In this document: piece by piece, positions 1 to 64,000 of the stretch | Layout of the letters: each line of letters opens with the position of its first letter | Numbering within the stretch: the stretch's first letter is position 1 | NCBI GenBank assembly: GCA_040756035.1 | Contig: JBFLZV010000001.1 | Span: 11,892 to 75,891, forward strand | Origin: Pseudomonadota bacterium | Lineage (GTDB): Bacteria > Pseudomonadota > Gammaproteobacteria > SURF-13 | Direction: 5' to 3' | DNA length: 64,000 bases | Notes under the pieces: generated by a model | What the model was told of the DNA's origin: nothing | Databases searched by the model: none | The model's input: the letters and a program-made list of their open reading frames with translations, nothing else | Made by a program: the position numbers and the translations under genes

Positions 1-146
1 CCACCAAGCATATTGTTAAACCTTAACGTATCAAAAGCTGATCCCAAAGCGAAGCTGAAATACCCCAAATATCGGGATTTATTCATTTGCCGCATTTTCC
101 AATCATATAATCGATCTATAAATTCTCGTCAAAGAGAGGTTGGGCC

Positions 147-395
147 ATGAAAAAGTGCAATTTTTGCGGAAATGCCCATGTCGAATTCAAGAAAGTCGAG
201 TACATCTACCGGCGCGACGGCAATTATTTAATTGTTTCGGACGTTCCTTGCGAAGAATGCACTTTTTGTGGTGAGCGTTATTATGAAGCTCAAGTGCTTC
301 GTAAAATTGAGCATGAATTCAACATTCTCCAACGCGCCGATAAGAAACCAGCGAAAACGATTTCTATGCCGATTGAAAAATTCGCGTTGATCTAA
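147..395 (+). CDS. YgiT-type (MqsA N-terminal-like) zinc finger protein
   Basis: CxxC at the N-terminus (KCNFCG) and VPCEECTFCGERYY; GAGAGG RBS upstream. Confidence 0.8.
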   Translation: MKKCNFCGNAHVEFKKVEYIYRRDGNYLIVSDVPCEECTFCGERYYEAQVLRKIEHEFNILQRADKKPAKTISMPIEKFALI

Positions 396-407
396 GAAAC
401 GATTGTC

Positions 408-1181
408 TCAAATCCCCGCGTACCACTCGTAACCCTCATCCTCCCAGTAGCCGCCTTTGCCGCCGGCGATATCGTCAAAACTTTCCACCAGTTCGACGCG
501 CATAAGATACTTGGCGTGCTTGTAGCCGAGCTGGCGTTCCACGCGCAGGCGCAGCGGTGCGCCGTTCTTGATCGGCAGCGGCTGATCGTTTAGTTCGTAG
601 GCCAATATAGTCTGCGGGTGAAGGGCGTCCTCCATGTCGATGCTTTCGTAGTATTTGCGGCCCGCTTCATCCATCGGATCGGCGCAGTAAAATACTACGT
701 AGCGCGCCTCCGGACGCGGACGCACGCGCTCCAGCACCTCGCTCAGTTGCACGCCCTTCCATTTGCCGATGGCGCTCCAGCCCTCCACGCAATCGTGGCG
801 CGTGATCTGGGTGCGCGCGGGCAATGCGCGCAGCTCGGCCAGCGAAAAATTTTCCGGATGCTCGACCAATCCCGTCACTTGCAATTTCCAATCCGCGAAA
901 TTTTGCGCGGCGAGCGTTTGATATTCGCTGTTTTCCGGATCGGACGTGCCGTTGGTGGGAAACACCGGCGAAAGATCGGCCTCGGTGAATTCACGCGCCA
1001 TGGCGTTACGCGATGTTACGAGATGATGTACCTTTTCATTCAATTTTTCCGCGCCGCTCAATAGTTGCGGAAACCATTCGGTACGCGACAACTTATCGCA
1101 ACCGGCGAGCAGCAAGGCGCCGCTCGCCGCGCCCAGCCGCGCGAGAAAATGCCGGCGCGTGATGCTGCCGTCCTTACGCAT
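408..1181 (-). CDS. Tat-exported molybdopterin-dependent oxidoreductase (sulfite oxidase/MsrP-like family)
   Basis: Twin-arginine signal TRRHFL; HDCVEGWS Mo-ligand Cys motif; GAPLRLRVERQLGYKHAKY; GYWEDEGYEWYAGI end; start set at ATG 1181, overlapping the upstream stop. Confidence 0.88.
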   Translation of the reverse strand: MRKDGSITRRHFLARLGAASGALLLAGCDKLSRTEWFPQLLSGAEKLNEKVHHLVTSRNAMAREFTEADLSPVFPTNGTSDPENSEYQTLAAQNFADWKLQVTGLVEHPENFSLAELRALPARTQITRHDCVEGWSAIGKWKGVQLSEVLERVRPRPEARYVVFYCADPMDEAGRKYYESIDMEDALHPQTILAYELNDQPLPIKNGAPLRLRVERQLGYKHAKYLMRVELVESFDDIAGGKGGYWEDEGYEWYAGI

Positions 1182-1992
1182 CTTTAACACCATACCATCC
1201 GGTAACCATCGAACGCAGGTTGTTCCACAATCCGGTAACGATCACCATGAACACATGAATGAGCACGAACGCGACGAACGCAAAGGCGGTAATAAAATGC
1301 ACGGTGCGCGCCGCCTGACGCCCGCCGAAAATTTCCGTCAGCCATGGCAAGGCCGCATTCAGCCACGGCGACATCGCCATGCCGGTGAGTACCGCGAGCG
1401 GGCCTAAAATGAAAATGACAAAGGTATAGCTGAGCTTCTGAAGAACGTTGTACTCGCGCGCCGCCGCGCCGCGCGCGTGTCGAAACAGCAGATGATCGAC
1501 GATGGATTTTCCAATGTTGCGCAAATCTTTCCACCAGGGAATCAGGTCTTTGGAAAGATGGCGGCTGACCAACGCGTAGAGTACAAACAACGCGCCGTTG
1601 ATTACAAACAGCCAAGCAAAAAATAAATGCCAGCGCCGTCCCATGGCCAGCCACTGCGGACCGGGCAGCGTGGCCCACGTCGGAAAACCGCGGCGCAGAA
1701 TATTACCTTCCGCGTCGGTCGATACGCCGAGCACGCCGGTGGTGTTGAATTCGCGCCCCAGAATCGTGGTCACGCCGATCAGCTCGCCGCTGTCCGCACG
1801 CTTGGCTTGCATTGCTAGCAGCGCTTTATCGCGATCGGAACGCTCGCCCCAATACAACGCCGGATGCGCGTTGAAAATTTGCAAGCCGCTCATGAGCAAA
1901 ATGAATAAACACAGCACATTGATCCAATGCGTGAGCCGCACCGGCAGCGTATGGCGATACATCCATGCTGTTTTGTCATCAAGCTCCGGCAT
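1174..1992 (-). CDS. Cytochrome b/b6 domain membrane subunit (partner of the Mo enzyme)
   Basis: VRLTHWIN, GLQIFNAHP, RRWHLFFAW, YNVLQKLSY, RTVHF...IHV heme-His motifs in TM helices; overlaps the downstream gene. Confidence 0.88.
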   Translation of the reverse strand: MPELDDKTAWMYRHTLPVRLTHWINVLCLFILLMSGLQIFNAHPALYWGERSDRDKALLAMQAKRADSGELIGVTTILGREFNTTGVLGVSTDAEGNILRRGFPTWATLPGPQWLAMGRRWHLFFAWLFVINGALFVLYALVSRHLSKDLIPWWKDLRNIGKSIVDHLLFRHARGAAAREYNVLQKLSYTFVIFILGPLAVLTGMAMSPWLNAALPWLTEIFGGRQAARTVHFITAFAFVAFVLIHVFMVIVTGLWNNLRSMVTGWYGVKDA

Positions 1993-2082
1993 TGCCGCGC
2001 CTCATGCCACCCGATGTGTGCACCACCTTACTCCTTTGATTACTCTGCGACAATCCCCGCGCAAGTAGCTACTATAGACAAA

Positions 2083-3603
2083 ATGGCGCCGATGCGAATT
2101 GGTTATTGGATTTTGCCCGCCCTACTATTAGTCAGCGGCTGCGCCGGGCTGCATGTTCCACAAGACGAGCCGCCCGCCGGCGCCGAAGCCGCCGCTTGCG
2201 CGCGATTTTTTGACGGGCTCGATACCACGATTACACAAGCGGACGTGCGCGACGCGCAGGCCGCGCGCATTCCGGGATTCCCCTATCTGCGCGTCAACCG
2301 TTTCTTGGCGAGCTTTGCCGCCGAGCCGCTGAACGACGCGGTTTTTCATGCCTGGGCGGGGCGTATGCGCGCCTTGGCGGAACAGGGGTGGGAAATGGAG
2401 TGGCGCAATTTACCGGAGGCCGCGCAGCGGCGTTTTTATCAAGCAGCCGTTGCGCAAGGCAAGCTGCACGACGGCGATGATATGTTGTCCGCCGTCAGGA
2501 TGTGCGGCGTGTTGTTGCAATACGCACAACTGCAACACGCGCGGGCGCGCGAGCGCTTGCGCGACACGGCGCGCGTGCCGGATGAGTATCGTACCTGGCA
2601 ACGCGTGGCCGGGCTTTATCCGCTCACCGCGCTGGCGTTCGCGGCCGGCATCCACCGCTGGCACGAGGAAACGCGCCGCACTTTTGCGCAGGACTTATCC
2701 GCATTGCCGGTGGCGGGACAACTCGTGCGTTACGCGCCGCCCGCGCGGCCCGCGCTCACCACCCAAGAAGTGGCGGAAATTCTGCAACGCTCGGCGCGCA
2801 ACCCGTTGCGCATTCCCGAACCCGATGCCGTGGATCGCGAGCGATTGTTCGCCGCGTTCGCGCCGAGCTTCGTGGTGGATGTCGCCACCGAGGCCGATCG
2901 CATCGGCACACCGCGCTGGACGACATCCGACTATCCCGTCATCGACACGCGGCAGCCCATTGTTTACCGGCAACTCTCGCACGCACGCTATCAAGACCGG
3001 GTACTGCTGCAACTCAACTACATTATCTGGTTCCCCGCGCGTCCGCGCAGCGGCGCGCTGGATTTGCTGGGCGGCCACATCGATGGTCTCACTTGGCGCG
3101 TGACTTTGACGCCCGATGGACGGCCGTGGGTCTATGACGCCATGCACAACTGCGGCTGTTATCATTTATTTTTCCCCACGGCGCGCGCCGCGATGCGCGC
3201 ACAGCCCGCGACGCTGGAAGAAACGGCGTTCGCGCCGCAACATGCGCCGCAACCAACGGCGCCCGGCGGTTTGACGCTGCGCGTGGCGCACACCACGCAT
3301 TATCTTCAGCGCATTATGGAACATCCCGCGGAAACCGCACAGACCATGCACTATCAATGGGACGATTACGACAGCCTGCGTGCACTACCCGCGCGGCGCG
3401 GCGCGAGGCGCAGCCTGTTTCGCAGCGACGGCATCGTGCCGGGCACCGACCGGTTGGAGCGAATCCTGTTTTGGCCCATGGGCATCCCGCACCCCGGCGC
3501 GATGCGCCAATGGGGTCGCCACGCCACAGCCTTCGTCGGCAGACGTCACTTTGACGACCCCGGTCTGCTGGAGAAAAATTTCGAACTAGAACCGATCCGA
3601 TAA
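2083..3603 (+). CDS. Hypothetical lipoprotein
   Basis: Lipobox LVSGC after a hydrophobic stretch; long ORF with HNCGCYH and GRHATAFVGRRHFDD motifs; start 2083 or 2092. Confidence 0.75.
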   Translation: MAPMRIGYWILPALLLVSGCAGLHVPQDEPPAGAEAAACARFFDGLDTTITQADVRDAQAARIPGFPYLRVNRFLASFAAEPLNDAVFHAWAGRMRALAEQGWEMEWRNLPEAAQRRFYQAAVAQGKLHDGDDMLSAVRMCGVLLQYAQLQHARARERLRDTARVPDEYRTWQRVAGLYPLTALAFAAGIHRWHEETRRTFAQDLSALPVAGQLVRYAPPARPALTTQEVAEILQRSARNPLRIPEPDAVDRERLFAAFAPSFVVDVATEADRIGTPRWTTSDYPVIDTRQPIVYRQLSHARYQDRVLLQLNYIIWFPARPRSGALDLLGGHIDGLTWRVTLTPDGRPWVYDAMHNCGCYHLFFPTARAAMRAQPATLEETAFAPQHAPQPTAPGGLTLRVAHTTHYLQRIMEHPAETAQTMHYQWDDYDSLRALPARRGARRSLFRSDGIVPGTDRLERILFWPMGIPHPGAMRQWGRHATAFVGRRHFDDPGLLEKNFELEPIR

Positions 3604-3624
3604 CCGCCCACCCATTGGATCGAC

Positions 3625-3771
3625 CTACCAGGAATGATCTCCGCAACTATGCTGTCCATCTTGGTGACTGAACGTATTCACGCACGGCGAACCGCACTTT
3701 GGACACACGGCGCTGCAAGCGCCCACAACCACGTGCATCACTCGATGGATAATCTCGATCATCTTGCTCAT
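3625..3771 (-). CDS. Small Cys/His-rich peptide (48 aa), putative metal-binding; not in the ORF track
   Basis: Manual translation MSKMIEIIHRVMHVVVGACSAVCPKCGSPCVNTFSHQDGQHSCGDHSW*; GGAGGT Shine-Dalgarno 5 nt upstream of the ATG; fills the gap downstream of modA. Confidence 0.65.
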   Translation of the reverse strand: MSKMIEIIHRVMHVVVGACSAVCPKCGSPCVNTFSHQDGQHSCGDHSW

Positions 3772-3798
3772 TGCACACCTCCGTTATTGAGGATCGAT

Positions 3799-4569
3799 TT
3801 ATTCACTATAATCCAATTCGCTTGCCGCCATATAACCTCTTTGCCGAACAAGCGCGCGCGCTTCGTTGCTTTCAAGATAAGAGAACAAGGCGCGCGCCGC
3901 GGGTTTATCGGCGGCGCGAGTGAGCAGCACCGCTTGCTGATCGATCGGCTCATACAATTCCTGCGGCACGATCCAATAATTATTTCTTTGAGGCTCGGAC
4001 AGACTTATAACCTGCGCAAGCGCGACGAAGCCCAACTCGGCGTTGCCGCTCGCCACGAATTGAAAAGTTTGCCCAACATCCTCGCCCTGCACCAAGCGCG
4101 CCTGCATGGCATTCCACAAATTTAATTTCCGCAACACCTGCCGCGCGGCTTTTCCGTAAGGCGCGATGTCGGGATTGGCGATGGCGAGATGGCGGAAATT
4201 TCCGCTGTTCAGCAACGTCTGCGGTTCCAGCGCGCCCGGCTGCGCACCCCACAACACCAGCCGACCGACGGCGTAGGTGAAGCGGCTGCCTTGGACGGCT
4301 AATCCTTGCGCCTCCAATAGACGCGGGTGTTCGGCGTCGGCGGCGAGCAGAACATCGAACGGCGCGCCTTGCTTGATTTGCGTGACCAGCTTGCCGGTGG
4401 AGCCGGAGATGAGGTGGACACGGTGACCGCTGTCCATTTCAAACCGTTGGGTGAGGATGCGCGCGGTGGCGAGAAAATTAGTGGCGACGGCGACGTTGAT
4501 TTCGGCGGCATGCGCAGCCAGTGAAGCCGCGCACAGGGATAACCACAATATATATCGGCTTAGCAGCAT
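3799..4569 (-). CDS. modA: Molybdate ABC transporter substrate-binding protein
   Basis: VAVATNF, GSTGKL..QI.QGAPFDV, YAVGRLVLW, AIANP..APYG motifs; signal peptide from ATG 4569. Confidence 0.92.
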   Translation of the reverse strand: MLLSRYILWLSLCAASLAAHAAEINVAVATNFLATARILTQRFEMDSGHRVHLISGSTGKLVTQIKQGAPFDVLLAADAEHPRLLEAQGLAVQGSRFTYAVGRLVLWGAQPGALEPQTLLNSGNFRHLAIANPDIAPYGKAARQVLRKLNLWNAMQARLVQGEDVGQTFQFVASGNAELGFVALAQVISLSEPQRNNYWIVPQELYEPIDQQAVLLTRAADKPAARALFSYLESNEARALVRQRGYMAASELDYSE

Positions 4570-4597
4570 GATGGCGCTACCGGGTTTAACCATGCGG

Positions 4598-4672
4598 GAA
4601 GTAGGTCGGATCAAGCGCAGCGGATCCGACGGCTTGTCGGTTCCGCACTGCGTGCTTGAACCGACCTACTTC
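4598..4672. repeat. GTAG-type REP doublet (REPIN-like inverted pair)
   Basis: GAAGTAGGTCGGATCAAGCGCAGCGGATCCGAC ... GTCGGTTCCGCACTGCGTGCTTGAACCGACCTACTTC: two inverted GTAG-initiated palindromes between argF and modA. Confidence 0.8.
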
Positions 4673-4679
4673 TCACATT

Positions 4680-5585
4680 TCAAACATTGAGCAGCAACTC
4701 GAGCAGCGCCTTCTGCGCGTGCAGGCGGTTTTCCGCCTCGTCCCACACCACGCTTTGCGGGCCGTCGATGACCGCGGCGCTCACTTCCTCGCCGCGGTGC
4801 GCGGGCAGACAGTGCATGAACAGGGCGTCGGGTTTGGCGCGTTCCATAACGCGCGGCGTGACTTGATAATCGGCGAAGTCGCGCGCGCGGCCCGCGTGCT
4901 CGTGCTCCTGCCCCATGCTGGCCCACACGTCGGTGACCACGAGGTCGGCGTCGTAGGCCGCCTCAAACGGATCGCGCATCAGCACGGCGTGGCCGGCGGC
5001 GTCCTTGATGAGGGCGTGATCGGGATCGTAGCCGAGCGGCGCGGCGATATGCAGATAAAAACCGAATAGGCGCGCGGCCTCGATGTAGGAATTGCACATA
5101 TTGTTACCGTCGCCGATCCAGGCGACGGTTCTGCCTTTGATGCTGCCGCGATGCTCGATGTAAGTTTGCATATCGGCCAGCAATTGACAGGGGTGATATT
5201 TGTCGGTGAGCGCGTTGATCACCGGCACGCGCGAATACTCCGCGAATTGTTCGAGCTTTTCATGCTCGAAGGTGCGCACCACAATGACGTCGACCATGCG
5301 CGACAGCACGCGCGCGGTGTCGGCGACCGGTTCACCGCGGCCCAGTTGCGAATCCTGCGGCGCGAGAAAAATCGCCGCGCCGCCGAATTGCGTCATGGCG
5401 CTTTCGAACGAGACGCGCGTGCGCGTGGAGGATTTCTCGAACACCATGGCCAGCGTTTTGTTTTTGAGCGGCTCGTGACACACGCCGTCGCGCTGCATGG
5501 CCTTGAGGCGGATGGCGCGCTGCATGAGAGCGTGCAGCTCATCGCCGCTCAAGTCCGCGAGTCTTAGAAAATGGCGTACCGGCAT
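4680..5585 (-). CDS. argF: Ornithine carbamoyltransferase
   Basis: [40 protein letters not shown] motifs. Confidence 0.97.
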
Positions 5586-5596
5586 GGATGTAAAAC

Positions 5597-6775
5597 TTAC
5601 GCCGCTTGAGCGAAGTCGCGCACCAGCGCGCTCACGCCGTCGACGATTTGATCGGCCTCGGCGTCGCTGATGACGAGCGGCGGCAGCAAGCGCACCACGC
5701 GTTCCGCCGTCACGTTGATGAGCAACCCTTGCGCAAGCGCCTGACTAACCAATTCCGCGCACGGGCGATCGAGTTCGATGCCGATCATCAAGCCCTTGCC
5801 GCGCACTTGGCGCACCTGCCGCTGATCGGACAGAGTGCGCGCAAAACCGTCCAGCATACGCTCGCCGAGCCGCGCGGCGCGCTGCGCGAGATGTTCTTTT
5901 TCCAGCGTGCGCACCACGGCCAACGCCGCCCCGCACACCAGCGGATTACCGCCGAAGGTGGTGGCGTGACTGCCGGGCTTGAAGACCTCGGCCGCCGCGC
6001 CGCGCGCCAGGCATGCGCCGATCGGCACGCCGTTGCCGAGGCTTTTCGCGAGTGTGATGACGTCGGGCCGCGCGGAGCCGTGCTGGAAGGCGAACCACTC
6101 GCCGGTGCGGCACATGCCGGTTTGAATTTCGTCGAGCATCATCAGCCAACCGTGCGCGTCGCACAGCGCGCGCACGCCGGCGAGATAATTTTCATCCGGG
6201 ATATTGATGCCGCCCTCGCCCTGGATGGGTTCGATGAGCACGGCCACCACGTTGGGCGTGTTGTTGGCGACGATGCGCAGCGCCTCGAGGTCGTTGTAGG
6301 CGACGCGCACGAAACCTTGCACCAGCGGATCGAATCCGGCTTGCACGCGGCGGTTGCCGGTGGCGGTGAGCGTGGCCAGCGTGCGCCCATGGAAACTGTT
6401 TTCTGCGACGACGATGGTGGGCACGCCGACGCCTTTGTTGTGGCCGTATAGGCGCGCGAGCTTGATGGCCGCCTCGTTGGCCTCCGCGCCGGAGTTGCAG
6501 AAGAACACCTTGTCCATGCCGGACAGGCGCGTCAGTTCCGCGCCCAATTCTTCCTGCTTGGCGATATGATAAATATTCGAGGTGTGCACGAGACGCGCGG
6601 CTTGCGCGCACAGCGCCTCCGTCACCGCCGGGTGCGCGTGGCCCAGGCCGCACACGGCGACGCCGCTCAGCGCGTCGAGATATTTACGTCCCTGCGTGTC
6701 CCACAGCCAGGCGCCCGCGCCGCGCTCGAACGTCACGGGCAGGCGGTTATGCGTGGACATGAGTGCATGCGGCAT
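5597..6775 (-). CDS. argD: Acetylornithine aminotransferase (class III PLP)
   Basis: [39 protein letters not shown]; directly upstream of argF. Confidence 0.93.
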
Positions 6776-6856
6776 AGGCGTATCAAAAACGATTATTCAA
6801 AAACAAAAAGGCAGCCCTGTTACGGAGCCGCCGATGGTAAAACAAATATTATACTA

Positions 6857-6893
6857 CAAAAGCCGAGGGACGAAATCCGCCTCTCGGCTTTTG
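6857..6893. terminator. Rho-independent terminator after the PuuD-like gene
   Basis: CAAAAGCCGAG...CTCGGCTTTTG inverted repeat with A/T tracts on both sides. Confidence 0.7.
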
Positions 6894-6899
6894 ATTTTC

Positions 6900-7397
6900 T
6901 TAAGAAAACAGCGCCATGCCGTGGCTGGACGCGCCCATGAACAGCAGCATGGGTATCGACAACACGGTGTTCACGCGCGAGGCGAGAAACGCCGTGCGCC
7001 GCGCCTTGGCCTTGGCGGCGTCATCGGCCGGTTTCAGCCCCAGCACTTTTTTCTGATTGGGCCAGATGACGCCCCACACGTTCAACAGCATGATGGTGCC
7101 TAGCCAGGCGCCCATGCCGATGATGGCGTCTTGCCCTTGCAAGGCGAAGGCCGAACCGAAGCGCTCGCCCAGCAGCGCCGCGCCCGCCAGCCACGTCACC
7201 AGCGCCGCCCAGCGGAACCACAGCAGCGCGCGGGGCAGCACATACTTGGTAATGCCCGCGCCGCCCGGCCCGCCCTGATCGGCATTGGCCGCGGCCATCG
7301 CCGGGGCTTGCACCAGATTGAAATAATACAGCAGGCCGATCCAGGTGATGCCCGCCAAAAAATGCACCCAACGTTCAACCAGCGATAACCATTCCAT
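6900..7397 (-). CDS. PuuD/urate-hydroxylase N-terminal-like integral membrane protein
   Basis: RWVHFLAGITWIGLLYYFN, LLWFRWAA, NVWGVIWPNQKK, SRVNTVLSIPML motifs; AGGAG RBS. Confidence 0.8.
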   Translation of the reverse strand: MEWLSLVERWVHFLAGITWIGLLYYFNLVQAPAMAAANADQGGPGGAGITKYVLPRALLWFRWAALVTWLAGAALLGERFGSAFALQGQDAIIGMGAWLGTIMLLNVWGVIWPNQKKVLGLKPADDAAKAKARRTAFLASRVNTVLSIPMLLFMGASSHGMALFS

Positions 7398-7422
7398 TTT
7401 ATTCTCCTTATATTCTTTAAGG

Positions 7423-7515
7423 TTAAACGAGGCCGGCTACGACAACCGCCAGCACGGCGGTCAGCACCAGTCCTGATATAATAGTGCCCCAGATCGAATC
7501 GAGCGGATTTTTCAT
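7423..7515 (-). CDS. Small single-TM protein (30 aa) upstream of the PuuD-like gene
   Basis: MKNPLDSIWGTIISGLVLTAVLAVVVAGLV*; GGAGG RBS at 7525-7529. Confidence 0.6.
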   Translation of the reverse strand: MKNPLDSIWGTIISGLVLTAVLAVVVAGLV

Positions 7516-7624
7516 TTTTTCCATCCTCCCTTGTTGTGGATAGAGCACGAATTGAACCCCATCGGGCCTGTAAAGATAAAGCACCCCTCGCGCCAATGCA
7601 ATAGAGGCGCGCCCCCATTCTCCC

Positions 7625-9400
7625 ATGTGCGGTATTAGCGGCGAACTACGTTTCAATGGGCAAACGCCCGATCAGGACGCGGTCGCGCGCATGACCGCGG
7701 CCTTGGCGCGGCGCGGGCCGGACGGCGCCGGCGGCTACCGCGACGGCGCGCTGGCCTTCGGGCATCGGCGGCTGGCGGTGATCGACCTGTCGGAGCGCTC
7801 CGCGCAACCCATGCACGACGCCGAACTCGGCCTCGCCATCGTATTCAACGGCACGATCTACAATTACCGTGCATTGCGCGCCGAACTGCAAGCGCGCGGC
7901 TACCGCTTTTTTTCCGAGGGCGACACCGAAGTCATACTCAAAGCCTACGCCGCGTGGGGCGAGCAGTGCGTGGAACGCCTGCACGGCATGTTCGCGTTCG
8001 CCATTTGGGACGGTAAAAAACAAACGCTGTTTCTGGCGCGCGACCGCTTAGGCATCAAGCCGCTGTACTACACGCACACCCAGGATTATTTACGCTTCGC
8101 CTCCACCACGCAGGCGCTGCTCGCGGCGGGCGGCGTGGACACGCGCATCGACCCGGTCGCGCTGCATCATCATTTAACCTTGCACGCTGTGACGCCCGCG
8201 CCGCGCACGATTTTACAGGGCGTGCGCAAGCTCGCGCCCGCCACCACCATGACCGTCACCGCGCAAGGCGCCATCAGCACGCGCCGCTATTGGGAATTAA
8301 AGGCGCAACGTCCGGCGCAGCCGAAAACCGAACAGGAGTGGACCGACGCCGTGCACGAAAAACTGTGCGCGGCGGTGGAAAAACGCCGCACGGTGGCCGA
8401 CGTGCCGGTCGGCGTATTGTTGTCCGGCGGACTCGATTCGAGTTTGATCGTGGCGCTGCTCGCCGAGGCCGGACAAAAAAATCTGCTCACCTTTTCCGTC
8501 GGCTTCGAAGACGCGCCGGAGGAACGCGGCAGCGAATTCGAATATTCCGATCAAGTCGCGGCGCGCTACGCCACGCAGCATCACCGCTTTATCGTGCCCA
8601 ACAGCGAAGTGCTGCCGCGCCTGCACGAGGCCGTGGAAAACATGGCCGAGCCGATGGTGGCGCAAGACGCCGTGGCGTTTTATCTGCTCGCCGAACGTGT
8701 AGCGAAAGAAGTGAAAGTGGTGCAAAGCGGCCAGGGCGCGGATGAAGTGTTCGGCGGTTATTTCTGGTATCCGCTCATGCAGCGCGAAACGGGCAGCGAC
8801 TTGGAACGCTTTCGCAAACATTATTTCGATCGCAGTCACGCGGAATTTTTAGAAGCTGTGCAGCCGTCCTATCACGGCGCGGATCACACGTCGCAACTCA
8901 TCGAAGAACTGCTCGCCGCGCCCGGCGCCGACACCTTCATGGACCGCGTGCTGCGCCTGGACGTCACCACACTCATCGTCGACGACCCCGTCAAGCGCGT
9001 GGACAACATGACCATGGCCTGGGGCCTGGAGGCGCGCGTGCCGTTCCTCGACCATCAATTGGTAGAATTGGCCGCGCAAATGCCGCCCGAATTGAAGCTA
9101 AACAGCGGCGGCAAACACGTATTGAAACGCATCGCGCGCGGCCTGCTGCCCGACGCCGTGATCGACCGTCCCAAGGGCTACTTTCCCATGCCCGCGCTGA
9201 AATACGTGCGCGGCGAATTCCTGAGCTTCATGCGCGAGGTGTTGAATTCCGAAGCCTGCCGTCAGCGCGGCCTGCTGCGGCGCCCCTATGTCGAAAAACT
9301 ACTCGCCGCCCCGGAACAGCATATGACGCCGCTCAACGGCAGCAAGCTGTGGCATCTGGCGCTGCTGGAATATTGGTTGCAATTGAATACAGGCGCTTGA
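7625..9400 (+). CDS. Asparagine synthase-family glutamine amidotransferase (N-acetylglutaminylglutamine amidotransferase-like)
   Basis: Ntn N-terminus MCGI, HRRL, LLSGGLDSS, SGQGADEVFGGY, DDPVKRVDNMTMAWGLEARVPFLD. Confidence 0.9.
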   Translation: MCGISGELRFNGQTPDQDAVARMTAALARRGPDGAGGYRDGALAFGHRRLAVIDLSERSAQPMHDAELGLAIVFNGTIYNYRALRAELQARGYRFFSEGDTEVILKAYAAWGEQCVERLHGMFAFAIWDGKKQTLFLARDRLGIKPLYYTHTQDYLRFASTTQALLAAGGVDTRIDPVALHHHLTLHAVTPAPRTILQGVRKLAPATTMTVTAQGAISTRRYWELKAQRPAQPKTEQEWTDAVHEKLCAAVEKRRTVADVPVGVLLSGGLDSSLIVALLAEAGQKNLLTFSVGFEDAPEERGSEFEYSDQVAARYATQHHRFIVPNSEVLPRLHEAVENMAEPMVAQDAVAFYLLAERVAKEVKVVQSGQGADEVFGGYFWYPLMQRETGSDLERFRKHYFDRSHAEFLEAVQPSYHGADHTSQLIEELLAAPGADTFMDRVLRLDVTTLIVDDPVKRVDNMTMAWGLEARVPFLDHQLVELAAQMPPELKLNSGGKHVLKRIARGLLPDAVIDRPKGYFPMPALKYVRGEFLSFMREVLNSEACRQRGLLRRPYVEKLLAAPEQHMTPLNGSKLWHLALLEYWLQLNTGA

Positions 9401-9448
9401 TCGTTCATGAGCCGGCGGCCTTCTACGGCGGATGACCGCAATCAACCC

Positions 9449-9868
9449 TCATGACTGTACGCAAGCCTTCTGTGCTTCACATAATGCGCAAAGGCGGCAG
9501 AGGCTGAGGTTCTTAAGATGCGCGCCAATAAGCATGGCGCTGGCGGAAAGGGTGAATGGCGTTTCCCAAAGCTCACCCACCATCTCGCCGGCGGCGAAAG
9601 CGGCGAACGCCAGAATAACCCAGCTCAGCAGCGCAACAGCGAGCACCCAAAGCCTGCCGTGCCGCCGGTACCCTGGTATGAAGGCGCATATCCCAGCCCC
9701 CATCAGCAGCAAAGCCAGGATTTGGTGAGTGATTTCCTGTGCCAGAAATCCAAGGCCAAGCCCGGGCAGAAATATCACACTGACCGGCAGCATCAGGCAA
9801 TGCGCCACGCACAGGCCGGAGGCGGAAATGCCCATTCTGTCCCAGTGTGGAACGTATGTTGTAAACAT
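9449..9868 (-). CDS. MerC domain membrane protein
   Basis: DRMGISASGLCVAHCL, GYRRH, AHLKN motifs; four TM segments; RBS before ATG 9868. Confidence 0.82.
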   Translation of the reverse strand: MFTTYVPHWDRMGISASGLCVAHCLMLPVSVIFLPGLGLGFLAQEITHQILALLLMGAGICAFIPGYRRHGRLWVLAVALLSWVILAFAAFAAGEMVGELWETPFTLSASAMLIGAHLKNLSLCRLCALCEAQKACVQS

Positions 9869-9935
9869 TTTTATTTCCTTCCTTAGCTGATTTTCCCGGT
9901 TGGAATTCAGGGTTGCTTCAGCACTGGTTTTACAT

Positions 9936-9952
9936 ATGCAACATAGTTGCAT
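9936..9952. promoter_or_regulatory. Putative operator of the Zur-like regulator
   Basis: Perfect palindrome ATGCAAC-ATA-GTTGCAT upstream of the MerC-like gene; near-identical site at 10527. Confidence 0.7.
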
Positions 9953-9973
9953 TTTAGGACAACACAATAGGGT

Positions 9974-10477
9974 TCATTTACCCAGCGTTTGGGGGTGGTT
10001 CGCCAGCCTGCGCGGCGGCTTCCTGTTGGCGGAAAGCTTGTGCAGCTTGTTTCCAGGTAAACATTGAGCACACAGGCCCTTGACGGTCAATTCAAACCGC
10101 TGCGCACTGTAACCCGGCGGCAGCTTAACCGAACAGGAGCCGCCCGTGTCCTTGAGGCAAAATACCCTGCAACAGCAGTTGCACTTGAAATGCGCGTGCT
10201 GTCCGGCATGCTCCTCATCCGCCACGTTAAACCGCCACACCCGATCATCGCCTGGAATCTTGTGGGCAAGGCGTTGGCGGGTCAGCCATTCCAGCACGCG
10301 GTATACGGTAACCCGGTCAATAGCGTGGGCCCGGCCAAGGCGGCTTTCTATTTCATGGTGAGTCAACGCGCGCCCAGCCTCCAACAAAGCCGCCAGCACC
10401 TGAACGCGCGCCGTTGTCACCCGTGCGCCCGTATGGCGAATCATGTCTTCAGCGGTGCTGGAAAACAGGGTGGTCAT
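9974..10477 (-). CDS. zur: Fur-family transcriptional regulator (Zur-like)
   Basis: RVTTAR, DRVTVYRVLEWL HTH, HAHFKCxxC and C-terminal CxxC; adjacent to Zn uptake genes. Confidence 0.8.
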   Translation of the reverse strand: MTTLFSSTAEDMIRHTGARVTTARVQVLAALLEAGRALTHHEIESRLGRAHAIDRVTVYRVLEWLTRQRLAHKIPGDDRVWRFNVADEEHAGQHAHFKCNCCCRVFCLKDTGGSCSVKLPPGYSAQRFELTVKGLCAQCLPGNKLHKLSANRKPPRRLANHPQTLGK

Positions 10478-10526
10478 ATTTGCAATTCGGTTCCCTCGTT
10501 TCTATTTCAGCATGGATCATCGTGTT

Positions 10527-10543
10527 ATGCAACTCTATTGCAT
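10527..10543. promoter_or_regulatory. Putative operator of the Zur-like regulator in the divergent promoter
   Basis: ATGCAAC-TCT-ATTGCAT, one mismatch from the perfect palindrome at 9936. Confidence 0.68.
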
Positions 10544-10619
10544 TTAGAGCGGACGCCGGTTATCATGCCGCCGAAGCGCCACTCATGCTATTGCAGCAAA
10601 AACCTTTGAGATCGAGCCC

Positions 10620-10925
10620 TTGATGCGCACACGTCTCTACGGCGATCGTCCTCGCCCCGGCAGGCTGCTGAGCCTGCTGCTGGTCTTTTTGCTGCTGTTC
10701 GCGGCGGCGCATGTCAGCCAGCACGACCTGGTGGAGGGCGGCGGCGGCCCCGCCGGCCACAGCGAATGCCAGCTCAGTCACGCGCCGGGCGCGCTGTTAT
10801 GCGCGTCCTCTTCGGCTACCCTGCTGTTTATTCTTGTCTTCGTCGTAACCTTGACCGGCGCCGCGTCTTACACTCAAACCTCGCTGCGCCTCTCGCCCAT
10901 CCGCGCTCCTCCCTCACTGTCCTGA
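10620..10925 (+). CDS. DUF2946/CruR-like leader protein with C-terminal RAPP motif
   Basis: Hydrophobic N-terminal helix, HVSQH, HSECQLSH, ends IRAPPSLS*; first gene of the metal uptake operon. Confidence 0.72.
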   Translation: MMRTRLYGDRPRPGRLLSLLLVFLLLFAAAHVSQHDLVEGGGGPAGHSECQLSHAPGALLCASSSATLLFILVFVVTLTGAASYTQTSLRLSPIRAPPSLS

Positions 10926-11016
10926 TCTTTTTTCATCGGTAGTTCGCTGCCGTAGCGCATCGTAATTGGGTGCGCTGTGGCTTTTGTTTTTGACCGGATA
11001 GAGACAGGAGTCATCC

Positions 11017-12339
11017 ATGTTGACCAGATTCACCCGTTACTCGCGGGCGGCTGCGGCCGCCTGCCTGCTTGGTTATTCAGGCGTTCTGCTCGCCGACGAC
11101 GCCGAGGCAATGCAGCAACGCCTGCAGCAACTTGAACAGGAAATAAAGGCTTTAAAACAGAGCATCAGCGCCATGCAGGACGCCACCCAGCAACAACCTC
11201 ACCTGCCTGCGCCAGTTTCTACCGCCGCGCCGCCTGGCGGTCATAGCCCCATCCAGATAGGGCTGAGCAGCCTGGTCACCGCCGGCGGATCGAGTGTGGA
11301 CAACGAGGCTTTGGAAGGACTGCAAGCCGGCGCGCACGATCCCAATCGCAACGGCTTCACGGTGCAGAACGTGGAGCTGACCCTGAGCGGCGCGGTGGAC
11401 CCTTACTTCGACGCGCAGGCCAGCCTCATCTTCCAGATTGACGCGGGCGGCGAGACCAAGGTCGAACTGGAGGAGGCCTTTTTCACCACGCGCGGCCTGC
11501 CTGCGGGATTGCAGGTCAAGGGCGGGCAGTACTTCACCGAGTTTGGCCGTCATAACCAGCAGCATCCGCATAGCTGGGCCTTCGTGGATCAACCGCTGGT
11601 GCTGTCGCGTCTGTTCGGCGGCGACGGCCTGCGCAGTCAGGGCGCGCGTATTTCCTGGCTCACACCCCTGCCGTGGTATTCAGAATTGTACGTTGGTGCA
11701 CAGAACGCCAGCGGTGAAACGGCAACCAGCTTCTTGTATGAGAAGGACAAAACCGTCGGCGGCCACACACTGCTGGATCGCGATGCGCGCGATCTCGGCG
11801 ACCTGCTGTATTCGGCGCGCTGGCTGAATGGCGTGGATTTATCTGATACCGTGTCCATGAACCTGGGTCTTTCCGGACTGCGGGGGCCGAACGCCAGCGG
11901 GCTTAATACCGACACCACGATCTATGGCGCCGATCTGTATTTGAAATGGCAGCCCTCGCACAGCCAGCGCGGCTTTCCCTTTGTATCCTGGCATAGCGAG
12001 GTGTTGGAGCGGCGCTATGAAACGCCTGACGCCAAACTCAAGGACTGGGGCGGGTTCACGCAGGCGCTGTGGGGCTTCACGCCCGGCTGGGTGGTGGGCC
12101 TGCGCATGGAGTATGCCGAGGGCAGCGGCGGCAAGGCCGGCTATGACATCAGCACTGATGCCTTGCGCGATAACCGCACGCGCCTGTCGCCCAACCTGAC
12201 CTGGTATCCCACCGAGTACAGCAAGCTGCGCCTGCAATACAACCGCGACTGGACCGAGCATCTTGCGGAGAAGGACGCCCATGCGTTGTGGTTGCAATTC
12301 GAGTACAGCCTGGGTGCGCACGCCGCGCATACTTTTTAG
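11017..12339 (+). CDS. Zinc-regulated outer membrane beta-barrel receptor/porin
   Basis: Signal peptide, coiled coil, AVDPYF, ELEEAF, FGRHNQQHPHSWAFVDQP, C-terminal LGAHAAHTF. Confidence 0.82.
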   Translation: MLTRFTRYSRAAAAACLLGYSGVLLADDAEAMQQRLQQLEQEIKALKQSISAMQDATQQQPHLPAPVSTAAPPGGHSPIQIGLSSLVTAGGSSVDNEALEGLQAGAHDPNRNGFTVQNVELTLSGAVDPYFDAQASLIFQIDAGGETKVELEEAFFTTRGLPAGLQVKGGQYFTEFGRHNQQHPHSWAFVDQPLVLSRLFGGDGLRSQGARISWLTPLPWYSELYVGAQNASGETATSFLYEKDKTVGGHTLLDRDARDLGDLLYSARWLNGVDLSDTVSMNLGLSGLRGPNASGLNTDTTIYGADLYLKWQPSHSQRGFPFVSWHSEVLERRYETPDAKLKDWGGFTQALWGFTPGWVVGLRMEYAEGSGGKAGYDISTDALRDNRTRLSPNLTWYPTEYSKLRLQYNRDWTEHLAEKDAHALWLQFEYSLGAHAAHTF

Positions 12340-12348
12340 GAGCGCGCC

Positions 12349-13260
12349 ATGCAATCTATTTGTAAACTTGTCTTAGCCATCGCCCTGTCGGCGCTGCCGC
12401 TGCTTTCCCAGGCCACGCTCAAGGTGGCGGCCACCACGCAGGATCTGGCCGCCATCGCGCAAGAGCTGGGTGGAGACCGGGTGGAGGCGATCAGCCTCAC
12501 CCTGGGCACGCGCGACCCGCACTACGCCGAGGCCAAGCCCAGCATGATCCGTGAGGTCCATGACGCCGACCTGCTGCTGCTGGTCGGGGCCGATCTGGAA
12601 ATCGGCTGGCTGCCGCCGCTGTTGCAGGCGGCGCGCAATCCGCGCGTGCTGCCCGGCAGCGCGGGTTATCTCGATCTTTCCCGCACAGTGCCGCTGCTGG
12701 GGGTGCCCAGCGCGCCGGTGGCGCGCGCCATGGGCGACGTGCACGCCCAAGGCAATCCCCACTACTGGCTGAATCCGGCCAACGGGCTGCGCATGGCGCA
12801 GGCCATAGCCGCGCGCCTCGCCGCGCTGGATGGCGCGCATGCGGCGGACTACCAAGCCAGGCTGACAAACTTTGAGCAACGGTTGCAGGCTAAAATCACG
12901 GCGTGGCAAGCGGCGCTCGCGCCGCTCAAGGGCAAGCCGGTGATCGCCTACCACGACTCGTTCCCGTATCTCGCCGACGCCTTTGGCTTGCACATCGTCG
13001 CTCATGTGGAACCAGTGCCCGGCATCGCGCCCGGTCCAGCCCACCTGCAAAAGCTGGTGGCGCGCATCAAGTCGGAGCAGGTAGGATTGCTGATCATGGA
13101 ACCTTACTACGAACGGCGCTCGGCGAATTATCTCGCCGAACAAACCGGCATCAAGATCGCCGTGTTGCCGCAGTCGGTCGGGAGCGCGCCGCAGATCATG
13201 ACGTACTTCGATCTGTTCGACGCCATCGTCGCCGCGTTGCAAAAGGCCGGGGCGCTTTGA
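12349..13260 (+). CDS. Zn/Mn ABC transporter substrate-binding protein (ZnuA/TroA family)
   Basis: DPHYAEAKPS, GDVHAQGNPHYWL, YHDSFPY motifs; signal peptide. Confidence 0.9.
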   Translation: MQSICKLVLAIALSALPLLSQATLKVAATTQDLAAIAQELGGDRVEAISLTLGTRDPHYAEAKPSMIREVHDADLLLLVGADLEIGWLPPLLQAARNPRVLPGSAGYLDLSRTVPLLGVPSAPVARAMGDVHAQGNPHYWLNPANGLRMAQAIAARLAALDGAHAADYQARLTNFEQRLQAKITAWQAALAPLKGKPVIAYHDSFPYLADAFGLHIVAHVEPVPGIAPGPAHLQKLVARIKSEQVGLLIMEPYYERRSANYLAEQTGIKIAVLPQSVGSAPQIMTYFDLFDAIVAALQKAGAL

Positions 13261-13261
13261 G

Positions 13262-14074
13262 GTGGAAGGCTGGATGATTCTACTGCCGGCTTGCGCCTTA
13301 AGCGTGCTGCTTATTCTCACCCACACCTATCTGGGGCTGCACGTGCTGGCGCGCGGCGTCATCTTTGTGGATCTCGCCCTGGCCCAGGTCGCGGCGCTGG
13401 GCGCGAGCCTGGCGTTTCTGCTCGGCCACGATCCCCACGGCGGCGCGGCCCTGGCGTACGCCTTCGGCGCGGCGCTGCTCGCCTCGCTGGGCTGCGCCTG
13501 GCTGGGCAGGATAGCGGACGTCACCACGCGCGAGGTCGCCATCGGCTGTGTGTACGTGGTGGCCAGCGCCTTATCCATATTGATTTTGAGCCGCTCCAGC
13601 GTGGGTATGGAAGAATTGAAAACCCTGCTCAACGGCAACATCCTGTGGGTACGCTGGCAGGAAGTCGGCGTGATCGCCGCCGTCTACTCTTTATTAATCG
13701 CGGCGCAGATCATGTTGCGCAAGCGCAATGCAGTGCTGGCGTTCGGCAAGCAGACTGCGTTCGGGCGCGAGCTGCTGTTCTTCATGGCGTTTGCCGTGGT
13801 CATCACGCTCGCGGTGCAGATCGCCGGCGTGCTGCTGGTGTTCGCCCTGCTGATTATCCCCGCCTTCAGCGCCACGCTGCTGACCGCGACACCGGCGCTG
13901 CGGCTGACGCTGGGTTATCTGCTGGGCCTAACCGGCAGCATCACCGGCTTGTGGCTCTCCTATGCGGCGGACTTCCCCACCGGCACCACGATGGTGGCGG
14001 TGCTGGGCCTGCTGCCGCTGCTGGCGCTCGCCCTGCGGCCACTGGCGGCACGCAGCCTGGGTGGAATGAAATGA
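13262..14074 (+). CDS. Metal ABC transporter permease (ZnuB/ABC-3 family)
   Basis: HTYLGLHVLARGVIFVDLALAQ, GVLLVFALLIIPA; multi-TM. Confidence 0.88.
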   Translation: MEGWMILLPACALSVLLILTHTYLGLHVLARGVIFVDLALAQVAALGASLAFLLGHDPHGGAALAYAFGAALLASLGCAWLGRIADVTTREVAIGCVYVVASALSILILSRSSVGMEELKTLLNGNILWVRWQEVGVIAAVYSLLIAAQIMLRKRNAVLAFGKQTAFGRELLFFMAFAVVITLAVQIAGVLLVFALLIIPAFSATLLTATPALRLTLGYLLGLTGSITGLWLSYAADFPTGTTMVAVLGLLPLLALALRPLAARSLGGMK

Positions 14075-14125
14075 AACCCAGGGTAATACATCCCGGAGTC
14101 CATGTTGTTTCATCCAGGCTGCTTG

Positions 14126-15460
14126 CTAATAATGTACGTGTTCGGCGTCTGTTTCAGACTCATCCTTATAAAGCGGCCACAATAAATGCGCGTCGAGCAG
14201 CAGGCGGTAACGCGTTTCGCGCGCATTGAGCTGCGCCAGCGCGGCGGCGAGGACGGTTTCCAGAGCCAGGCGGCGGGCGTTGAGTGTGTCGCTCAAGCTT
14301 GCTTCGCCCAGGCTGTAGGCGCGCGCCATGAGTCCGGCGTTGCGCTGCATGGCGTCCGCCGCCGCTTGCGCGCTTTGCCAGGCCTCGTAGGCGCTGGCGG
14401 CGGCTGCGTAGGTGTTGATGATCTCGGCGTTGAGGCGGCGCAATGTTTCGGCCTCTTTTTGCGCGGCGATGGAGGATTGCGCGAGCGCGGCGGACTGCGC
14501 GGCGGCGCGCGCCTCGCCCGCCAGCGGGATGGATAAGAATAATCCCGTGACCTGTTCCGCGCCTCCTCTTTCCGAGGTGGTGTTGAGCCCCACGGTCGGA
14601 TCGGGGGTGCGATCCGCGCTGGAGCGGTTGAGGTGCAGTTGCGCACGTTCCACCTCGCCTCGCATCAGCGCCAGTTCATGGTTGTGCTCCAGTATGCGTG
14701 TGCGCCAGTCCTCCAGTTCCTCTTGCAACGGTTCCGGCTCCACAAAAACCGGATTGTCCGGCAGCGTAAGTCCGGGATAACGCTGTTTGAGATCGGTGGC
14801 CGCCATCTGCGCGCGCAGTTCGGCCTGCTTGAGCGCGTATACGGCTTGCGCCAGCGCCGCCTCGCTGAGCGAACGTTCCAGCGCCGGAGCGTCACCGGCC
14901 GCGATGCGCTTGTTCACGATGGTCAGTTGCTCCTTGAGCACTGCCGTTTGCTCTTGCCACTGCTTGACTTGCGCGTGTTCTTGCAGCCAGGTAAACCAAT
15001 AGCGCAGCAAGCTGCGTCCGGATTCATGCAAGGCATCGCCCAGGGCGAGCCGCGCCTGACGCACGCCTTGCGTGCCCAACTGCTGATCTATCCTGGCCTT
15101 GCCGGGCAGACGCAGGCTGCGCTCCAACGCCGCCTCCCATTCATTGAAATTGCCATCGTTGTCCACGCTGCGCTGCCTGGCGCCCAGTTTCGCATTGAAC
15201 TCATACGGCCCGGCGTTGAGGCTGCGTGCGTTGGCCTGCTCCAGCTCGATGCCCGCCTCCGCCGCCTTGACCTGCGGGCTGTTCGCCATTACCTCGGTCA
15301 CCACATTGAGCGGCGGCAAATCGGGGTGATCGGTCGCTCCCGGCATCCTGCCTCCCACGACACTAGTACGCCCCTGTACGTCGGCGAACGGCTCTTGCTC
15401 CAAGGGTGCGGCCATGGCGCATGCGGTAAAAAAACTCACCAGCCAAAGGATGTGCTTCAC
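14126..15460 (-). CDS. TolC/CzcC-family outer membrane efflux protein
   Basis: Signal peptide, helical OEP repeats (RIAAGDAP, AYSLGE); last gene of the RND operon. Confidence 0.85.
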   Translation of the reverse strand: MKHILWLVSFFTACAMAAPLEQEPFADVQGRTSVVGGRMPGATDHPDLPPLNVVTEVMANSPQVKAAEAGIELEQANARSLNAGPYEFNAKLGARQRSVDNDGNFNEWEAALERSLRLPGKARIDQQLGTQGVRQARLALGDALHESGRSLLRYWFTWLQEHAQVKQWQEQTAVLKEQLTIVNKRIAAGDAPALERSLSEAALAQAVYALKQAELRAQMAATDLKQRYPGLTLPDNPVFVEPEPLQEELEDWRTRILEHNHELALMRGEVERAQLHLNRSSADRTPDPTVGLNTTSERGGAEQVTGLFLSIPLAGEARAAAQSAALAQSSIAAQKEAETLRRLNAEIINTYAAAASAYEAWQSAQAAADAMQRNAGLMARAYSLGEASLSDTLNARRLALETVLAAALAQLNARETRYRLLLDAHLLWPLYKDESETDAEHVHY

Positions 15461-15768
15461 AGGAAACTCCCAAACTCCGTAACCGGAGTCATGTAATAGA
15501 CGATATTGGTGCGCGGCAGCACCTGCTTGATATCCCGCAGCAAGGTTTGCGTATCGGCATGATGCATGGTGATTTTCATCTCTACCCGGTGTGCACGGCC
15601 GCGCACTTTTTCGGCCATGCTCTGATAGGCGACATTGCGCCCGTGACCCTCCACCTCGGAGGTAATGAATCCACCAGCAAGCGCTTCGTGCTCAAGCAGC
15701 AAGTCCAGCAGATTTTCTTCCAGCGCCTTGGGGACAATCAGCGTCAAACAACAATCGGGCGGGTTCAT
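15457..15768 (-). CDS. DUF3240 family (PII-like fold) protein
   Basis: LTLIVPKALEENLLDLLL, GHG...SMAEKVRGR, PVTEFG; sits between czcA and tolC; start ATG 15768. Confidence 0.8.
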   Translation of the reverse strand: MNPPDCCLTLIVPKALEENLLDLLLEHEALAGGFITSEVEGHGRNVAYQSMAEKVRGRAHRVEMKITMHHADTQTLLRDIKQVLPRTNIVYYMTPVTEFGSFL

Positions 15769-15770
15769 TT

Positions 15771-18700
15771 TCAGGCCTCCTTCGGGCTTATGCCAAAGCG
15801 GCGATAGAGAATGGGCAGCAGGATCAGCGTCAGCAGCGTGGCGCTTACCAGACCTCCGATCACCACAATCGCCAAAGGTTTTTGAATTTCCGATCCGGGG
15901 CCGCTGGCGAACAGCAGCGGCGCCAGGCCGAACGCGGCGATGCTCGCGGTCATCAGCACCGGACGTAGACGCCGCTTGGCGCCCTCCACCACTAGATACT
16001 CGAGCGCCATGCCCTGCGCGCGCAGTTGGTTGAAATACGTGACCATCACCACGCCGTTCAGTACGGCGATACCGAGCAGGGCGATAAAGCCCACCGAGGC
16101 AGGTACGGACAGATATTCCCCAGATAGCCACAGCGCGAACACACCGCCGACCATGGCGAACGGAATATTGGTAAGCACCAGCACCGCTTGGCGCACGGAG
16201 CCGAAGGTGGCGAACAACACCAGGAAAATCAGCCCCAACGCGACCGGCACCACGATGGTCAAGCGCGCGGCGGCGCGTTGCTGGTTTTCAAATTGCCCGC
16301 CCCAGCTCAGCCGGTAACCGTCGGGTAATTTCACGCGCTCACCCACCGCCCGTCGGGCCTCTTCCACAAAGCCGACCAGATCGCGGCCCTGCACATTGGA
16401 GAGCGTCACGGCCATGCGCGCGCCGTTTTCACGGTCTATCTTGACCGGCCCGTCCACGCGCTGCAAGTTGGCCACGGTGGAGATCGGGACATTCCCGCCA
16501 TTGGGCAAAGCCAGGGTCAGCTGGGAAAACAGGGTCGGCGAGGTGCGCACGCTATCCTCACCGCGCAGCAACACCGGCGTGCGCCGCGCCCCTTCCAGCA
16601 CCACGCCCAAGGTCTTGCCTTCCAGTTGCGAGCGCAGCGCCTCGCCGATGTCATCCACGTTCAGGCCCATGCGCCCGGCGGCGAGCCGGTCAATCCCGAC
16701 CGTAAGGTATTGCACACCCTCATTCTGCACCGTGTACACGTCCTGGCTGCCGCGGATGGTCTTCAGCACTGTCTCGATCTCCGTCGCCAAGCGGTTAAGG
16801 ACGGCGAGATCCGGCCCGAACACCTTCACCGCGATATCGCCGCGCACGCCGATAATCATCTCTTGCACGCGCATGTCTATCGGCTGGGTGAAGCTGTAGG
16901 AAATGCCGGGTAGTTGATCGAGCACCTTACGCAGTTCATCTTTCAGCCATTCCTTGTCAGGTTCGCGCCACTCGCTGCGTGGCTTGGTCTGTAGATAGGT
17001 GTCAGTCTGATTCAGTCCCATCGGATCGAGGCCCAGCTCATCTGCTCCGGCGCGCGCCACGATGCCGGTTACTTCCGGCACCCGGCCCATGATCGCCTGA
17101 TGTATTTTCAAATCCAGCGCGGCGGTTTGTTCCAGGCTGATGGACGGCAGTTTCTCGATGCCGACGATGAGATCACCCTCATCCATTTCCGGCATGAAGG
17201 TCTTGCCGGTTTGCGTGTAAACAAAAACAGTCAACAGCAATGCCACGCCGGCTGCCGTCACAACGGTTTTTACGTGATTCAAGGACCAGCGCAACACCGG
17301 CTCATACAGCGCGTTGGCCTTGCGCACCAGCCATGGCTCATTATGCGTAACCCGTTTCAGCAGGAACGAGGCGAGCACCGGAATAATCGTGAGCGAGAGC
17401 ACCAGCGAACCGGACAGGGCGAACACGATGGTCAATGCCACCGGAATGAACAGCTTGCCCTCCAAGCCTTGCAGTGTGAGCAGCGGCAGGAACACGATGA
17501 TGATAATCAGAATACCGGCGGTCACGGGTGTCGCCACCTCGCGCACCGCGCGGTAAATCACGTGCAGACGCGGCAGCTTCGCGGCGCTCTTGTCGTGCGC
17601 CAAGTGCGAGACGGTGTTTTCCACCACCACCACCGCCGCATCCACCAGCATGCCGATGGCAATCGCCAAGCCGCCCAGGCTCATCAGATTGGCCGACATG
17701 CCGAACAAACGCATCATGATAAAAGTAACCAGCGCCGCCAGCGGCAAGGTCAGCGCCACCACCAGGGCAGCGCGAAGATTGCCGAGAAACAAGATGAGCA
17801 GGATGACCACCAGCACGATGGCCTCCAATAAAGCCTCGGAGACCGTGCCGACCGCGCGCTCCACCAGACTGCCGCGATCATAAAACACTTCGGTCTTCAC
17901 GCCTTTGGGAAGCGCGGGCGCAAGCTCCGCGAGCTTCGCGCGCACACCCTCCACCACTTGCTGCGCGTTCGCGCCGCGCAGGCCCAGCACCAGGCCCTGC
18001 ACCGCCTCCCCCTTGCCGTCCTTGGTGACTACGCCGTAGCGCGTGAGACTGCCGATGCGCACCTCGGCTACATCGCCCACGCGCACCGGCATACCGTCGC
18101 GGCTGGCGATGACGATGGCGCGCAAGTCGTCCAGCGTCTTGATCGTGCCCTCGGTGCGCACCAGCAACACCTCTTCGCCGTCGGTGAGACGTCCCGCGCC
18201 GTCGTTGCGGTTATTGGTTTCCAGCGCCGCCTGCAATTCATCCAGGCCAATGCCACGCGCGCGCAACGCCATGTTGTCCGGCACAACCTCGAAGCTGCGC
18301 ACCAGCCCGCCCAGCGCGTTGACATCGGCCACGCCCGGCAAGGTGCGCAGCGCCGGGCGGATCACCCAGTCCAATAGGCTGCGGCGCTCCATGAGCGAGA
18401 GATCGCCGCCCTCGATGGTGAACATGAACATCTCGCCGAGCGGCGTGGTGATCGGCGCGAGGCCGCCGGAAATACCGGAGGGAAGATCGCCGGCGATGTT
18501 GTTGTAGCGCTCCGCAACCTGTTGCCGCGCCCAGTAGATATCGGTGCCGTCTTCGAAGTCGAGGGTGATGTCGGTCAGCCCGTATTTGGTCACCGAGCGC
18601 AGGATTTTCTGGTTCGGGATCCCGATCATCTCCACCTCAATGGGCGCAGTGATGCGCGCCTCCACCTCTTCCGGTGTCATGCCGGGGGCCTTGATGATAA

Positions 18701-18848
18701 CCTTGACCTGTGTGGACGAGACGTCGGGAAAGGCGTCTATGGGTAGGCCCTTGAAGGCGTAGCCGCCGCCCGCGATGAGCAGCAGCATGAGTAGCAACAT
18801 CAGCAAACGTTGCGTCAGGGCGAATTCGACAAGGCGTGTCAACATCAT
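15771..18848 (-). CDS. czcA: CusA/CzcA heavy-metal efflux RND transporter
   Basis: LPIDAFPDV, ANLMSLGG, GMLVDAAVVVVEN, RLRPVLMTA; 1025 aa. Confidence 0.95.
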   Translation of the reverse strand: MMLTRLVEFALTQRLLMLLLMLLLIAGGGYAFKGLPIDAFPDVSSTQVKVIIKAPGMTPEEVEARITAPIEVEMIGIPNQKILRSVTKYGLTDITLDFEDGTDIYWARQQVAERYNNIAGDLPSGISGGLAPITTPLGEMFMFTIEGGDLSLMERRSLLDWVIRPALRTLPGVADVNALGGLVRSFEVVPDNMALRARGIGLDELQAALETNNRNDGAGRLTDGEEVLLVRTEGTIKTLDDLRAIVIASRDGMPVRVGDVAEVRIGSLTRYGVVTKDGKGEAVQGLVLGLRGANAQQVVEGVRAKLAELAPALPKGVKTEVFYDRGSLVERAVGTVSEALLEAIVLVVILLILFLGNLRAALVVALTLPLAALVTFIMMRLFGMSANLMSLGGLAIAIGMLVDAAVVVVENTVSHLAHDKSAAKLPRLHVIYRAVREVATPVTAGILIIIIVFLPLLTLQGLEGKLFIPVALTIVFALSGSLVLSLTIIPVLASFLLKRVTHNEPWLVRKANALYEPVLRWSLNHVKTVVTAAGVALLLTVFVYTQTGKTFMPEMDEGDLIVGIEKLPSISLEQTAALDLKIHQAIMGRVPEVTGIVARAGADELGLDPMGLNQTDTYLQTKPRSEWREPDKEWLKDELRKVLDQLPGISYSFTQPIDMRVQEMIIGVRGDIAVKVFGPDLAVLNRLATEIETVLKTIRGSQDVYTVQNEGVQYLTVGIDRLAAGRMGLNVDDIGEALRSQLEGKTLGVVLEGARRTPVLLRGEDSVRTSPTLFSQLTLALPNGGNVPISTVANLQRVDGPVKIDRENGARMAVTLSNVQGRDLVGFVEEARRAVGERVKLPDGYRLSWGGQFENQQRAAARLTIVVPVALGLIFLVLFATFGSVRQAVLVLTNIPFAMVGGVFALWLSGEYLSVPASVGFIALLGIAVLNGVVMVTYFNQLRAQGMALEYLVVEGAKRRLRPVLMTASIAAFGLAPLLFASGPGSEIQKPLAIVVIGGLVSATLLTLILLPILYRRFGISPKEA

Positions 18849-19945
18849 TCACCTCCACCCAGCCCCTGCCACGCGCCTTTCAAGGCCGCCACCCCACGCA
18901 CCGCGATATGCTCATCGCCGCGCAACGGGCCTTGAATGGTACTGGTCTCCGCCGCTGCATTGACAACCGTCACTGCTTGCGCCCGAAATCCGCCCGGGGT
19001 TTGCACAAACACATACACCCCACCCGCTTGGTGAACCAGCGCCTGGTTCGGCACCTCCCATTGCGCTGTCGGGGGACTAGACGCAGCGATCAACACTTCA
19101 ATTTGTTGTCCGGGTCGCAGGCGTTGCGCACCCTCGCTCACCTCGGCGCGCACCATCACCGCCTGATTCGCACTGCCCACGCTGCGTCCCACCGACAGCA
19201 CCTTGCCGGCGGCTTGGTAGGTGGGCACAGCGACCGTGTCGCCTTGATTTATCTGCCCCAGCCGCGCCAGCGGGACCGCGATCTCCAGCCACAGTGGCGT
19301 AAGACTCGCCACTTTATACAGCGGCGTCGCCGCCTCGGTGCGCTGCCCCGCCGTCGCCATCTGCTCCAACACCACGCCGCTGATAGGCGAGACAATTTCG
19401 ACGACGCTGGTCAGCGTGCGTTTATCGCGCAATTGCTGTATGGCCGGAACACTCATGCCGTACAGCGCCAACAACTGCTCGCGCTCGGCCAATTCGGCGG
19501 CGGTCTGGGTAAGCTCGTTTTGCGTCGTTAAATAGCGGCTTTTTGCGATAATACCTTCCTTAAACAGTTGCTCGTCGCGTCGCAGGTTCTCACGTTGCAG
19601 CGCCGCGCGCGTCACCGCTTGCAGGAATGCCCGTTGCGCCTCGATGAGGGCGGGGCTTTTCAGGCGCGCCAGCACCTCCCCTTGTTTTACCTCTTGATTC
19701 ACCGCCACCATCATGCCCTCCACGAAACCGTCCGTGGGCGCACTCACGATGTGCATCTGATTGTTGGGGATAACGACTTGCGCGGGCAAACCCGTCCCCG
19801 CCGCAGCATTCTGTTTCCGGAGAGGAGCGGTCGCAACGCCCAACGCTTGCGCCTGTTGGGCGGACATCGAAACTTCCTCGCCTGCGCTCGACAGCGCGGC
19901 ATACAGCATGCTCATCAATAGAAAAACTGCGCGTATAGTACGCAT
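18845..19945 (-). CDS. RND efflux membrane fusion protein (CzcB-like)
   Basis: Lipoyl/hairpin motifs (VSAPTDG, IVSPISGVV, LWLE); ATGA overlap with czcA. Confidence 0.9.
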   Translation of the reverse strand: MRTIRAVFLLMSMLYAALSSAGEEVSMSAQQAQALGVATAPLRKQNAAAGTGLPAQVVIPNNQMHIVSAPTDGFVEGMMVAVNQEVKQGEVLARLKSPALIEAQRAFLQAVTRAALQRENLRRDEQLFKEGIIAKSRYLTTQNELTQTAAELAEREQLLALYGMSVPAIQQLRDKRTLTSVVEIVSPISGVVLEQMATAGQRTEAATPLYKVASLTPLWLEIAVPLARLGQINQGDTVAVPTYQAAGKVLSVGRSVGSANQAVMVRAEVSEGAQRLRPGQQIEVLIAASSPPTAQWEVPNQALVHQAGGVYVFVQTPGGFRAQAVTVVNAAAETSTIQGPLRGDEHIAVRGVAALKGAWQGLGGGE

Positions 19946-20057
19946 ACCATCTCCTCAAACGCGCTGCATGGTTAGTGTTCAATGCTGAACGCAGCGGCAC
20001 AGCCTACGCCCTAAAGAATAGAACGCGGCATTTATTTACCGAAGGGGAACAGCGGGT

Positions 20058-20480
20058 TTAAAACAAGAAAGGAGGTGCGTGACTGAGAGGGGTAATGAAA
20101 GAAGCAGAGGTAACGTATAGACCGGGCAGCGCGGCTGCGCTGGTCAGGCGCCGCTCCCGTTGCGGCAGGGCAAAACCGGGTAGCGGCGCGGCCCCGTTAA
20201 GCGACGGGAAAAACTCGTCGGAGGCGACGAGGCTGGGTGTGTCCAACGCCGAGATCCTCAGCTCAGGGCACGACTCTCGTTCAGAGCTTAGACAGTACAA
20301 CTCTATCGGCTCATGGAAGACATGCGCATGAACACCCTGTGCGCCGCTGTCCACGCTATCAGGATGCGCATGCAGCAAGGGGGCCACGCATTGCAAGAAT
20401 GCAAGGAGTAGAATGGCTGGTATTTTTTTAAACTTGGCGGTCACCGGGGCATAATAACTCACCGGCAATAAGTTTTCCAT
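20058..20480 (-). CDS. DUF2946-like leader protein with C-terminal HAPP motif
   Basis: Hydrophobic helix then LLHAH, second HAH, ends SHAPPFLF*; first gene of the efflux operon; true start may be GTG 20444. Confidence 0.62.
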   Translation of the reverse strand: MENLLPVSYYAPVTAKFKKIPAILLLAFLQCVAPLLHAHPDSVDSGAQGVHAHVFHEPIELYCLSSERESCPELRISALDTPSLVASDEFFPSLNGAAPLPGFALPQRERRLTSAAALPGLYVTSASFITPLSHAPPFLF

Positions 20481-20495
20481 CGAACCTCAAGGGCC

Positions 20496-21200
20496 ATGTT
20501 TAACGACTTTTTGCAGGGCTCCAGCCTATGGACCCCCATTTGGCTTACGCTACGCCTGGCGGCGCTCACCAGCCTCGGCCTGCTGATCGTGGGCACGCCG
20601 CTGGCGTGGTGGCTGGCGCGCACCCGTTCGCGGCTGAAAACGCCCATCGAGGCGATCGTGGCGCTGCCGCTGGTGCTGCCGCCCACCGTGCTGGGGTTTT
20701 ATCTGCTTATTGCGCTGAGCCCGCAAGGGGCGATCGGCGCGCCGTGGCTGGCGCTTACCGGGTCGACGCTGGCGTTTTCCTTCAGCGGCTTAGTGATCGG
20801 CTCCATGTTGTACTCCCTGCCGTTCGTCGTGCAACCGCTGCAAAACGCCTTTGAGGGGGTGCACACCAGCTTGCTGGACGCGGCCAGTCTATTGGGCGCG
20901 CCGCCCGCGCGGCGTTTTTTCAGCATCGTCGCGCCGCTCTCCGTGCGCGGCTTCATCACCGCCCTGACCTTGGGCTTCGCGCATACCGTCGGCGAATTCG
21001 GCGTGGTGCTGATGATCGGCGGCAACATCCCCGGCCAGACGCGCGTGCTGTCCATCGCCATTTACGATCACGTGGAAAGCCTGGAATACGGGCACGCAAA
21101 CGTGTTGTCCATCGGCTTGCTGGTATTTTCGTTCCTGATTTTATCGCTTATTTATTCCCTCAACCGCCGCTGGCGCATTGTGCCTACCGCTAACCGCTGA
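20496..21200 (+). CDS. modB: Molybdate ABC transporter permease
   Basis: LPLVLPPTVLGFYLL, YSLPFVVQP, FAHTVGEFGVVLMIGGNIPG. Confidence 0.95.
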   Translation: MFNDFLQGSSLWTPIWLTLRLAALTSLGLLIVGTPLAWWLARTRSRLKTPIEAIVALPLVLPPTVLGFYLLIALSPQGAIGAPWLALTGSTLAFSFSGLVIGSMLYSLPFVVQPLQNAFEGVHTSLLDAASLLGAPPARRFFSIVAPLSVRGFITALTLGFAHTVGEFGVVLMIGGNIPGQTRVLSIAIYDHVESLEYGHANVLSIGLLVFSFLILSLIYSLNRRWRIVPTANR

Positions 21201-21221
21201 CAAGCTGCTATCATTTGCCGC

Positions 21222-22265
21222 ATGACCACACTGCTGGAACTGAAAAACATCGAGTGCCGCTACGGTCAGCAAGTCGCCGTGCGCGATCTGTCCATGCACG
21301 TCAAACAGGGCAGCCTGGTGTGTTTGCTGGGGCCCTCGGGCTGCGGCAAGACCACGGTGCTGCGCGCCATCGCCGGTTTCGAGCCGGTGGTGCACGGCGA
21401 GATCGTGCTGGACGATAAAATCATCTCGCGTCCCGGCTATAGCCTGGCCCCGGAATGCCGCCACGTCGGCATGGTGTTTCAGGATTACGCGCTGTTTCCG
21501 CACATGACAGTCGAGGCCAACGTCGCCTTCGGGCTGCGCGGATTATCGATGGCGTCGCGCCGCGACGTCACGGCGCGCATGTTGGAAATCGTCGGCCTAA
21601 GCGGCCTGGGCGCGCGCTATCCGCACGAACTGTCCGGCGGACAGCAGCAGCGCGTGGCCCTGGCGCGCGCGCTCGCGCCGCGCCCGACGCTGATCCTGAT
21701 GGACGAGCCGTTTTCCAATCTCGACGTGGACATGCGCGAACGGCTCAGCGGAGAAGTGCGCGACATCCTCAAGAACCAGGGCGCCACCGGTATTCTGGTC
21801 ACGCACGATCAGCACGAGGCGTTCGCGCTGGGCGACCAAATCGGCGTGATGCACGAGGGGAAAATCCTGCAGTGGGATACGCCGTATAATCTTTATCACG
21901 AACCGGTCAGTCGCTTCGTCGCCGACTTCATCGGCCAGGGTATTTTCCTGCGCGGCACGCTGCTCACGCCCGACACCGTGCAGACCGAAATCGGCATCAT
22001 CAAGGGCAACCGCGCCTACGACTGGCCGCCCGGCGCCCAAGTCGATTTGCTGGTGCGACCCGACGACATCGTGCACGATGACCACGCGCCGATGCGCGCC
22101 GAGGTGATTCACAAGGCCTTCAAGGGCGCGGAAATCATGTACACGCTGCGCCTGCCGACCGGCAGTAAAGTGTTCTCGATGTTCCCCAGCCACCATGATC
22201 ACGCCATCGGCGAGAAAGTCGGCATCAAGGTCGAGGCCGACCACCTGGTGGCGTTTCGCGCCTAG
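21222..22265 (+). CDS. ABC transporter ATP-binding protein (FbpC/PotA family, TOBE domain)
   Basis: [41 protein letters not shown]. Confidence 0.9.
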   Translation: MTTLLELKNIECRYGQQVAVRDLSMHVKQGSLVCLLGPSGCGKTTVLRAIAGFEPVVHGEIVLDDKIISRPGYSLAPECRHVGMVFQDYALFPHMTVEANVAFGLRGLSMASRRDVTARMLEIVGLSGLGARYPHELSGGQQQRVALARALAPRPTLILMDEPFSNLDVDMRERLSGEVRDILKNQGATGILVTHDQHEAFALGDQIGVMHEGKILQWDTPYNLYHEPVSRFVADFIGQGIFLRGTLLTPDTVQTEIGIIKGNRAYDWPPGAQVDLLVRPDDIVHDDHAPMRAEVIHKAFKGAEIMYTLRLPTGSKVFSMFPSHHDHAIGEKVGIKVEADHLVAFRA

Positions 22266-22988
22266 CTATTCGCCGCCGGATTCGCGGATCTCGCGCTCCA
22301 TCTGTTCCAGGCTGATGTGGCGCACGTCCTTGCCCTTCACCAAGTAAATAACGTATTCGCACATGTTGCGCGCGTGGTCGCCGATGCGTTCCAGCGCGCG
22401 CGCCGACCAGATCACGTCCAGCACGCGCGTGATGGTGCGCGGGTCTTCCATCATGTAAGTGATCGACTGGCGCATCAGAGCCTCGTACTCGCGATCCACC
22501 TTGAGGTCTTCGCGCACCACTTTCATGGCGCTTTCGGCGTCCATGCGCGCGAAGGCGTCGAGCGCGTCATGCAACATTTCACGCACGTGATTACCCAGCG
22601 TCTGCACCTCGACATAGCTGTTTTTGGGGCGCTCCATTTCCGCCAAGTGCGCGGCCATGCGCGCGATTTTCTCCGCCTCGTCGCCGATGCGCTCCAGGTC
22701 GGTGATGGTCTTGATCACCGCGGTGACCAAGCGTAAATCGCTGGCGGCAGGCTGGCGGCGCGCGATGATTTGATTGCACTCCTCATCGATGGCGACCTCC
22801 ATGGAGTTGACCTTGTAATCGTCGTTCATCACCTGTTCGGCGAGCCGGCTGTCGCCGCTGACCAGCGCGTTGAGCGCATCGACCAGTTGCTGCTCGACCA
22901 AACCGCCCATGGCCAGCACGCGGTTACGGATATCCTCCAGCTCGGCGTTGTAGCGGCGCGATATGTGCGTGTGTATGCTAGGTTTCAT
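22266..22988 (-). CDS. phoU: Phosphate signalling protein PhoU
   Basis: [27 protein letters not shown] repeats. Confidence 0.96.
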
Positions 22989-23015
22989 GGATTACCTCTG
23001 AATGCTTGGATGTCA

Positions 23016-23903
<888 letters not shown>

Positions 23904-23932
23904 TAAGAAACTCCTAAACTCTAATTTATCGC

Positions 23933-24871
23933 TCACCATTTAATCCGCTTGCGGAATCTGTAGCGAATGTAAATCGCCAAGCCGTTCATCACCAGCGTCA
24001 TCAGCATCAGCACCAAGCCGGCGGCGGCGGCGTTCAAATGGAACGCCGCCTGCGGACGCGACACCCAGTTGAACATTTGGATGGGCATTACGGTAAATGG
24101 ATCGCTCAGCCATTCGAAGGAAATATAGGGCGGCGTCGCTTGCACGGGCGCGTGCGGCAGAAAGGCGATGAAGGTCAACGCGCCGATGGTGATGAGCGGC
24201 GCGCTCTCGCCTATGGCGCGCGATAGCGAGATAATCATGCCGGTGAGTATGCCGCCCATGGAATACGGCAACACATGATTGCGCACGGTCTGCCACTTGG
24301 TGGCGCCGACCGCGTACGACGCTTCGCGAATGTTGCTGGGAATGGCGCGCACAGCTTCGCGCGTGGCGATGATGACCATCGGCAAAATCAGCAGCGCCAG
24401 CGTCAGGCCGGCGGTGAGGATGCTCTGGCCGAAATTAAACTGATACACGAACAGCCCCAGCGCCATCAGGCCGTACACGATGGACGGCACGCCTGCGAGA
24501 TTGGCGATGTTGATCTCGATGAGATCGGTGAGCCAGTTCTTCGGCGCGTATTCCTCCAGATAAATTCCCGCCGCGACGCCCAGCGGCACGGCGCTGAACG
24601 CCGTCACCAGCATCACCAAGCTGGTGCCCACCCACGCCGACAGGATGCCGGCGCGCTCCGGGAAACGCGAAGGAAAATTCGTAAAGAAATCCCACGACAA
24701 GCGCGGCACGCCGTCGATGGCGAGATCGACGATCAGCGCCGCGAGCGTCACCAACCCGACCAACATGGCGAGCAGACCGGCCAGCGCGAACAAACCGTCC
24801 AGCGCTTTTTGGCGGGCGATCAACGTCTTGACGTTCGGGAAGCCGGTGCGGCTCAGGGTGACGTCGTCCAT
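23933..24871 (-). CDS. pstA: Phosphate ABC transporter permease PstA
   Basis: [27 protein letters not shown]. Confidence 0.95.
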
Positions 24872-24872
24872 G

Positions 24873-25787
24873 TTAATAAGCCTCGCGGAAACGCTTGCGC
24901 AGCGCGTGGCCGGCGACGTTGAAAATCAACGTTATCAGCAACAGCGTCAAGCCCGCCGCGAAAATGGTTTGGTAACCGATGCTACCGTGCGGTAAATCGC
25001 CGAGGCTCACCTGCACGATGTAGGCGGTGATGGTGGCGGCCGGCTCGGTCGGGTCCCAGGTAAGGTTGGGCTGCATGCCCGCGGCGATCGCCACCACCAT
25101 GGTTTCGCCGATGGCGCGCGAAATGCCGAGCACGTACGCGGCGGCGATGCCGGACAGCGCCGACGGCACCACCACCGACAACGACGTGCGCAGGCGCGTG
25201 GCGCCCATCGCATAAGAACCCTCGCGGATGTGCATGGGCACGGCGCGAATCGCGTCCTCGCTCACTGAACTCACGTAAGGAATAATCATCACGCCGATCA
25301 CCAGCCCGGCGCTCAGCATGTTGAAGCCGGGCAAGCCGGGAATAAATTTTTGCAGCAACGGCGTGACGAACAACAGCGCGAAATAACCGTACACCACGGT
25401 CGGCACACCGGACAGCAATTCCAAAATCGGCTTCACCACTTCGCGCACGCGATGCGATGCGTATTCGCTGAGATAAATGGCGATGATAGTGCCGAGCGGA
25501 ATCGCCACGCACAGCGCCACCAGCGTGGTCACCAGTGTGCCGGACAGCAGCGGCAAAATGCCGTAATGGGCGTCGGCGAACAGCGGTGTCCATTGCGTAT
25601 CGGTGAGGAAATCGACGATTGAAACATGTTGAAAAAACGCGGCGGACTCGTACACCAGCACGCCGACGATGCCGACGGTGACCGCCACGGACGAGAGCGC
25701 GGCCAAAAACAGCGCCAGCTCGATGAGGCGCTCCTTGACGTGGCGCAAGGGCCGGTAAGCTAGATTTGAATGGCGGGGGATCACCAT
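24873..25787 (-). CDS. pstC: Phosphate ABC transporter permease PstC
   Basis: YLSEYA, ELLSGVPTVVYG, SRAIGETM. Confidence 0.95.
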   Translation of the reverse strand: MVIPRHSNLAYRPLRHVKERLIELALFLAALSSVAVTVGIVGVLVYESAAFFQHVSIVDFLTDTQWTPLFADAHYGILPLLSGTLVTTLVALCVAIPLGTIIAIYLSEYASHRVREVVKPILELLSGVPTVVYGYFALLFVTPLLQKFIPGLPGFNMLSAGLVIGVMIIPYVSSVSEDAIRAVPMHIREGSYAMGATRLRTSLSVVVPSALSGIAAAYVLGISRAIGETMVVAIAAGMQPNLTWDPTEPAATITAYIVQVSLGDLPHGSIGYQTIFAAGLTLLLITLIFNVAGHALRKRFREAY

Positions 25788-25827
25788 TGATCTCCTCGTG
25801 GGTAAACGGTCATCTTAGTCGGCAATT

Positions 25828-25845
25828 ATGACAGTTATGTTACAA
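25828..25845 (-). promoter_or_regulatory. Pho box upstream of pstC
   Basis: Minus strand TTGTAAC-ATAA-CTGTCAT: two 7-mers at 11-bp period matching the PhoB consensus. Confidence 0.8.
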
Positions 25846-25922
25846 AGATATCCTCGGATCGGATTTCACCTTATAGAACATAAAATACTTTAATTAAAAC
25901 AGCATCTTACTAACATTCCGCC

Positions 25923-25950
25923 AAAAATAAAGGGCGCCAAGGGCGCCCCT
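25923..25950 (-). terminator. Rho-independent terminator of pstS
   Basis: Minus strand GGGCGCC-CTT-GGCGCCC-TTTATTTTT. Confidence 0.75.
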
Positions 25951-26001
25951 GAAAATTATGACGCCATCCGTGGCGGTTGCGCGCTTCGTTCGCTCGCTTG
26001 T

Positions 26002-27048
26002 TTACAGCTTGGCTTCCCGCTTCAGCAGGTCTTCGATTTTAATACCCACCTCGTTCTTGCCGCCGAACACCGTGCCGGTCTTGCCCTTATTAAGATGCTC
26101 CATGGCGACGGTGTAAGCGGAAGCGGGCAGTGGCACGTATTTCACTTGTTTGACCAGTTCCGCGGCGTTTTTCAAATAAAATTCCACAAACTTTTTCACT
26201 TCCGGGCGTTCCAGCGATTTTTTATTCACATAAATAAAGATGGGGCGCGAAAGCGGCTGATACGTGCCGTCTTCCACGGTCTTTTCCGACGGCGGCACCG
26301 GCCCCTTGCCGGCGTCAATCGCCACCGCCTTGAGTTTGCCCTGATTCTCAGCATAATAGGCGAAACCGAAATAACCCAGCGCGTTCTTGTCCTGCGACAC
26401 GCCCTGCACCAGCACGTTGTCGTCCTCGCTGGCGGTATAGTCGCCGCGGCTGGACTTCGCCTTGCCCACCACCGCCTCGGTGAAGTAGTCGAACGTGCCG
26501 GAATCGGAGCCCGCGCCGTAGAGTCCGATCGGCGCATCGGGCCACTCCGCGCGCACCTGATTCCACTTGGTGATCTTGCCCTGCGCCTCGGGTGACCAAA
26601 TCTTTTTCAGCTCCTCCACGGTCATAGTCTCGGCCCACGTATTCTGCGGATTGATCACCACCGTGAGCGCGTCGTAAGCCACCGGCAGTTCAATGTACTC
26701 CACGCCGTTCGGGCCGATGCGATCACCCACCACCATGGTCGTGCCGTCGAACCCAGCCTTCTTGCAAGCTTCCATTTCACTGGTGCTGATGGGCCGCGAG
26801 GCGTCTTGAATATCGGTCTCGCCGCGGCAGAATTTCTTAAAGCCGCCGCCGGTGCCGGAGATGCCCACGGTCACCTGCACGGCCCCCTTGGTCTCGGCTT
26901 GAAATTCCTCCGCCACCGCCTCGGTGATGGGATAAACGGTGCTGGAGCCGTCGACTTTAATCAGCGTTTTCTCGGCGGCTGACGCAGCCGTAAACGACAG
27001 CGTCAACGCCAGCGCCAGTAGACCCGTTAGTACTTTATTCGAATTCAT
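26002..27048 (-). CDS. pstS: Phosphate ABC transporter substrate-binding protein
   Basis: DGSSTVYP, SGTGGGFKKFC, DSGTFDYF, SEDDNVLV, YQPLSRP; GGAGGAG RBS before ATG 27048. Confidence 0.95.
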   Translation of the reverse strand: MNSNKVLTGLLALALTLSFTAASAAEKTLIKVDGSSTVYPITEAVAEEFQAETKGAVQVTVGISGTGGGFKKFCRGETDIQDASRPISTSEMEACKKAGFDGTTMVVGDRIGPNGVEYIELPVAYDALTVVINPQNTWAETMTVEELKKIWSPEAQGKITKWNQVRAEWPDAPIGLYGAGSDSGTFDYFTEAVVGKAKSSRGDYTASEDDNVLVQGVSQDKNALGYFGFAYYAENQGKLKAVAIDAGKGPVPPSEKTVEDGTYQPLSRPIFIYVNKKSLERPEVKKFVEFYLKNAAELVKQVKYVPLPASAYTVAMEHLNKGKTGTVFGGKNEVGIKIEDLLKREAKL

Positions 27049-27152
27049 AACTCCTCCAAAGGTAAATGGGAAATTCATCGATGAGGCGCGTCCCGCATTG
27101 GCCGCCGGGCGGGCAATAGCGTCATTATCTTGCACCATGGTAGATACCGAAT

Positions 27153-27170
27153 ATGACAACAGTATTACAA
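27153..27170 (-). promoter_or_regulatory. Pho box upstream of pstS
   Basis: Minus strand TTGTAAT-ACTG-TTGTCAT. Confidence 0.78.
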
Positions 27171-27196
27171 AGTAATTTTTAATTTGCGCGCGTAAC

Positions 27197-27214
27197 GCGT
27201 AATACGCCTGTAAC
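27197..27214 (+). promoter_or_regulatory. Putative Pho box upstream of olsB
   Basis: Plus strand GCGTAAT-ACGC-CTGTAAC, 11-bp period, facing olsB. Confidence 0.55.
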
Positions 27215-27261
27215 CAACGCCGTGCATGATGGCGCAGTCTCAACTATCGAGGAGCAACGCC

Positions 27262-28041
27262 ATGGCGCACCCCGCACCGCACATCGAACTATTTTCCCAC
27301 TCCTATATTCATCCTCAAGCGCGCACGCTGCAAGTCGGCCTGGCGGCGACGCAGAACGAGATTCGCGCCGCGCAGCGTTTGCGCTACCGCGTTTTCGTCG
27401 AAGAAATGGGCGCCGAGTTGGAAGGCGCGCACGACGGCATCGAGAGCGATCTGTTCGATCCCTATTGCCAGCACTTGATCGTGCGCGACGTGGGATGCGA
27501 CAAAGTAGTCGGCTATTACCGCATCCTCACCGACACGCAGGCGCTGCGCGCCGGCGGTTTTTATTCGCAGTCGGAATTCGATTTGAGCCGCATTCTCGCC
27601 CTGCCGGGACGCTTCATGGAAGTCGGGCGCACCTGCGTGCATCCCGACTACCGCAACGGCGCGACCATCGGCCTGCTGTGGGCGGGGCTGGCGCGCTTCA
27701 TGATTATGAACAACTTTAACTATCTCATGGGCTGCGCGAGCATTTCCATGAATCTGGGTCTGCGCCATGTCGCCGCCGTATGCCGGTATTTACGTCTGCA
27801 TCACTTGAGTTCACCGGAATCACGCGTCATGCCCAGAGTGCCGGTGCCGCTGCTGCATGAACAAGACGAGGTGGCGCGCGTCGATTTGCCGCCGCTGCTG
27901 CGCGGCTACATGCACATGGGCGCCGTGGTGTGCGGCGAACCCGCCTGGGACCCGGATTTCAACACCGCCGATTTGTTTATATTATTGGACGCCGACCGGC
28001 TCAACGCGCGCTACCTACGCCACTTCGTGGACCGCTTCTAA
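27262..28041 (+). CDS. olsB: Ornithine N-acyltransferase (GNAT, ornithine lipid synthesis)
   Basis: AQRLRYRVF.EEMGA, DLFDPYCQHL, FYSQSEFD, EVGRTCVHPDYR, LPPLLRGY, AWDPDFNTAD; followed by an acyltransferase. Confidence 0.88.
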   Translation: MAHPAPHIELFSHSYIHPQARTLQVGLAATQNEIRAAQRLRYRVFVEEMGAELEGAHDGIESDLFDPYCQHLIVRDVGCDKVVGYYRILTDTQALRAGGFYSQSEFDLSRILALPGRFMEVGRTCVHPDYRNGATIGLLWAGLARFMIMNNFNYLMGCASISMNLGLRHVAAVCRYLRLHHLSSPESRVMPRVPVPLLHEQDEVARVDLPPLLRGYMHMGAVVCGEPAWDPDFNTADLFILLDADRLNARYLRHFVDRF

Positions 28042-28061
28042 ATCCAAACGGCTGGCGCGAC

Positions 28062-28823
28062 ATGGGGGGACACGCACGCAGAGCGTGGCGCCTGGCACGC
28101 CTGACTTGGCACATGGCGCTGGGCGTGGGTGCGGCGCATTGGGTGTTGCACAACGTTAGCCCGCGCCGCCAAGAGCAAATCATCAGTTGGTGGACGCGCG
28201 GCCTATGCCGCATTATCGCGCTGCGCGTCCGCGTGGAAGGCCGAATCAATCCGCGCGCCACGCTGTTTGTCGCCAATCATATTTCCTGGCTGGACATTCC
28301 CGCTCTGCAACATCTGCTCAACAGCCGCGTGGTTTCCAAACACGAAGTCGGCGCGTGGCCCGTGTTCGGCGCGATGGCCCAACGCGCCGGCACGCTGTTC
28401 CTCAAGCGCGGCGATCATCAGTCCACGGCGCTGATCGCCGATCACATGACCTGGGGATTGCTGCAAAGAAAGAATTTTCTGATGTTCCCGGAAGGCACGT
28501 CATCGGATGGGTTATCGGTGCAGCATTTTCACGCGCGCTTGTTTCAAGCGGCGATCCGCGCGCACGCGCACGTGCAGGCCGTGGCGATTTCCTATCCGCA
28601 CGCGCAAGGCGTCAACCCGCTTGCGCCGTTTATCGGCAGCGATAATCTGATTGCCAACTTATGGAAGCTGCTCGCCGAGCCCGCCGTGGAAATGCGCATT
28701 GTATTTTGCACGCCACTCAACGCCGCCGGCCTGGAGCGGCGCAAACTGGCGGCGCTCACGCGCGAGCAGATTCTGGATCAACTGCCTCACATTGACCAAC
28801 CACGCTACGGAAAATTGATGTAG
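28062..28823 (+). CDS. olsA: Lyso-ornithine lipid O-acyltransferase (PlsC family)
   Basis: ANHISWLDI and FPEGTSS motifs; directly after olsB; start uncertain. Confidence 0.8.
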   Translation: MGGHARRAWRLARLTWHMALGVGAAHWVLHNVSPRRQEQIISWWTRGLCRIIALRVRVEGRINPRATLFVANHISWLDIPALQHLLNSRVVSKHEVGAWPVFGAMAQRAGTLFLKRGDHQSTALIADHMTWGLLQRKNFLMFPEGTSSDGLSVQHFHARLFQAAIRAHAHVQAVAISYPHAQGVNPLAPFIGSDNLIANLWKLLAEPAVEMRIVFCTPLNAAGLERRKLAALTREQILDQLPHIDQPRYGKLM

Positions 28824-28850
28824 CGCGAAGCGAACGCAAAGGAACGTCCC

Positions 28851-29246
28851 ATGATGAACGAACACGTCGAAGGTTACCGGCACGTCCTCAGCAATACACT
28901 GAGTCCCAGCGTGCTGCTGCGTTTGCTGGCGGATCCGTTGCGACTGCGCTGCGCGGCGCTGCTATGCCTGGATGGTTTGCATTTGGATGAATTGACGCAG
29001 ACATTGAATTTATCCGAGGCGACGGTATTGCGCCATCTGGCCAGCCTGCGGCTGGTGGGCGTGCTGCATTGCCGCCAGGGCGGACGGACGCACTACTACC
29101 AGCTTCACCCCCAATTACCCGCATGGGCGCGCGAATTAATTCACGGCGTCGTAGGCAGCTTAATCGAGATGGGGCCCTTCAATGACGACCGTGATACATT
29201 GACACAGTTGCGCGCGCCGCGCGACAAGCTGACCACCGCACGGTAA
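28851..29246 (+). CDS. ArsR/SmtB-family transcriptional regulator
   Basis: LLADPLRLR, HTH (ELTQTL..SEATVLRHLASLR), YYQLHPQLPAWA. Confidence 0.78.
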   Translation: MMNEHVEGYRHVLSNTLSPSVLLRLLADPLRLRCAALLCLDGLHLDELTQTLNLSEATVLRHLASLRLVGVLHCRQGGRTHYYQLHPQLPAWARELIHGVVGSLIEMGPFNDDRDTLTQLRAPRDKLTTAR

Positions 29247-29257
29247 CGACCCGTTGT

Positions 29258-31081
29258 TTAGTTGCGGCGGCGCTCCACAAACAAAGCGTTGCCGTTCATT
29301 TGCTTGGCCATCGCCTTGGCGGCGCTCGCCGCGACGGCGATGTCATGATGTGAACCGAAACGGCTGGGAATGATCTCTACCGCGCCGATGGACAGCGTCA
29401 TGATCGGGTAAAATACATCGCCTCCGCGCCGGTCGCGCGCCGTTAAACCACCCTCCGCGCGATGTTTATCCTGGTAGAATTCCGGAATGTCCCGCTCAAA
29501 ACGCCGCAATATGGACGCACAGCGCTCCCACCAATCACCGCTTAGAAACAAGATGATAAAATCATCGCCGCCGATGTGGCCTACAAAATCCCGCTGCCTA
29601 TCGGATGTCTCCACCAATAATTGCGCCAGATATTTGATTACCTCGTCTCCTCTGTCGTAACCATAGCTGTCGTTGAACGGCTTAAAATTGTCGAGATCGC
29701 AGTAACACGCCGTGAAGCACCGCTCGTCATGCAGCAGCTTATCGATGCGCTCGTGCAACGGCACCGTTCCGGGCAACAGCGTAAGCGGATTGGCGTAACG
29801 CGCGTTGTGAACTTGCAGATCGGTGATTTTCTGCAGCAGCCTGAGCAAGGTGCCCATGCCCATGTAGCGTCCATCGCCTGTGATAATGAAGTCGTCGTTG
29901 ATGCGCCACTCCATTTCGTTGGCTACCAGCCTGCTGAGTTTTTCCAGCGGCATGTCTTTATCGACAATGAGCGGCTGGGTATCCATGAACTGAGCAATGG
30001 ATTTTTTTCCGTACAAATCGCGTCCGTAGCGGCTCGCGTAGAGTTGCATAAACGGCAGACGCCTGATAATTCCGACCGGCAGGCCGTTTTGCACGATGGG
30101 GATGGACGTTATACTCTCCTCCGCGTAAAAAATGTCCGCCATCTGATGCAGTGTGGCGTCCGGACCCGCGGCGCGGCGGTCCGTCACCAGCGCGGCGGCG
30201 GTTAGCGTACGCTGCGCCTGCAACGGATCGTCATTCGCCCAGAATCGGGCCGCTAGGGATATATGCGGCGGAAGCACGATGAGCGGCGCCGGACTGGGGC
30301 GTGCGAAATAATAACCCTGCCCGTAATTAATACCCAATTCGCGTATCGCTTGATACTCGCCTTCGGTTTCGACGCCTTCCGCGACGATTTTGCAATTGAG
30401 GCCGAGCGCAATCTCCTGTATGGAATGCACAAACTGCCGCTTACTGCGGTCTTCGTGTATGCCTTGCACAAAATGCATATCAATCTTTACGTAGTCCGGG
30501 CGCAGTTCGTTCCACAGCCGCAAACCCGCGTAGCCGGCGCCCAGGTCATCAATGGCGATCTCGAAACCCATGGACTTATAATGCATGGCGGCCTCGCGCA
30601 ACAGCTCGTAGTCATGCGTGGGCGTGTGTTCAGTCAGCTCCATCACCACGCGACCGGCGTCGATGCCGAGCGCCCGCATGTGCACCAGTGTCTGACTGTA
30701 CTGGCAGTTGTCCTGCGTTAAATAGATGGGGTTGACGTTCAGAAACAACTTGCCGGGCAAATTCAGGCGCTTGTAACCCTCCAGTATGGTTTGCTGGCAC
30801 AGCAACTCCAACTCCGCCAATTGGCCGCTGCGCTGCGCGGCATCGAACAAACTCAGCGGGGCGTGCAAGGGACCATCGGAAGGGCCGCGTATAAGCGCCT
30901 CGTAGCCATAGATAGCATTATCGCGTAACGTAATAATGGGCTGGAACAACGGCGTGAGCAGCCGTTTTTCAAGAACGGCGTCCAACGCCTTGAGCAAGCT
31001 GATGTGCATGCTTCCGGCTTTGCGCTGCACACGGTGCTGCGGTTCCTGGTCTGCCGGCATAGATGACGTTTCGTGGGGCAT
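29258..31081 (-). CDS. EAL-CBS-GGDEF c-di-GMP phosphodiesterase/cyclase
   Basis: FQPI, YEALIRG, IDDLGAGYAGL, AEGVET; CBS pair; DLDNFKPFND and GHIGGDDF; start uncertain (31009-31192). Confidence 0.9.
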   Translation of the reverse strand: MPHETSSMPADQEPQHRVQRKAGSMHISLLKALDAVLEKRLLTPLFQPIITLRDNAIYGYEALIRGPSDGPLHAPLSLFDAAQRSGQLAELELLCQQTILEGYKRLNLPGKLFLNVNPIYLTQDNCQYSQTLVHMRALGIDAGRVVMELTEHTPTHDYELLREAAMHYKSMGFEIAIDDLGAGYAGLRLWNELRPDYVKIDMHFVQGIHEDRSKRQFVHSIQEIALGLNCKIVAEGVETEGEYQAIRELGINYGQGYYFARPSPAPLIVLPPHISLAARFWANDDPLQAQRTLTAAALVTDRRAAGPDATLHQMADIFYAEESITSIPIVQNGLPVGIIRRLPFMQLYASRYGRDLYGKKSIAQFMDTQPLIVDKDMPLEKLSRLVANEMEWRINDDFIITGDGRYMGMGTLLRLLQKITDLQVHNARYANPLTLLPGTVPLHERIDKLLHDERCFTACYCDLDNFKPFNDSYGYDRGDEVIKYLAQLLVETSDRQRDFVGHIGGDDFIILFLSGDWWERCASILRRFERDIPEFYQDKHRAEGGLTARDRRGGDVFYPIMTLSIGAVEIIPSRFGSHHDIAVAASAAKAMAKQMNGNALFVERRRN

Positions 31082-31163
31082 GTGGATTTGCTGGGCGGGT
31101 TCAAGATCGGCACTAGTGTGATCGCCATTTACAGAGACTCGCGTCGCGGGACAAGTTTCATGG

Positions 31164-31514
31164 TCAGACAGGAGACGCGGCGCCGCTGGCACGACGCAGT
31201 TTGCTTACATCCTCGATATGGAGCATGGGGAACAGCGACGCTTCACCGGCCGTGGAATGGCGGCACGGCGTTTCTTTTCCCCCGCAATTGAGCAGGAACT
31301 CGCCTTGCCAATGGCGCCCGATAAGAGCGGCGTCCACCGGCAAAAATTCGACGATAATGTCACCGCCGTTAATCAGCCGAGCAATGTGTATAATTTCCAG
31401 CTCGATATCCTGCGAATTAAGGTATCTATCGCCCACTCTGACTATCCGGTCAGCGCAAGCGTATTCCGTATAGGTGATCTTGCCGTATTCGTGGTAAGTG
31501 TCGTTTTCTTTCAT
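31164..31514 (-). CDS. Hypothetical protein
   Basis: 116-aa ORF whose ATG overlaps (ATGA) the stop of the truncated phytase-like gene; no recognisable motif. Confidence 0.4.
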   Translation of the reverse strand: MKENDTYHEYGKITYTEYACADRIVRVGDRYLNSQDIELEIIHIARLINGGDIIVEFLPVDAALIGRHWQGEFLLNCGGKETPCRHSTAGEASLFPMLHIEDVSKLRRASGAASPV

Positions 31515-32073
31515 GGAGGCGCTTCCAATACCTTGCCGCCAGCGTCGGTGTGAATCAGAAACGGCCCGAACTCGTCGCCGAACCAGAGCGTGCCATCCTG
31601 CGCGTGCTGCATGGATTCGATATCGAAGTCCGCGCCGGTGAGAATCCGCGCGTCGCTGAAATGATTCGTGATGGAAAATGGGATTTTCTTATTGGGATCA
31701 TGCAACTCGAAATGGCCTACACTTGAATATCACCCGCGCCGCCGTCCTTGGTCTCAAAGCGCGAGCGGATGTGATACACGCGCAGATTGAAATCGGCGGA
31801 ATTCTCCAGGCTGCCGAAGCCGTTGTCGGACATCACGTAAAACGTACCGTCATTGTTTTTCAGCACGGCGGAAAAACCCTGCACCGGCTGCTTATTGAGG
31901 AACGGCGCCGCATGCCCGTTGGCGCCGCCATTGATGAATTGCCCGGACGTCGCTCCTGCGGTGAAGGTATCGGTGGGCAATATCGCACGGCCCTGCAAAA
32001 ATGTGTCCGCCTGCGCGGCCAGCGCCAACATCAATGCGGCCAGTCTGCAGATTACCGATTTTGACCTGTTCAT
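31511..32073 (-). pseudogene. Frameshifted and truncated esterase-like phytase family gene
   Basis: Signal peptide, QPVQGFSA, MSDNGFG, continuing in another frame after about 31718 (GHFELHDP...LTGADFDIES...WFGDEFGPFL); stops after LEAPP. Confidence 0.82.
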
Positions 32074-32130
32074 GCTCCCCTCCCTGTTTAGTTTCGATGG
32101 AACCATGCGAGAGGAGCGTAATCACGACGG

Positions 32131-32159
32131 GTGACAGCAAAATGAAATTACCGTGAAAT
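32131..32159 (-). promoter_or_regulatory. Three-unit Pho box upstream of the phytase-like pseudogene
   Basis: Minus strand ATTTCAC-GGTA-ATTTCAT-TTTG-CTGTCAC, 11-bp period. Confidence 0.62.
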
Positions 32160-32209
32160 TTTGGATGCGCCTTGTAGCGGACGCCGTATGTTATGAAGTT
32201 CCTCGGAGT

Positions 32210-33241
32210 TTATTCAGTACATGGCGCCGGCTGCAGCACGGTGGCTTGCGCCGCGAGTAGATTATCGAGAAATTGCCGCGTGCATTTTTCCCAGGAAAAC
32301 TGCAACGCCGCCTCGCGGCAACGCGCGCCGTCCAACTCTAAGGCGCACAGCGCGGCGCTTTGCAAGTCCTCGTCCAGGCAGCCGGTAACGCCGGGGGCGA
32401 TAACGTCCAACGGCCCGCGCACCGGGTAGGCGGCCACCGGCACGCCGCACGCCAGCGCCTCGATCAACACCAGCCCGAAGGTGTCGGTGCGGCTGGGGAA
32501 CACGAATACGTCCGCCGCGGCCAAGTGCCGCGCCAAATCTTCTCCGGTTTTGAAGCCCACAAAATTAACCGTCGCGTAGCGGCGGCGCAGCTTGTCGAGA
32601 TCGGGGCCGTCGCCGATCACGAGCTTGGCGCCGGGCAGGTCGAGTCTTAAAAAATCCTCGATATTTTTTTCCACCGCGACGCGCCCGAGATAAGCGAAAA
32701 TAGGCTGAGCATCGGATAAAAATTTTTCATCGCGCGGGCGGAAAAGATCGGCGTCCACGCCGCGCGACCACAGCGTGAGGTTGGCGAAGCCTTTGGCCTC
32801 CAGCTCTTGCTTGAGCGCCGCGGTCGCCACCATGGTGTGGCGCGCCGCGCCGTGAAACCAGCGTTGCAGGGCATAAGTAAGCGTCAGTGGGACATGGAAG
32901 CGCAGCTTGACGTATTCGGGAAAGCGCGTGTGGTACGACGTGGTGAACGGGAAGCGTTGTTTTACGCACCAGGCGCGCGCCGCCAGCCCCAGCGGTCCTT
33001 CGGTGGCGATGTGCACGGCGTCGGCTTGCAGGGCGCGTAGTTTTTCGCGCACTTTCCCGCCCGGAAAAAGCGCCAGCCGTATCTCCGGGTAGCTCGGACA
33101 GGGCACGGTCTTGAACTGATCGGGCGTAATCATCTCCACCGCATGGCCCAATTTTTCCAATGGCCGCTTGGTCTGGAACAGCGTGGTGACGACGCCGTTG
33201 ATTTGCGGAAACCAGGCGTCACTGACTATAACAATTTTCAT
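32210..33241 (-). CDS. GT4 glycosyltransferase (Agt-like diacylglycerol glycosyltransferase)
   Basis: SDAWFPQINGVV, HIATEGPLG, YHTRFPEY, GRVAVEKN, FPSRTDTFGLV; coupled to the plcP-like gene. Confidence 0.88.
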   Translation of the reverse strand: MKIVIVSDAWFPQINGVVTTLFQTKRPLEKLGHAVEMITPDQFKTVPCPSYPEIRLALFPGGKVREKLRALQADAVHIATEGPLGLAARAWCVKQRFPFTTSYHTRFPEYVKLRFHVPLTLTYALQRWFHGAARHTMVATAALKQELEAKGFANLTLWSRGVDADLFRPRDEKFLSDAQPIFAYLGRVAVEKNIEDFLRLDLPGAKLVIGDGPDLDKLRRRYATVNFVGFKTGEDLARHLAAADVFVFPSRTDTFGLVLIEALACGVPVAAYPVRGPLDVIAPGVTGCLDEDLQSAALCALELDGARCREAALQFSWEKCTRQFLDNLLAAQATVLQPAPCTE

Positions 33242-34007
33242 ATTCTCTCTCTTGCAGTAAAAACGCGCTCTCTTCCGCCCAGCGGATCACCGCCAGCGCT
33301 CCGTCCGGGTGCTCCACCAGCGCGGTGCAGCTTTCCACCCAGTCGCCGTCGTTGCAGTACAATATGCCGTCGACATCTTCGATGACGGCCTTGTGAATGT
33401 GGCCGCAGATCACGCCGTCGAGCTTGCGTTTGCGTGCCTCGTGAATCAGGGCCTGCTCGAAATTGCTGATATACTTGACGGCGTTTTTAACTTTGTCTTT
33501 CAGATAAGCGGCCAATGACCAATAAGGAAATCCGAGTTTGCGCCGGAAATAATTGACGCAGCGGTTGCTGAGCAACAGTAGCTCGTAGATGCCGCTGCCG
33601 AGCAGTGCCAGCCAGCGGCTGTGTTTAACGACGGCGTCGAATTCATCGCCGTGGATGACGAGCAATTTGCGGCCGTCGGCGGTTTTGTGGATCGCCTCGG
33701 CGCGAATCGGCACGCGCGCGAAGGTTTGGCCGGCATAGTCGCGGAACAGTTCGTCGTGGTTGCCGGGCACATAAATCACCTTGGTGCCGCGCGCCGCTTT
33801 GGCGAGTATGGCGTGGATGACCTGGCTGTGCAGCGCCGGCCAGTACCACAAGGTTTTCATGCTCCAGATGTCGATCATGTCGCCGATCAAGTAGAGATAC
33901 TCGGATTCGGTTTGCTTGAGAAAATCCAGGAGAAATTCGGCCTTGCAGGCGCGTATGCCGAGGTGCACATCCGAGATCCAGATGGAGCGGAAACGTAGAG
34001 GTTCCAT
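33219..34007 (-). CDS. plcP: Metallophosphoesterase, PlcP-like phospholipase C (LpxH-like family)
   Basis: ISDVHLG, GDMID, PGNHDE, HGDEFD, CGHIH, NDGDWVES; context with GT4, dgkA and Pho regulon genes. Confidence 0.78.
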   Translation of the reverse strand: MEPLRFRSIWISDVHLGIRACKAEFLLDFLKQTESEYLYLIGDMIDIWSMKTLWYWPALHSQVIHAILAKAARGTKVIYVPGNHDELFRDYAGQTFARVPIRAEAIHKTADGRKLLVIHGDEFDAVVKHSRWLALLGSGIYELLLLSNRCVNYFRRKLGFPYWSLAAYLKDKVKNAVKYISNFEQALIHEARKRKLDGVICGHIHKAVIEDVDGILYCNDGDWVESCTALVEHPDGALAVIRWAEESAFLLQEREYENCYSQ

Positions 34008-34144
34008 TAACTATCTCCACTTAGTGATTGTTTTACTTTATCGAGCGAATGTTACAATTCGTCGCAAATACACACTTTTCATGAAAAGTTCATAATCGAC
34101 CGGTATGTTGGCAAACTAGAATTTTCCGGCACCGGAGCACGCCT

Positions 34145-34519
34145 TTGCTGAAGAACACAGCCGTCGGCCTCGCCAGTGAAATCCGACGCATAAGCCGCGC
34201 CACCGGCTATTCCTTGGCCGGCATCAGGGCTGCGTGGCGCAACGAAGCCGCCTTCCGTTTGGAGGCTATGCTGTTCATCATATTGGCGCCCCTGGGCATG
34301 TGGCTCGGCGACAGCGGCTTGGAGCGGGTGTTTCTGGTGGGCAGTTTGCTGCTGGTATTAATCGTGGAGATCATCAATTCCAGCATCGAAGCCGCGATAG
34401 ACCGCATCGGCCTGGAGCATCACGCCCTATCGGGCCGCGCCAAGGACATGGGTTCCGGCGCGGTGTTTCTCGCGCTGCTGAACGTCGTGATGGTATGGAT
34501 TTTGGTGCTTTATAGTTAA
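34145..34519 (+). CDS. dgkA: Diacylglycerol kinase
   Basis: YSLAGI, EAAFRLE, VEIINSSIEAAIDRIG, AKDMGSGAV. Confidence 0.93.
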   Translation: MLKNTAVGLASEIRRISRATGYSLAGIRAAWRNEAAFRLEAMLFIILAPLGMWLGDSGLERVFLVGSLLLVLIVEIINSSIEAAIDRIGLEHHALSGRAKDMGSGAVFLALLNVVMVWILVLYS

Positions 34520-34541
34520 CCCGGACCAAGCACCGAGTACA

Positions 34542-34570
34542 GAAAAAAACAGGCGGCCTTGCGCCGCCTG
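34542..34570 (-). terminator. Rho-independent terminator (phoX side)
   Basis: Minus strand CAGGCGGC-GCAAG-GCCGCCTG-TTTTTTT. Confidence 0.75.
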
Positions 34571-34575
34571 CCGTA

Positions 34576-34673
34576 AAGTTCATCCTTCGCTAGGCCATCC
34601 GGCTTCGCTTGGATGCCAGGGTTTGCCTTCCATGGCAAACCCATTCGCCGCTTCGCGGCTCACCCATGAACTT
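34576..34673. repeat. Small palindromic MITE/REP-like element
   Basis: Terminal inverted AAGTTCAT/ATGAACTT; internal hairpin GGGTTTGCC-TTCCAT-GGCAAACCC; shares GCCATCC and TTCGCGGCTC motifs with 49934-50030. Confidence 0.55.
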
Positions 34674-34706
34674 ACTTACGTCCCTGCCGAGGAAACAACC
34701 GCCGGA

Positions 34707-36206
34707 CTAATCGCTTTTCTTTACCTTGAAGCCCTCGATCCTCAACAAGGCGCCCTGGCCGGTGGCGCGGTGCTGGATGTTGAGATACGCGCGTTTGCCG
34801 CTGGCGTCGAAAATCATGCCGGTGGATTCGGCATCGGTATCTTTCACGGACAAGACGCGGATACAGCCGTCGCTCTGCACGTCGCGATCTTGGCCATCCG
34901 GCAAACACGCCCAGATGTCGGCGCCGCGCAGTTCCTTCAGCGTGCCGTCGGCATTGAGTGCTTCAGTCTCGCTGTCTTCCTGCGTGTACAAAACACCTGT
35001 ATAAGGCTGGAACGCCACGTTGTCGAACTGGTTCATATCGCGATCGCCCGTTACAAAACGCGTAACAATGGGGGCGCGTCCGGTGTTGGCGCCGGCGACA
35101 ACGCTGTCGTTCAGACACATGATCTCACCGTAGTGATGACCGGTTTCGATGGCGCTGGTCACCGCGTTGGTGATGCGTCCGGTGTTGGTCCAGCACATGC
35201 GCAGGACGCCGTTCGCCATCGCCAGCGGATCACGATCCATGTCTTCGGGACGGTAATATCCGGTGAGACCCAGCGCGTTTTGCGCGCTGCCGAGATTGAT
35301 GTTGCCGAACGCGTCGCTGTGACTCGCGGCGTTGATCGTGACCCAAACACCCTGACCAATTTCGGAACCCTGGCCGTAATCGGTGTTGCCGCTGCGCGTG
35401 CCCAGGCGCATCCCATAATTCGTACCGCTCGCGAACGGTGATTGATTAGGATCGGTGATCACGCCCATGGAGCTTTGATATGGCACGGCGGGGATGAATT
35501 TATAAATAGCGCCGCCCGCCTTACCGTTGCCGGGGCGTTTTTCATCGCCGAAATACAGCGTGCCGTTTTCCAGTATGACCACGCCTTCCCACGACACGTT
35601 GCCCACCGCCTTGCGCTTCACCACACGGCTGTCGGTGCTGGTGCCCGCGGCGCGATCCGTGATGATCACGGGAGCGGCGCCGCTCAGGCTCATCGGATTC
35701 ATGATCTCATAGAAGCCGCCGTTGGCGCCGGCCTCTTCGCCCACCACCAGCGAACCCCACGGCGTGCGCTTGATGGGGTCGCAAGAGGAAATGCCTTTTA
35801 CGATGGTTTCCACGTTGTGGTTCGGGTCGCCGTTCAGGTCCACGCGCTGCACGCTTACCATCGTGGGATTATTGCCGCTGAAGAAATTTTCCACGCACAC
35901 GAAGGCGTGAGTAGGATTAACATCGTTCGGCCACAGCGCGATCATGTCCGCCTGCGCGTGCGTAACGTTGGACACCGCGTAGGCTTTCAGGCCCTTGGCC
36001 AACTCCACGACGTTGACGTTATCCGCGGCGGTGTAGGGGCCGAGGGCGCTTTCCGCCGACGGCTTGTCAATCCCGAACAACTGTTCGGAGCGGGATTGAA
36101 GTTGATGCTCCATAAAACGGCCGAAATCCTTGTCTTCGCCGGCGCAGCTTGCCGCGGTTTGCAAAAGTCCCGCTCCGGCCAGCGTAATTACCAATAAATG
36201 TTTCAT
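34707..36206 (-). CDS. phoX: PhoX-family alkaline phosphatase (DUF839)
   Basis: TPWG..EE, WEG, RPED, FDN, QED, AESTG..F, NIQH motifs; AAGGAG RBS before ATG 36206. Confidence 0.82.
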   Translation of the reverse strand: MKHLLVITLAGAGLLQTAASCAGEDKDFGRFMEHQLQSRSEQLFGIDKPSAESALGPYTAADNVNVVELAKGLKAYAVSNVTHAQADMIALWPNDVNPTHAFVCVENFFSGNNPTMVSVQRVDLNGDPNHNVETIVKGISSCDPIKRTPWGSLVVGEEAGANGGFYEIMNPMSLSGAAPVIITDRAAGTSTDSRVVKRKAVGNVSWEGVVILENGTLYFGDEKRPGNGKAGGAIYKFIPAVPYQSSMGVITDPNQSPFASGTNYGMRLGTRSGNTDYGQGSEIGQGVWVTINAASHSDAFGNINLGSAQNALGLTGYYRPEDMDRDPLAMANGVLRMCWTNTGRITNAVTSAIETGHHYGEIMCLNDSVVAGANTGRAPIVTRFVTGDRDMNQFDNVAFQPYTGVLYTQEDSETEALNADGTLKELRGADIWACLPDGQDRDVQSDGCIRVLSVKDTDAESTGMIFDASGKRAYLNIQHRATGQGALLRIEGFKVKKSD

Positions 36207-36522
36207 GCAATGGCTCCTTAGGTAATGGATGAACTCACACCCAGGCAGCCTAGCGCACCGATGTGACGCCACAATGACGTGCTGATGAAACCTGTTAGAT
36301 GCATTCCTCGACTTCCGTGTTCCATGAAACTCTCCGGTAATGAAACATTCACGCTCCTGTAACATTTCTCCTGCATTCTTACCGTCACACAATGTTCCGA
36401 GGCTAGCCGGATCAATTATTGCAGAGACGTACAACCGTGTCTGAATCGGGGAAAAAGGATAGACCTCCGTGGTGCACAGCCGTTTCCGGCGCGCCCCAAT
36501 TATTTGAACAAGGGAACTTGAA

Positions 36523-36543
36523 AAATGATAATGATTATCATTT
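36523..36543. promoter_or_regulatory. Fur box upstream of the porin
   Basis: AAATGATAAT-G-ATTATCATTT palindrome matching the GATAAT-hexamer Fur consensus. Confidence 0.85.
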
Positions 36544-36589
36544 AATATATGCAGAACTAATCATTAATCCTACAGCGGAGAATGTCTAA

Positions 36590-37690
36590 ATGAAGTGCTC
36601 TTTCAACGAAAAGCTTTACCCCCTCCTGGCCGGAGCGCTGCTCGCCGCGCCCCTGAGCGCCGCAGCGGCGGACGGCAACGTCACCGTCTATGGCAAGGCG
36701 CGCACCTCGGTTAATTTCACCGACACCGACGCCGCCGGCTCCAGCAACATTACCAGCGTATCCAGCAACAACTCACGCCTGGGCTTCAAGGGTACGGAGG
36801 ATTTAGGTAATGGTATGAAGGCCTTTTTCCAATTCGAAACCCTGGTCAACCTGGACGACGGCTCAGGCGGCAGCGGCGGTGTAACCAATACAGGTACGCT
36901 ACTTGGCTCGTTCCGCAACAGCTACGTCGGCCTCGCCACCGGCCTGGGCAGTTTCTTATTGGGCGCCACGGATAACCCCTATAAACTCGCCACCGGCAAA
37001 CTAGACATTTACGCAGACACCCTGGCGGATTTCAACGCCATCATCGGCAATGTCAGCGGGGCGGGCACACCGTTCGATGAGCGCGAACCCAACAGCTTCA
37101 ATTACTGGAGTCCCAAGTTCAACGGCTTTCAAGTACAGGCCGGCTATCGCGTCGATGAAACCAGCGGAGTCAACCGCGATCGCTACAGCGTCAACGCCAA
37201 TTACGAAAGCGGCCCGTTGTTCGGCAGCATCGCTTACGAACAGCACGACAATGATAACGTAGCTGGCGCGGGCGGCAATGACAGTGACGGCCTCAAATTT
37301 GGCGTGGGCTACGCCTTCAACGAGGAAAAAACCAAGGTAAATCTGGTGTACGAGAAACTGAACGAAGACAACATAGCGAGCGTGCTCGACCGCGACGCAT
37401 GGTATCTGGCTTTAGCGCACAAGATGGGCAATAACACCTTCAAGGCCGCCTTCGCCAACGCGGATGACAACGACGTCGCCGACAACACCGGCGCCAAGTG
37501 GTTCGTACTAGGGTTGGATCACGCACTCAGCAAGCGCACCGCCGTTTACGCGCTCTACACCAAAACCGATAACGACAGCGGCGCGCGCTACGGCCTGGGC
37601 ACCGGCGGCTCCAGCGGCGCCGTCGTCCCCACCGCTACCACCGGCCTGGACCCCTCCAGCTTCTCCATCGGCATCAACCACGACTTCTAA
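36590..37690 (+). CDS. Gram-negative trimeric porin
   Basis: Signal peptide, VTVYG, SRLGFKGTEDLGNG, LSKRTAVY, C-terminal GINHDF. Confidence 0.93.
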   Translation: MKCSFNEKLYPLLAGALLAAPLSAAAADGNVTVYGKARTSVNFTDTDAAGSSNITSVSSNNSRLGFKGTEDLGNGMKAFFQFETLVNLDDGSGGSGGVTNTGTLLGSFRNSYVGLATGLGSFLLGATDNPYKLATGKLDIYADTLADFNAIIGNVSGAGTPFDEREPNSFNYWSPKFNGFQVQAGYRVDETSGVNRDRYSVNANYESGPLFGSIAYEQHDNDNVAGAGGNDSDGLKFGVGYAFNEEKTKVNLVYEKLNEDNIASVLDRDAWYLALAHKMGNNTFKAAFANADDNDVADNTGAKWFVLGLDHALSKRTAVYALYTKTDNDSGARYGLGTGGSSGAVVPTATTGLDPSSFSIGINHDF

Positions 37691-37746
37691 TTTCTCCTGC
37701 GGTTCTTTCCCCGTCAACGGACACCTCGCGTGTCCGTTTTTTTTAA
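37670..37746 (+). repeat. Direct repeat copy 1 (porin 3' end plus terminator)
   Basis: GGCATCAACCACGACTTCTAA...CGGACACCTCGCGTGTCCG-T8-AA; recurs at 38441 with one substitution and one T fewer. Confidence 0.95.
37716..37744 (+). terminator. Porin rho-independent terminator
   Basis: AACGGACAC-CTCGC-GTGTCCGTT followed by a T tract. Confidence 0.85.
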
Positions 37747-37781
37747 GCGGGTATCCAACTTTATCTATCCTCGAATGCCTC

Positions 37782-38084
37782 TTATGAAAAATAACCGGCG
37801 TCTATATCGCGCGCATGGTGCACAACCCGAACGACAACAACACCGTCCGATTCCGCCAAATAGAAAATGATATAAGGCGTCCGCGTCGGAAAGCTTTGCA
37901 GCCTCTCCGCCAGTTCCGGGCGTGCTCTACCCATTTCAGGCTGCATGCTCAGCAAGACGGCCGTTTCATGGATGGAGTCCAGCGCAGCGTCAGCGGCGGC
38001 GGCGGCAATATTATCTTCTGCGATCGTTAACCAAAGCTCGAGCAGGTCTGCCTCTGCAATACTGGTATACCGAACACGCGCCAT
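37782..38084 (-). CDS. parE: ParE/RelE-family toxin
   Basis: AEADLLELWLTIA, PEMGRARPEL, YIIFY, VVRVVHHARDI. Confidence 0.9.
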   Translation of the reverse strand: MARVRYTSIAEADLLELWLTIAEDNIAAAAADAALDSIHETAVLLSMQPEMGRARPELAERLQSFPTRTPYIIFYLAESDGVVVVRVVHHARDIDAGYFS

Positions 38085-38359
38085 CAGGTAACGGCTTTTC
38101 GCTTTTTAAGTTCACGTCGCCCGCGCTGCTTCAATCGGGCAATATCGAGTTCGCTTACACGTCCGGTTTTGACATCTTCCATGCCTTTAACGATGTCCTG
38201 GCGCAAACTGTCCAGCTTGGCGGTCTTGACCAGTTCGTATGCCTCAAAAAGCCTCAGTGCTTCACGAATCACCTCGCTCGCGGAACCATACATGCCCGAC
38301 TCTACACGCTGGCGAATACGCGCCTCCAATTCCGGCGGCAAAGATACGTTCATTGACAT
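38084..38359 (-). CDS. parD: ParD-family RHH antitoxin
   Basis: MNVSLPPELE, VESGMYGSASEVIREALR; stop overlaps the toxin start. Confidence 0.9.
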   Translation of the reverse strand: MSMNVSLPPELEARIRQRVESGMYGSASEVIREALRLFEAYELVKTAKLDSLRQDIVKGMEDVKTGRVSELDIARLKQRGRRELKKRKAVT

Positions 38360-38389
38360 GATATTACCCTCGGGAAGTTGCCAAGTAAG

Positions 38390-38408
38390 TATGGCATTTT
38401 ATGCCATA
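38390..38408. promoter_or_regulatory. Putative parDE autoregulatory operator
   Basis: Palindrome TATGGCAT-TTT-ATGCCATA just upstream of parD. Confidence 0.6.
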
Positions 38409-38440
38409 AATTGCCACAACTTTTTCATATCCCCAAAGAG

Positions 38441-38516
38441 GGCATCAACCACGACTTCTAACTTCTCCTGCGGTTCTTTCCCCGTCAACGGACACCTCGC
38501 GTGTCCGTTTTTTTAA
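38441..38516 (+). repeat. Direct repeat copy 2 (duplicated porin 3' end plus terminator)
   Basis: Near-identical to 37670-37746; period 771 bp. Confidence 0.95.
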
Positions 38517-38567
38517 ACGCACATGCAACAACATTTGAGACGTTATATCCGCGGGGAACTGGAATAA

Positions 38568-38873
38568 TTACGCTAATCCCAACGCGGTTTTTACACCTCT
38601 TTCAACAATCGCCAGGGAACGAGCCGAAAGCATCCCTATTCGCTGCTTTAAGAGTCCCTTATAGACGGCGGTTACCGTCTCGCACTTCACATAACTTTCT
38701 TTATCAAGAAACGATTCCGAGATGTGCGGGCGCAGCGGCGCGGCTTTTCCGGTAATAGGTACGACGATGACATCAGGGTGCAACTCATTGATGGGATTAA
38801 TGGATAAAATCACCGCGGGTCGCGGCTTCGGATACTCAGGTCGTTGCACCACCCACACTTCACCGCGCCTCAT
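38568..38873 (-). CDS. PemK/MazF-family toxin
   Basis: MRRGEVW, KPRPAVILS, VIVVPIT, VKCETV. Confidence 0.85.
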   Translation of the reverse strand: MRRGEVWVVQRPEYPKPRPAVILSINPINELHPDVIVVPITGKAAPLRPHISESFLDKESYVKCETVTAVYKGLLKQRIGMLSARSLAIVERGVKTALGLA

Positions 38874-39127
38874 GCGTCAGAGCCCGATCGAGCGTCACTA
38901 CCCAAGTCGCGCCAAAAGGCAAACTCTTGATCTTCCTGCGCCCGTTGCTTAGCGCTCAGGCTGGCGTAGTAATTAGCCAATTCTTTTCTGATTTCCCCTT
39001 CCTCTGAAATGCGTTTTAGACGGCGTAACGCCTCCTCTATCTTGGCGCTGCGGTTCTCGCCCGGCAGCGTATTCTCGGCAAAGCGCAAAAGATCTTCATC
39101 CAGGGTAAGGCTGACCTTGCTTTTCAT
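38870..39127 (-). CDS. Putative RHH antitoxin of the MazF-like toxin
   Basis: KVSLTLDEDL, NRSAKIEEAL; ATGA overlap with the toxin; GGAGG RBS. Confidence 0.78.
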   Translation of the reverse strand: MKSKVSLTLDEDLLRFAENTLPGENRSAKIEEALRRLKRISEEGEIRKELANYYASLSAKQRAQEDQEFAFWRDLGSDARSGSDA

Positions 39128-39321
39128 TATATCCTCCAATAGTAGGATATAAGGATGATAATAATCTTATAATAAGCCGTCAAGCCCTTAAAGATTACGG
39201 CCCGATACATCAAACAACGGCCAAGCTCACCCGCCCGCGCTTCCGTTGAGTGGCTTTGACCACAATTTGCACGTCACGTCCGAGGAAATTCAAATACCGA
39301 ATCAACCGTTCCAACGTCTAA

Positions 39322-40420
39322 TAAAGGCGTCTGCCTGCGTAAAGGCGTCTAAAGGCGTCAAGTCTGTTTCTTAAAGGCGTAAAGGCGTCAAGTCTGTTTA
39401 TTAATTATTTTAATTGCCTGCGCTACTTTCCGGCTAAGCTCCGCATTACCGTTCATGCTATTTGCGAAACGACTGATTGCGCCCGATACGCTTCCATAGT
39501 GGTGCATGCCAAATTCAGCCGCAATTTCGTTGAGGGACTTGCCGGCCATCCTGCGGGCGACATAAAGAGCCGCGGCGCGCGCCACATTTTGCCGCCCTCT
39601 GCCGCGCAGAGTTGTTAATATCAAGGCTTCATCGGCTTCAAATACTTGAGCGGTTGCTCGTAAAATATCTTTCGTAGTGATGTCCTGTAGACAGGCTCGG
39701 CTATCCGGTTGTTCCGAGTGTGGTTTGATACCTTCGCGTACGCGACGGACAAATAATTCATGGCCAAAAATCGGCGCTAGTTTCTTTTTATGGTAGAACT
39801 CGGCCGTTTCTGAGTCGATATCCGCTTCAACAAATATTTGATAACGCTTTTCCCGGTTACGCTGCCCGATCATGTTTAAAGTGTTAGTCCGAGTTAACCA
39901 TTGAGGGGAAATATCCTGACCAATGAAGGCCCTATAGCTCGACCAAGCATAGTGTTCGGCTTTTTTGACCAAGCCCGCCTCAACTGGATTGCAATGGATA
40001 TAGCGGCTTATATTAAGCAGGTAAGCATCAGCGTCAATGAGTATCGCCTTGTAACGACCTCGAAACAGCGGGCCGTCCGTACCGATACTCCGGTTGTGGC
40101 GTTGCGTGTAGACGCCGTTGAGATGACGCATGGCCCGGCCCAGATTGCCATTCGGGGTTTTTACCAGAAGATGATAGTGATTACCCATGAGACAGTAGGC
40201 ATGAATTTCTACCTTGAACATCTCGACGATGTCGCGCAGCAATTCCAGGAACAAAAAACGATGAGCGTCCTGATAAAATATCATCTTGTGCCCGGCCCCG
40301 CGATTCATGACATGGTACCAAGCTCCGGGATATTCGATGCGTAATGGTCGTGACATGGTGCAACAGTATCACGAAAAACAATTAATGCATAGACTTGACC
40401 CTTCTCTGCACTTCTCTGCA
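39322..40420 (-). mobile_element. RAYT-like Y1 transposase locus with inverted terminal repeats
   Basis: Left AAAGGCGTCAAGTCTG (39351, 39381) and right AGACTTGACCCTT (40391) are inverted relatives that bracket the transposase. Confidence 0.65.
39388..40356 (-). CDS. REP-associated tyrosine (HUH/Y1) transposase with C-terminal HTH
   Basis: RPLRIEYPGAWYHVMNRG, YCLMGNHYHLL (HUH), LFRGRYKA, YIHCNP, WSSY; DnaA-C-like HTH tail. Confidence 0.9.
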   Translation of the reverse strand: MSRPLRIEYPGAWYHVMNRGAGHKMIFYQDAHRFLFLELLRDIVEMFKVEIHAYCLMGNHYHLLVKTPNGNLGRAMRHLNGVYTQRHNRSIGTDGPLFRGRYKAILIDADAYLLNISRYIHCNPVEAGLVKKAEHYAWSSYRAFIGQDISPQWLTRTNTLNMIGQRNREKRYQIFVEADIDSETAEFYHKKKLAPIFGHELFVRRVREGIKPHSEQPDSRACLQDITTKDILRATAQVFEADEALILTTLRGRGRQNVARAAALYVARRMAGKSLNEIAAEFGMHHYGSVSGAISRFANSMNGNAELSRKVAQAIKIINKQT

Positions 40421-40431
40421 ACGCTCTACGG

Positions 40432-42693
40432 CTAATACAACTCGCGGGTATAAATGAATTCCTTTTCGCGAGAGAAGTTGGGGGTCAGGGACTCGCCGAC
40501 GGCGAAGTCGCCGAAGCCGGTATTGCCTTTGGCTTGGGTGGACAAGGGTAGAGCGGAGACGATGGAGGTGTCGATCCAGGTCGGCGAGGGTGTCGTTACG
40601 TATCGTTGCATAATGAATTCACCCGGATCAACAGGGGGGTTATCTGTATCGATATCGCTGTTCACGAAAGTTAAAGTAATATCGTAGTCTCCGGTGAAAA
40701 CGACGCTGTTATTGGTCAAGGTCCAAAAGCGGTTTACGCTTCTGAGGGCGTTAATATTTGTGGATGGTATGGGAGTAGTAACCGCCGAGTGATCGCCTAT
40801 AGTGGTAGCAGCAGTCAAATTGCCTGCTGTGCCCACTGAATCGAAGACTAATGCTACCGGCGTGTATGTAGTGCTGTCATCACCTATATCGAAAGTGCAG
40901 GCGATGGTGGTGCCTGCCGGGATATAGCGCCGTAGGTTTCCTGCTACATGGCCGCTAGTACGCACGGCGCTGACGTTGCACGCGGCCGTGGAGGTAAGTA
41001 TCAGTGTATTCGCGCCGGTTACGATATTGCCTTGGGTCAAGGTGAGGACGCCGGCCACGGTAGTATCGCCGGCTAATGTAAGGTTACCGCCGGCTTTGGT
41101 AACGGTTAGGTTGTGGTAAGCCAGCCCCTTCGCGGTTTGGTTCGCGGTGCCGTTGTAATTGACCGTATTGGGGTTGGCGGTGGCATTCAAAGTGCCCGTG
41201 TCCAGCAGCGCCCTGCCGATATTCAAGGTGGAATTAACGGCATTCAGCCAAGTCGAATTACCGGCGGAACCCAGCAAATCCCTCACGACCGTTACGGTGG
41301 TATTGTTGGTAAGTGTTATTCCGTTAATGCCACCGGCGTCGAGAGCAATTTGTATATCCCTGCTAAAGGTAACGGGGTTTGTACCGTTGATAGCCTGATT
41401 ATTGGTGTTGAAAGTATACGTGCCGGTTCCCGACGTGAAGCTGCCGTTGTTGGTGAGCCCGCCTTGGAATGTTATATCGTCATTGGAGGAGTTAGTCCAC
41501 GCTCCGCCCGGATTAATGGTAACAAGACCTTTGTATGTTTTAACTCCCGTATTCGACCCGTGCTTAAGCATGCCGGTGACAGAGCCAGAGCCGTTTACAG
41601 TGAAAGTATCACGCGCATCCAATGTGCCGGAGGTAACGGTGAGGTTACCGTTAACAGTGGTGAGATTTCGTACCGTGGCAATAGTACCTGCGGGTTTGGT
41701 AATAACAAGATGATGGTACGTGGTAGCCTTTACGGTTTGATTCGCACTGCCGTTATAATTCACCGTGTTAGGGCTGGCGGTTGCGGTGAATGTGCCCACG
41801 GATAGATTGCCCGCGACATTCAAGATGGAATTGGCATTGTTTTGCCAGACGCCGCCCCCGATGATGCCATTAGCCGATGCAGAAGTCAGCGTGCCATTGT
41901 TGGTCACCTGGCCCGTGACATTAATTTGCCCTGCAATCGTTAAATTAGCAGCGGCAAGAACGGTTTTTGGACCGGCGACGTTAAAGCGAGCCGTATTTGT
42001 AACAGAACCCGTGCCGTCAATATTAGCCGCCGTTGGGCCTAATAATGTAATGGCTCTCGTGCCGCTTAGTGTGCCATTTATCACAAAATTGCCAGACACA
42101 TCGAGCGTACGGGCGGCGGTGTTAAGCGTGGCGGCTGGCGCAACAGTGAGGCTGCCGTTCACCGTAGTATTCGCGTCAAGCGTGGTTGTTCCGCCATTGA
42201 TAAATAAATTATTAAAAGTAGTGAATGACGCAGGGATTGTATTCGTGGCGGTAAACTGAACGGTGCCTGTACCGGGCGTCCATGCGCCTAGCTTATCTAC
42301 TGTAAAGCTGGCCAGTATGAGTGTGCCACCGCTGGTCATGGTAATACTTCCCCGCCGGTTGCCATTGCCCAAGGTAACTGTACCTGCTACAGTGACTTGA
42401 GAGTTACTGTTGAATAATAGTGTCCCATTCCCAGAGTTTTTGGTAGTACCGCCAAGTTGGATAGCTCCAACAGTCGCATTACTGGTGCTTGCGACGTTAA
42501 CCGTTAAGGTTGCCCCATTATTGACGGTGATAGTATCGTTATTATTAGGTTGGCCTCCGGTACCAGATCCAGTGGTGATGGCGCTCCATAACGTATCTGA
42601 ACTTATAGTGATAAGCACAGCTCTAGCATCCGGCGTATAAGTGAAAACCCCTAGTAATGCCACAACGAATATTGATTTAATAAGCTTTTGCAT
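40432..42693 (-). CDS. Large secreted T/G/N-rich beta-solenoid adhesin in the mshQ position
   Basis: Signal peptide, repeated TATAxPNTVNYNGxANQT-YHxL units, C-terminal EFIYTRELY; last gene of the msh operon. Confidence 0.8.
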   Translation of the reverse strand: MQKLIKSIFVVALLGVFTYTPDARAVLITISSDTLWSAITTGSGTGGQPNNNDTITVNNGATLTVNVASTSNATVGAIQLGGTTKNSGNGTLLFNSNSQVTVAGTVTLGNGNRRGSITMTSGGTLILASFTVDKLGAWTPGTGTVQFTATNTIPASFTTFNNLFINGGTTTLDANTTVNGSLTVAPAATLNTAARTLDVSGNFVINGTLSGTRAITLLGPTAANIDGTGSVTNTARFNVAGPKTVLAAANLTIAGQINVTGQVTNNGTLTSASANGIIGGGVWQNNANSILNVAGNLSVGTFTATASPNTVNYNGSANQTVKATTYHHLVITKPAGTIATVRNLTTVNGNLTVTSGTLDARDTFTVNGSGSVTGMLKHGSNTGVKTYKGLVTINPGGAWTNSSNDDITFQGGLTNNGSFTSGTGTYTFNTNNQAINGTNPVTFSRDIQIALDAGGINGITLTNNTTVTVVRDLLGSAGNSTWLNAVNSTLNIGRALLDTGTLNATANPNTVNYNGTANQTAKGLAYHNLTVTKAGGNLTLAGDTTVAGVLTLTQGNIVTGANTLILTSTAACNVSAVRTSGHVAGNLRRYIPAGTTIACTFDIGDDSTTYTPVALVFDSVGTAGNLTAATTIGDHSAVTTPIPSTNINALRSVNRFWTLTNNSVVFTGDYDITLTFVNSDIDTDNPPVDPGEFIMQRYVTTPSPTWIDTSIVSALPLSTQAKGNTGFGDFAVGESLTPNFSREKEFIYTRELY

Positions 42694-42743
42694 GATTAAT
42701 CCGTATACTCGAATAAGGTCTTCACTGAGATCAAAGTTTTTAT

Positions 42744-43214
42744 TTAAATCTTAAGTCCAGCACACGACTGGGAGGGGGTACAGTTTGTTACTGTCGCCTC
42801 TAACAATCGTTGAGAGTAGTCGGGACTGCCCAAGCTGCCAAACTTGGCCAAGCTGGTAATGTAGAATACCGAATAAACTTTTCCTCTCTTAGGAGGATAG
42901 TCAATTCTCGTACATGTTACAGTAACACTAATCCCCTCCAGGCCATTGCCGGTTAAATTAAAGGAGCTTGCGGAAGAGCATAACCCGCTGGCGGTGTTAT
43001 TGTTAGTAACCTGGGGCGCTGTAGCCCGCTGGATAGCCCATTCCAAGCCGCTCTTGGCCCCATAGTACACGCGCGCGGCCATTAAGGCTTGGCTGGTAGT
43101 GGCGCGCTGCACACCGCCGATGGTAACCATGTACGCGCCTAATAGAGCTAACACCACCAGCAGAAAAATGGCGCTAACAAGAGTAAAGCCTCTTTGCTTG
43201 TTACTCCGGCTCAT
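42744..43214 (-). CDS. mshP: MSHA minor pilin MshP
   Basis: QRGFTLVSAIFLLVVLALLG (no E5), ARVYYGAKSGLEW, DYSQRLL. Confidence 0.85.
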   Translation of the reverse strand: MSRSNKQRGFTLVSAIFLLVVLALLGAYMVTIGGVQRATTSQALMAARVYYGAKSGLEWAIQRATAPQVTNNNTASGLCSSASSFNLTGNGLEGISVTVTCTRIDYPPKRGKVYSVFYITSLAKFGSLGSPDYSQRLLEATVTNCTPSQSCAGLKI

Positions 43215-44146
43215 CGGCTATTGTCCAGTTGTACTTGCTGAATCAGGCGAATCTGTTCGCCTTGATCGGAAAGTGTCAGGTCGAGCGTTGCCAGGCCACG
43301 GCTGCGAATGGTGGAAGCCAACGTGGTGATGCTGCAATTACTGACGTGATCGGTGACCAAAGCGCTGGTTACTCCGGGCAGTGCATTCAGCGTCGCGGCC
43401 GAGACGGGCTGATTAGTCTGTATGTCGTAATTGGCATAGCGTGTCAGTGTGCCAGATGTTTCATTGCACAAATAACTTACCGGTGTTTGAACCACATAAA
43501 TCCTTGTGTCCGGGCTGCTGGATTTGAATTTGTGGGAATTGCTAAATGCAATATGCTGATTAATACCATTTATTGAAAGAGTGATTGTTATTCCCTTGGG
43601 GGTAATAACACCAATACTTGGGTTCCCAGCCCCTATGCTCGCATCGGCATAAACGTCATTGCCCGTCGTGCCACGGTTATTTACCACCAAGCGGCGTGGA
43701 CTGAAAGTGCCCAAGGAAAAGGCCGGATTGTGAAAGCTCGGCCAAATGTCAAAGTTATCATCGCCGCCCCCGCCAAAACCAAGATCCCGATTACCTCCAT
43801 TACCACCCGTAGTATATTTCCCGGCATCCAACGTAGGGATCATCTCCAGGGCAAAACCCGGAATTCCACTAGGATTATTCGTTACGCGCACACTGTTGGG
43901 CAATGCGATGCGGATGTCGCGCGCCATGCGGCGTAGCGCGCTTTCCGCGGCGTCCACCAGCGCTGCGCGACGCCCCAAATCAACATAGCCTTGCATGGGG
44001 CGCACAATGAACACCGCTATAATGCCCGCCAATATGCCGGTGATGACGATGGTAATAATCATTTCTATCAGCGTAAATCCGGCAATGCCGTTGCAGTTTG
44101 CGCAAGGCGATGATGGCCGATAAGTGCGGGTGTGGTGCATCATCAT
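43211..44146 (-). CDS. mshO: MSHA minor pilin MshO
   Basis: GFTLIEMI, ALRRMARDIRIALPNSVR, GEQIRLIQQVQLDN; ATGA overlap with mshD. Confidence 0.87.
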   Translation of the reverse strand: MMMHHTRTYRPSSPCANCNGIAGFTLIEMIITIVITGILAGIIAVFIVRPMQGYVDLGRRAALVDAAESALRRMARDIRIALPNSVRVTNNPSGIPGFALEMIPTLDAGKYTTGGNGGNRDLGFGGGGDDNFDIWPSFHNPAFSLGTFSPRRLVVNNRGTTGNDVYADASIGAGNPSIGVITPKGITITLSINGINQHIAFSNSHKFKSSSPDTRIYVVQTPVSYLCNETSGTLTRYANYDIQTNQPVSAATLNALPGVTSALVTDHVSNCSITTLASTIRSRGLATLDLTLSDQGEQIRLIQQVQLDNSR

Positions 44147-44748
44147 AGCGGCTTGCATCCGGTATCGGTTGCAACGTTGCAATTATAGTTAGTTCGATAC
44201 CCTGTCAGTGGAATACTGAGTTCGGGGAATTGGCTATTGGTTACCGTAACGTCCACCTGCAGCACGCGAATCTCGGTAGGAAAACTATTAGTAAGCGTGC
44301 TTATGCTTGCTGTGAAAGTGGGGGCGTTCACCGGGTTAGGCCTTACCGTAACGCTGACATTGTAATTTTCCAGCCCGGCAATGACGCTGCCGAATTGATC
44401 GCGGGCGCCGCTATTATTAAGATTGTAGTAATCGCATACGTTGTCATATTGGGCGCGCGAAGCTTCCGGCGTTGGGCAAACATTGCTTGTTCCGCTACTG
44501 GGATCGAGAAATTTCTTGAGCAGAATCTCCTCCATATAAGATTCCGCGATAAGAATAGCCTGTTCCTGTACCATCGGATCAGCGCTGCTGCGCGTGTTGA
44601 TGGTCATGGTGTATAAGATGCCGGTGGCCGCGATGCCGAGGATGACGACGGTGACGATCAGCTCGATGAAGGTGAGGCCGCGCATCCACGCGCGATTCTT
44701 GGGCCGCGCCTCGGAGCGATGATTATATTTGCGGGAGTGATCGTTCAT
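44143..44748 (-). CDS. mshD: MSHA minor pilin MshD
   Basis: GLTFIEL, SADPM, IAESYMEEI, YDNVCDY, LTGYRTNY. Confidence 0.87.
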   Translation of the reverse strand: MNDHSRKYNHRSEARPKNRAWMRGLTFIELIVTVVILGIAATGILYTMTINTRSSADPMVQEQAILIAESYMEEILLKKFLDPSSGTSNVCPTPEASRAQYDNVCDYYNLNNSGARDQFGSVIAGLENYNVSVTVRPNPVNAPTFTASISTLTNSFPTEIRVLQVDVTVTNSQFPELSIPLTGYRTNYNCNVATDTGCKPL

Positions 44749-45254
44749 GGGGTTTTTACAAAGCCTGTGCCTCCGATCACGGTGATCGTCCGGCCGCCTA
44801 CGGTAATGGCAATCGTGGTATTAGATTGTGCGGGCACGAAGCCTTGGGCGTTGAATACGATGGTGGTAACAGGGCTCATGCCGAGTGTAACGCCGCTCGG
44901 CGCAGTACCCGTGAAGGCGGTGTGCGTGCCGGGATTATAAACAGGTCGCGTAAATGCGCCTGTTGTACAGTCGGTGAAGCGTTGGTTGAGTGTATAAGTG
45001 TTGCTGGTAATATCGAATTGCACCTCGCAGCCGCTGGAGATGGCGTATTTCTGCGCGTAGCGTACCGCGGAAAGCACTTCGTCATAGAAGCCGCGCTCAT
45101 CGAACGTCAGCTTATCGAAAAATCGCGGCCCGGCGATGGTGGCCAGCAAGCCGAGGATAATGAGGGTTACTACCAGTTCCACCGTGGTGAAACCGGCGTA
45201 CAATGTACGACCGCCTTTTGATTCAAAATACTTTTTATACATGCACGCCGCCAT
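44745..45254 (-). CDS. mshC: MSHA minor pilin MshC
   Basis: GFTTVELV, PRFF, AVRYAQKYAI, FNAQG, TGFV. Confidence 0.82.
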   Translation of the reverse strand: MAACMYKKYFESKGGRTLYAGFTTVELVVTLIILGLLATIAGPRFFDKLTFDERGFYDEVLSAVRYAQKYAISSGCEVQFDITSNTYTLNQRFTDCTTGAFTRPVYNPGTHTAFTGTAPSGVTLGMSPVTTIVFNAQGFVPAQSNTTIAITVGGRTITVIGGTGFVKTP

Positions 45255-45258
45255 GGCA

Positions 45259-47277
45259 TTATTTAACCGAAACCGCCGCTGGCGCTATGCGCGATTGATT
45301 GATGAGTTCCAGCGTTTCCTTGTCCACGCCTTGAGTCTTGGTAATGTTGTCGATCTCGCGTCTCAATTCATCGGCGCGCGCGGTATCGTTTTTGTAAAAC
45401 CGCATGTTGGCGGCGAGCACATAATACGGCAAAATTTTCGGTTGCGCGAAGTACCAGTGTTTCATGCCTTCCTCGAGCAATACCCATGCCCGGTCCATGT
45501 CGCCTTGCGCGATGAGCAGGCGCGCGTAGGCGTAGCGCGCCGCGTAAAAACGCGGGTCGATATCCAGCGCCTTTTGATACGCCGCCGCGGCGAGCCGCGC
45601 CCAATCGGCGCCGGCAAGCGCGGAATTTTCCTGATAGAGCTTGCCGCGCGTGAGTAAATTATCGGGGCGCAGCGGATTGAGCTCTTGCGCCTGATCGAGT
45701 AGCGCCAGCGCCGTGTCGTAAAGAATTTTTTTCTGCTCCGCGGTGGCGGCGCTGCTGAGTGTGAGCCCGGCAAGCAAATGACGCATGAGATCGGCGCGCG
45801 TGTTCAAAACATTATCGGCCAGCGGCGTGAGGCGCGTGGCGCGTTGCAATAAGTCGTCGGTGACCAGAAATTCGCCTTGATTGGCTTGCGCCAGGGCTTT
45901 CTGATAGTAATGATCGGCCAGGCCCTGCATGAAAAAGTAGAGCAGCAGAAAGGCAATGAGCAAGGACGACGCAGTGAAATAAAGCCGCTTGCGCAGCCAG
46001 CGCGCGGGGTCGAGGCACAGTATTGTTACCGGTAAATGCTGCACGGCCACTTGCTGAAACCGCGCCAGCGTCACGCCCGCCAGGATGAGCGTGGGCATGA
46101 TGTAAAGATTGAAATTGAAAAAACTTTGCACCGCAACGGCGAGCAGCCCGGCGCCCAGGCCGCCCAACTCGATGCGCGCGCGCGTATCAAGATTTCCCCT
46201 GCGCAGCGCTTGCAGAAACAACCACGCCGCCGCGCCCAACACCGCGAGCAACAGCAACACACCGGGCAACCCGGTTTCCACGGCGATCTGCAAATAATCG
46301 TTGTGCACGTAGTAACCGCCGCTGTTATCCTCCGGGTGGCGATACGGCGGCCAGGCGAGCCAGAAGGCGCCGAGTCCGACGCCCAGCCACGGCGCGTCTT
46401 TGTACATCTCCCACGCCTGCTGCCAAATAATGAAGCGGCTTTGGCCCGCGCTGGCCGGATTGAACAGCGTCTCCATGCGTCCCACCACGCCGCCGCTCCA
46501 CGCGACGTTGGCCAGCGCAAAGGCGCCGACGATAAGTGCGAATAAAATACTCAAATCCTTTTTTGCCACGCGCCCCCATACGACTGCGAGCAAAAGCGCC
46601 ATGCCGAGCGCAAAACTCAGCGCCGCCGCGCGGCCTTGGGTGAGGGCGATGGCGAAGATAAGCGCGAATAAGATCGCGGCCAATGCGATCTTTTTTGCGC
46701 GCCATTTCGACTCGTGCAATAGAAAATAGCCCGCGGCGGGCAATGCTATCAAATTTAAAAACGACGCATGGGAATTGATGTCGAGAAACACCGAGCGCGG
46801 CCGCTGGTGTTGCACAAAAAATTGGTAAAAGCCCCACAGCGCCAGCGCCACGCCGATGAGCAAAACCAGATTAAAAACGGACGCCCACAGCCGCTCTTGG
46901 TCGACGGACAACAGGTAAATCCAGAAGGCCAGCGGCAGACACCCCACCAGCCAGAAATAATTGATGCCCACTTGCGGCGCCGGATTCCACAGCAGACTCA
47001 GCGCCAGCCACGTCCAGAACAGCGTTACGCACAGCGTGAGCGCGGTATGCGGAACGTGAAAGCCGAGGCGATAACCCTGCCACGCGGAGACGAGCAGCCA
47101 CAGGCCGAGCAGAAACAGGGCGAGGTCGTAACTTTGAACGTGGAGGCCGTTGAAAAACAGCGCGGCGACGAGCGCCCCGCCGACCAACAGCGCGCGAACC
47201 CAGATCATCATGGTGCTCCGGGACTCCGCGCCGAGCAGCATTGCAGAACTGCCTTGAAGGGATGCAACCCTTGACAT
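45259..47277 (-). CDS. O-antigen ligase (Wzy_C) family protein with C-terminal TPR; candidate pilin O-oligosaccharyltransferase
   Basis: Many TM helices, RFIIW, PWLGVGLG.F, HNDYLQIAVETG; TPR tail; start uncertain. Confidence 0.82.
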   Translation of the reverse strand: MSRVASLQGSSAMLLGAESRSTMMIWVRALLVGGALVAALFFNGLHVQSYDLALFLLGLWLLVSAWQGYRLGFHVPHTALTLCVTLFWTWLALSLLWNPAPQVGINYFWLVGCLPLAFWIYLLSVDQERLWASVFNLVLLIGVALALWGFYQFFVQHQRPRSVFLDINSHASFLNLIALPAAGYFLLHESKWRAKKIALAAILFALIFAIALTQGRAAALSFALGMALLLAVVWGRVAKKDLSILFALIVGAFALANVAWSGGVVGRMETLFNPASAGQSRFIIWQQAWEMYKDAPWLGVGLGAFWLAWPPYRHPEDNSGGYYVHNDYLQIAVETGLPGVLLLLAVLGAAAWLFLQALRRGNLDTRARIELGGLGAGLLAVAVQSFFNFNLYIMPTLILAGVTLARFQQVAVQHLPVTILCLDPARWLRKRLYFTASSLLIAFLLLYFFMQGLADHYYQKALAQANQGEFLVTDDLLQRATRLTPLADNVLNTRADLMRHLLAGLTLSSAATAEQKKILYDTALALLDQAQELNPLRPDNLLTRGKLYQENSALAGADWARLAAAAYQKALDIDPRFYAARYAYARLLIAQGDMDRAWVLLEEGMKHWYFAQPKILPYYVLAANMRFYKNDTARADELRREIDNITKTQGVDKETLELINQSRIAPAAVSVK

Positions 47278-47290
47278 ACGCAGCAGAAGA

Positions 47291-47325
47291 AAGGCGGCGC
47301 CGGGGGTTTAGGCCAACGCCGCCTT
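47291..47325 (-). terminator. Terminator/hairpin after the second pilin
   Basis: AAGGCGGCG...CGCCGCCTT inverted repeat followed by TCTT on the minus strand. Confidence 0.6.
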
Positions 47326-47346
47326 GTGTCTTAAGAAAAATTACTT

Positions 47347-47799
47347 TTAACTACAGTCCGTAACGTTAACGGTAATCGAAGGTGCTGCATTACTCGACGC
47401 CGGCTCCTGATACGTTACAGCGCAATTAGCGGCCGTTGCCACATTGTCTTTTGAATAGGTAATAGAGTTGGCGGTACTGGTAGAGACTGAAAAACCGCTC
47501 AAGTCGCCGATCGCATTTCCTATGCCGCCCTGCGTAGCGGTTGGATAGAAGTTTTTCATCGTTACGGTTTGTCCCTCAACGGAAATAGACGTGTTGTGGG
47601 CGCCGTTCCGAGCCAGCACCGCTCCTTTGGCCATTGCTGCAGCGCTTTTCATGCTGCCTTGCAATGCCTTAACCGTGGCCGCACGGGCATCCTTGGCCGT
47701 ATCCGCAAACCGCGGCACGGCAAACGACGCCAATATCCCCAAAATAACGATAACGATAACAAGTTCAATCAGGGTAAAACCCATTTGTTGCTTTTTCAT
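47347..47799 (-). CDS. mshA: MshA-like type IV pilin (copy 2)
   Basis: [29 protein letters not shown]-terminal Cys pair, ends in Ser. Confidence 0.85.
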   Translation of the reverse strand: MKKQQMGFTLIELVIVIVILGILASFAVPRFADTAKDARAATVKALQGSMKSAAAMAKGAVLARNGAHNTSISVEGQTVTMKNFYPTATQGGIGNAIGDLSGFSVSTSTANSITYSKDNVATAANCAVTYQEPASSNAAPSITVNVTDCS

Positions 47800-47938
47800 A
47801 ATGTGCTCCTAAGGGCCGCAGCCCGTTTGATTGCCCCGTCTGCCGGATGCGCGCCGCAGCGTGCGCCGGGATCATTCCCTGTAAGCAAACGGAGAGTAAC
47901 CGGCCCGTCCCTGTCAGCCGGTTGCAAATTTACCTGGA

Positions 47939-48385
47939 TCAGCAGCCGCTGGTAATGGCCGCGATGGTCGGCGGTGAGCTGGCGCTGGCCGCTTCATCAT
48001 AGGTGACCGCACAGTTGGTCGGATCCGTCGCTCCGTCTTTCTTAAAACGGAAGATGCCTCCGCTCAACTCAGGCGTGAAGCCCGCCGTGTCGGCTAAGGT
48101 GGCGCCGATACCGCTGGAGCTCTCGGTGGGATAGAAGTTGGCCATGGAGATCGTAGCGCCTTCCATGCTGATGGAAGCGCCCGCCGCCTTGCTCTGCGCG
48201 AGCGAGGTGGCGTGGGCCAATGCCGCCGCGCTGCGCACGCTGCCTTCGAGACCTTTTACGGTGCTCTTGCGGGCGTCGGTGCTGGTGTCGGCGAAGCGGG
48301 GAACGGCAAAGGCGGCAAGAATGCCGAGGATGACGATGACAATAACAAGCTCAATAAGGGTAAAACCCTTTTGTTGGTTCTTCAT
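47939..48385 (-). CDS. mshA: MshA-like type IV pilin (copy 1)
   Basis: [33 protein letters not shown]...GC end. Confidence 0.87.
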
Positions 48386-48577
48386 TGTAAAACCCCTTGG
48401 GGACCGCAGTCCCATGTGAATTAACAAATGCGCCGCAGCGCGTTCACTTCATTTAGAGCCTTTCCCCTTCCGCGGAAGGGCAGTACCCCAGTGTTAATTT
48501 AACTTAACAGGCGAACGAATGCAACAAAAAGTTTGCGCTTTTGCGGCCCGGCAGCCGTAAAATTTACTAAGTTATTG

Positions 48578-49183
48578 TTAATTAACAACAAATAGTAGGT
48601 TGGCGAGGATGAATAGGCTGATAAGACTTATGAGGAATCCGGCTAATCGGGGGTGGGAAGTGGTGAAGCGTTGGGAATGATCTTGTATGACGCTCAATAA
48701 CTTACCCCCATCCGGGCCGGGGTAGCGGCGGTTGGCCCAGGCTTCAACCCCTTTTAGCAGGCTGGGCCGGATGAGCATGACGGCGCCGATGAGGGCGGCG
48801 CACACGCTGGTAATGGCCAAGAAGGCCGTCATGCTTTCCACCACCCAGCCGACCGTGGCGCGATTGAAGTGTATGGCGTAGGCGGAGATGACGGCCGTTT
48901 CGTTGTAGCGGTAAATAAGGCTATAAAGAGTGAACAGCGCCCCGCTCAGGATCAGTGCGCCGAAAAAGCGATGGCGCCTGTATACGTAACGCTCTATTTT
49001 AATGGGCTTTTGTAGCTGATCGATCGGCAGGCGCGCGGTCAATCGCTGTTTAATGTATTGCCCGGCCTGGAGCAGACTATAAGGTTTAACGAGCAAGCCT
49101 ATGCCGAGGAGCAACGCCACTATGCAGATGACGAGCAACACCGTCCAGAAGCCGTAAAAGGCGAGTTCGCTTAAGTTCTCCAT
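48578..49183 (-). CDS. Hypothetical multi-TM membrane protein
   Basis: Four hydrophobic segments; co-oriented inside the msh locus. Confidence 0.72.
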   Translation of the reverse strand: MENLSELAFYGFWTVLLVICIVALLLGIGLLVKPYSLLQAGQYIKQRLTARLPIDQLQKPIKIERYVYRRHRFFGALILSGALFTLYSLIYRYNETAVISAYAIHFNRATVGWVVESMTAFLAITSVCAALIGAVMLIRPSLLKGVEAWANRRYPGPDGGKLLSVIQDHSQRFTTSHPRLAGFLISLISLFILANLLFVVN

Positions 49184-49311
49184 GGATTTTCTGGTAACGC
49201 GAAGATGTTCGGACTACGGAATCATTACTATTTTACGTGAAACTGATCGTTAAAGATAGTGGGAATAATTCCCACATTCCTGAATTCCGCCAGCGAGGGA
49301 ATGGCGATCCT

Positions 49312-49890
49312 TTAAGGCTGCACAGATATAGCCGGAGCGGCTGAAGCCGTGGAAGGTTGCTTGAGCCAACTATAAGGTTCCAACTCGACCAGCCGCACGC
49401 CGTTGAGAGTTTCTCTGCCTTTGTCGAAAACCTTGTTGCCGTTGCTGTCGTGATAGACCAGGCGCACGGCGAAGCGCGCGCGCGGCGGGGCGGCGAGTCC
49501 GCCGCGGAAATAGTCGGTGTTTTTGACCAGGTAGACCAGCGCGCGGTCACGCGTGTCGAAGTACCACGCGCCGGTTTCGAGTTCGCTGAATTTCGGCGCG
49601 GCGAGTTCGCCTAAATAATTTTTGGGCAACTCGCTGAGGTTGGCCATGGGATTGCTGTTTTCCAAGGCGGCGATGGCCGCGACATCATCCTTGGCGAGAT
49701 GCGCCGCGACCCTGATGTTCAGCGCGCTGCGCAGCGTGCCCACCGCGGATTCCATGGCGGTGATTTCGGCGTCCGAGCGCGTGCCGAGCAGCTTATTGGC
49801 GGCGATGACGAACAATATGCTGATGACGACCGCGACAATGGCGAGTTCGAGCAGTGAGAAGCCGCGTTGTTTAGAAGGTAACTTAAACAT
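49312..49890 (-). CDS. Prepilin-type N-terminal cleavage protein (MshB/MshF position)
   Basis: QRGFSLLELAIV class III signal; NPM..L...P.NYLGE and GAWYFD motifs; follows mshG. Confidence 0.8.
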   Translation of the reverse strand: MFKLPSKQRGFSLLELAIVAVVISILFVIAANKLLGTRSDAEITAMESAVGTLRSALNIRVAAHLAKDDVAAIAALENSNPMANLSELPKNYLGELAAPKFSELETGAWYFDTRDRALVYLVKNTDYFRGGLAAPPRARFAVRLVYHDSNGNKVFDKGRETLNGVRLVELEPYSWLKQPSTASAAPAISVQP

Positions 49891-49933
49891 TAGTATTTAT
49901 GTTTAACGATCATAGTGAACTTGGATTCTGTGT

Positions 49934-50030
49934 CTCGGCCATCCCTGGCGAGGCTTCAATTTCCTTAATCGACCCCAGCCAGGACATCCTGTCCTGGCGT
50001 TCGCGGCTCCTAAACCCGCCGCTCACCCCC
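49934..50030. repeat. REP/MITE-like palindromic element
   Basis: Hairpins CTCGGCCATCCCTGGCGAG and GCCAGGACATCCTGTCCTGGC; related motifs at 25962 and 34576-34673. Confidence 0.5.
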
Positions 50031-51246
50031 TTGCCGCGCGGGCCAGTTCCCACATGGGCAGGAAAATGCCGAGCGCGAGGATCAGCACCATGATGCCGAT
50101 GGCGACCATGAGGATGGGTTCGACGGCGGCGCTGAGGCTTTTGATGTCGTAGTCGACTTCGCGTTCGTAGAATTCCGCGACTTCCAGCAGCAGGCTGTCG
50201 ACCGCGCCGGTTTGTTCGCCGACCGCGAGCATTTGCAGCACCAGCGGCGTGAACATGCCGCTCAGCGTGGCGGTGCGCGTGAGGCTTTCGCCGCGCTCGA
50301 TGCCGTTGCGCATGGATAGCACGCGCTCGGCGATGAACTCGTTGTCGAGCGCCTTGGCGGCGACGGTGAGACCCTGGATGAGCGGCACGCCGGTGCGCGA
50401 GGTCATGGCGAAGCAGCGCGCGAAGCGCCCGAGCGTGGCGCGGCGGATGATGTCACCGACCAGCGGCAAGCGCATTTTCATTTTGTGCCATTGATAGCGG
50501 CCGTTTTCGGTTTTGACGTAGGAGCGCAGCGCGACGATGCCGATAGCGAGGCCGGCCAGCAGATACGGCCAGAACGTGACGAAGAAATCGGAAACGCCGA
50601 TCAGCAATCTGGTGGCAAACGGCAATTCGACGCGGAATGATTTGAAGATTTTCGCGAACGCCGGGATCACGAACATGTTGATGATGACGATGGCGATGGC
50701 GATGGCGCTGATGACGATGGCCGGGTAACGCAGCGCGGCCTTGATGCGGTCGCGTGTGTCTTTTTCCAGTTCCAGATATTGCGAGATTTGCAGGAATACT
50801 TCATCGAGCCGCCCGGTGCTTTCGCCGACTTGCACGAGGCTGATAATGAGACTGGGAAATATCTGCGGGTGACGCGCCATGGAGCTGGACAAATCGCGCC
50901 CCGCCTCGAGATTGGCGGTGATATCGGCGAGCGCCTGGGCCATGGCCGGGTTGCGCGTGGACTCGGCGAGTCCGGCCAGCGCCTGGATGATGGGCACGCC
51001 CGATTTTGTGAGCGTGTGCATCTGATGACTGAACAGGATGAGGTCGGAGAGTGTTGGTTTTTTGCGCGCCGTCAGCCTGCGCAGTTGCGTGAGCACGTCG
51101 GACTTGGGACGCGCCGGGACGATGTCGATAGGCGTGATGCCGCTGTTGAACAGTTGCGTGGCGACGGCGTCCGCCGACGCGGCTTCGATATTGCCGCGCA
51201 CCAGGTCGCCACGCACGCCGCGGCCTTGGTAGTGGAAGATCGCCAT
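50023..51246 (-). CDS. mshG: MSHA platform protein (PilC/GspF family)
   Basis: SGVPI, GESTGRLD, ALRYP, VGEQTG, EPIL, IFLPMW. Confidence 0.92.
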   Translation of the reverse strand: MAIFHYQGRGVRGDLVRGNIEAASADAVATQLFNSGITPIDIVPARPKSDVLTQLRRLTARKKPTLSDLILFSHQMHTLTKSGVPIIQALAGLAESTRNPAMAQALADITANLEAGRDLSSSMARHPQIFPSLIISLVQVGESTGRLDEVFLQISQYLELEKDTRDRIKAALRYPAIVISAIAIAIVIINMFVIPAFAKIFKSFRVELPFATRLLIGVSDFFVTFWPYLLAGLAIGIVALRSYVKTENGRYQWHKMKMRLPLVGDIIRRATLGRFARCFAMTSRTGVPLIQGLTVAAKALDNEFIAERVLSMRNGIERGESLTRTATLSGMFTPLVLQMLAVGEQTGAVDSLLLEVAEFYEREVDYDIKSLSAAVEPILMVAIGIMVLILALGIFLPMWELARAARG

Positions 51247-51249
51247 GGG

Positions 51250-52982
<1,733 letters not shown>

Positions 52983-52986
<4 letters not shown>

Positions 52987-53228
52987 GACGCGGCCCCCTG
53001 CGCAATAAGAAGAAAAATAAGCGAACTTCGTTCGCTTTGCTTCTTATTGCCCAAATCTCCAGTTTTTACTCTACCCCTACCCTGTCTTTTATGCTGCGCT
53101 ATCTCTTCTCCGCATAGAGGCCCGGGGTATACAATCCGTGTACACCCGTGAGGCGGCTTTGCTGCCTCACCCCCTTCAATAGGGGGCGGGGACGCACTCC
53201 GGGACACTATCTTATCAATGAATTTCAT
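52983..53228 (-). other. Palindrome-rich insert between mshN and mshE that reads as an 81-aa ORF
   Basis: ATG overlaps the mshN stop and TGA overlaps the mshE start; contains several hairpins (e.g. 53002-53050). Confidence 0.45.
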
Positions 53229-54730
53229 TGGCGTGCGAGCGCGGAAAGTCTGCCTTTTACGTAACCGGCCAGCGGCGCGTCCAGTCCGCCGCTTTGCAGC
53301 GCGCGTGTGTAAGCCTGCGCGGCGTCCTGGGGCTGCTGCACGGCCTCCAGCGATATCCCCAAACCCATCCACCACGTGCCTTGCAGCGGTTTGAGCGCGA
53401 GCGCTTGCTGATAAGTTTGCACGGCCTTCTCGTGATTCTCCGCACGCTGATAGAGCGCGGCGAGGAAGCTTAAATAATCGGCGTTTTGCGTGGCCTGCGG
53501 CAGGCCTTTTTCCAGCGCCGCCAACGCGTCATTGGCGTTGCCCTGCTCGACCAGCACGCGCGCGTAAAGCTGCACGAGCGGCGCATCCCGCGAATTGAGT
53601 TGCACACCCGCGGCGAGCAGCGCCTGCGCTTCGCTCAAGCGTCCGCCCTGCACCAGCAGTTCGGCCAGCGCGATGCGCGCGCGGCTGTAGTTTGCATCGT
53701 GATCGAGCGCTTGGCGCAACGCCGCCTCCGCCGCGCCAAGCTGTCCGCTTTGCAGCAACGCGGCGCTCTCCTGGTACGCGGATTCGGCTTGCTCGCGCGG
53801 GCTGGCGTTGCGCGGCGTTTTGCTCATGGCCGGACTCGCCGTGGGCGGCTGCGCGGCGCGCGCGGGCGTCGGGGATTTTTCCTGTTTGGGCGCGGCGCTC
53901 AATGCCGATGGCGCGGCGGCGGGGTAAATATCCACCACCAGGCGGTGGCTGTAATTTTGCTTGGGAGGCAGGGTAAAGCTGCTGGCTTTAACCGAGGACT
54001 TCGCGACGAGCGTGACGCGCACGCCGCCTTCGTGCGCATCGCTTTGCAGATTTTCGATCAGGCTGCCGGCGAGATCGGGTGGCGCGAGCGGGCCGTTCAG
54101 TTGCACGCCGTCCAGGTCGATGACGACGCGCGCGGGATTATCGAGCGTGGCGAGGCGATGTTCGGCGTGCGCGCTTAGATCAAAAATAACGCGAGTGTGG
54201 TCGGGTAAGCTGCTCAAACGCACGCGTTTGATTTCTACGGCGGCGGAATCGACTTGCGCCGTTGCGGGCACGGCGGGCGGCGCGGCACTTTCCACGGGCA
54301 TGATGGGCAGCGCTTCATCATCGGCGACATCGGATGGCGCTGGTGTAGTTTCCGGCGCAGTCGGTTGCGCGGCCTCGGCGGCAGGCGTCGGCGGCGCGGG
54401 CTGCGCGACTTCGACAGTAGGCGCCAGCGGCGGTGACTCGGGCGCCGGCTGTGCGGGCGAAGCCGGCGCGGGCGTCGCCGCGACAGGCTCAGGCTGAACG
54501 GGCGGCGGCGGAATCACCGCGGGTTGCGGCGCGGCGAAGTAGTGCCATAGCAGCGCGATGACGATAACGGCAGTGAGCGCGCTCGCGCCCCATACCGCGT
54601 AGCGCACATAAGGACGCGCCGGCGCCGACGACGGCGTGCCCGGCCACACCAGATCGGCGAGCAGGTCGCGCTGTGCGGGCTGCGCGCGGCGCCGCTCCAA
54701 GTCTTGCAGCATTTGATTGATGAGGCTCAC
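53225..54730 (-). CDS. mshN: MshN-like TPR protein with internal AMIN domain
   Basis: SLINQMLQDLERR N-terminus, TM, Pro-rich linker, AMIN (TRVIFDL, PARVVIDL, HRLVVDI), TPRs with WWMGLGISLE. Confidence 0.82.
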   Translation of the reverse strand: MSLINQMLQDLERRRAQPAQRDLLADLVWPGTPSSAPARPYVRYAVWGASALTAVIVIALLWHYFAAPQPAVIPPPPVQPEPVAATPAPASPAQPAPESPPLAPTVEVAQPAPPTPAAEAAQPTAPETTPAPSDVADDEALPIMPVESAAPPAVPATAQVDSAAVEIKRVRLSSLPDHTRVIFDLSAHAEHRLATLDNPARVVIDLDGVQLNGPLAPPDLAGSLIENLQSDAHEGGVRVTLVAKSSVKASSFTLPPKQNYSHRLVVDIYPAAAPSALSAAPKQEKSPTPARAAQPPTASPAMSKTPRNASPREQAESAYQESAALLQSGQLGAAEAALRQALDHDANYSRARIALAELLVQGGRLSEAQALLAAGVQLNSRDAPLVQLYARVLVEQGNANDALAALEKGLPQATQNADYLSFLAALYQRAENHEKAVQTYQQALALKPLQGTWWMGLGISLEAVQQPQDAAQAYTRALQSGGLDAPLAGYVKGRLSALARQ

Positions 54731-55638
54731 GGCAACAGCGGCCACAAATAGTACGCACCCGCGCCGATGACGGCCACCGCGAGCGCGGCGGCAAGCGCCA
54801 CCAGGCGTGTGCGCGGCGGACGGCTGAGCCGTTCGTCGAGCGTGTCGCTGATCGCCAGGTGCACGTGCGCGCGCTCGATGCCGCGCACGCCTTGTCCGTA
54901 GGCCGCCATCAGCGCCTTGTGACAGAGAATGTTGATGAGACGAGGAATGCCGCGCGCGGCGGCGTAGATGTCGTTCAGCGCCGCGGGCGCGAACAGGCGC
55001 GCGCCGGTGTAACCCGCCACCAGCAGCCGATGCGCGATATAGCCGTCCAAGCCTTCTCTATCTAGCGGCTTGAGTTGATAGGAAAACACGATGCGCTGTT
55101 TGAGCTGGCGCACCGCCGGATGCGCCAGCACTTCGTGCAGTTCCGGCTGCCCGAACAGTACGACTTGCAGCAGCTTGCGCTTTTCGGTTTCCAGGTTGGT
55201 GAGCAGGCGCAGCATTTCCAGCGTTTCGATGGGCATGGCCTGCACTTCGTCGAGGCACAGCACCACGCGCTTTCCGGCGGCGTAGGAATCGATGAGCGTG
55301 CGTGTGAGGTGTTTCAATAATTGGTGCTGATCGTGCTTGTCTTCGTAGGGCACGCGCAACTCGTCGGCCACCGCGAGCAGCAGGGCCTTGGGTTCCAGGT
55401 AGGGATTGTGAATGTAGGCGGTGACGAATTCGTTGCGCAGCGAGTTGAGGAATTTGCGGCACAGCAGGGTTTTGCCGGTGCCCACTTCGCCGGTCACCAT
55501 GATGAAGCCGTCGCCGCTTTTCACCGCCACCAGCAGCGTGTTGAGCGCGTCGACGTAGGAGCCGTACGCATAGAAAAAGCTCGTGTCCGGGGTGATGCCG
55601 AAGGGCAGCTCACGCATGCCGAAGTGTTGCAAGTACAT
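54727..55638 (-). CDS. mshM: ExeA-like AAA ATPase MshM
   Basis: MYLQHFG..ELPF.ITPDT, GEVGTGKT, LRLLTNLETE, GIPRLINILCHK. Confidence 0.9.
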   Translation of the reverse strand: MYLQHFGMRELPFGITPDTSFFYAYGSYVDALNTLLVAVKSGDGFIMVTGEVGTGKTLLCRKFLNSLRNEFVTAYIHNPYLEPKALLLAVADELRVPYEDKHDQHQLLKHLTRTLIDSYAAGKRVVLCLDEVQAMPIETLEMLRLLTNLETEKRKLLQVVLFGQPELHEVLAHPAVRQLKQRIVFSYQLKPLDREGLDGYIAHRLLVAGYTGARLFAPAALNDIYAAARGIPRLINILCHKALMAAYGQGVRGIERAHVHLAISDTLDERLSRPPRTRLVALAAALAVAVIGAGAYYLWPLLP

Positions 55639-55649
55639 GGCGCTGGTCG

Positions 55650-57380
55650 CTACTGCGCGGTTCCGGTGTTGTGGTTGCGTTTGAGGCTCTTGAACGATTC
55701 GGCGGTGCTGCGCAGCGTATCCGACCATTGACCGTCTTCCACGACAATGGGGCGCAGCAGTATCACCAACTCGCTCTTGCGCGAGGCGCGGCGCTTGTGC
55801 GTGAACACACTGTCCAGCACCGGCACTTGATCGACGCCGGGCGGGCCGGCGTCGTCGTTGCGCGTGGTGTCTTGAATGAGGCCGCCGATCACCACCAATT
55901 GTCCGTTGGCGGCGCGGATGATGCTGTCCGATTCGCGGATGCTGCTGGAGGCGAGCGGCAGCGTCTGCGTGGTGCCGCCCACGGTGAGCGTCTTGGAACG
56001 GTCGGTGACCTGGCTGACCGATGGATGAATGTGCAGGATTACATTGCCCGCATCGCTGATCTGCGGCGTTACGTCGAGCGCGATGCCGGAGAAGAACGGC
56101 GTGAGCGTGATGTTGGGATTGGTGACGGTGGTGGTGCCGGTGACGGTGGTGGTGGAGACGTTGGTGACGAAGAAGTCGTCGGAACCCACTTTGATCACCG
56201 CCTTTTGGTTGTTCACCGTGGACACGCGCGGACTGGACAGCACTTGCACGTCACCCTGTGATTTGAGCAATTCGATGAAGGCGTTGAAATCGTTGAGCGC
56301 CAGCGCCAGCGAGAAAATGCCCGCCGCGCCGGAAAACGCCGTGCTGGTGTTGGCCACGCCGGTGGCGCTGAACACGCTGGCGCCGGCGCCCAACTGTCCG
56401 GCGGTGATGGATTGACCCTGCGCGGGCTGGCCGAGCAGCGACCAGTTGATGCCGGATTGGAAACCGTCGCTCAATTCCACTTCCAGAATCTTCGCCTCCA
56501 GGATCACCGAGCGCTCGATGCTGCTCTGCGTGGCCTTGAGGAAATCGTCCACCGCGCGCAGCTCGTCCGGCAACGCGCGCACGATCACCACGCCGGATTG
56601 CGGATTCACCACCACGCTGCGCCCGCCCTCGGCGCCGACCAGGGTTTTCAGCGCGGTTTCCAACTCCACCCAGAAATCGGAACGCGAGCGCGTGTCGATC
56701 TGGCTGCCGGAGGTGGCGGCCCCGCTGGCGCCGCCGGTGGGAGTGGTGGGTGTGGTAGGCGTCGTGCCGCCGCCGAGTAGCGCACCCAAGCCTGCGGCCG
56801 TGTTGGTGCCGCCGCTGCTGGTGCTGCCCACGCTGCCGGCGATTTGACCGGAGTTGACGCGTGTCTGCGAGCTGCCGGCGCGCTCCACGGTGAGATAATT
56901 GACTTTAAACGTGCGTGACTGCATGGTCGCGGGCAGGATGCGGTAGCCCGAAGCGGCGCGCTGGAAGTCGTAACCGTACACGTCGCGCACCGCCTCCAGC
57001 ACTTCCGGCACCGTGACGTTCTTGAGATTCAGCGAAATTTCACCCGCCACTTCCGGGTGCACCACCACGTTATATGGCGTACCTTCCACCAAACTCATGA
57101 AAAATTGCTGCGCGGGCATTTGATTCACCGCGATGTCGAAGCGCGGCTCGGCGCTCGTCTGCGGTCCGGGCGCGCCACCGGTGAGCGGCGGCAACAGCGC
57201 CTGTTTCACCTCGCTGGGCGGCGCGGCGCTGGCCGGCGGCGCGGGCTGCGCGCCTTCCTCCAGGGTTTTTTCGATGCTCCTCCAGGTGTCGCCGGTCTGC
57301 GCGGGTTGCGTCGCGCAGGAATTCAGCGCGGCCAGACATAGCGCGGTAAGCGCGGCGCGCCGGAGAGGTTGGTCAATCAT
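55650..57380 (-). CDS. mshL: MSHA secretin (lipoprotein)
   Basis: Lipobox LNSC; FFMSLV.GTPYN, VILEAKILEV.L.DGFQSGINW, LSSPR...NNQKAVIKVG, PFFSGIALDVTPQI. Confidence 0.93.
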   Translation of the reverse strand: MIDQPLRRAALTALCLAALNSCATQPAQTGDTWRSIEKTLEEGAQPAPPASAAPPSEVKQALLPPLTGGAPGPQTSAEPRFDIAVNQMPAQQFFMSLVEGTPYNVVVHPEVAGEISLNLKNVTVPEVLEAVRDVYGYDFQRAASGYRILPATMQSRTFKVNYLTVERAGSSQTRVNSGQIAGSVGSTSSGGTNTAAGLGALLGGGTTPTTPTTPTGGASGAATSGSQIDTRSRSDFWVELETALKTLVGAEGGRSVVVNPQSGVVIVRALPDELRAVDDFLKATQSSIERSVILEAKILEVELSDGFQSGINWSLLGQPAQGQSITAGQLGAGASVFSATGVANTSTAFSGAAGIFSLALALNDFNAFIELLKSQGDVQVLSSPRVSTVNNQKAVIKVGSDDFFVTNVSTTTVTGTTTVTNPNITLTPFFSGIALDVTPQISDAGNVILHIHPSVSQVTDRSKTLTVGGTTQTLPLASSSIRESDSIIRAANGQLVVIGGLIQDTTRNDDAGPPGVDQVPVLDSVFTHKRRASRKSELVILLRPIVVEDGQWSDTLRSTAESFKSLKRNHNTGTAQ

Positions 57381-57790
57381 GGCGATGCACCTGTTTGACT
57401 AATCGGTCTTTTTACCTTGGAAATTTTTACGCCGGCAGGCAGCAGGTTCAGCGTGAGAGCGCCTTGCGCGGTTTTTAACTGTACGGCGAGCGGGGTGATG
57501 CCCACGACCTGGGCGCCGTCCAGCGTATCACCTTCCTTCACAAGCTGTCCATTGATGACCGCGAGGCGCCGCTCACGCGCCACCAGCGTGGAGCTCAGCA
57601 CCCACTCGGCTTGCGGCGCGGGCGCTGTCTCGTCCGACGGCGGCAACGGGCCGCTATCCAGATAATCGGCGGGCTGGGTGGGGTCTTGCAGGGCGTGCGC
57701 CGCAGAGAAAAGAGCAAAGAGAAAAGAGAAAAGTAAAAACCTGCTTACTTTTCTCATGCATCTTTTCTCTTTTCTCTGTCGTTCAAACAC
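57377..57790 (-). CDS. mshK: MSHA biogenesis protein MshK
   Basis: Signal peptide, LQDPTQP, AVINGQLVKEGD. Confidence 0.8.
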   Translation of the reverse strand: MFERQRKEKRCMRKVSRFLLFSFLFALFSAAHALQDPTQPADYLDSGPLPPSDETAPAPQAEWVLSSTLVARERRLAVINGQLVKEGDTLDGAQVVGITPLAVQLKTAQGALTLNLLPAGVKISKVKRPISQTGASP

Positions 57791-58427
57791 CCAACCAGCC
57801 CTCCTTCAAGCTGAGCGTGTGTACGGTAATCGTAACACGCGCTTTGGGAAATTTTTCCACTTTAAGTTCCAAGCTGTCCCAAAACAACTGCCAGGGCAGC
57901 GCCTCCAGTTCCTTGAGATAATTATACGTGCTTAGATAACCACCCTCGAACTCCAACACCAAGCCGTGTTTGTACGCCGCCGCGCCGCTTTGCCCCGCGG
58001 GCGTCAACGGCACGGCCTCTAGATTTTTTACGCGGATAAGTTTCAGATCGGGTTCGCGCGTCAGCACCTCTTGCAGCACCTTGAGCATTTGCGTGGGTTC
58101 GATCAGGCCGATGGTGACTTTTTTCAGTTGCTCGTCGAGCCCGGCGAGCTGCTGCCGCAACTGCGTCAGGCGCGCCTTGTTGGCGGCGTCCGGATCGACT
58201 TCGCCGCCGCTCAGCACGGTCTGTTCCTGCAATTGCAGCGCCGCAATCTGCTGCTGCGTCTCCTGCAACTGCGCGGTGATGCGCTTTTGCTTGGCGGTGA
58301 GCGGGTCGAGCAGCGCGTTGGCCCATACGCTGTAGATAACGAACAGCATGGCCGCCAGCACCATGCCGCGCTCGCGCAGCGTCAGGCCATTGATCCAGTC
58401 GATGAGTTGTTGAAGTTTCTTTTTCAT
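57783..58427 (-). CDS. mshJ: MSHA biogenesis protein MshJ (PilO/GspM-like)
   Basis: LTLRER, DPD, YKHG..LEFEGGY...YL..LE.LPWQLFW, HTLSL. Confidence 0.87.
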   Translation of the reverse strand: MKKKLQQLIDWINGLTLRERGMVLAAMLFVIYSVWANALLDPLTAKQKRITAQLQETQQQIAALQLQEQTVLSGGEVDPDAANKARLTQLRQQLAGLDEQLKKVTIGLIEPTQMLKVLQEVLTREPDLKLIRVKNLEAVPLTPAGQSGAAAYKHGLVLEFEGGYLSTYNYLKELEALPWQLFWDSLELKVEKFPKARVTITVHTLSLKEGWLGV

Positions 58428-58443
58428 TCGTTTTTATTCTTTG

Positions 58444-59163
58444 TTATTCACTCACCAGTTGTTGCACCGCCGCTGAGGCCTTTTCCACCACGCCGGGCTG
58501 TGTGGGTTCGACCGAGGCCGCCGGCGCGACTTGCGGCGCCGGCTGTGCCGCAATGCGCGCGGGTTCTTCCACGCTATCGGTGGTGCGTAGAGTAAAATCA
58601 ATGCGCGCGGTATCGGTGTTGGGGCGCTCCATGAGTAGCGTTTTGAATTCGGCGCCGGCGAACGCCGGTTCCTTACCGAGCTGTTGCAGGAATGCCGGCA
58701 CCAGTTCCGGCGCCAAGGTGCTGCCGAAGATGGTGAGCGCGCCGCCGCCCGCGCTGATGCTTAAGCCCGTCAGCCACATGCCCTCGACGCGCTGCTTAGC
58801 CAAACCTTCCAGGTATTTCGAAAAACCGGCGCTGTTGCCGAAACCGCCGCCGGAAAAACTTTGTAGCACGGTTTGCTTGGCGGCGACGTCCGCTTCGAGG
58901 CGCGCCACTTCTTGTTCCAGCGCCGCGCTCTTGGTGCGCCCCGCATAGCGCTTGTTGAGGTCTTCGACGCGACTCACGGCAGCCACTTGCTGCGCCTGCA
59001 AGCGCGCCAGCACCTGTTCCAATTCCTGCACTTGCCAGCGCGCGTAGACGTAAATGAGCAGGAGCCCGGCGATCATCGCCAGACACACTTGGAACAGCGC
59101 CAACGCGCTGAACACTTTGCGCTGCTTGCGGAAAATCGGTTGATAGAGATTTATTTGCTGCAT
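58444..59163 (-). CDS. MSHA biogenesis protein, PilN-like (MshI C-terminal part)
   Basis: QQINLY, TM, coiled coil, GFS.YLEGLA, MWLT. Confidence 0.8.
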   Translation of the reverse strand: MQQINLYQPIFRKQRKVFSALALFQVCLAMIAGLLLIYVYARWQVQELEQVLARLQAQQVAAVSRVEDLNKRYAGRTKSAALEQEVARLEADVAAKQTVLQSFSGGGFGNSAGFSKYLEGLAKQRVEGMWLTGLSISAGGGALTIFGSTLAPELVPAFLQQLGKEPAFAGAEFKTLLMERPNTDTARIDFTLRTTDSVEEPARIAAQPAPQVAPAASVEPTQPGVVEKASAAVQQLVSE

Positions 59164-59170
59164 GGCGCGC

Positions 59171-60193
59171 CTACAGCGTTCGTTGTTCGGTGCGCAGCGC
59201 GGCGCCGATGCCGAGCAGGCAGCGTGCTTGCAGCGCGCGGTTCAGCGGCGGCGTGCATTGCAGCAGTTGATTGACATCGAGCTGCCGCACCGCAACGCTC
59301 AAGTTGGCGCCGATATATTCCATCAAGCCGGGGGCTTCTTTTTCCAGCGGCGTGACGTAAAGGTGCGTGATAGGCGGCTGCGCATAGTGGCTTTCGTAAT
59401 AGTCCAGCGAACGCTGGATTTCCAATATCACGCCGTCCAGCGCGCGCTGTAACGGCGGCGCAAGCTCCGTGCCGCTGTGCGCCAGGTGCTCCGCGGCCAC
59501 CTCGATATTGCGCGCGAGATACAGATCGGATTGCCGGGTAAGAATGATGTGTCCGCCCTGCGGGTCGAGATGCAACAGCGCGACACCGGCGTCGTCTTCC
59601 GGCAGCAGCGCGGTAATGTTGCGCAGCGCGAGTTCGGGGATGTCGATGACCGTGAGATTGAGGCGCGCTTCCTCCGCGCGATCGACGTACGACTGCACCA
59701 GCGCGGCGCGCGCCACCACCACGTACATCATCTTGGGACGGCCCTGCACGCCTTGGCCGGGGATGTCGAATACGTCGATCACCGCGTCATCGACGTGGAA
59801 ATCGATCAAGTCCTTGATGCGCCAACGCACCGCGGCCTTGAGTTCCGGCGTGGCGACATTGGGCGCTTCGACCAGCAGCAAATGATAGGAGCCGGGCTCC
59901 ATGAGGCGCACGCAGCGCGCCTGCATCAGCCCGTAATCCTTCATCAGCTCGCCGAGCACCTTGTCTTGGTGCGCCACGGCCTCGCACGGCCGGAACGCGC
60001 ACGCCTCCAGGCGCGGCGCGCGGCCCTCGTCGCGCACCACGCGCACCACACTAACCCCTTGCGCGGACACGCTGATACCGACCCAGCCCTTGGGCTGCAA
60101 GCTTCTTTTAAGGAGTGGAAACAGGATCGCCCCCTTGGCCCTGTTGCTACTTACTAGACGGCGGACGGTTACAATCGTTACATTTTGCTGCAA
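59171..60193 (-). CDS. mshI: MSHA biogenesis protein, PilM-like (MshI N-terminal part)
   Basis: YHLLLVEAPNV, AVRWRIKDL, IDIPELALRN, LEIQRSLDYYES, IGAALR; start uncertain. Confidence 0.82.
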   Translation of the reverse strand: MQQNVTIVTVRRLVSSNRAKGAILFPLLKRSLQPKGWVGISVSAQGVSVVRVVRDEGRAPRLEACAFRPCEAVAHQDKVLGELMKDYGLMQARCVRLMEPGSYHLLLVEAPNVATPELKAAVRWRIKDLIDFHVDDAVIDVFDIPGQGVQGRPKMMYVVVARAALVQSYVDRAEEARLNLTVIDIPELALRNITALLPEDDAGVALLHLDPQGGHIILTRQSDLYLARNIEVAAEHLAHSGTELAPPLQRALDGVILEIQRSLDYYESHYAQPPITHLYVTPLEKEAPGLMEYIGANLSVAVRQLDVNQLLQCTPPLNRALQARCLLGIGAALRTEQRTL

Positions 60194-60224
60194 GTTAGCA
60201 CAGTAACTTATTGTTGTAAATGTA

Positions 60225-60938
60225 TTAAGGGTGCTCGTCTGCCGGCTGCCGGGCGATAAAAACCAAATCCCAAACCGGGTGGCCCAGGCGCGCGCCGCGC
60301 CGTTCGAACTTGGTTTGCGGCCGGTACGCCGGGCGCGGCGCGTAACAGCCTATGCCCGCGGCGTTGACGAACTGTGGAGCGGCGCTCAACACTTCCAGCA
60401 TGTGCCGCGCGTAATCCTCCCAGTCGGTGGCGAGGTGAAAATGCCCGCCGGGCTGTAGCTTACGCGCCACCAGCGCCACGAACGGCGGTTGCACCAAGCG
60501 GCGCTTGGCGTGGCGGCGCTTCGGCCAGGGGTCGGGAAAAAACAGGTAAATCGCGTCGAGGCCGGCGTCGGGGATGTGCCGGGCCAGCACCTCGACGGCA
60601 TCGGCGCACAGTATGCGCACATTGTTGATTTGCCGCGCGTCGAGCAGATTGAGCAACTTGCCCACACCGGGACGGTGCACCTCAATGCCCAGGTAGTCGT
60701 TTTCGGGATGCGCTGCGGCCAGCTCGGCCAGCGCATCACCCATGCCGAAGCCGATCTCCAAAATGCGCGGCGCGCGGCGCCCGAACACGGCATCGAGATC
60801 GAGTGGCGTGTGCGGCGCGGGCGCAAGGCCGTAGCGCTCCCACAGCGTGTCGAGCGCCTGCTGCTGCGCGGCGGTCATGCGCCCTTGGCGCAGCACGTAG
60901 CTGCGGATGGGCCGATGCGTTTTGGGAATCGCCGCCAT
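60225..60938 (-). CDS. trmB: tRNA (guanine-N7)-methyltransferase
   Basis: [48 protein letters not shown]. Confidence 0.96.
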
Positions 60939-60990
60939 GGGTTTTACGCACGCTTGACTATGGTATGACAATAGTTATACTTGGTGGATC

Positions 60991-61248
60991 ATGAAAATCG
61001 CCATCTCTATCCCCGACGATGTTTTTCGCCACGCCGAGCGCCTAGCCAAGCGCTTGGGTATAGCGCGCAGCAAACTTTATACCGCGGCCATGTCCAACTA
61101 CTTGCAAGCGCACTCCCACGAGGGTGTCACCATACAACTCAACCGGATATACGGCGAGGAGCCGTCCTTGAGCAACCTTGACAACGTGGCTGAGGGTTTG
61201 CAATTTAAGTCGCTGATGCGGCGCAAGGATGCTGATGAAGCGTGGTGA
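60991..61248 (+). CDS. RHH antitoxin (ChpI-like)
   Basis: MKIAISIPDDVF..AERLA..LG..RSKLY; overlaps the toxin gene. Confidence 0.82.
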   Translation: MKIAISIPDDVFRHAERLAKRLGIARSKLYTAAMSNYLQAHSHEGVTIQLNRIYGEEPSLSNLDNVAEGLQFKSLMRRKDADEAW

Positions 61249-61573
61249 GGTCTGGTGGGCTTCCCTACCCGAACCCAGCCGCTCCGGCCCTGGTTTGCGC
61301 CGCCCGGTGATCGTAGTGCAGTCCAACGATTTCAACCAAAGCCGTATCACCACCCTCATCGTCGCAACCATTACATCCAATTTAAAGCTGGCGGCTGCTC
61401 CGGGCAACGTTTTATTAGCCGGCAAGAGCACCGGATTGAATAGAGATTCCGTCGCCAATGTTTCGCAGCTCCTCACCGTTGATAAATCCTATCTCACCGA
61501 GCGAATTGGAAAATTGACGGCGCGGCAGATGCAAGAATTGGACGACGGTTTGCGCTTGGTATTATCGTTGTAA
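61235..61573 (+). CDS. PemK/MazF-family toxin
   Basis: MKRGEVWW, RRPVIVVQ...FN.SRI, ITSN, SVANVSQ. Confidence 0.9.
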   Translation: MKRGEVWWASLPEPSRSGPGLRRPVIVVQSNDFNQSRITTLIVATITSNLKLAAAPGNVLLAGKSTGLNRDSVANVSQLLTVDKSYLTERIGKLTARQMQELDDGLRLVLSL

Positions 61574-61579
61574 GGAGGG

Positions 61580-62389
61580 CTAAAAAAACGTGCCTTCCAA
61601 CGGTGACGACGCGCTGGCGTAGGCTTTGCGCGGGATGCGCCCGGCGCGGTAGGCTTCGCGGCCGGCCTCGACGGCCTTTTTCATGGCACCGGCCATGAGC
61701 ACCGGGTCCTTGGCGCCGGCGATGGCGGTGTTCATGAGCACGCCGTCGCAACCCAACTCCATCGCTATCGCCGCGTCCGAGGCGGTGCCGACGCCGGCGT
61801 CTACTAGGATCGGCACGCGCGCGTTTTCCACGATCAAGCGGATGTTGTAAGGGTTGCGTATGCCGAGACCTGAGCCGATGGGTGCGGCGAGCGGCATCAC
61901 CGCCACGCAGCCGAGTTCTTCCAAGCGTTTGGCGATGAGCGGGTCGTCGCTGGTGTAGACCATCACCTTGAATCCCTCGCGCACCAGTATCTCCGCCGCC
62001 TGCAGGGTGGCGGGGATATCGGGGAACAGCGTCTTGGCGTCGCCCAGCACTTCGAGCTTGACCAGGTCGTGGCCGTCCAGTAGCTCGCGCGCCAGGCGGC
62101 AGGTGCGGATCGCGTCTTCCACGGTGTAACAGCCCGCGGTGTTGGGTAAAATGGTGTAGCGGCTCGGCGGCAGCACGTCGAGCAGGTTGGGTTCGTTGGG
62201 ACTCTGACCGATGTTGCTGCGGCGCAGCGCGACGGTGATGATCTCGGCCCCGCTCGCCTCGGTGGCGCGGCGCGTCTCGTCGAGGTCGCGGTATTTGCCG
62301 GTGCCCACCAACAGGCGCGAACGGTAGGTCTTGCCCGCGATGATGAGCGGATCATTTTCCACGGCTTGAGATGCTAATACAGCGTTCAT
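61580..62389 (-). CDS. thiG: Thiazole synthase
   Basis: [40 protein letters not shown]. Confidence 0.97.
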
Positions 62390-62587
62390 TCACCCACCTC
62401 CCACCGCGCGAATAATTTCCACGCGATCACCGGAGCGTAACTGCCGGGTGACATAGTGGCCGCTCGGTACAATTTCCCGATTGATCTCCGTGGCTAAACG
62501 GCCGCTCAATTTTAATTCATCGAGCAATTGCGCTACGCTGCATTCCGCCGGAATGGTATGCGGTCTGCCATTTACAAAAATTTCCAT
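62390..62587 (-). CDS. thiS: Sulfur carrier protein ThiS
   Basis: NREIVP, GDRVEI, C-terminal GGG; adjacent to thiG. Confidence 0.93.
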   Translation of the reverse strand: MEIFVNGRPHTIPAECSVAQLLDELKLSGRLATEINREIVPSGHYVTRQLRSGDRVEIIRAVGGG

Positions 62588-62647
62588 GATTACCAAAGCG
62601 TTGAAGTTGAACTAAAATGAGGGTTCTATTATGGAGCGCCGCGCCGC

Positions 62648-64000
62648 ATGACGCAATGGAACAAAGACGTTATCCCGCTCGACGCCGCCCGCACCCTGGA
62701 CGGGCTGTTCCGCGAGCGTGTGCGCCGCACGCCCCACGCCGTCGCTTATCGCAGCTTCGATAAAACCAGCAGCGCTTGGCTGGATATCACCTGGGCGCAG
62801 ATGGCCGAACGGGTGGCGTGTTTTCAGGCCGCGCTGGCGCGCGAGCGTCTGCCGCCCGGCGCGCGTGTCGCACTCATGCTGCGCAACGGCGTGGACTGGA
62901 TGGCGTTCGATCAGGCGGCGCTGGCGTCGGGGCTGGTGGTGGTGCCGCTGTACGCCGACGACCGCGCCGACAATATCGCATACATTTTACGCGACTGTTC
63001 CCCGCAGTTATTATTTTTGCATGACGCCGCGCAGTGGAAACGCTTGCAGCCGGTGCGCGAGTCGCTGAGCGGCGTGCAGCGCATCGTGATCGGCGGCGCG
63101 GCGCGCGGCGCGCAAAACGTCGAAGACGAGCGCGTGGCGCTTCTGGAAAATTGGCTCGGCGACGGCCCGGTGCAAGCCTTGCCGCATCACACACACACAT
63201 CGCAGCAGCTCGCCACCATCGTCTACACCTCCGGCACCACCGGGCGGCCCAAGGGCGTGATGCTCAGCCATCATAATATATTGAACAGCGCCGCCGGCGG
63301 CCTGTGGCTGCTGGACGTTTATCCGAGCGACGTGTTCTTGTCCGTGCTGCCGCTGTCGCACACCTTCGAGCGCAGCCTGGGTTATTACGCGCCGATGATG
63401 GCGGGCGCCGCAGTCGCGTACTGCCGCTCCATTCCGCAGCTTGGCGAGGATTTACAAACGGTCCGTCCGCACGTGATGATCTCCGTGCCGCGCGTGTTCG
63501 AGCGCGTCTATATGCGCGTGCAGAGCCAATTGCAAAAACGCTCGTGGCTGGCGCGCGCCTTGTTCCATTTGGCGATCGCCGTCGGCTGGCGGCGTTTCGA
63601 AGCCGCGCAAGGGCGCGCGCGGCGCAGTCCCGCTTTATGGCTGTGGCCGCTGCTGGAACGCCTGGTAGCGCGCAAGTTCCTGGCGCGGCTGGGCGGACGC
63701 ATGCGCTGGACGGCGAGCGGCGGCGCGGCGCTGCCGGCGCCGGTCGCGCGCATGTTCATCGGCCTCGGCTTGCCCATTGCGCAGGGTTACGGGCTCACCG
63801 AGACCAGCCCACTGATCAGCGGCAACAAACTCGACGACAACGATCCGGCCAGCGTCGGCGTGCCCATCCCCGGCATGGAAGTACGCCTCGGCGCGAACGA
63901 CGAGCTGCTGGTGCGCGGCGCGGGCGTGATGCTCGGTTATTGGAACAATCATAGCGCCACCTACGCGATGATCGACGGCGAAGGCTGGTTGCACACCGGC
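62648..64000 (+). CDS. Long-chain fatty acid-CoA ligase (partial, runs off the window end)
   Basis: Manual translation MTQWNKDVIPLDAARTLDGLFRERV...; YTSGTTGRPKG AMP-binding motif, LPLSH, QGYGLTE, GWLHTG; absent from the ORF track because there is no stop. Confidence 0.92.
   Translation, partial: MTQWNKDVIPLDAARTLDGLFRERVRRTPHAVAYRSFDKTSSAWLDITWAQMAERVACFQAALARERLPPGARVALMLRNGVDWMAFDQAALASGLVVVPLYADDRADNIAYILRDCSPQLLFLHDAAQWKRLQPVRESLSGVQRIVIGGAARGAQNVEDERVALLENWLGDGPVQALPHHTHTSQQLATIVYTSGTTGRPKGVMLSHHNILNSAAGGLWLLDVYPSDVFLSVLPLSHTFERSLGYYAPMMAGAAVAYCRSIPQLGEDLQTVRPHVMISVPRVFERVYMRVQSQLQKRSWLARALFHLAIAVGWRRFEAAQGRARRSPALWLWPLLERLVARKFLARLGGRMRWTASGGAALPAPVARMFIGLGLPIAQGYGLTETSPLISGNKLDDNDPASVGVPIPGMEVRLGANDELLVRGAGVMLGYWNNHSATYAMIDGEGWLHTG

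Follow-up and report, generated by a model that had tools for sequence, protein, structure and literature searches.

In the window analysed here, a stretch of 64,000 nt, two operons converge, each led by a small open reading frame. On the plus strand, uORF1 (10623..10925, 100 aa, with TTG 10620 as an alternative start) precedes the genes of an outer-membrane protein (11017..12339; Shine-Dalgarno sequence (SD) GACAGGAG at 11003..11010), a ZnuA-family periplasmic metal-binding protein (12349..13260) and an ABC-3 (ZnuB-type) permease (13262..14074); an ATPase gene is absent from this operon. On the minus strand, uORF2 (20058..20444, likely 128 aa from GTG 20444) is followed by genes for an RND periplasmic adaptor (CzcB/CusB-like, 18845..19945; SD GAGGAG at 19951..19956, with predicted pairing to the HAPP codons or the uORF2 tail), a CusA/CzcA-family heavy-metal RND pump (15771..18848, above the TIGR00914 cut-off), a DUF3240 (PII-like) protein (15457..15765) and an outer-membrane efflux protein (TolC/CzcC-like, 14126..15460). 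The gaps between leader and next gene are 91 nt for uORF1 and 112 nt for uORF2. The small ORFs, their terminal motifs, both gaps and the strings quoted in an initial annotation of this DNA were all confirmed at their coordinates; of the ORF ends, its start of uORF1 (10620/10623) held, but uORF2 most likely begins at GTG 20444, 6 nt after the -10 TATTAT, and not at 20480.

uORF1 consists of a putative signal/TM helix (the export signal being judged by inspection of the hydrophobic stretch), the segment HVSQH...HSECQLSH...C, and a terminal RAPP plus three residues (IRAPPSLS*, with R94APP three residues ahead of the stop). The Ile-Arg-Ala-Pro-Pro codons, the three tail codons and the stop occupy 10902..10925 (plus strand). 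An ending in RAPP or RGPP is kept in 8/8 close relatives, and pS exceeds pN (0.42/0.22). The segment HSECQLSH aligns to ECQVCRLSH of related leaders, three residues of the CxxC motif being deleted; because of this deletion, the first Cys (C49) lies 45 residues before R94, versus 49 in CruR. In 46 of 57 importer-type leaders, CxxC is found 46-51 residues ahead of the Arg (mode 48). A search against DUF2946 (Pfam PF11162; cut-off 23.7), proposed earlier as a check, gave no hit for either window leader, but the uORF1 homologue P0029 exceeds the cut-off (25.2). Of 57 leaders of the uORF1 operon type, 19 matched DUF2946 at E<=0.01 and three scored above the cut-off; a DUF2607 search matched two of 401 genomes, each time in a leader of such an operon. 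Pfam and NCBIfam searches with both window leaders and a third leader on contig C70 returned nothing meaningful. Judged from these alignments, uORF1 is likely a CruR/DUF2946-like peptide whose CxxC has lost three residues. Such leaders are nearly universal on a widespread and likely zinc-uptake operon: for the outer-membrane protein family, an Arg-x-Pro-Pro leader was present in 61 of the 64 loci that could be used, and a ZnuA neighbour in 67 of 68. A leaderless start as a general feature of the distant importer leaders was considered and rejected as weak (TANNNT 5-10 nt upstream in 13 of 57 and an SD-like sequence in four, with starts that are guessed).

Zinc uptake is very likely the function of the importer operon. 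The same three-gene cluster of Vibrio, omr-znuA2-znuB2, is induced 283-1034-fold by zinc deficiency (PMC9817125). A divergent gene (9974..10477, minus strand) encodes a Zur-like Fur-family regulator scoring below the NCBIfam cut-offs. Between this gene and uORF1, a 17-bp palindrome (10527-10543) overlaps the likely importer promoter, for which we assigned by eye a -35 TTGCAT, 17 nt and a -10 TATCAT (together 10527..10566, plus strand), a promoter that the promoter scan did not call; we consider this a putative Fur-family (Zur-like) operator. A second, perfect copy (9936..9952) lies upstream of a MerC-family membrane protein gene (9449..9967, minus strand; true start probably internal). The palindrome may resemble the betaproteobacterial Zur box, a sequence that our literature search did not confirm. 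It is present twice beside a Fur-family gene, and in 4 of 224 loci. For the outer-membrane protein itself, a PDB sequence search gave no match, and its single-sequence model (pLDDT 37.5) was unusable.

uORF2 belongs to a family without a name and comprises a signal helix (judged by inspection), LQCxxPLLHAH, HxxxH, ELYC..C and PLSHAPP plus three residues at its end (SHAPPFLF*). Its sigma-70-like promoter, TGGAAA-17-TATTAT (20451..20479, minus strand), ends 6 nt ahead of GTG 20444. In the relatives, the start codon follows 6-8 nt past a hexamer similar to this -10, and the sequence suggests that the uORF2 mRNA is likely leaderless, starting at the GTG. HAPP is kept at 9 of 11 czcB orthologue loci, the leader being absent at the other two, and pS again exceeds pN (0.56/0.31). 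Both terminal motifs are conserved. The initial annotation had further regarded them as His-based periplasmic sensors without CxxC. CxxC is indeed missing from both, but invariant Cys residues are kept (C49 and C60 in uORF1, three in uORF2), so that neither is purely His-based in the window's lineage. A periplasmic position of the sensor fits uORF2, whose HxH lies ~98 residues ahead of the arrest motif (family range 91-112 from the tail, closer to the arrangement in CutF). For uORF1, with a spacing like that of CruR, the fit is not clear.

In the close set, the HAPP His is invariant across 10/10 leaders. Over 46 family sequences with ~26% mean identity, Q, P, H, H and APP are invariant and the P at -4 is nearly so. 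The residue before APP is Q in 20, H in 14, R in five and another in nine tails, clustering no more than in shuffles; the Arg count (5/48) is biased, as the search profile itself contains HAPP. None of 45 members matched any Pfam family at E<=0.05, and CxxC is present in 1 of 51 sequences. Surveyed from the leader side, 21 of 23 loci lie upstream of RND genes; from the pump side, 5 of 40 regions before czcC in sampled czcCBA-type operons carried such a leader, most being without. The seven family members reached by starting from RND genes all have RAPP or RGPP endings, and a rule by which Arg would mark import and His or Gln export was rejected; Fisher values for such a link, which disregard kinship and the profile bias, were set aside. 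The terminal motifs exceed chance: the genome has 22,538 stop-ended frames that reach 50 aa or more, and R[AG]PP occurs 31 times and H[AG]PP three times within their last ten residues. The two leaders share the same design only loosely; common ancestry found no support, as profile-profile comparison gave a probability of 5%, in the tail only. Zinc, well supported as the imported metal, is not established as the exported one. The TM4 motif of the pump, AIGMLVDAAVVVVEN, departs from the Zn/Co/Cd motif DFG-x3-DGA-x3-VEN of the CzcA type (HME1/2; PMC3637150), and its best match among solved structures is ZneA (704 bits; CusA, 643).

Pairing between the APP codons and the downstream RBS, as initially proposed, was mostly wrong for uORF1. 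There, CTCCT/AGGAG and CTGTC/GACAG pair with predicted probabilities of 0.02-0.27 and <=0.02, respectively, and cannot coexist, since they share 11006-11007. The main predicted anti-SD is instead TCCTG (10920-10924), in the tail and stop, which pairs with CAGGA (11005-11009) at 0.44-0.71 in four of five folding windows and at 0.05 in the fifth. In the nine-sequence consensus, last codon and stop are likewise predicted to pair; across the nine loci this helix has no two-sided compensatory change. For uORF2 the proposal is only partly supported: the 6-bp register as first written (20070-20075/19951-19956) has a probability of 0.00, but CTCCT (20074-20070) with AGGAG (19955-19951), at 0.01-0.08 in four local windows, rises to 0.50 when the whole ORF is folded, and the consensus of eight relatives has this pairing. 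With the leader end masked, opening the SD was predicted to cost less at most loci: the median fell from 7.3 to 2.7 kcal/mol (lower in 8/9 uORF1 loci), from 5.4 to 2.6 (7/10 uORF2 loci) and from 7.0 to 2.7 (37/44 distant loci). The uORF1 of the window itself departs from this pattern (7.3 to 6.8 kcal/mol), a GU-rich alternative hairpin keeping the SD paired. Removing sequence lowers pairing anyway, and the fairer shuffle control gave a modest effect (0.57 vs 0.36; 29 of 44 distant loci above control). In this model, a stalled ribosome could plausibly leave the downstream RBS exposed. Rfam had no match across 9400-21300. As to expression, four soil RNA runs from one study contained ~10% of the words, in contigs from a relative and with flat depth, and were uninformative.

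The gap behind uORF1 also contains a terminator-like 13-bp hairpin (10949-10981) with a T-tract to 10991, overlapped by a 6-bp alternative hairpin at 10937-10952, a pair (10937..10991, plus strand) that is possibly an attenuator in the window's lineage. Control could be transcriptional, with a stalled ribosome that either blocks Rho, the mechanism of CruR, or, in the case of uORF1, favours an antiterminator over the intergenic terminator, with RBS pairing being secondary. We consider this unlikely. It would explain why the terminator-like stem is kept with compensatory changes across nine loci, why, given the competing hairpin, masking the ORF end reduces predicted terminator formation from 0.88-0.95 in free RNA to 0.42 (window and one close relative), and why both ORF tails are C-rich like the CruR rut site (C-G excess 11-26 per 60 nt). 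However, the switch is predicted in only two of nine loci, which are near-identical, the stem does not abut the T-tract in several, C-richness comes partly from Pro and Leu codons, and for the gap behind uORF2 there was no call of a hairpin with T-tract.

Another reading, which appears quite improbable, leaves metal control to the Fur-family regulator alone: the leaders would still stall, but to gauge the capacity for secretion or membrane insertion (SecM/ApdP-like), or would do no more than raise downstream expression. In its favour, Sec monitoring is the classical role of RAPP-like arrest peptides, every downstream product is an envelope protein, and a palindromic operator overlaps the likely importer promoter; yet this operator is absent from 4 of 8 full-length relatives that retain the uORF1 leader, no copy was found upstream of the pump operon, and the invariant His/Cys clusters and fixed Cys-to-Arg spacing also speak against it. 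uORF2 might also be a relaxed or non-stalling descendant, a CzcI-like small exported metal-binding protein, the HAPP His having drifted from Arg. CzcI, although without a proline motif, heads czcCBA, the codons for R, H and Q differ by one base, and the residue before APP is mixed as described. Against such drift, which we find very doubtful, stand the invariant APP and nearly invariant P at -4 in so divergent a family, the invariant His of the close set, and the 39 of 48 tails with R, Q or H, residues supporting arrest.

Both leaders are, by analogy, likely metal-sensing translation switches of the kind already described for CruR and CutF. We lean towards a joint explanation in which a ribosome pausing at the final (R/H)APP of its own leader would unmask the RBS of the next gene, the pause meaning "on" for both operons; stalling, metal sensing and direction are what we infer from the known systems. 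Importer and pump have opposite needs, and metal would serve both by acting on their leaders in opposite ways. In uORF1, arrest would be Arg-dependent and the default, and metal bound ~45 residues upstream would release it and shut zinc uptake off, on top of a likely Zur-type repression. In uORF2, a weaker His-Ala-Pro-Pro pause would normally be passed, but would last longer and switch the pump on when metal is bound to the exported His/Cys cluster, which lies 60-100 residues upstream; HAPP may stall poorly because Arg is irreplaceable for arrest in ApcA, ApdA and ApdP. As a tentative and rather speculative extension, arrest strength and sensor position may set the sign of a leader. Uptake operons across Gammaproteobacteria would keep an invariant Arg-x-PP, a metal site at the tunnel exit and a stall released by zinc (the first zinc counterpart of CruR), and in the pump-leader family an exported His cluster would tune a weak (H/Q/R)APP pause, the stall being metal-induced, this locus having both.

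The regulatory principle is already known, contrary to the novelty first claimed: in the Ozturk 2023 survey, RND outer-membrane efflux genes are the commonest neighbours of CutF-like leaders, His-only clusters are included, and CutF and CruR act in opposite directions; RAPP leaders ahead of both types of gene are also listed in published source data. What stands as a narrow point is HAPP before an RND operon, on which our literature search found no paper. The new part, judged from sequence, is likely a zinc version of CruR side by side with a weak-motif pump-leader family, one mostly missed by surveys for RAPP/RGPP only. This bears on the puzzle that the same leader type turns uptake off in CruR and detoxification on in CutF, since both types occur here in one genome and their anatomical differences can be swapped.

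CruR (Bp2923, DUF2946; PMC9426467), for which arrest has been demonstrated (PMC12992588), stalls independently of EF-P and is relieved by Cu. Its spacing of 49 from Cys motif to Arg is required for function, its signal sequence is dispensable (PMC9426467), and its tail holds a C-rich rut site for Rho-dependent termination. Like CruR, uORF1 heads an uptake operon and has an export signal, a Cys motif ~45-49 residues before RAPP, the RAPP+3 ending and a C-rich tail. It differs by HSECQLSH in place of CxxC, the added Cys60, the lack of a DUF2946 match, an outer-membrane protein/ZnuA/ZnuB operon instead of a Cu TonB transporter, a shorter gap (91 nt, against 162 nt) containing a terminator-like hairpin, and a Zur-like operator above. 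In operon layout it resembles the three-gene zinc-uptake cluster under Zur in PMC9817125, the likeness to Vibrio Omr being one of annotation name and gene order, not of alignment.

CutF (C41xxxC45, PPP near residue 115) shows EF-P-sensitive stalling that is induced by Cu, and "CutF-like" proteins were defined as shorter than 150 aa with PP among the last 15 amino acids, a signal peptide and a same-strand gene <1000 nt downstream (PMC9973294 / 10.1101/2022.11.11.516240; 10.1101/2025.02.05.636593). Both window leaders fall under this rule (100/128 aa, gaps 91/112 nt). uORF2 shares with CutF the signal peptide, a His/Cys cluster far enough upstream for export, an Arg-less PP tail within the last 15 residues, a predicted SD-shielding structure and a detoxification gene downstream; it has no CxxxC, ends in HAPP instead of GPPP, comes from a family whose 45 members lack a Pfam match, and targets a czcB-czcA-DUF3240-czcC operon. 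A DUF2946 gene heads the Zn/Cd RND operon CC2720-czrCBA of Caulobacter (PMC4176598). The HAPP and QAPP peptides assayed in PMC10987492, from Sec-linked leaders, arrest in vitro, HAPP only weakly on E. coli ribosomes, and their lower efficiency in vivo may, per the authors, be due to EF-P. uORF2 resembles the RQH arrest-peptide family described there in having HAPP/QAPP near the C-terminus of a signal-bearing uORF; the RQH leaders precede secA/secDF/yidC and monitor protein export, none in the passages covered preceding a metal pump, whereas uORF2 precedes RND genes.

Both leader ORFs end as the initial annotation had it, with IRAPPSLS-stop in uORF1 (10623..10925, plus strand, 100 aa) and SHAPPFLF-stop in uORF2 (20058..20444, minus strand), 91 and 112 nt ahead of the next gene. 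Such tails are rare by chance: among 22,538 frames of the genome, R[AG]PP occurs 31 times and H[AG]PP three times in the last ten residues. uORF1 is followed on the plus strand by genes for an outer-membrane protein, a member of the ZnuA family and a permease of the ABC-3 type; divergently upstream of it lie genes for a regulator of the Fur family and a MerC-family protein. Behind uORF2, on the minus strand, come genes for an adaptor, a pump of the CusA/CzcA family, DUF3240 and an outer-membrane efflux protein. The uptake operon (12349-14074) has no ABC ATPase gene, like the Vibrio cluster; 29 ABC ATPase matches lie elsewhere in the genome. A ModB-type permease and an ABC ATPase (20496-22265) are divergent from uORF2, with no binding-protein gene beside the pair, and an opposite-strand promoter is predicted at 20427-20455, inside the 5' end of uORF2. 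The same palindrome is found at 9936-9952 and 10527-10543, one on either side of the Fur-family gene, and its core has just five sites in the genome at ≤1 mismatch, which suggests shared control of the MerC-family gene and zinc uptake.

The order-level comparison comprised 20 genomes, all from one family. The outer-membrane protein has a close orthologue in eight relatives, and all eight have the uORF1 leader, with RAPP (six) or RGPP (two) three residues from the stop throughout; one leader is cut by a contig end. Conservation of HAPP held for nine of the 11 czcB orthologues (70-76% identity), which are preceded by uORF2, and not for the other two (54-57%), which lack a leader. For both uORFs pS exceeds pN. 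GTG 20444, probably the start of uORF2, stands 6 nt past a -10 hexamer, an arrangement common to the relatives, and the mRNA is likely leaderless. At two loci the uORF1 leader is intact and the outer-membrane protein gene is interrupted by an insertion after its start (L006) or has an internal TAG (L008). Behind uORF2, hairpin-rich, repeat-like inserts have expanded the gap to 284 and 265 nt at loci L016 and L023, where folding nonetheless predicts pairing between the downstream ribosome-binding site (SD) and the leader end.

Starting from the downstream outer-membrane protein gene, found in 91 of 401 sampled genomes of the class, the importer-leader survey covered 68 loci, four of them truncated. 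An Arg-x-PP leader is present at 61 of the remaining 64 (57 through the filter, four added afterwards), and a ZnuA neighbour at 67 of the 68. The uORF1 profile search returned 31 proteins with RAPP (26) or RGPP (5) and no other tail. CxxC occurs in 46 of the 57 filtered leaders, 46-51 residues ahead of the Arg; in distant uORF1 relatives it occupies the site of a three-residue deletion in uORF1. DUF2946 matches 19 of the 57 at E≤0.01, with three exceeding the cut-off. DUF2607 matches four (L088, L085, L087 and L089), one exceeding the cut-off; in Table 1 of PMC9817125 it is Vibrio ZrgD, encoded at an end of the zinc-starvation zrg cluster, so ZrgD could be a RAPP leader as well. The genome has a third leader (G000 contig C70:3029-3352; L012:994-1317) with CxxC and the tail RAPPAFL-stop, 66 nt ahead of a paralogous outer-membrane protein/ZnuA/ZnuB operon; the SD of that operon has the tail as its predicted partner. 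Since all scores of the window's binding protein with the ZnuA, AztC and MntC models are under the cut-off, Mn is a possible metal of the importer.

For the pump leaders, a pattern taken from the N-terminal motif of uORF2 retrieved 23 loci, five of them relatives counted before. The next gene, assigned by eye using N-termini, is RND at 21, another gene at one and a contig edge at one; the tails are QAPP (10), HAPP (6), GPPP/APPP (4), LAPP (2) and CAPP (1), with Arg at none. Library-wide the family has 51 representatives, 48 with xAPP (Q 20, H 14, R 5, others 9), and its invariant residues are Q, P, H, H and APP; a Pfam search of 45 members gave no match. The "same design" ascribed to both leaders is reduced to the tail, outside which the comparison found no homology between the uORF2 family and the uORF1 group. 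At L054, the gene behind a QAPP leader of the uORF2 family is not an RND component and, judged by its N-terminus, resembles a chemotaxis-type receptor. In another family, L182 (G218) has uptake and RND operons facing each other, each with a RAPP leader. In a tail-free tree with 23 of 45 branches unresolved, the tail residue of the uORF2 family switches repeatedly, and the supported sister pairs include H/R and Q/H. Upstream of RND genes, in 47 czcB loci and 40 regions preceding czcC, leaders are scarce; seven belong to the uORF2 family, all with Arg, which contradicts a simple rule of tail residue versus function. Arg is therefore fixed in import leaders and variable in pump leaders. The window's pump lacks the CzcA DFG motif; in printed alignments it keeps acidic residues at the ZneA zinc-site positions and does not keep the CusA methionine triad. 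Judged from these residues, divalent ions would be favoured as substrate, zinc not being singled out.

RNA folding predicts a paired SD in both operons. The APP codons had been named as its partner; for uORF1, folding instead assigns this role mainly to the last codon and the stop, and pairing is mainly with the RAPP codons at three of 44 distant importer loci. For uORF2 the PP codons do appear as partner, with the tail competing with them. When the leader end is masked, the predicted cost of opening the SD falls at 8/9 uORF1, 7/10 uORF2 and 37/44 distant loci, an effect that is modest in the shuffle control (0.57 vs 0.36). The uORF1 of the window itself departs from this pattern: its gap contains a terminator-like hairpin together with a hairpin that competes with it, an arrangement present at two of nine loci, and the folding model here suggests attenuation instead of SD unmasking. 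Under either SD unmasking or attenuation, a stalled ribosome would be the "on" state. A GTAGTTC-like word lies 10-15 nt past the stop in both leader families (gaps in relatives, e.g. L002, L005, L017-L023), and in uORF1 gaps it builds the competing hairpin. For import, Arg-dependent arrest would be the default, ended by metal bound close to the tunnel exit, with a likely Fur-family operator acting in addition; for export, metal on the exported His/Cys cluster would lengthen a weak pause.

The leaders are real and conserved, and their kind is already known. Ozturk 2023 reports RND genes as top neighbours of CutF-like leaders, the occurrence of His-only clusters and opposite actions of CutF and CruR; the Ozturk 2025 preprint describes Cu-induced, EF-P-sensitive stalling for CutF, and Fujiwara 2024 (PMC10987492) arrest at HAPP/QAPP. 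Among the matches listed from the source data of PMC12992588, RAPP uORFs show enrichment over AAPP ahead of RND adaptors (620 vs 148), of TolC (530 vs 380) and of "carbohydrate porin" (54 vs 5); some rows in the portion consulted precede "zinc-regulated TonB-dependent" receptors, and one surveyed leader is identical to such a row. The accessible supplements of Roy 2022 (PMC9426467) gave no match to ZnuA, porin or RND terms. A literature search with subscription journals largely outside its coverage found neither a zinc-responsive RAPP leader nor HAPP before an RND pump.

The suspected link to DUF2946 stands for one uORF1 homologue, which exceeds the cut-off, and not for uORF1 itself, which differs from DUF2946/CruR in two membership features, giving no PF11162 hit and lacking CxxC. 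The spacing of 46-51 residues in the importer leaders agrees with the 49 between Cys motif and Arg in CruR (PMC9426467). uORF1 is likely CruR-like in action and descended from DUF2946-like leaders. uORF2 falls under the rule-based definition of CutF-like proteins; its relatives may already be listed in File S1 of Ozturk 2023, and it is an unnamed variant among the CutF-like leaders.
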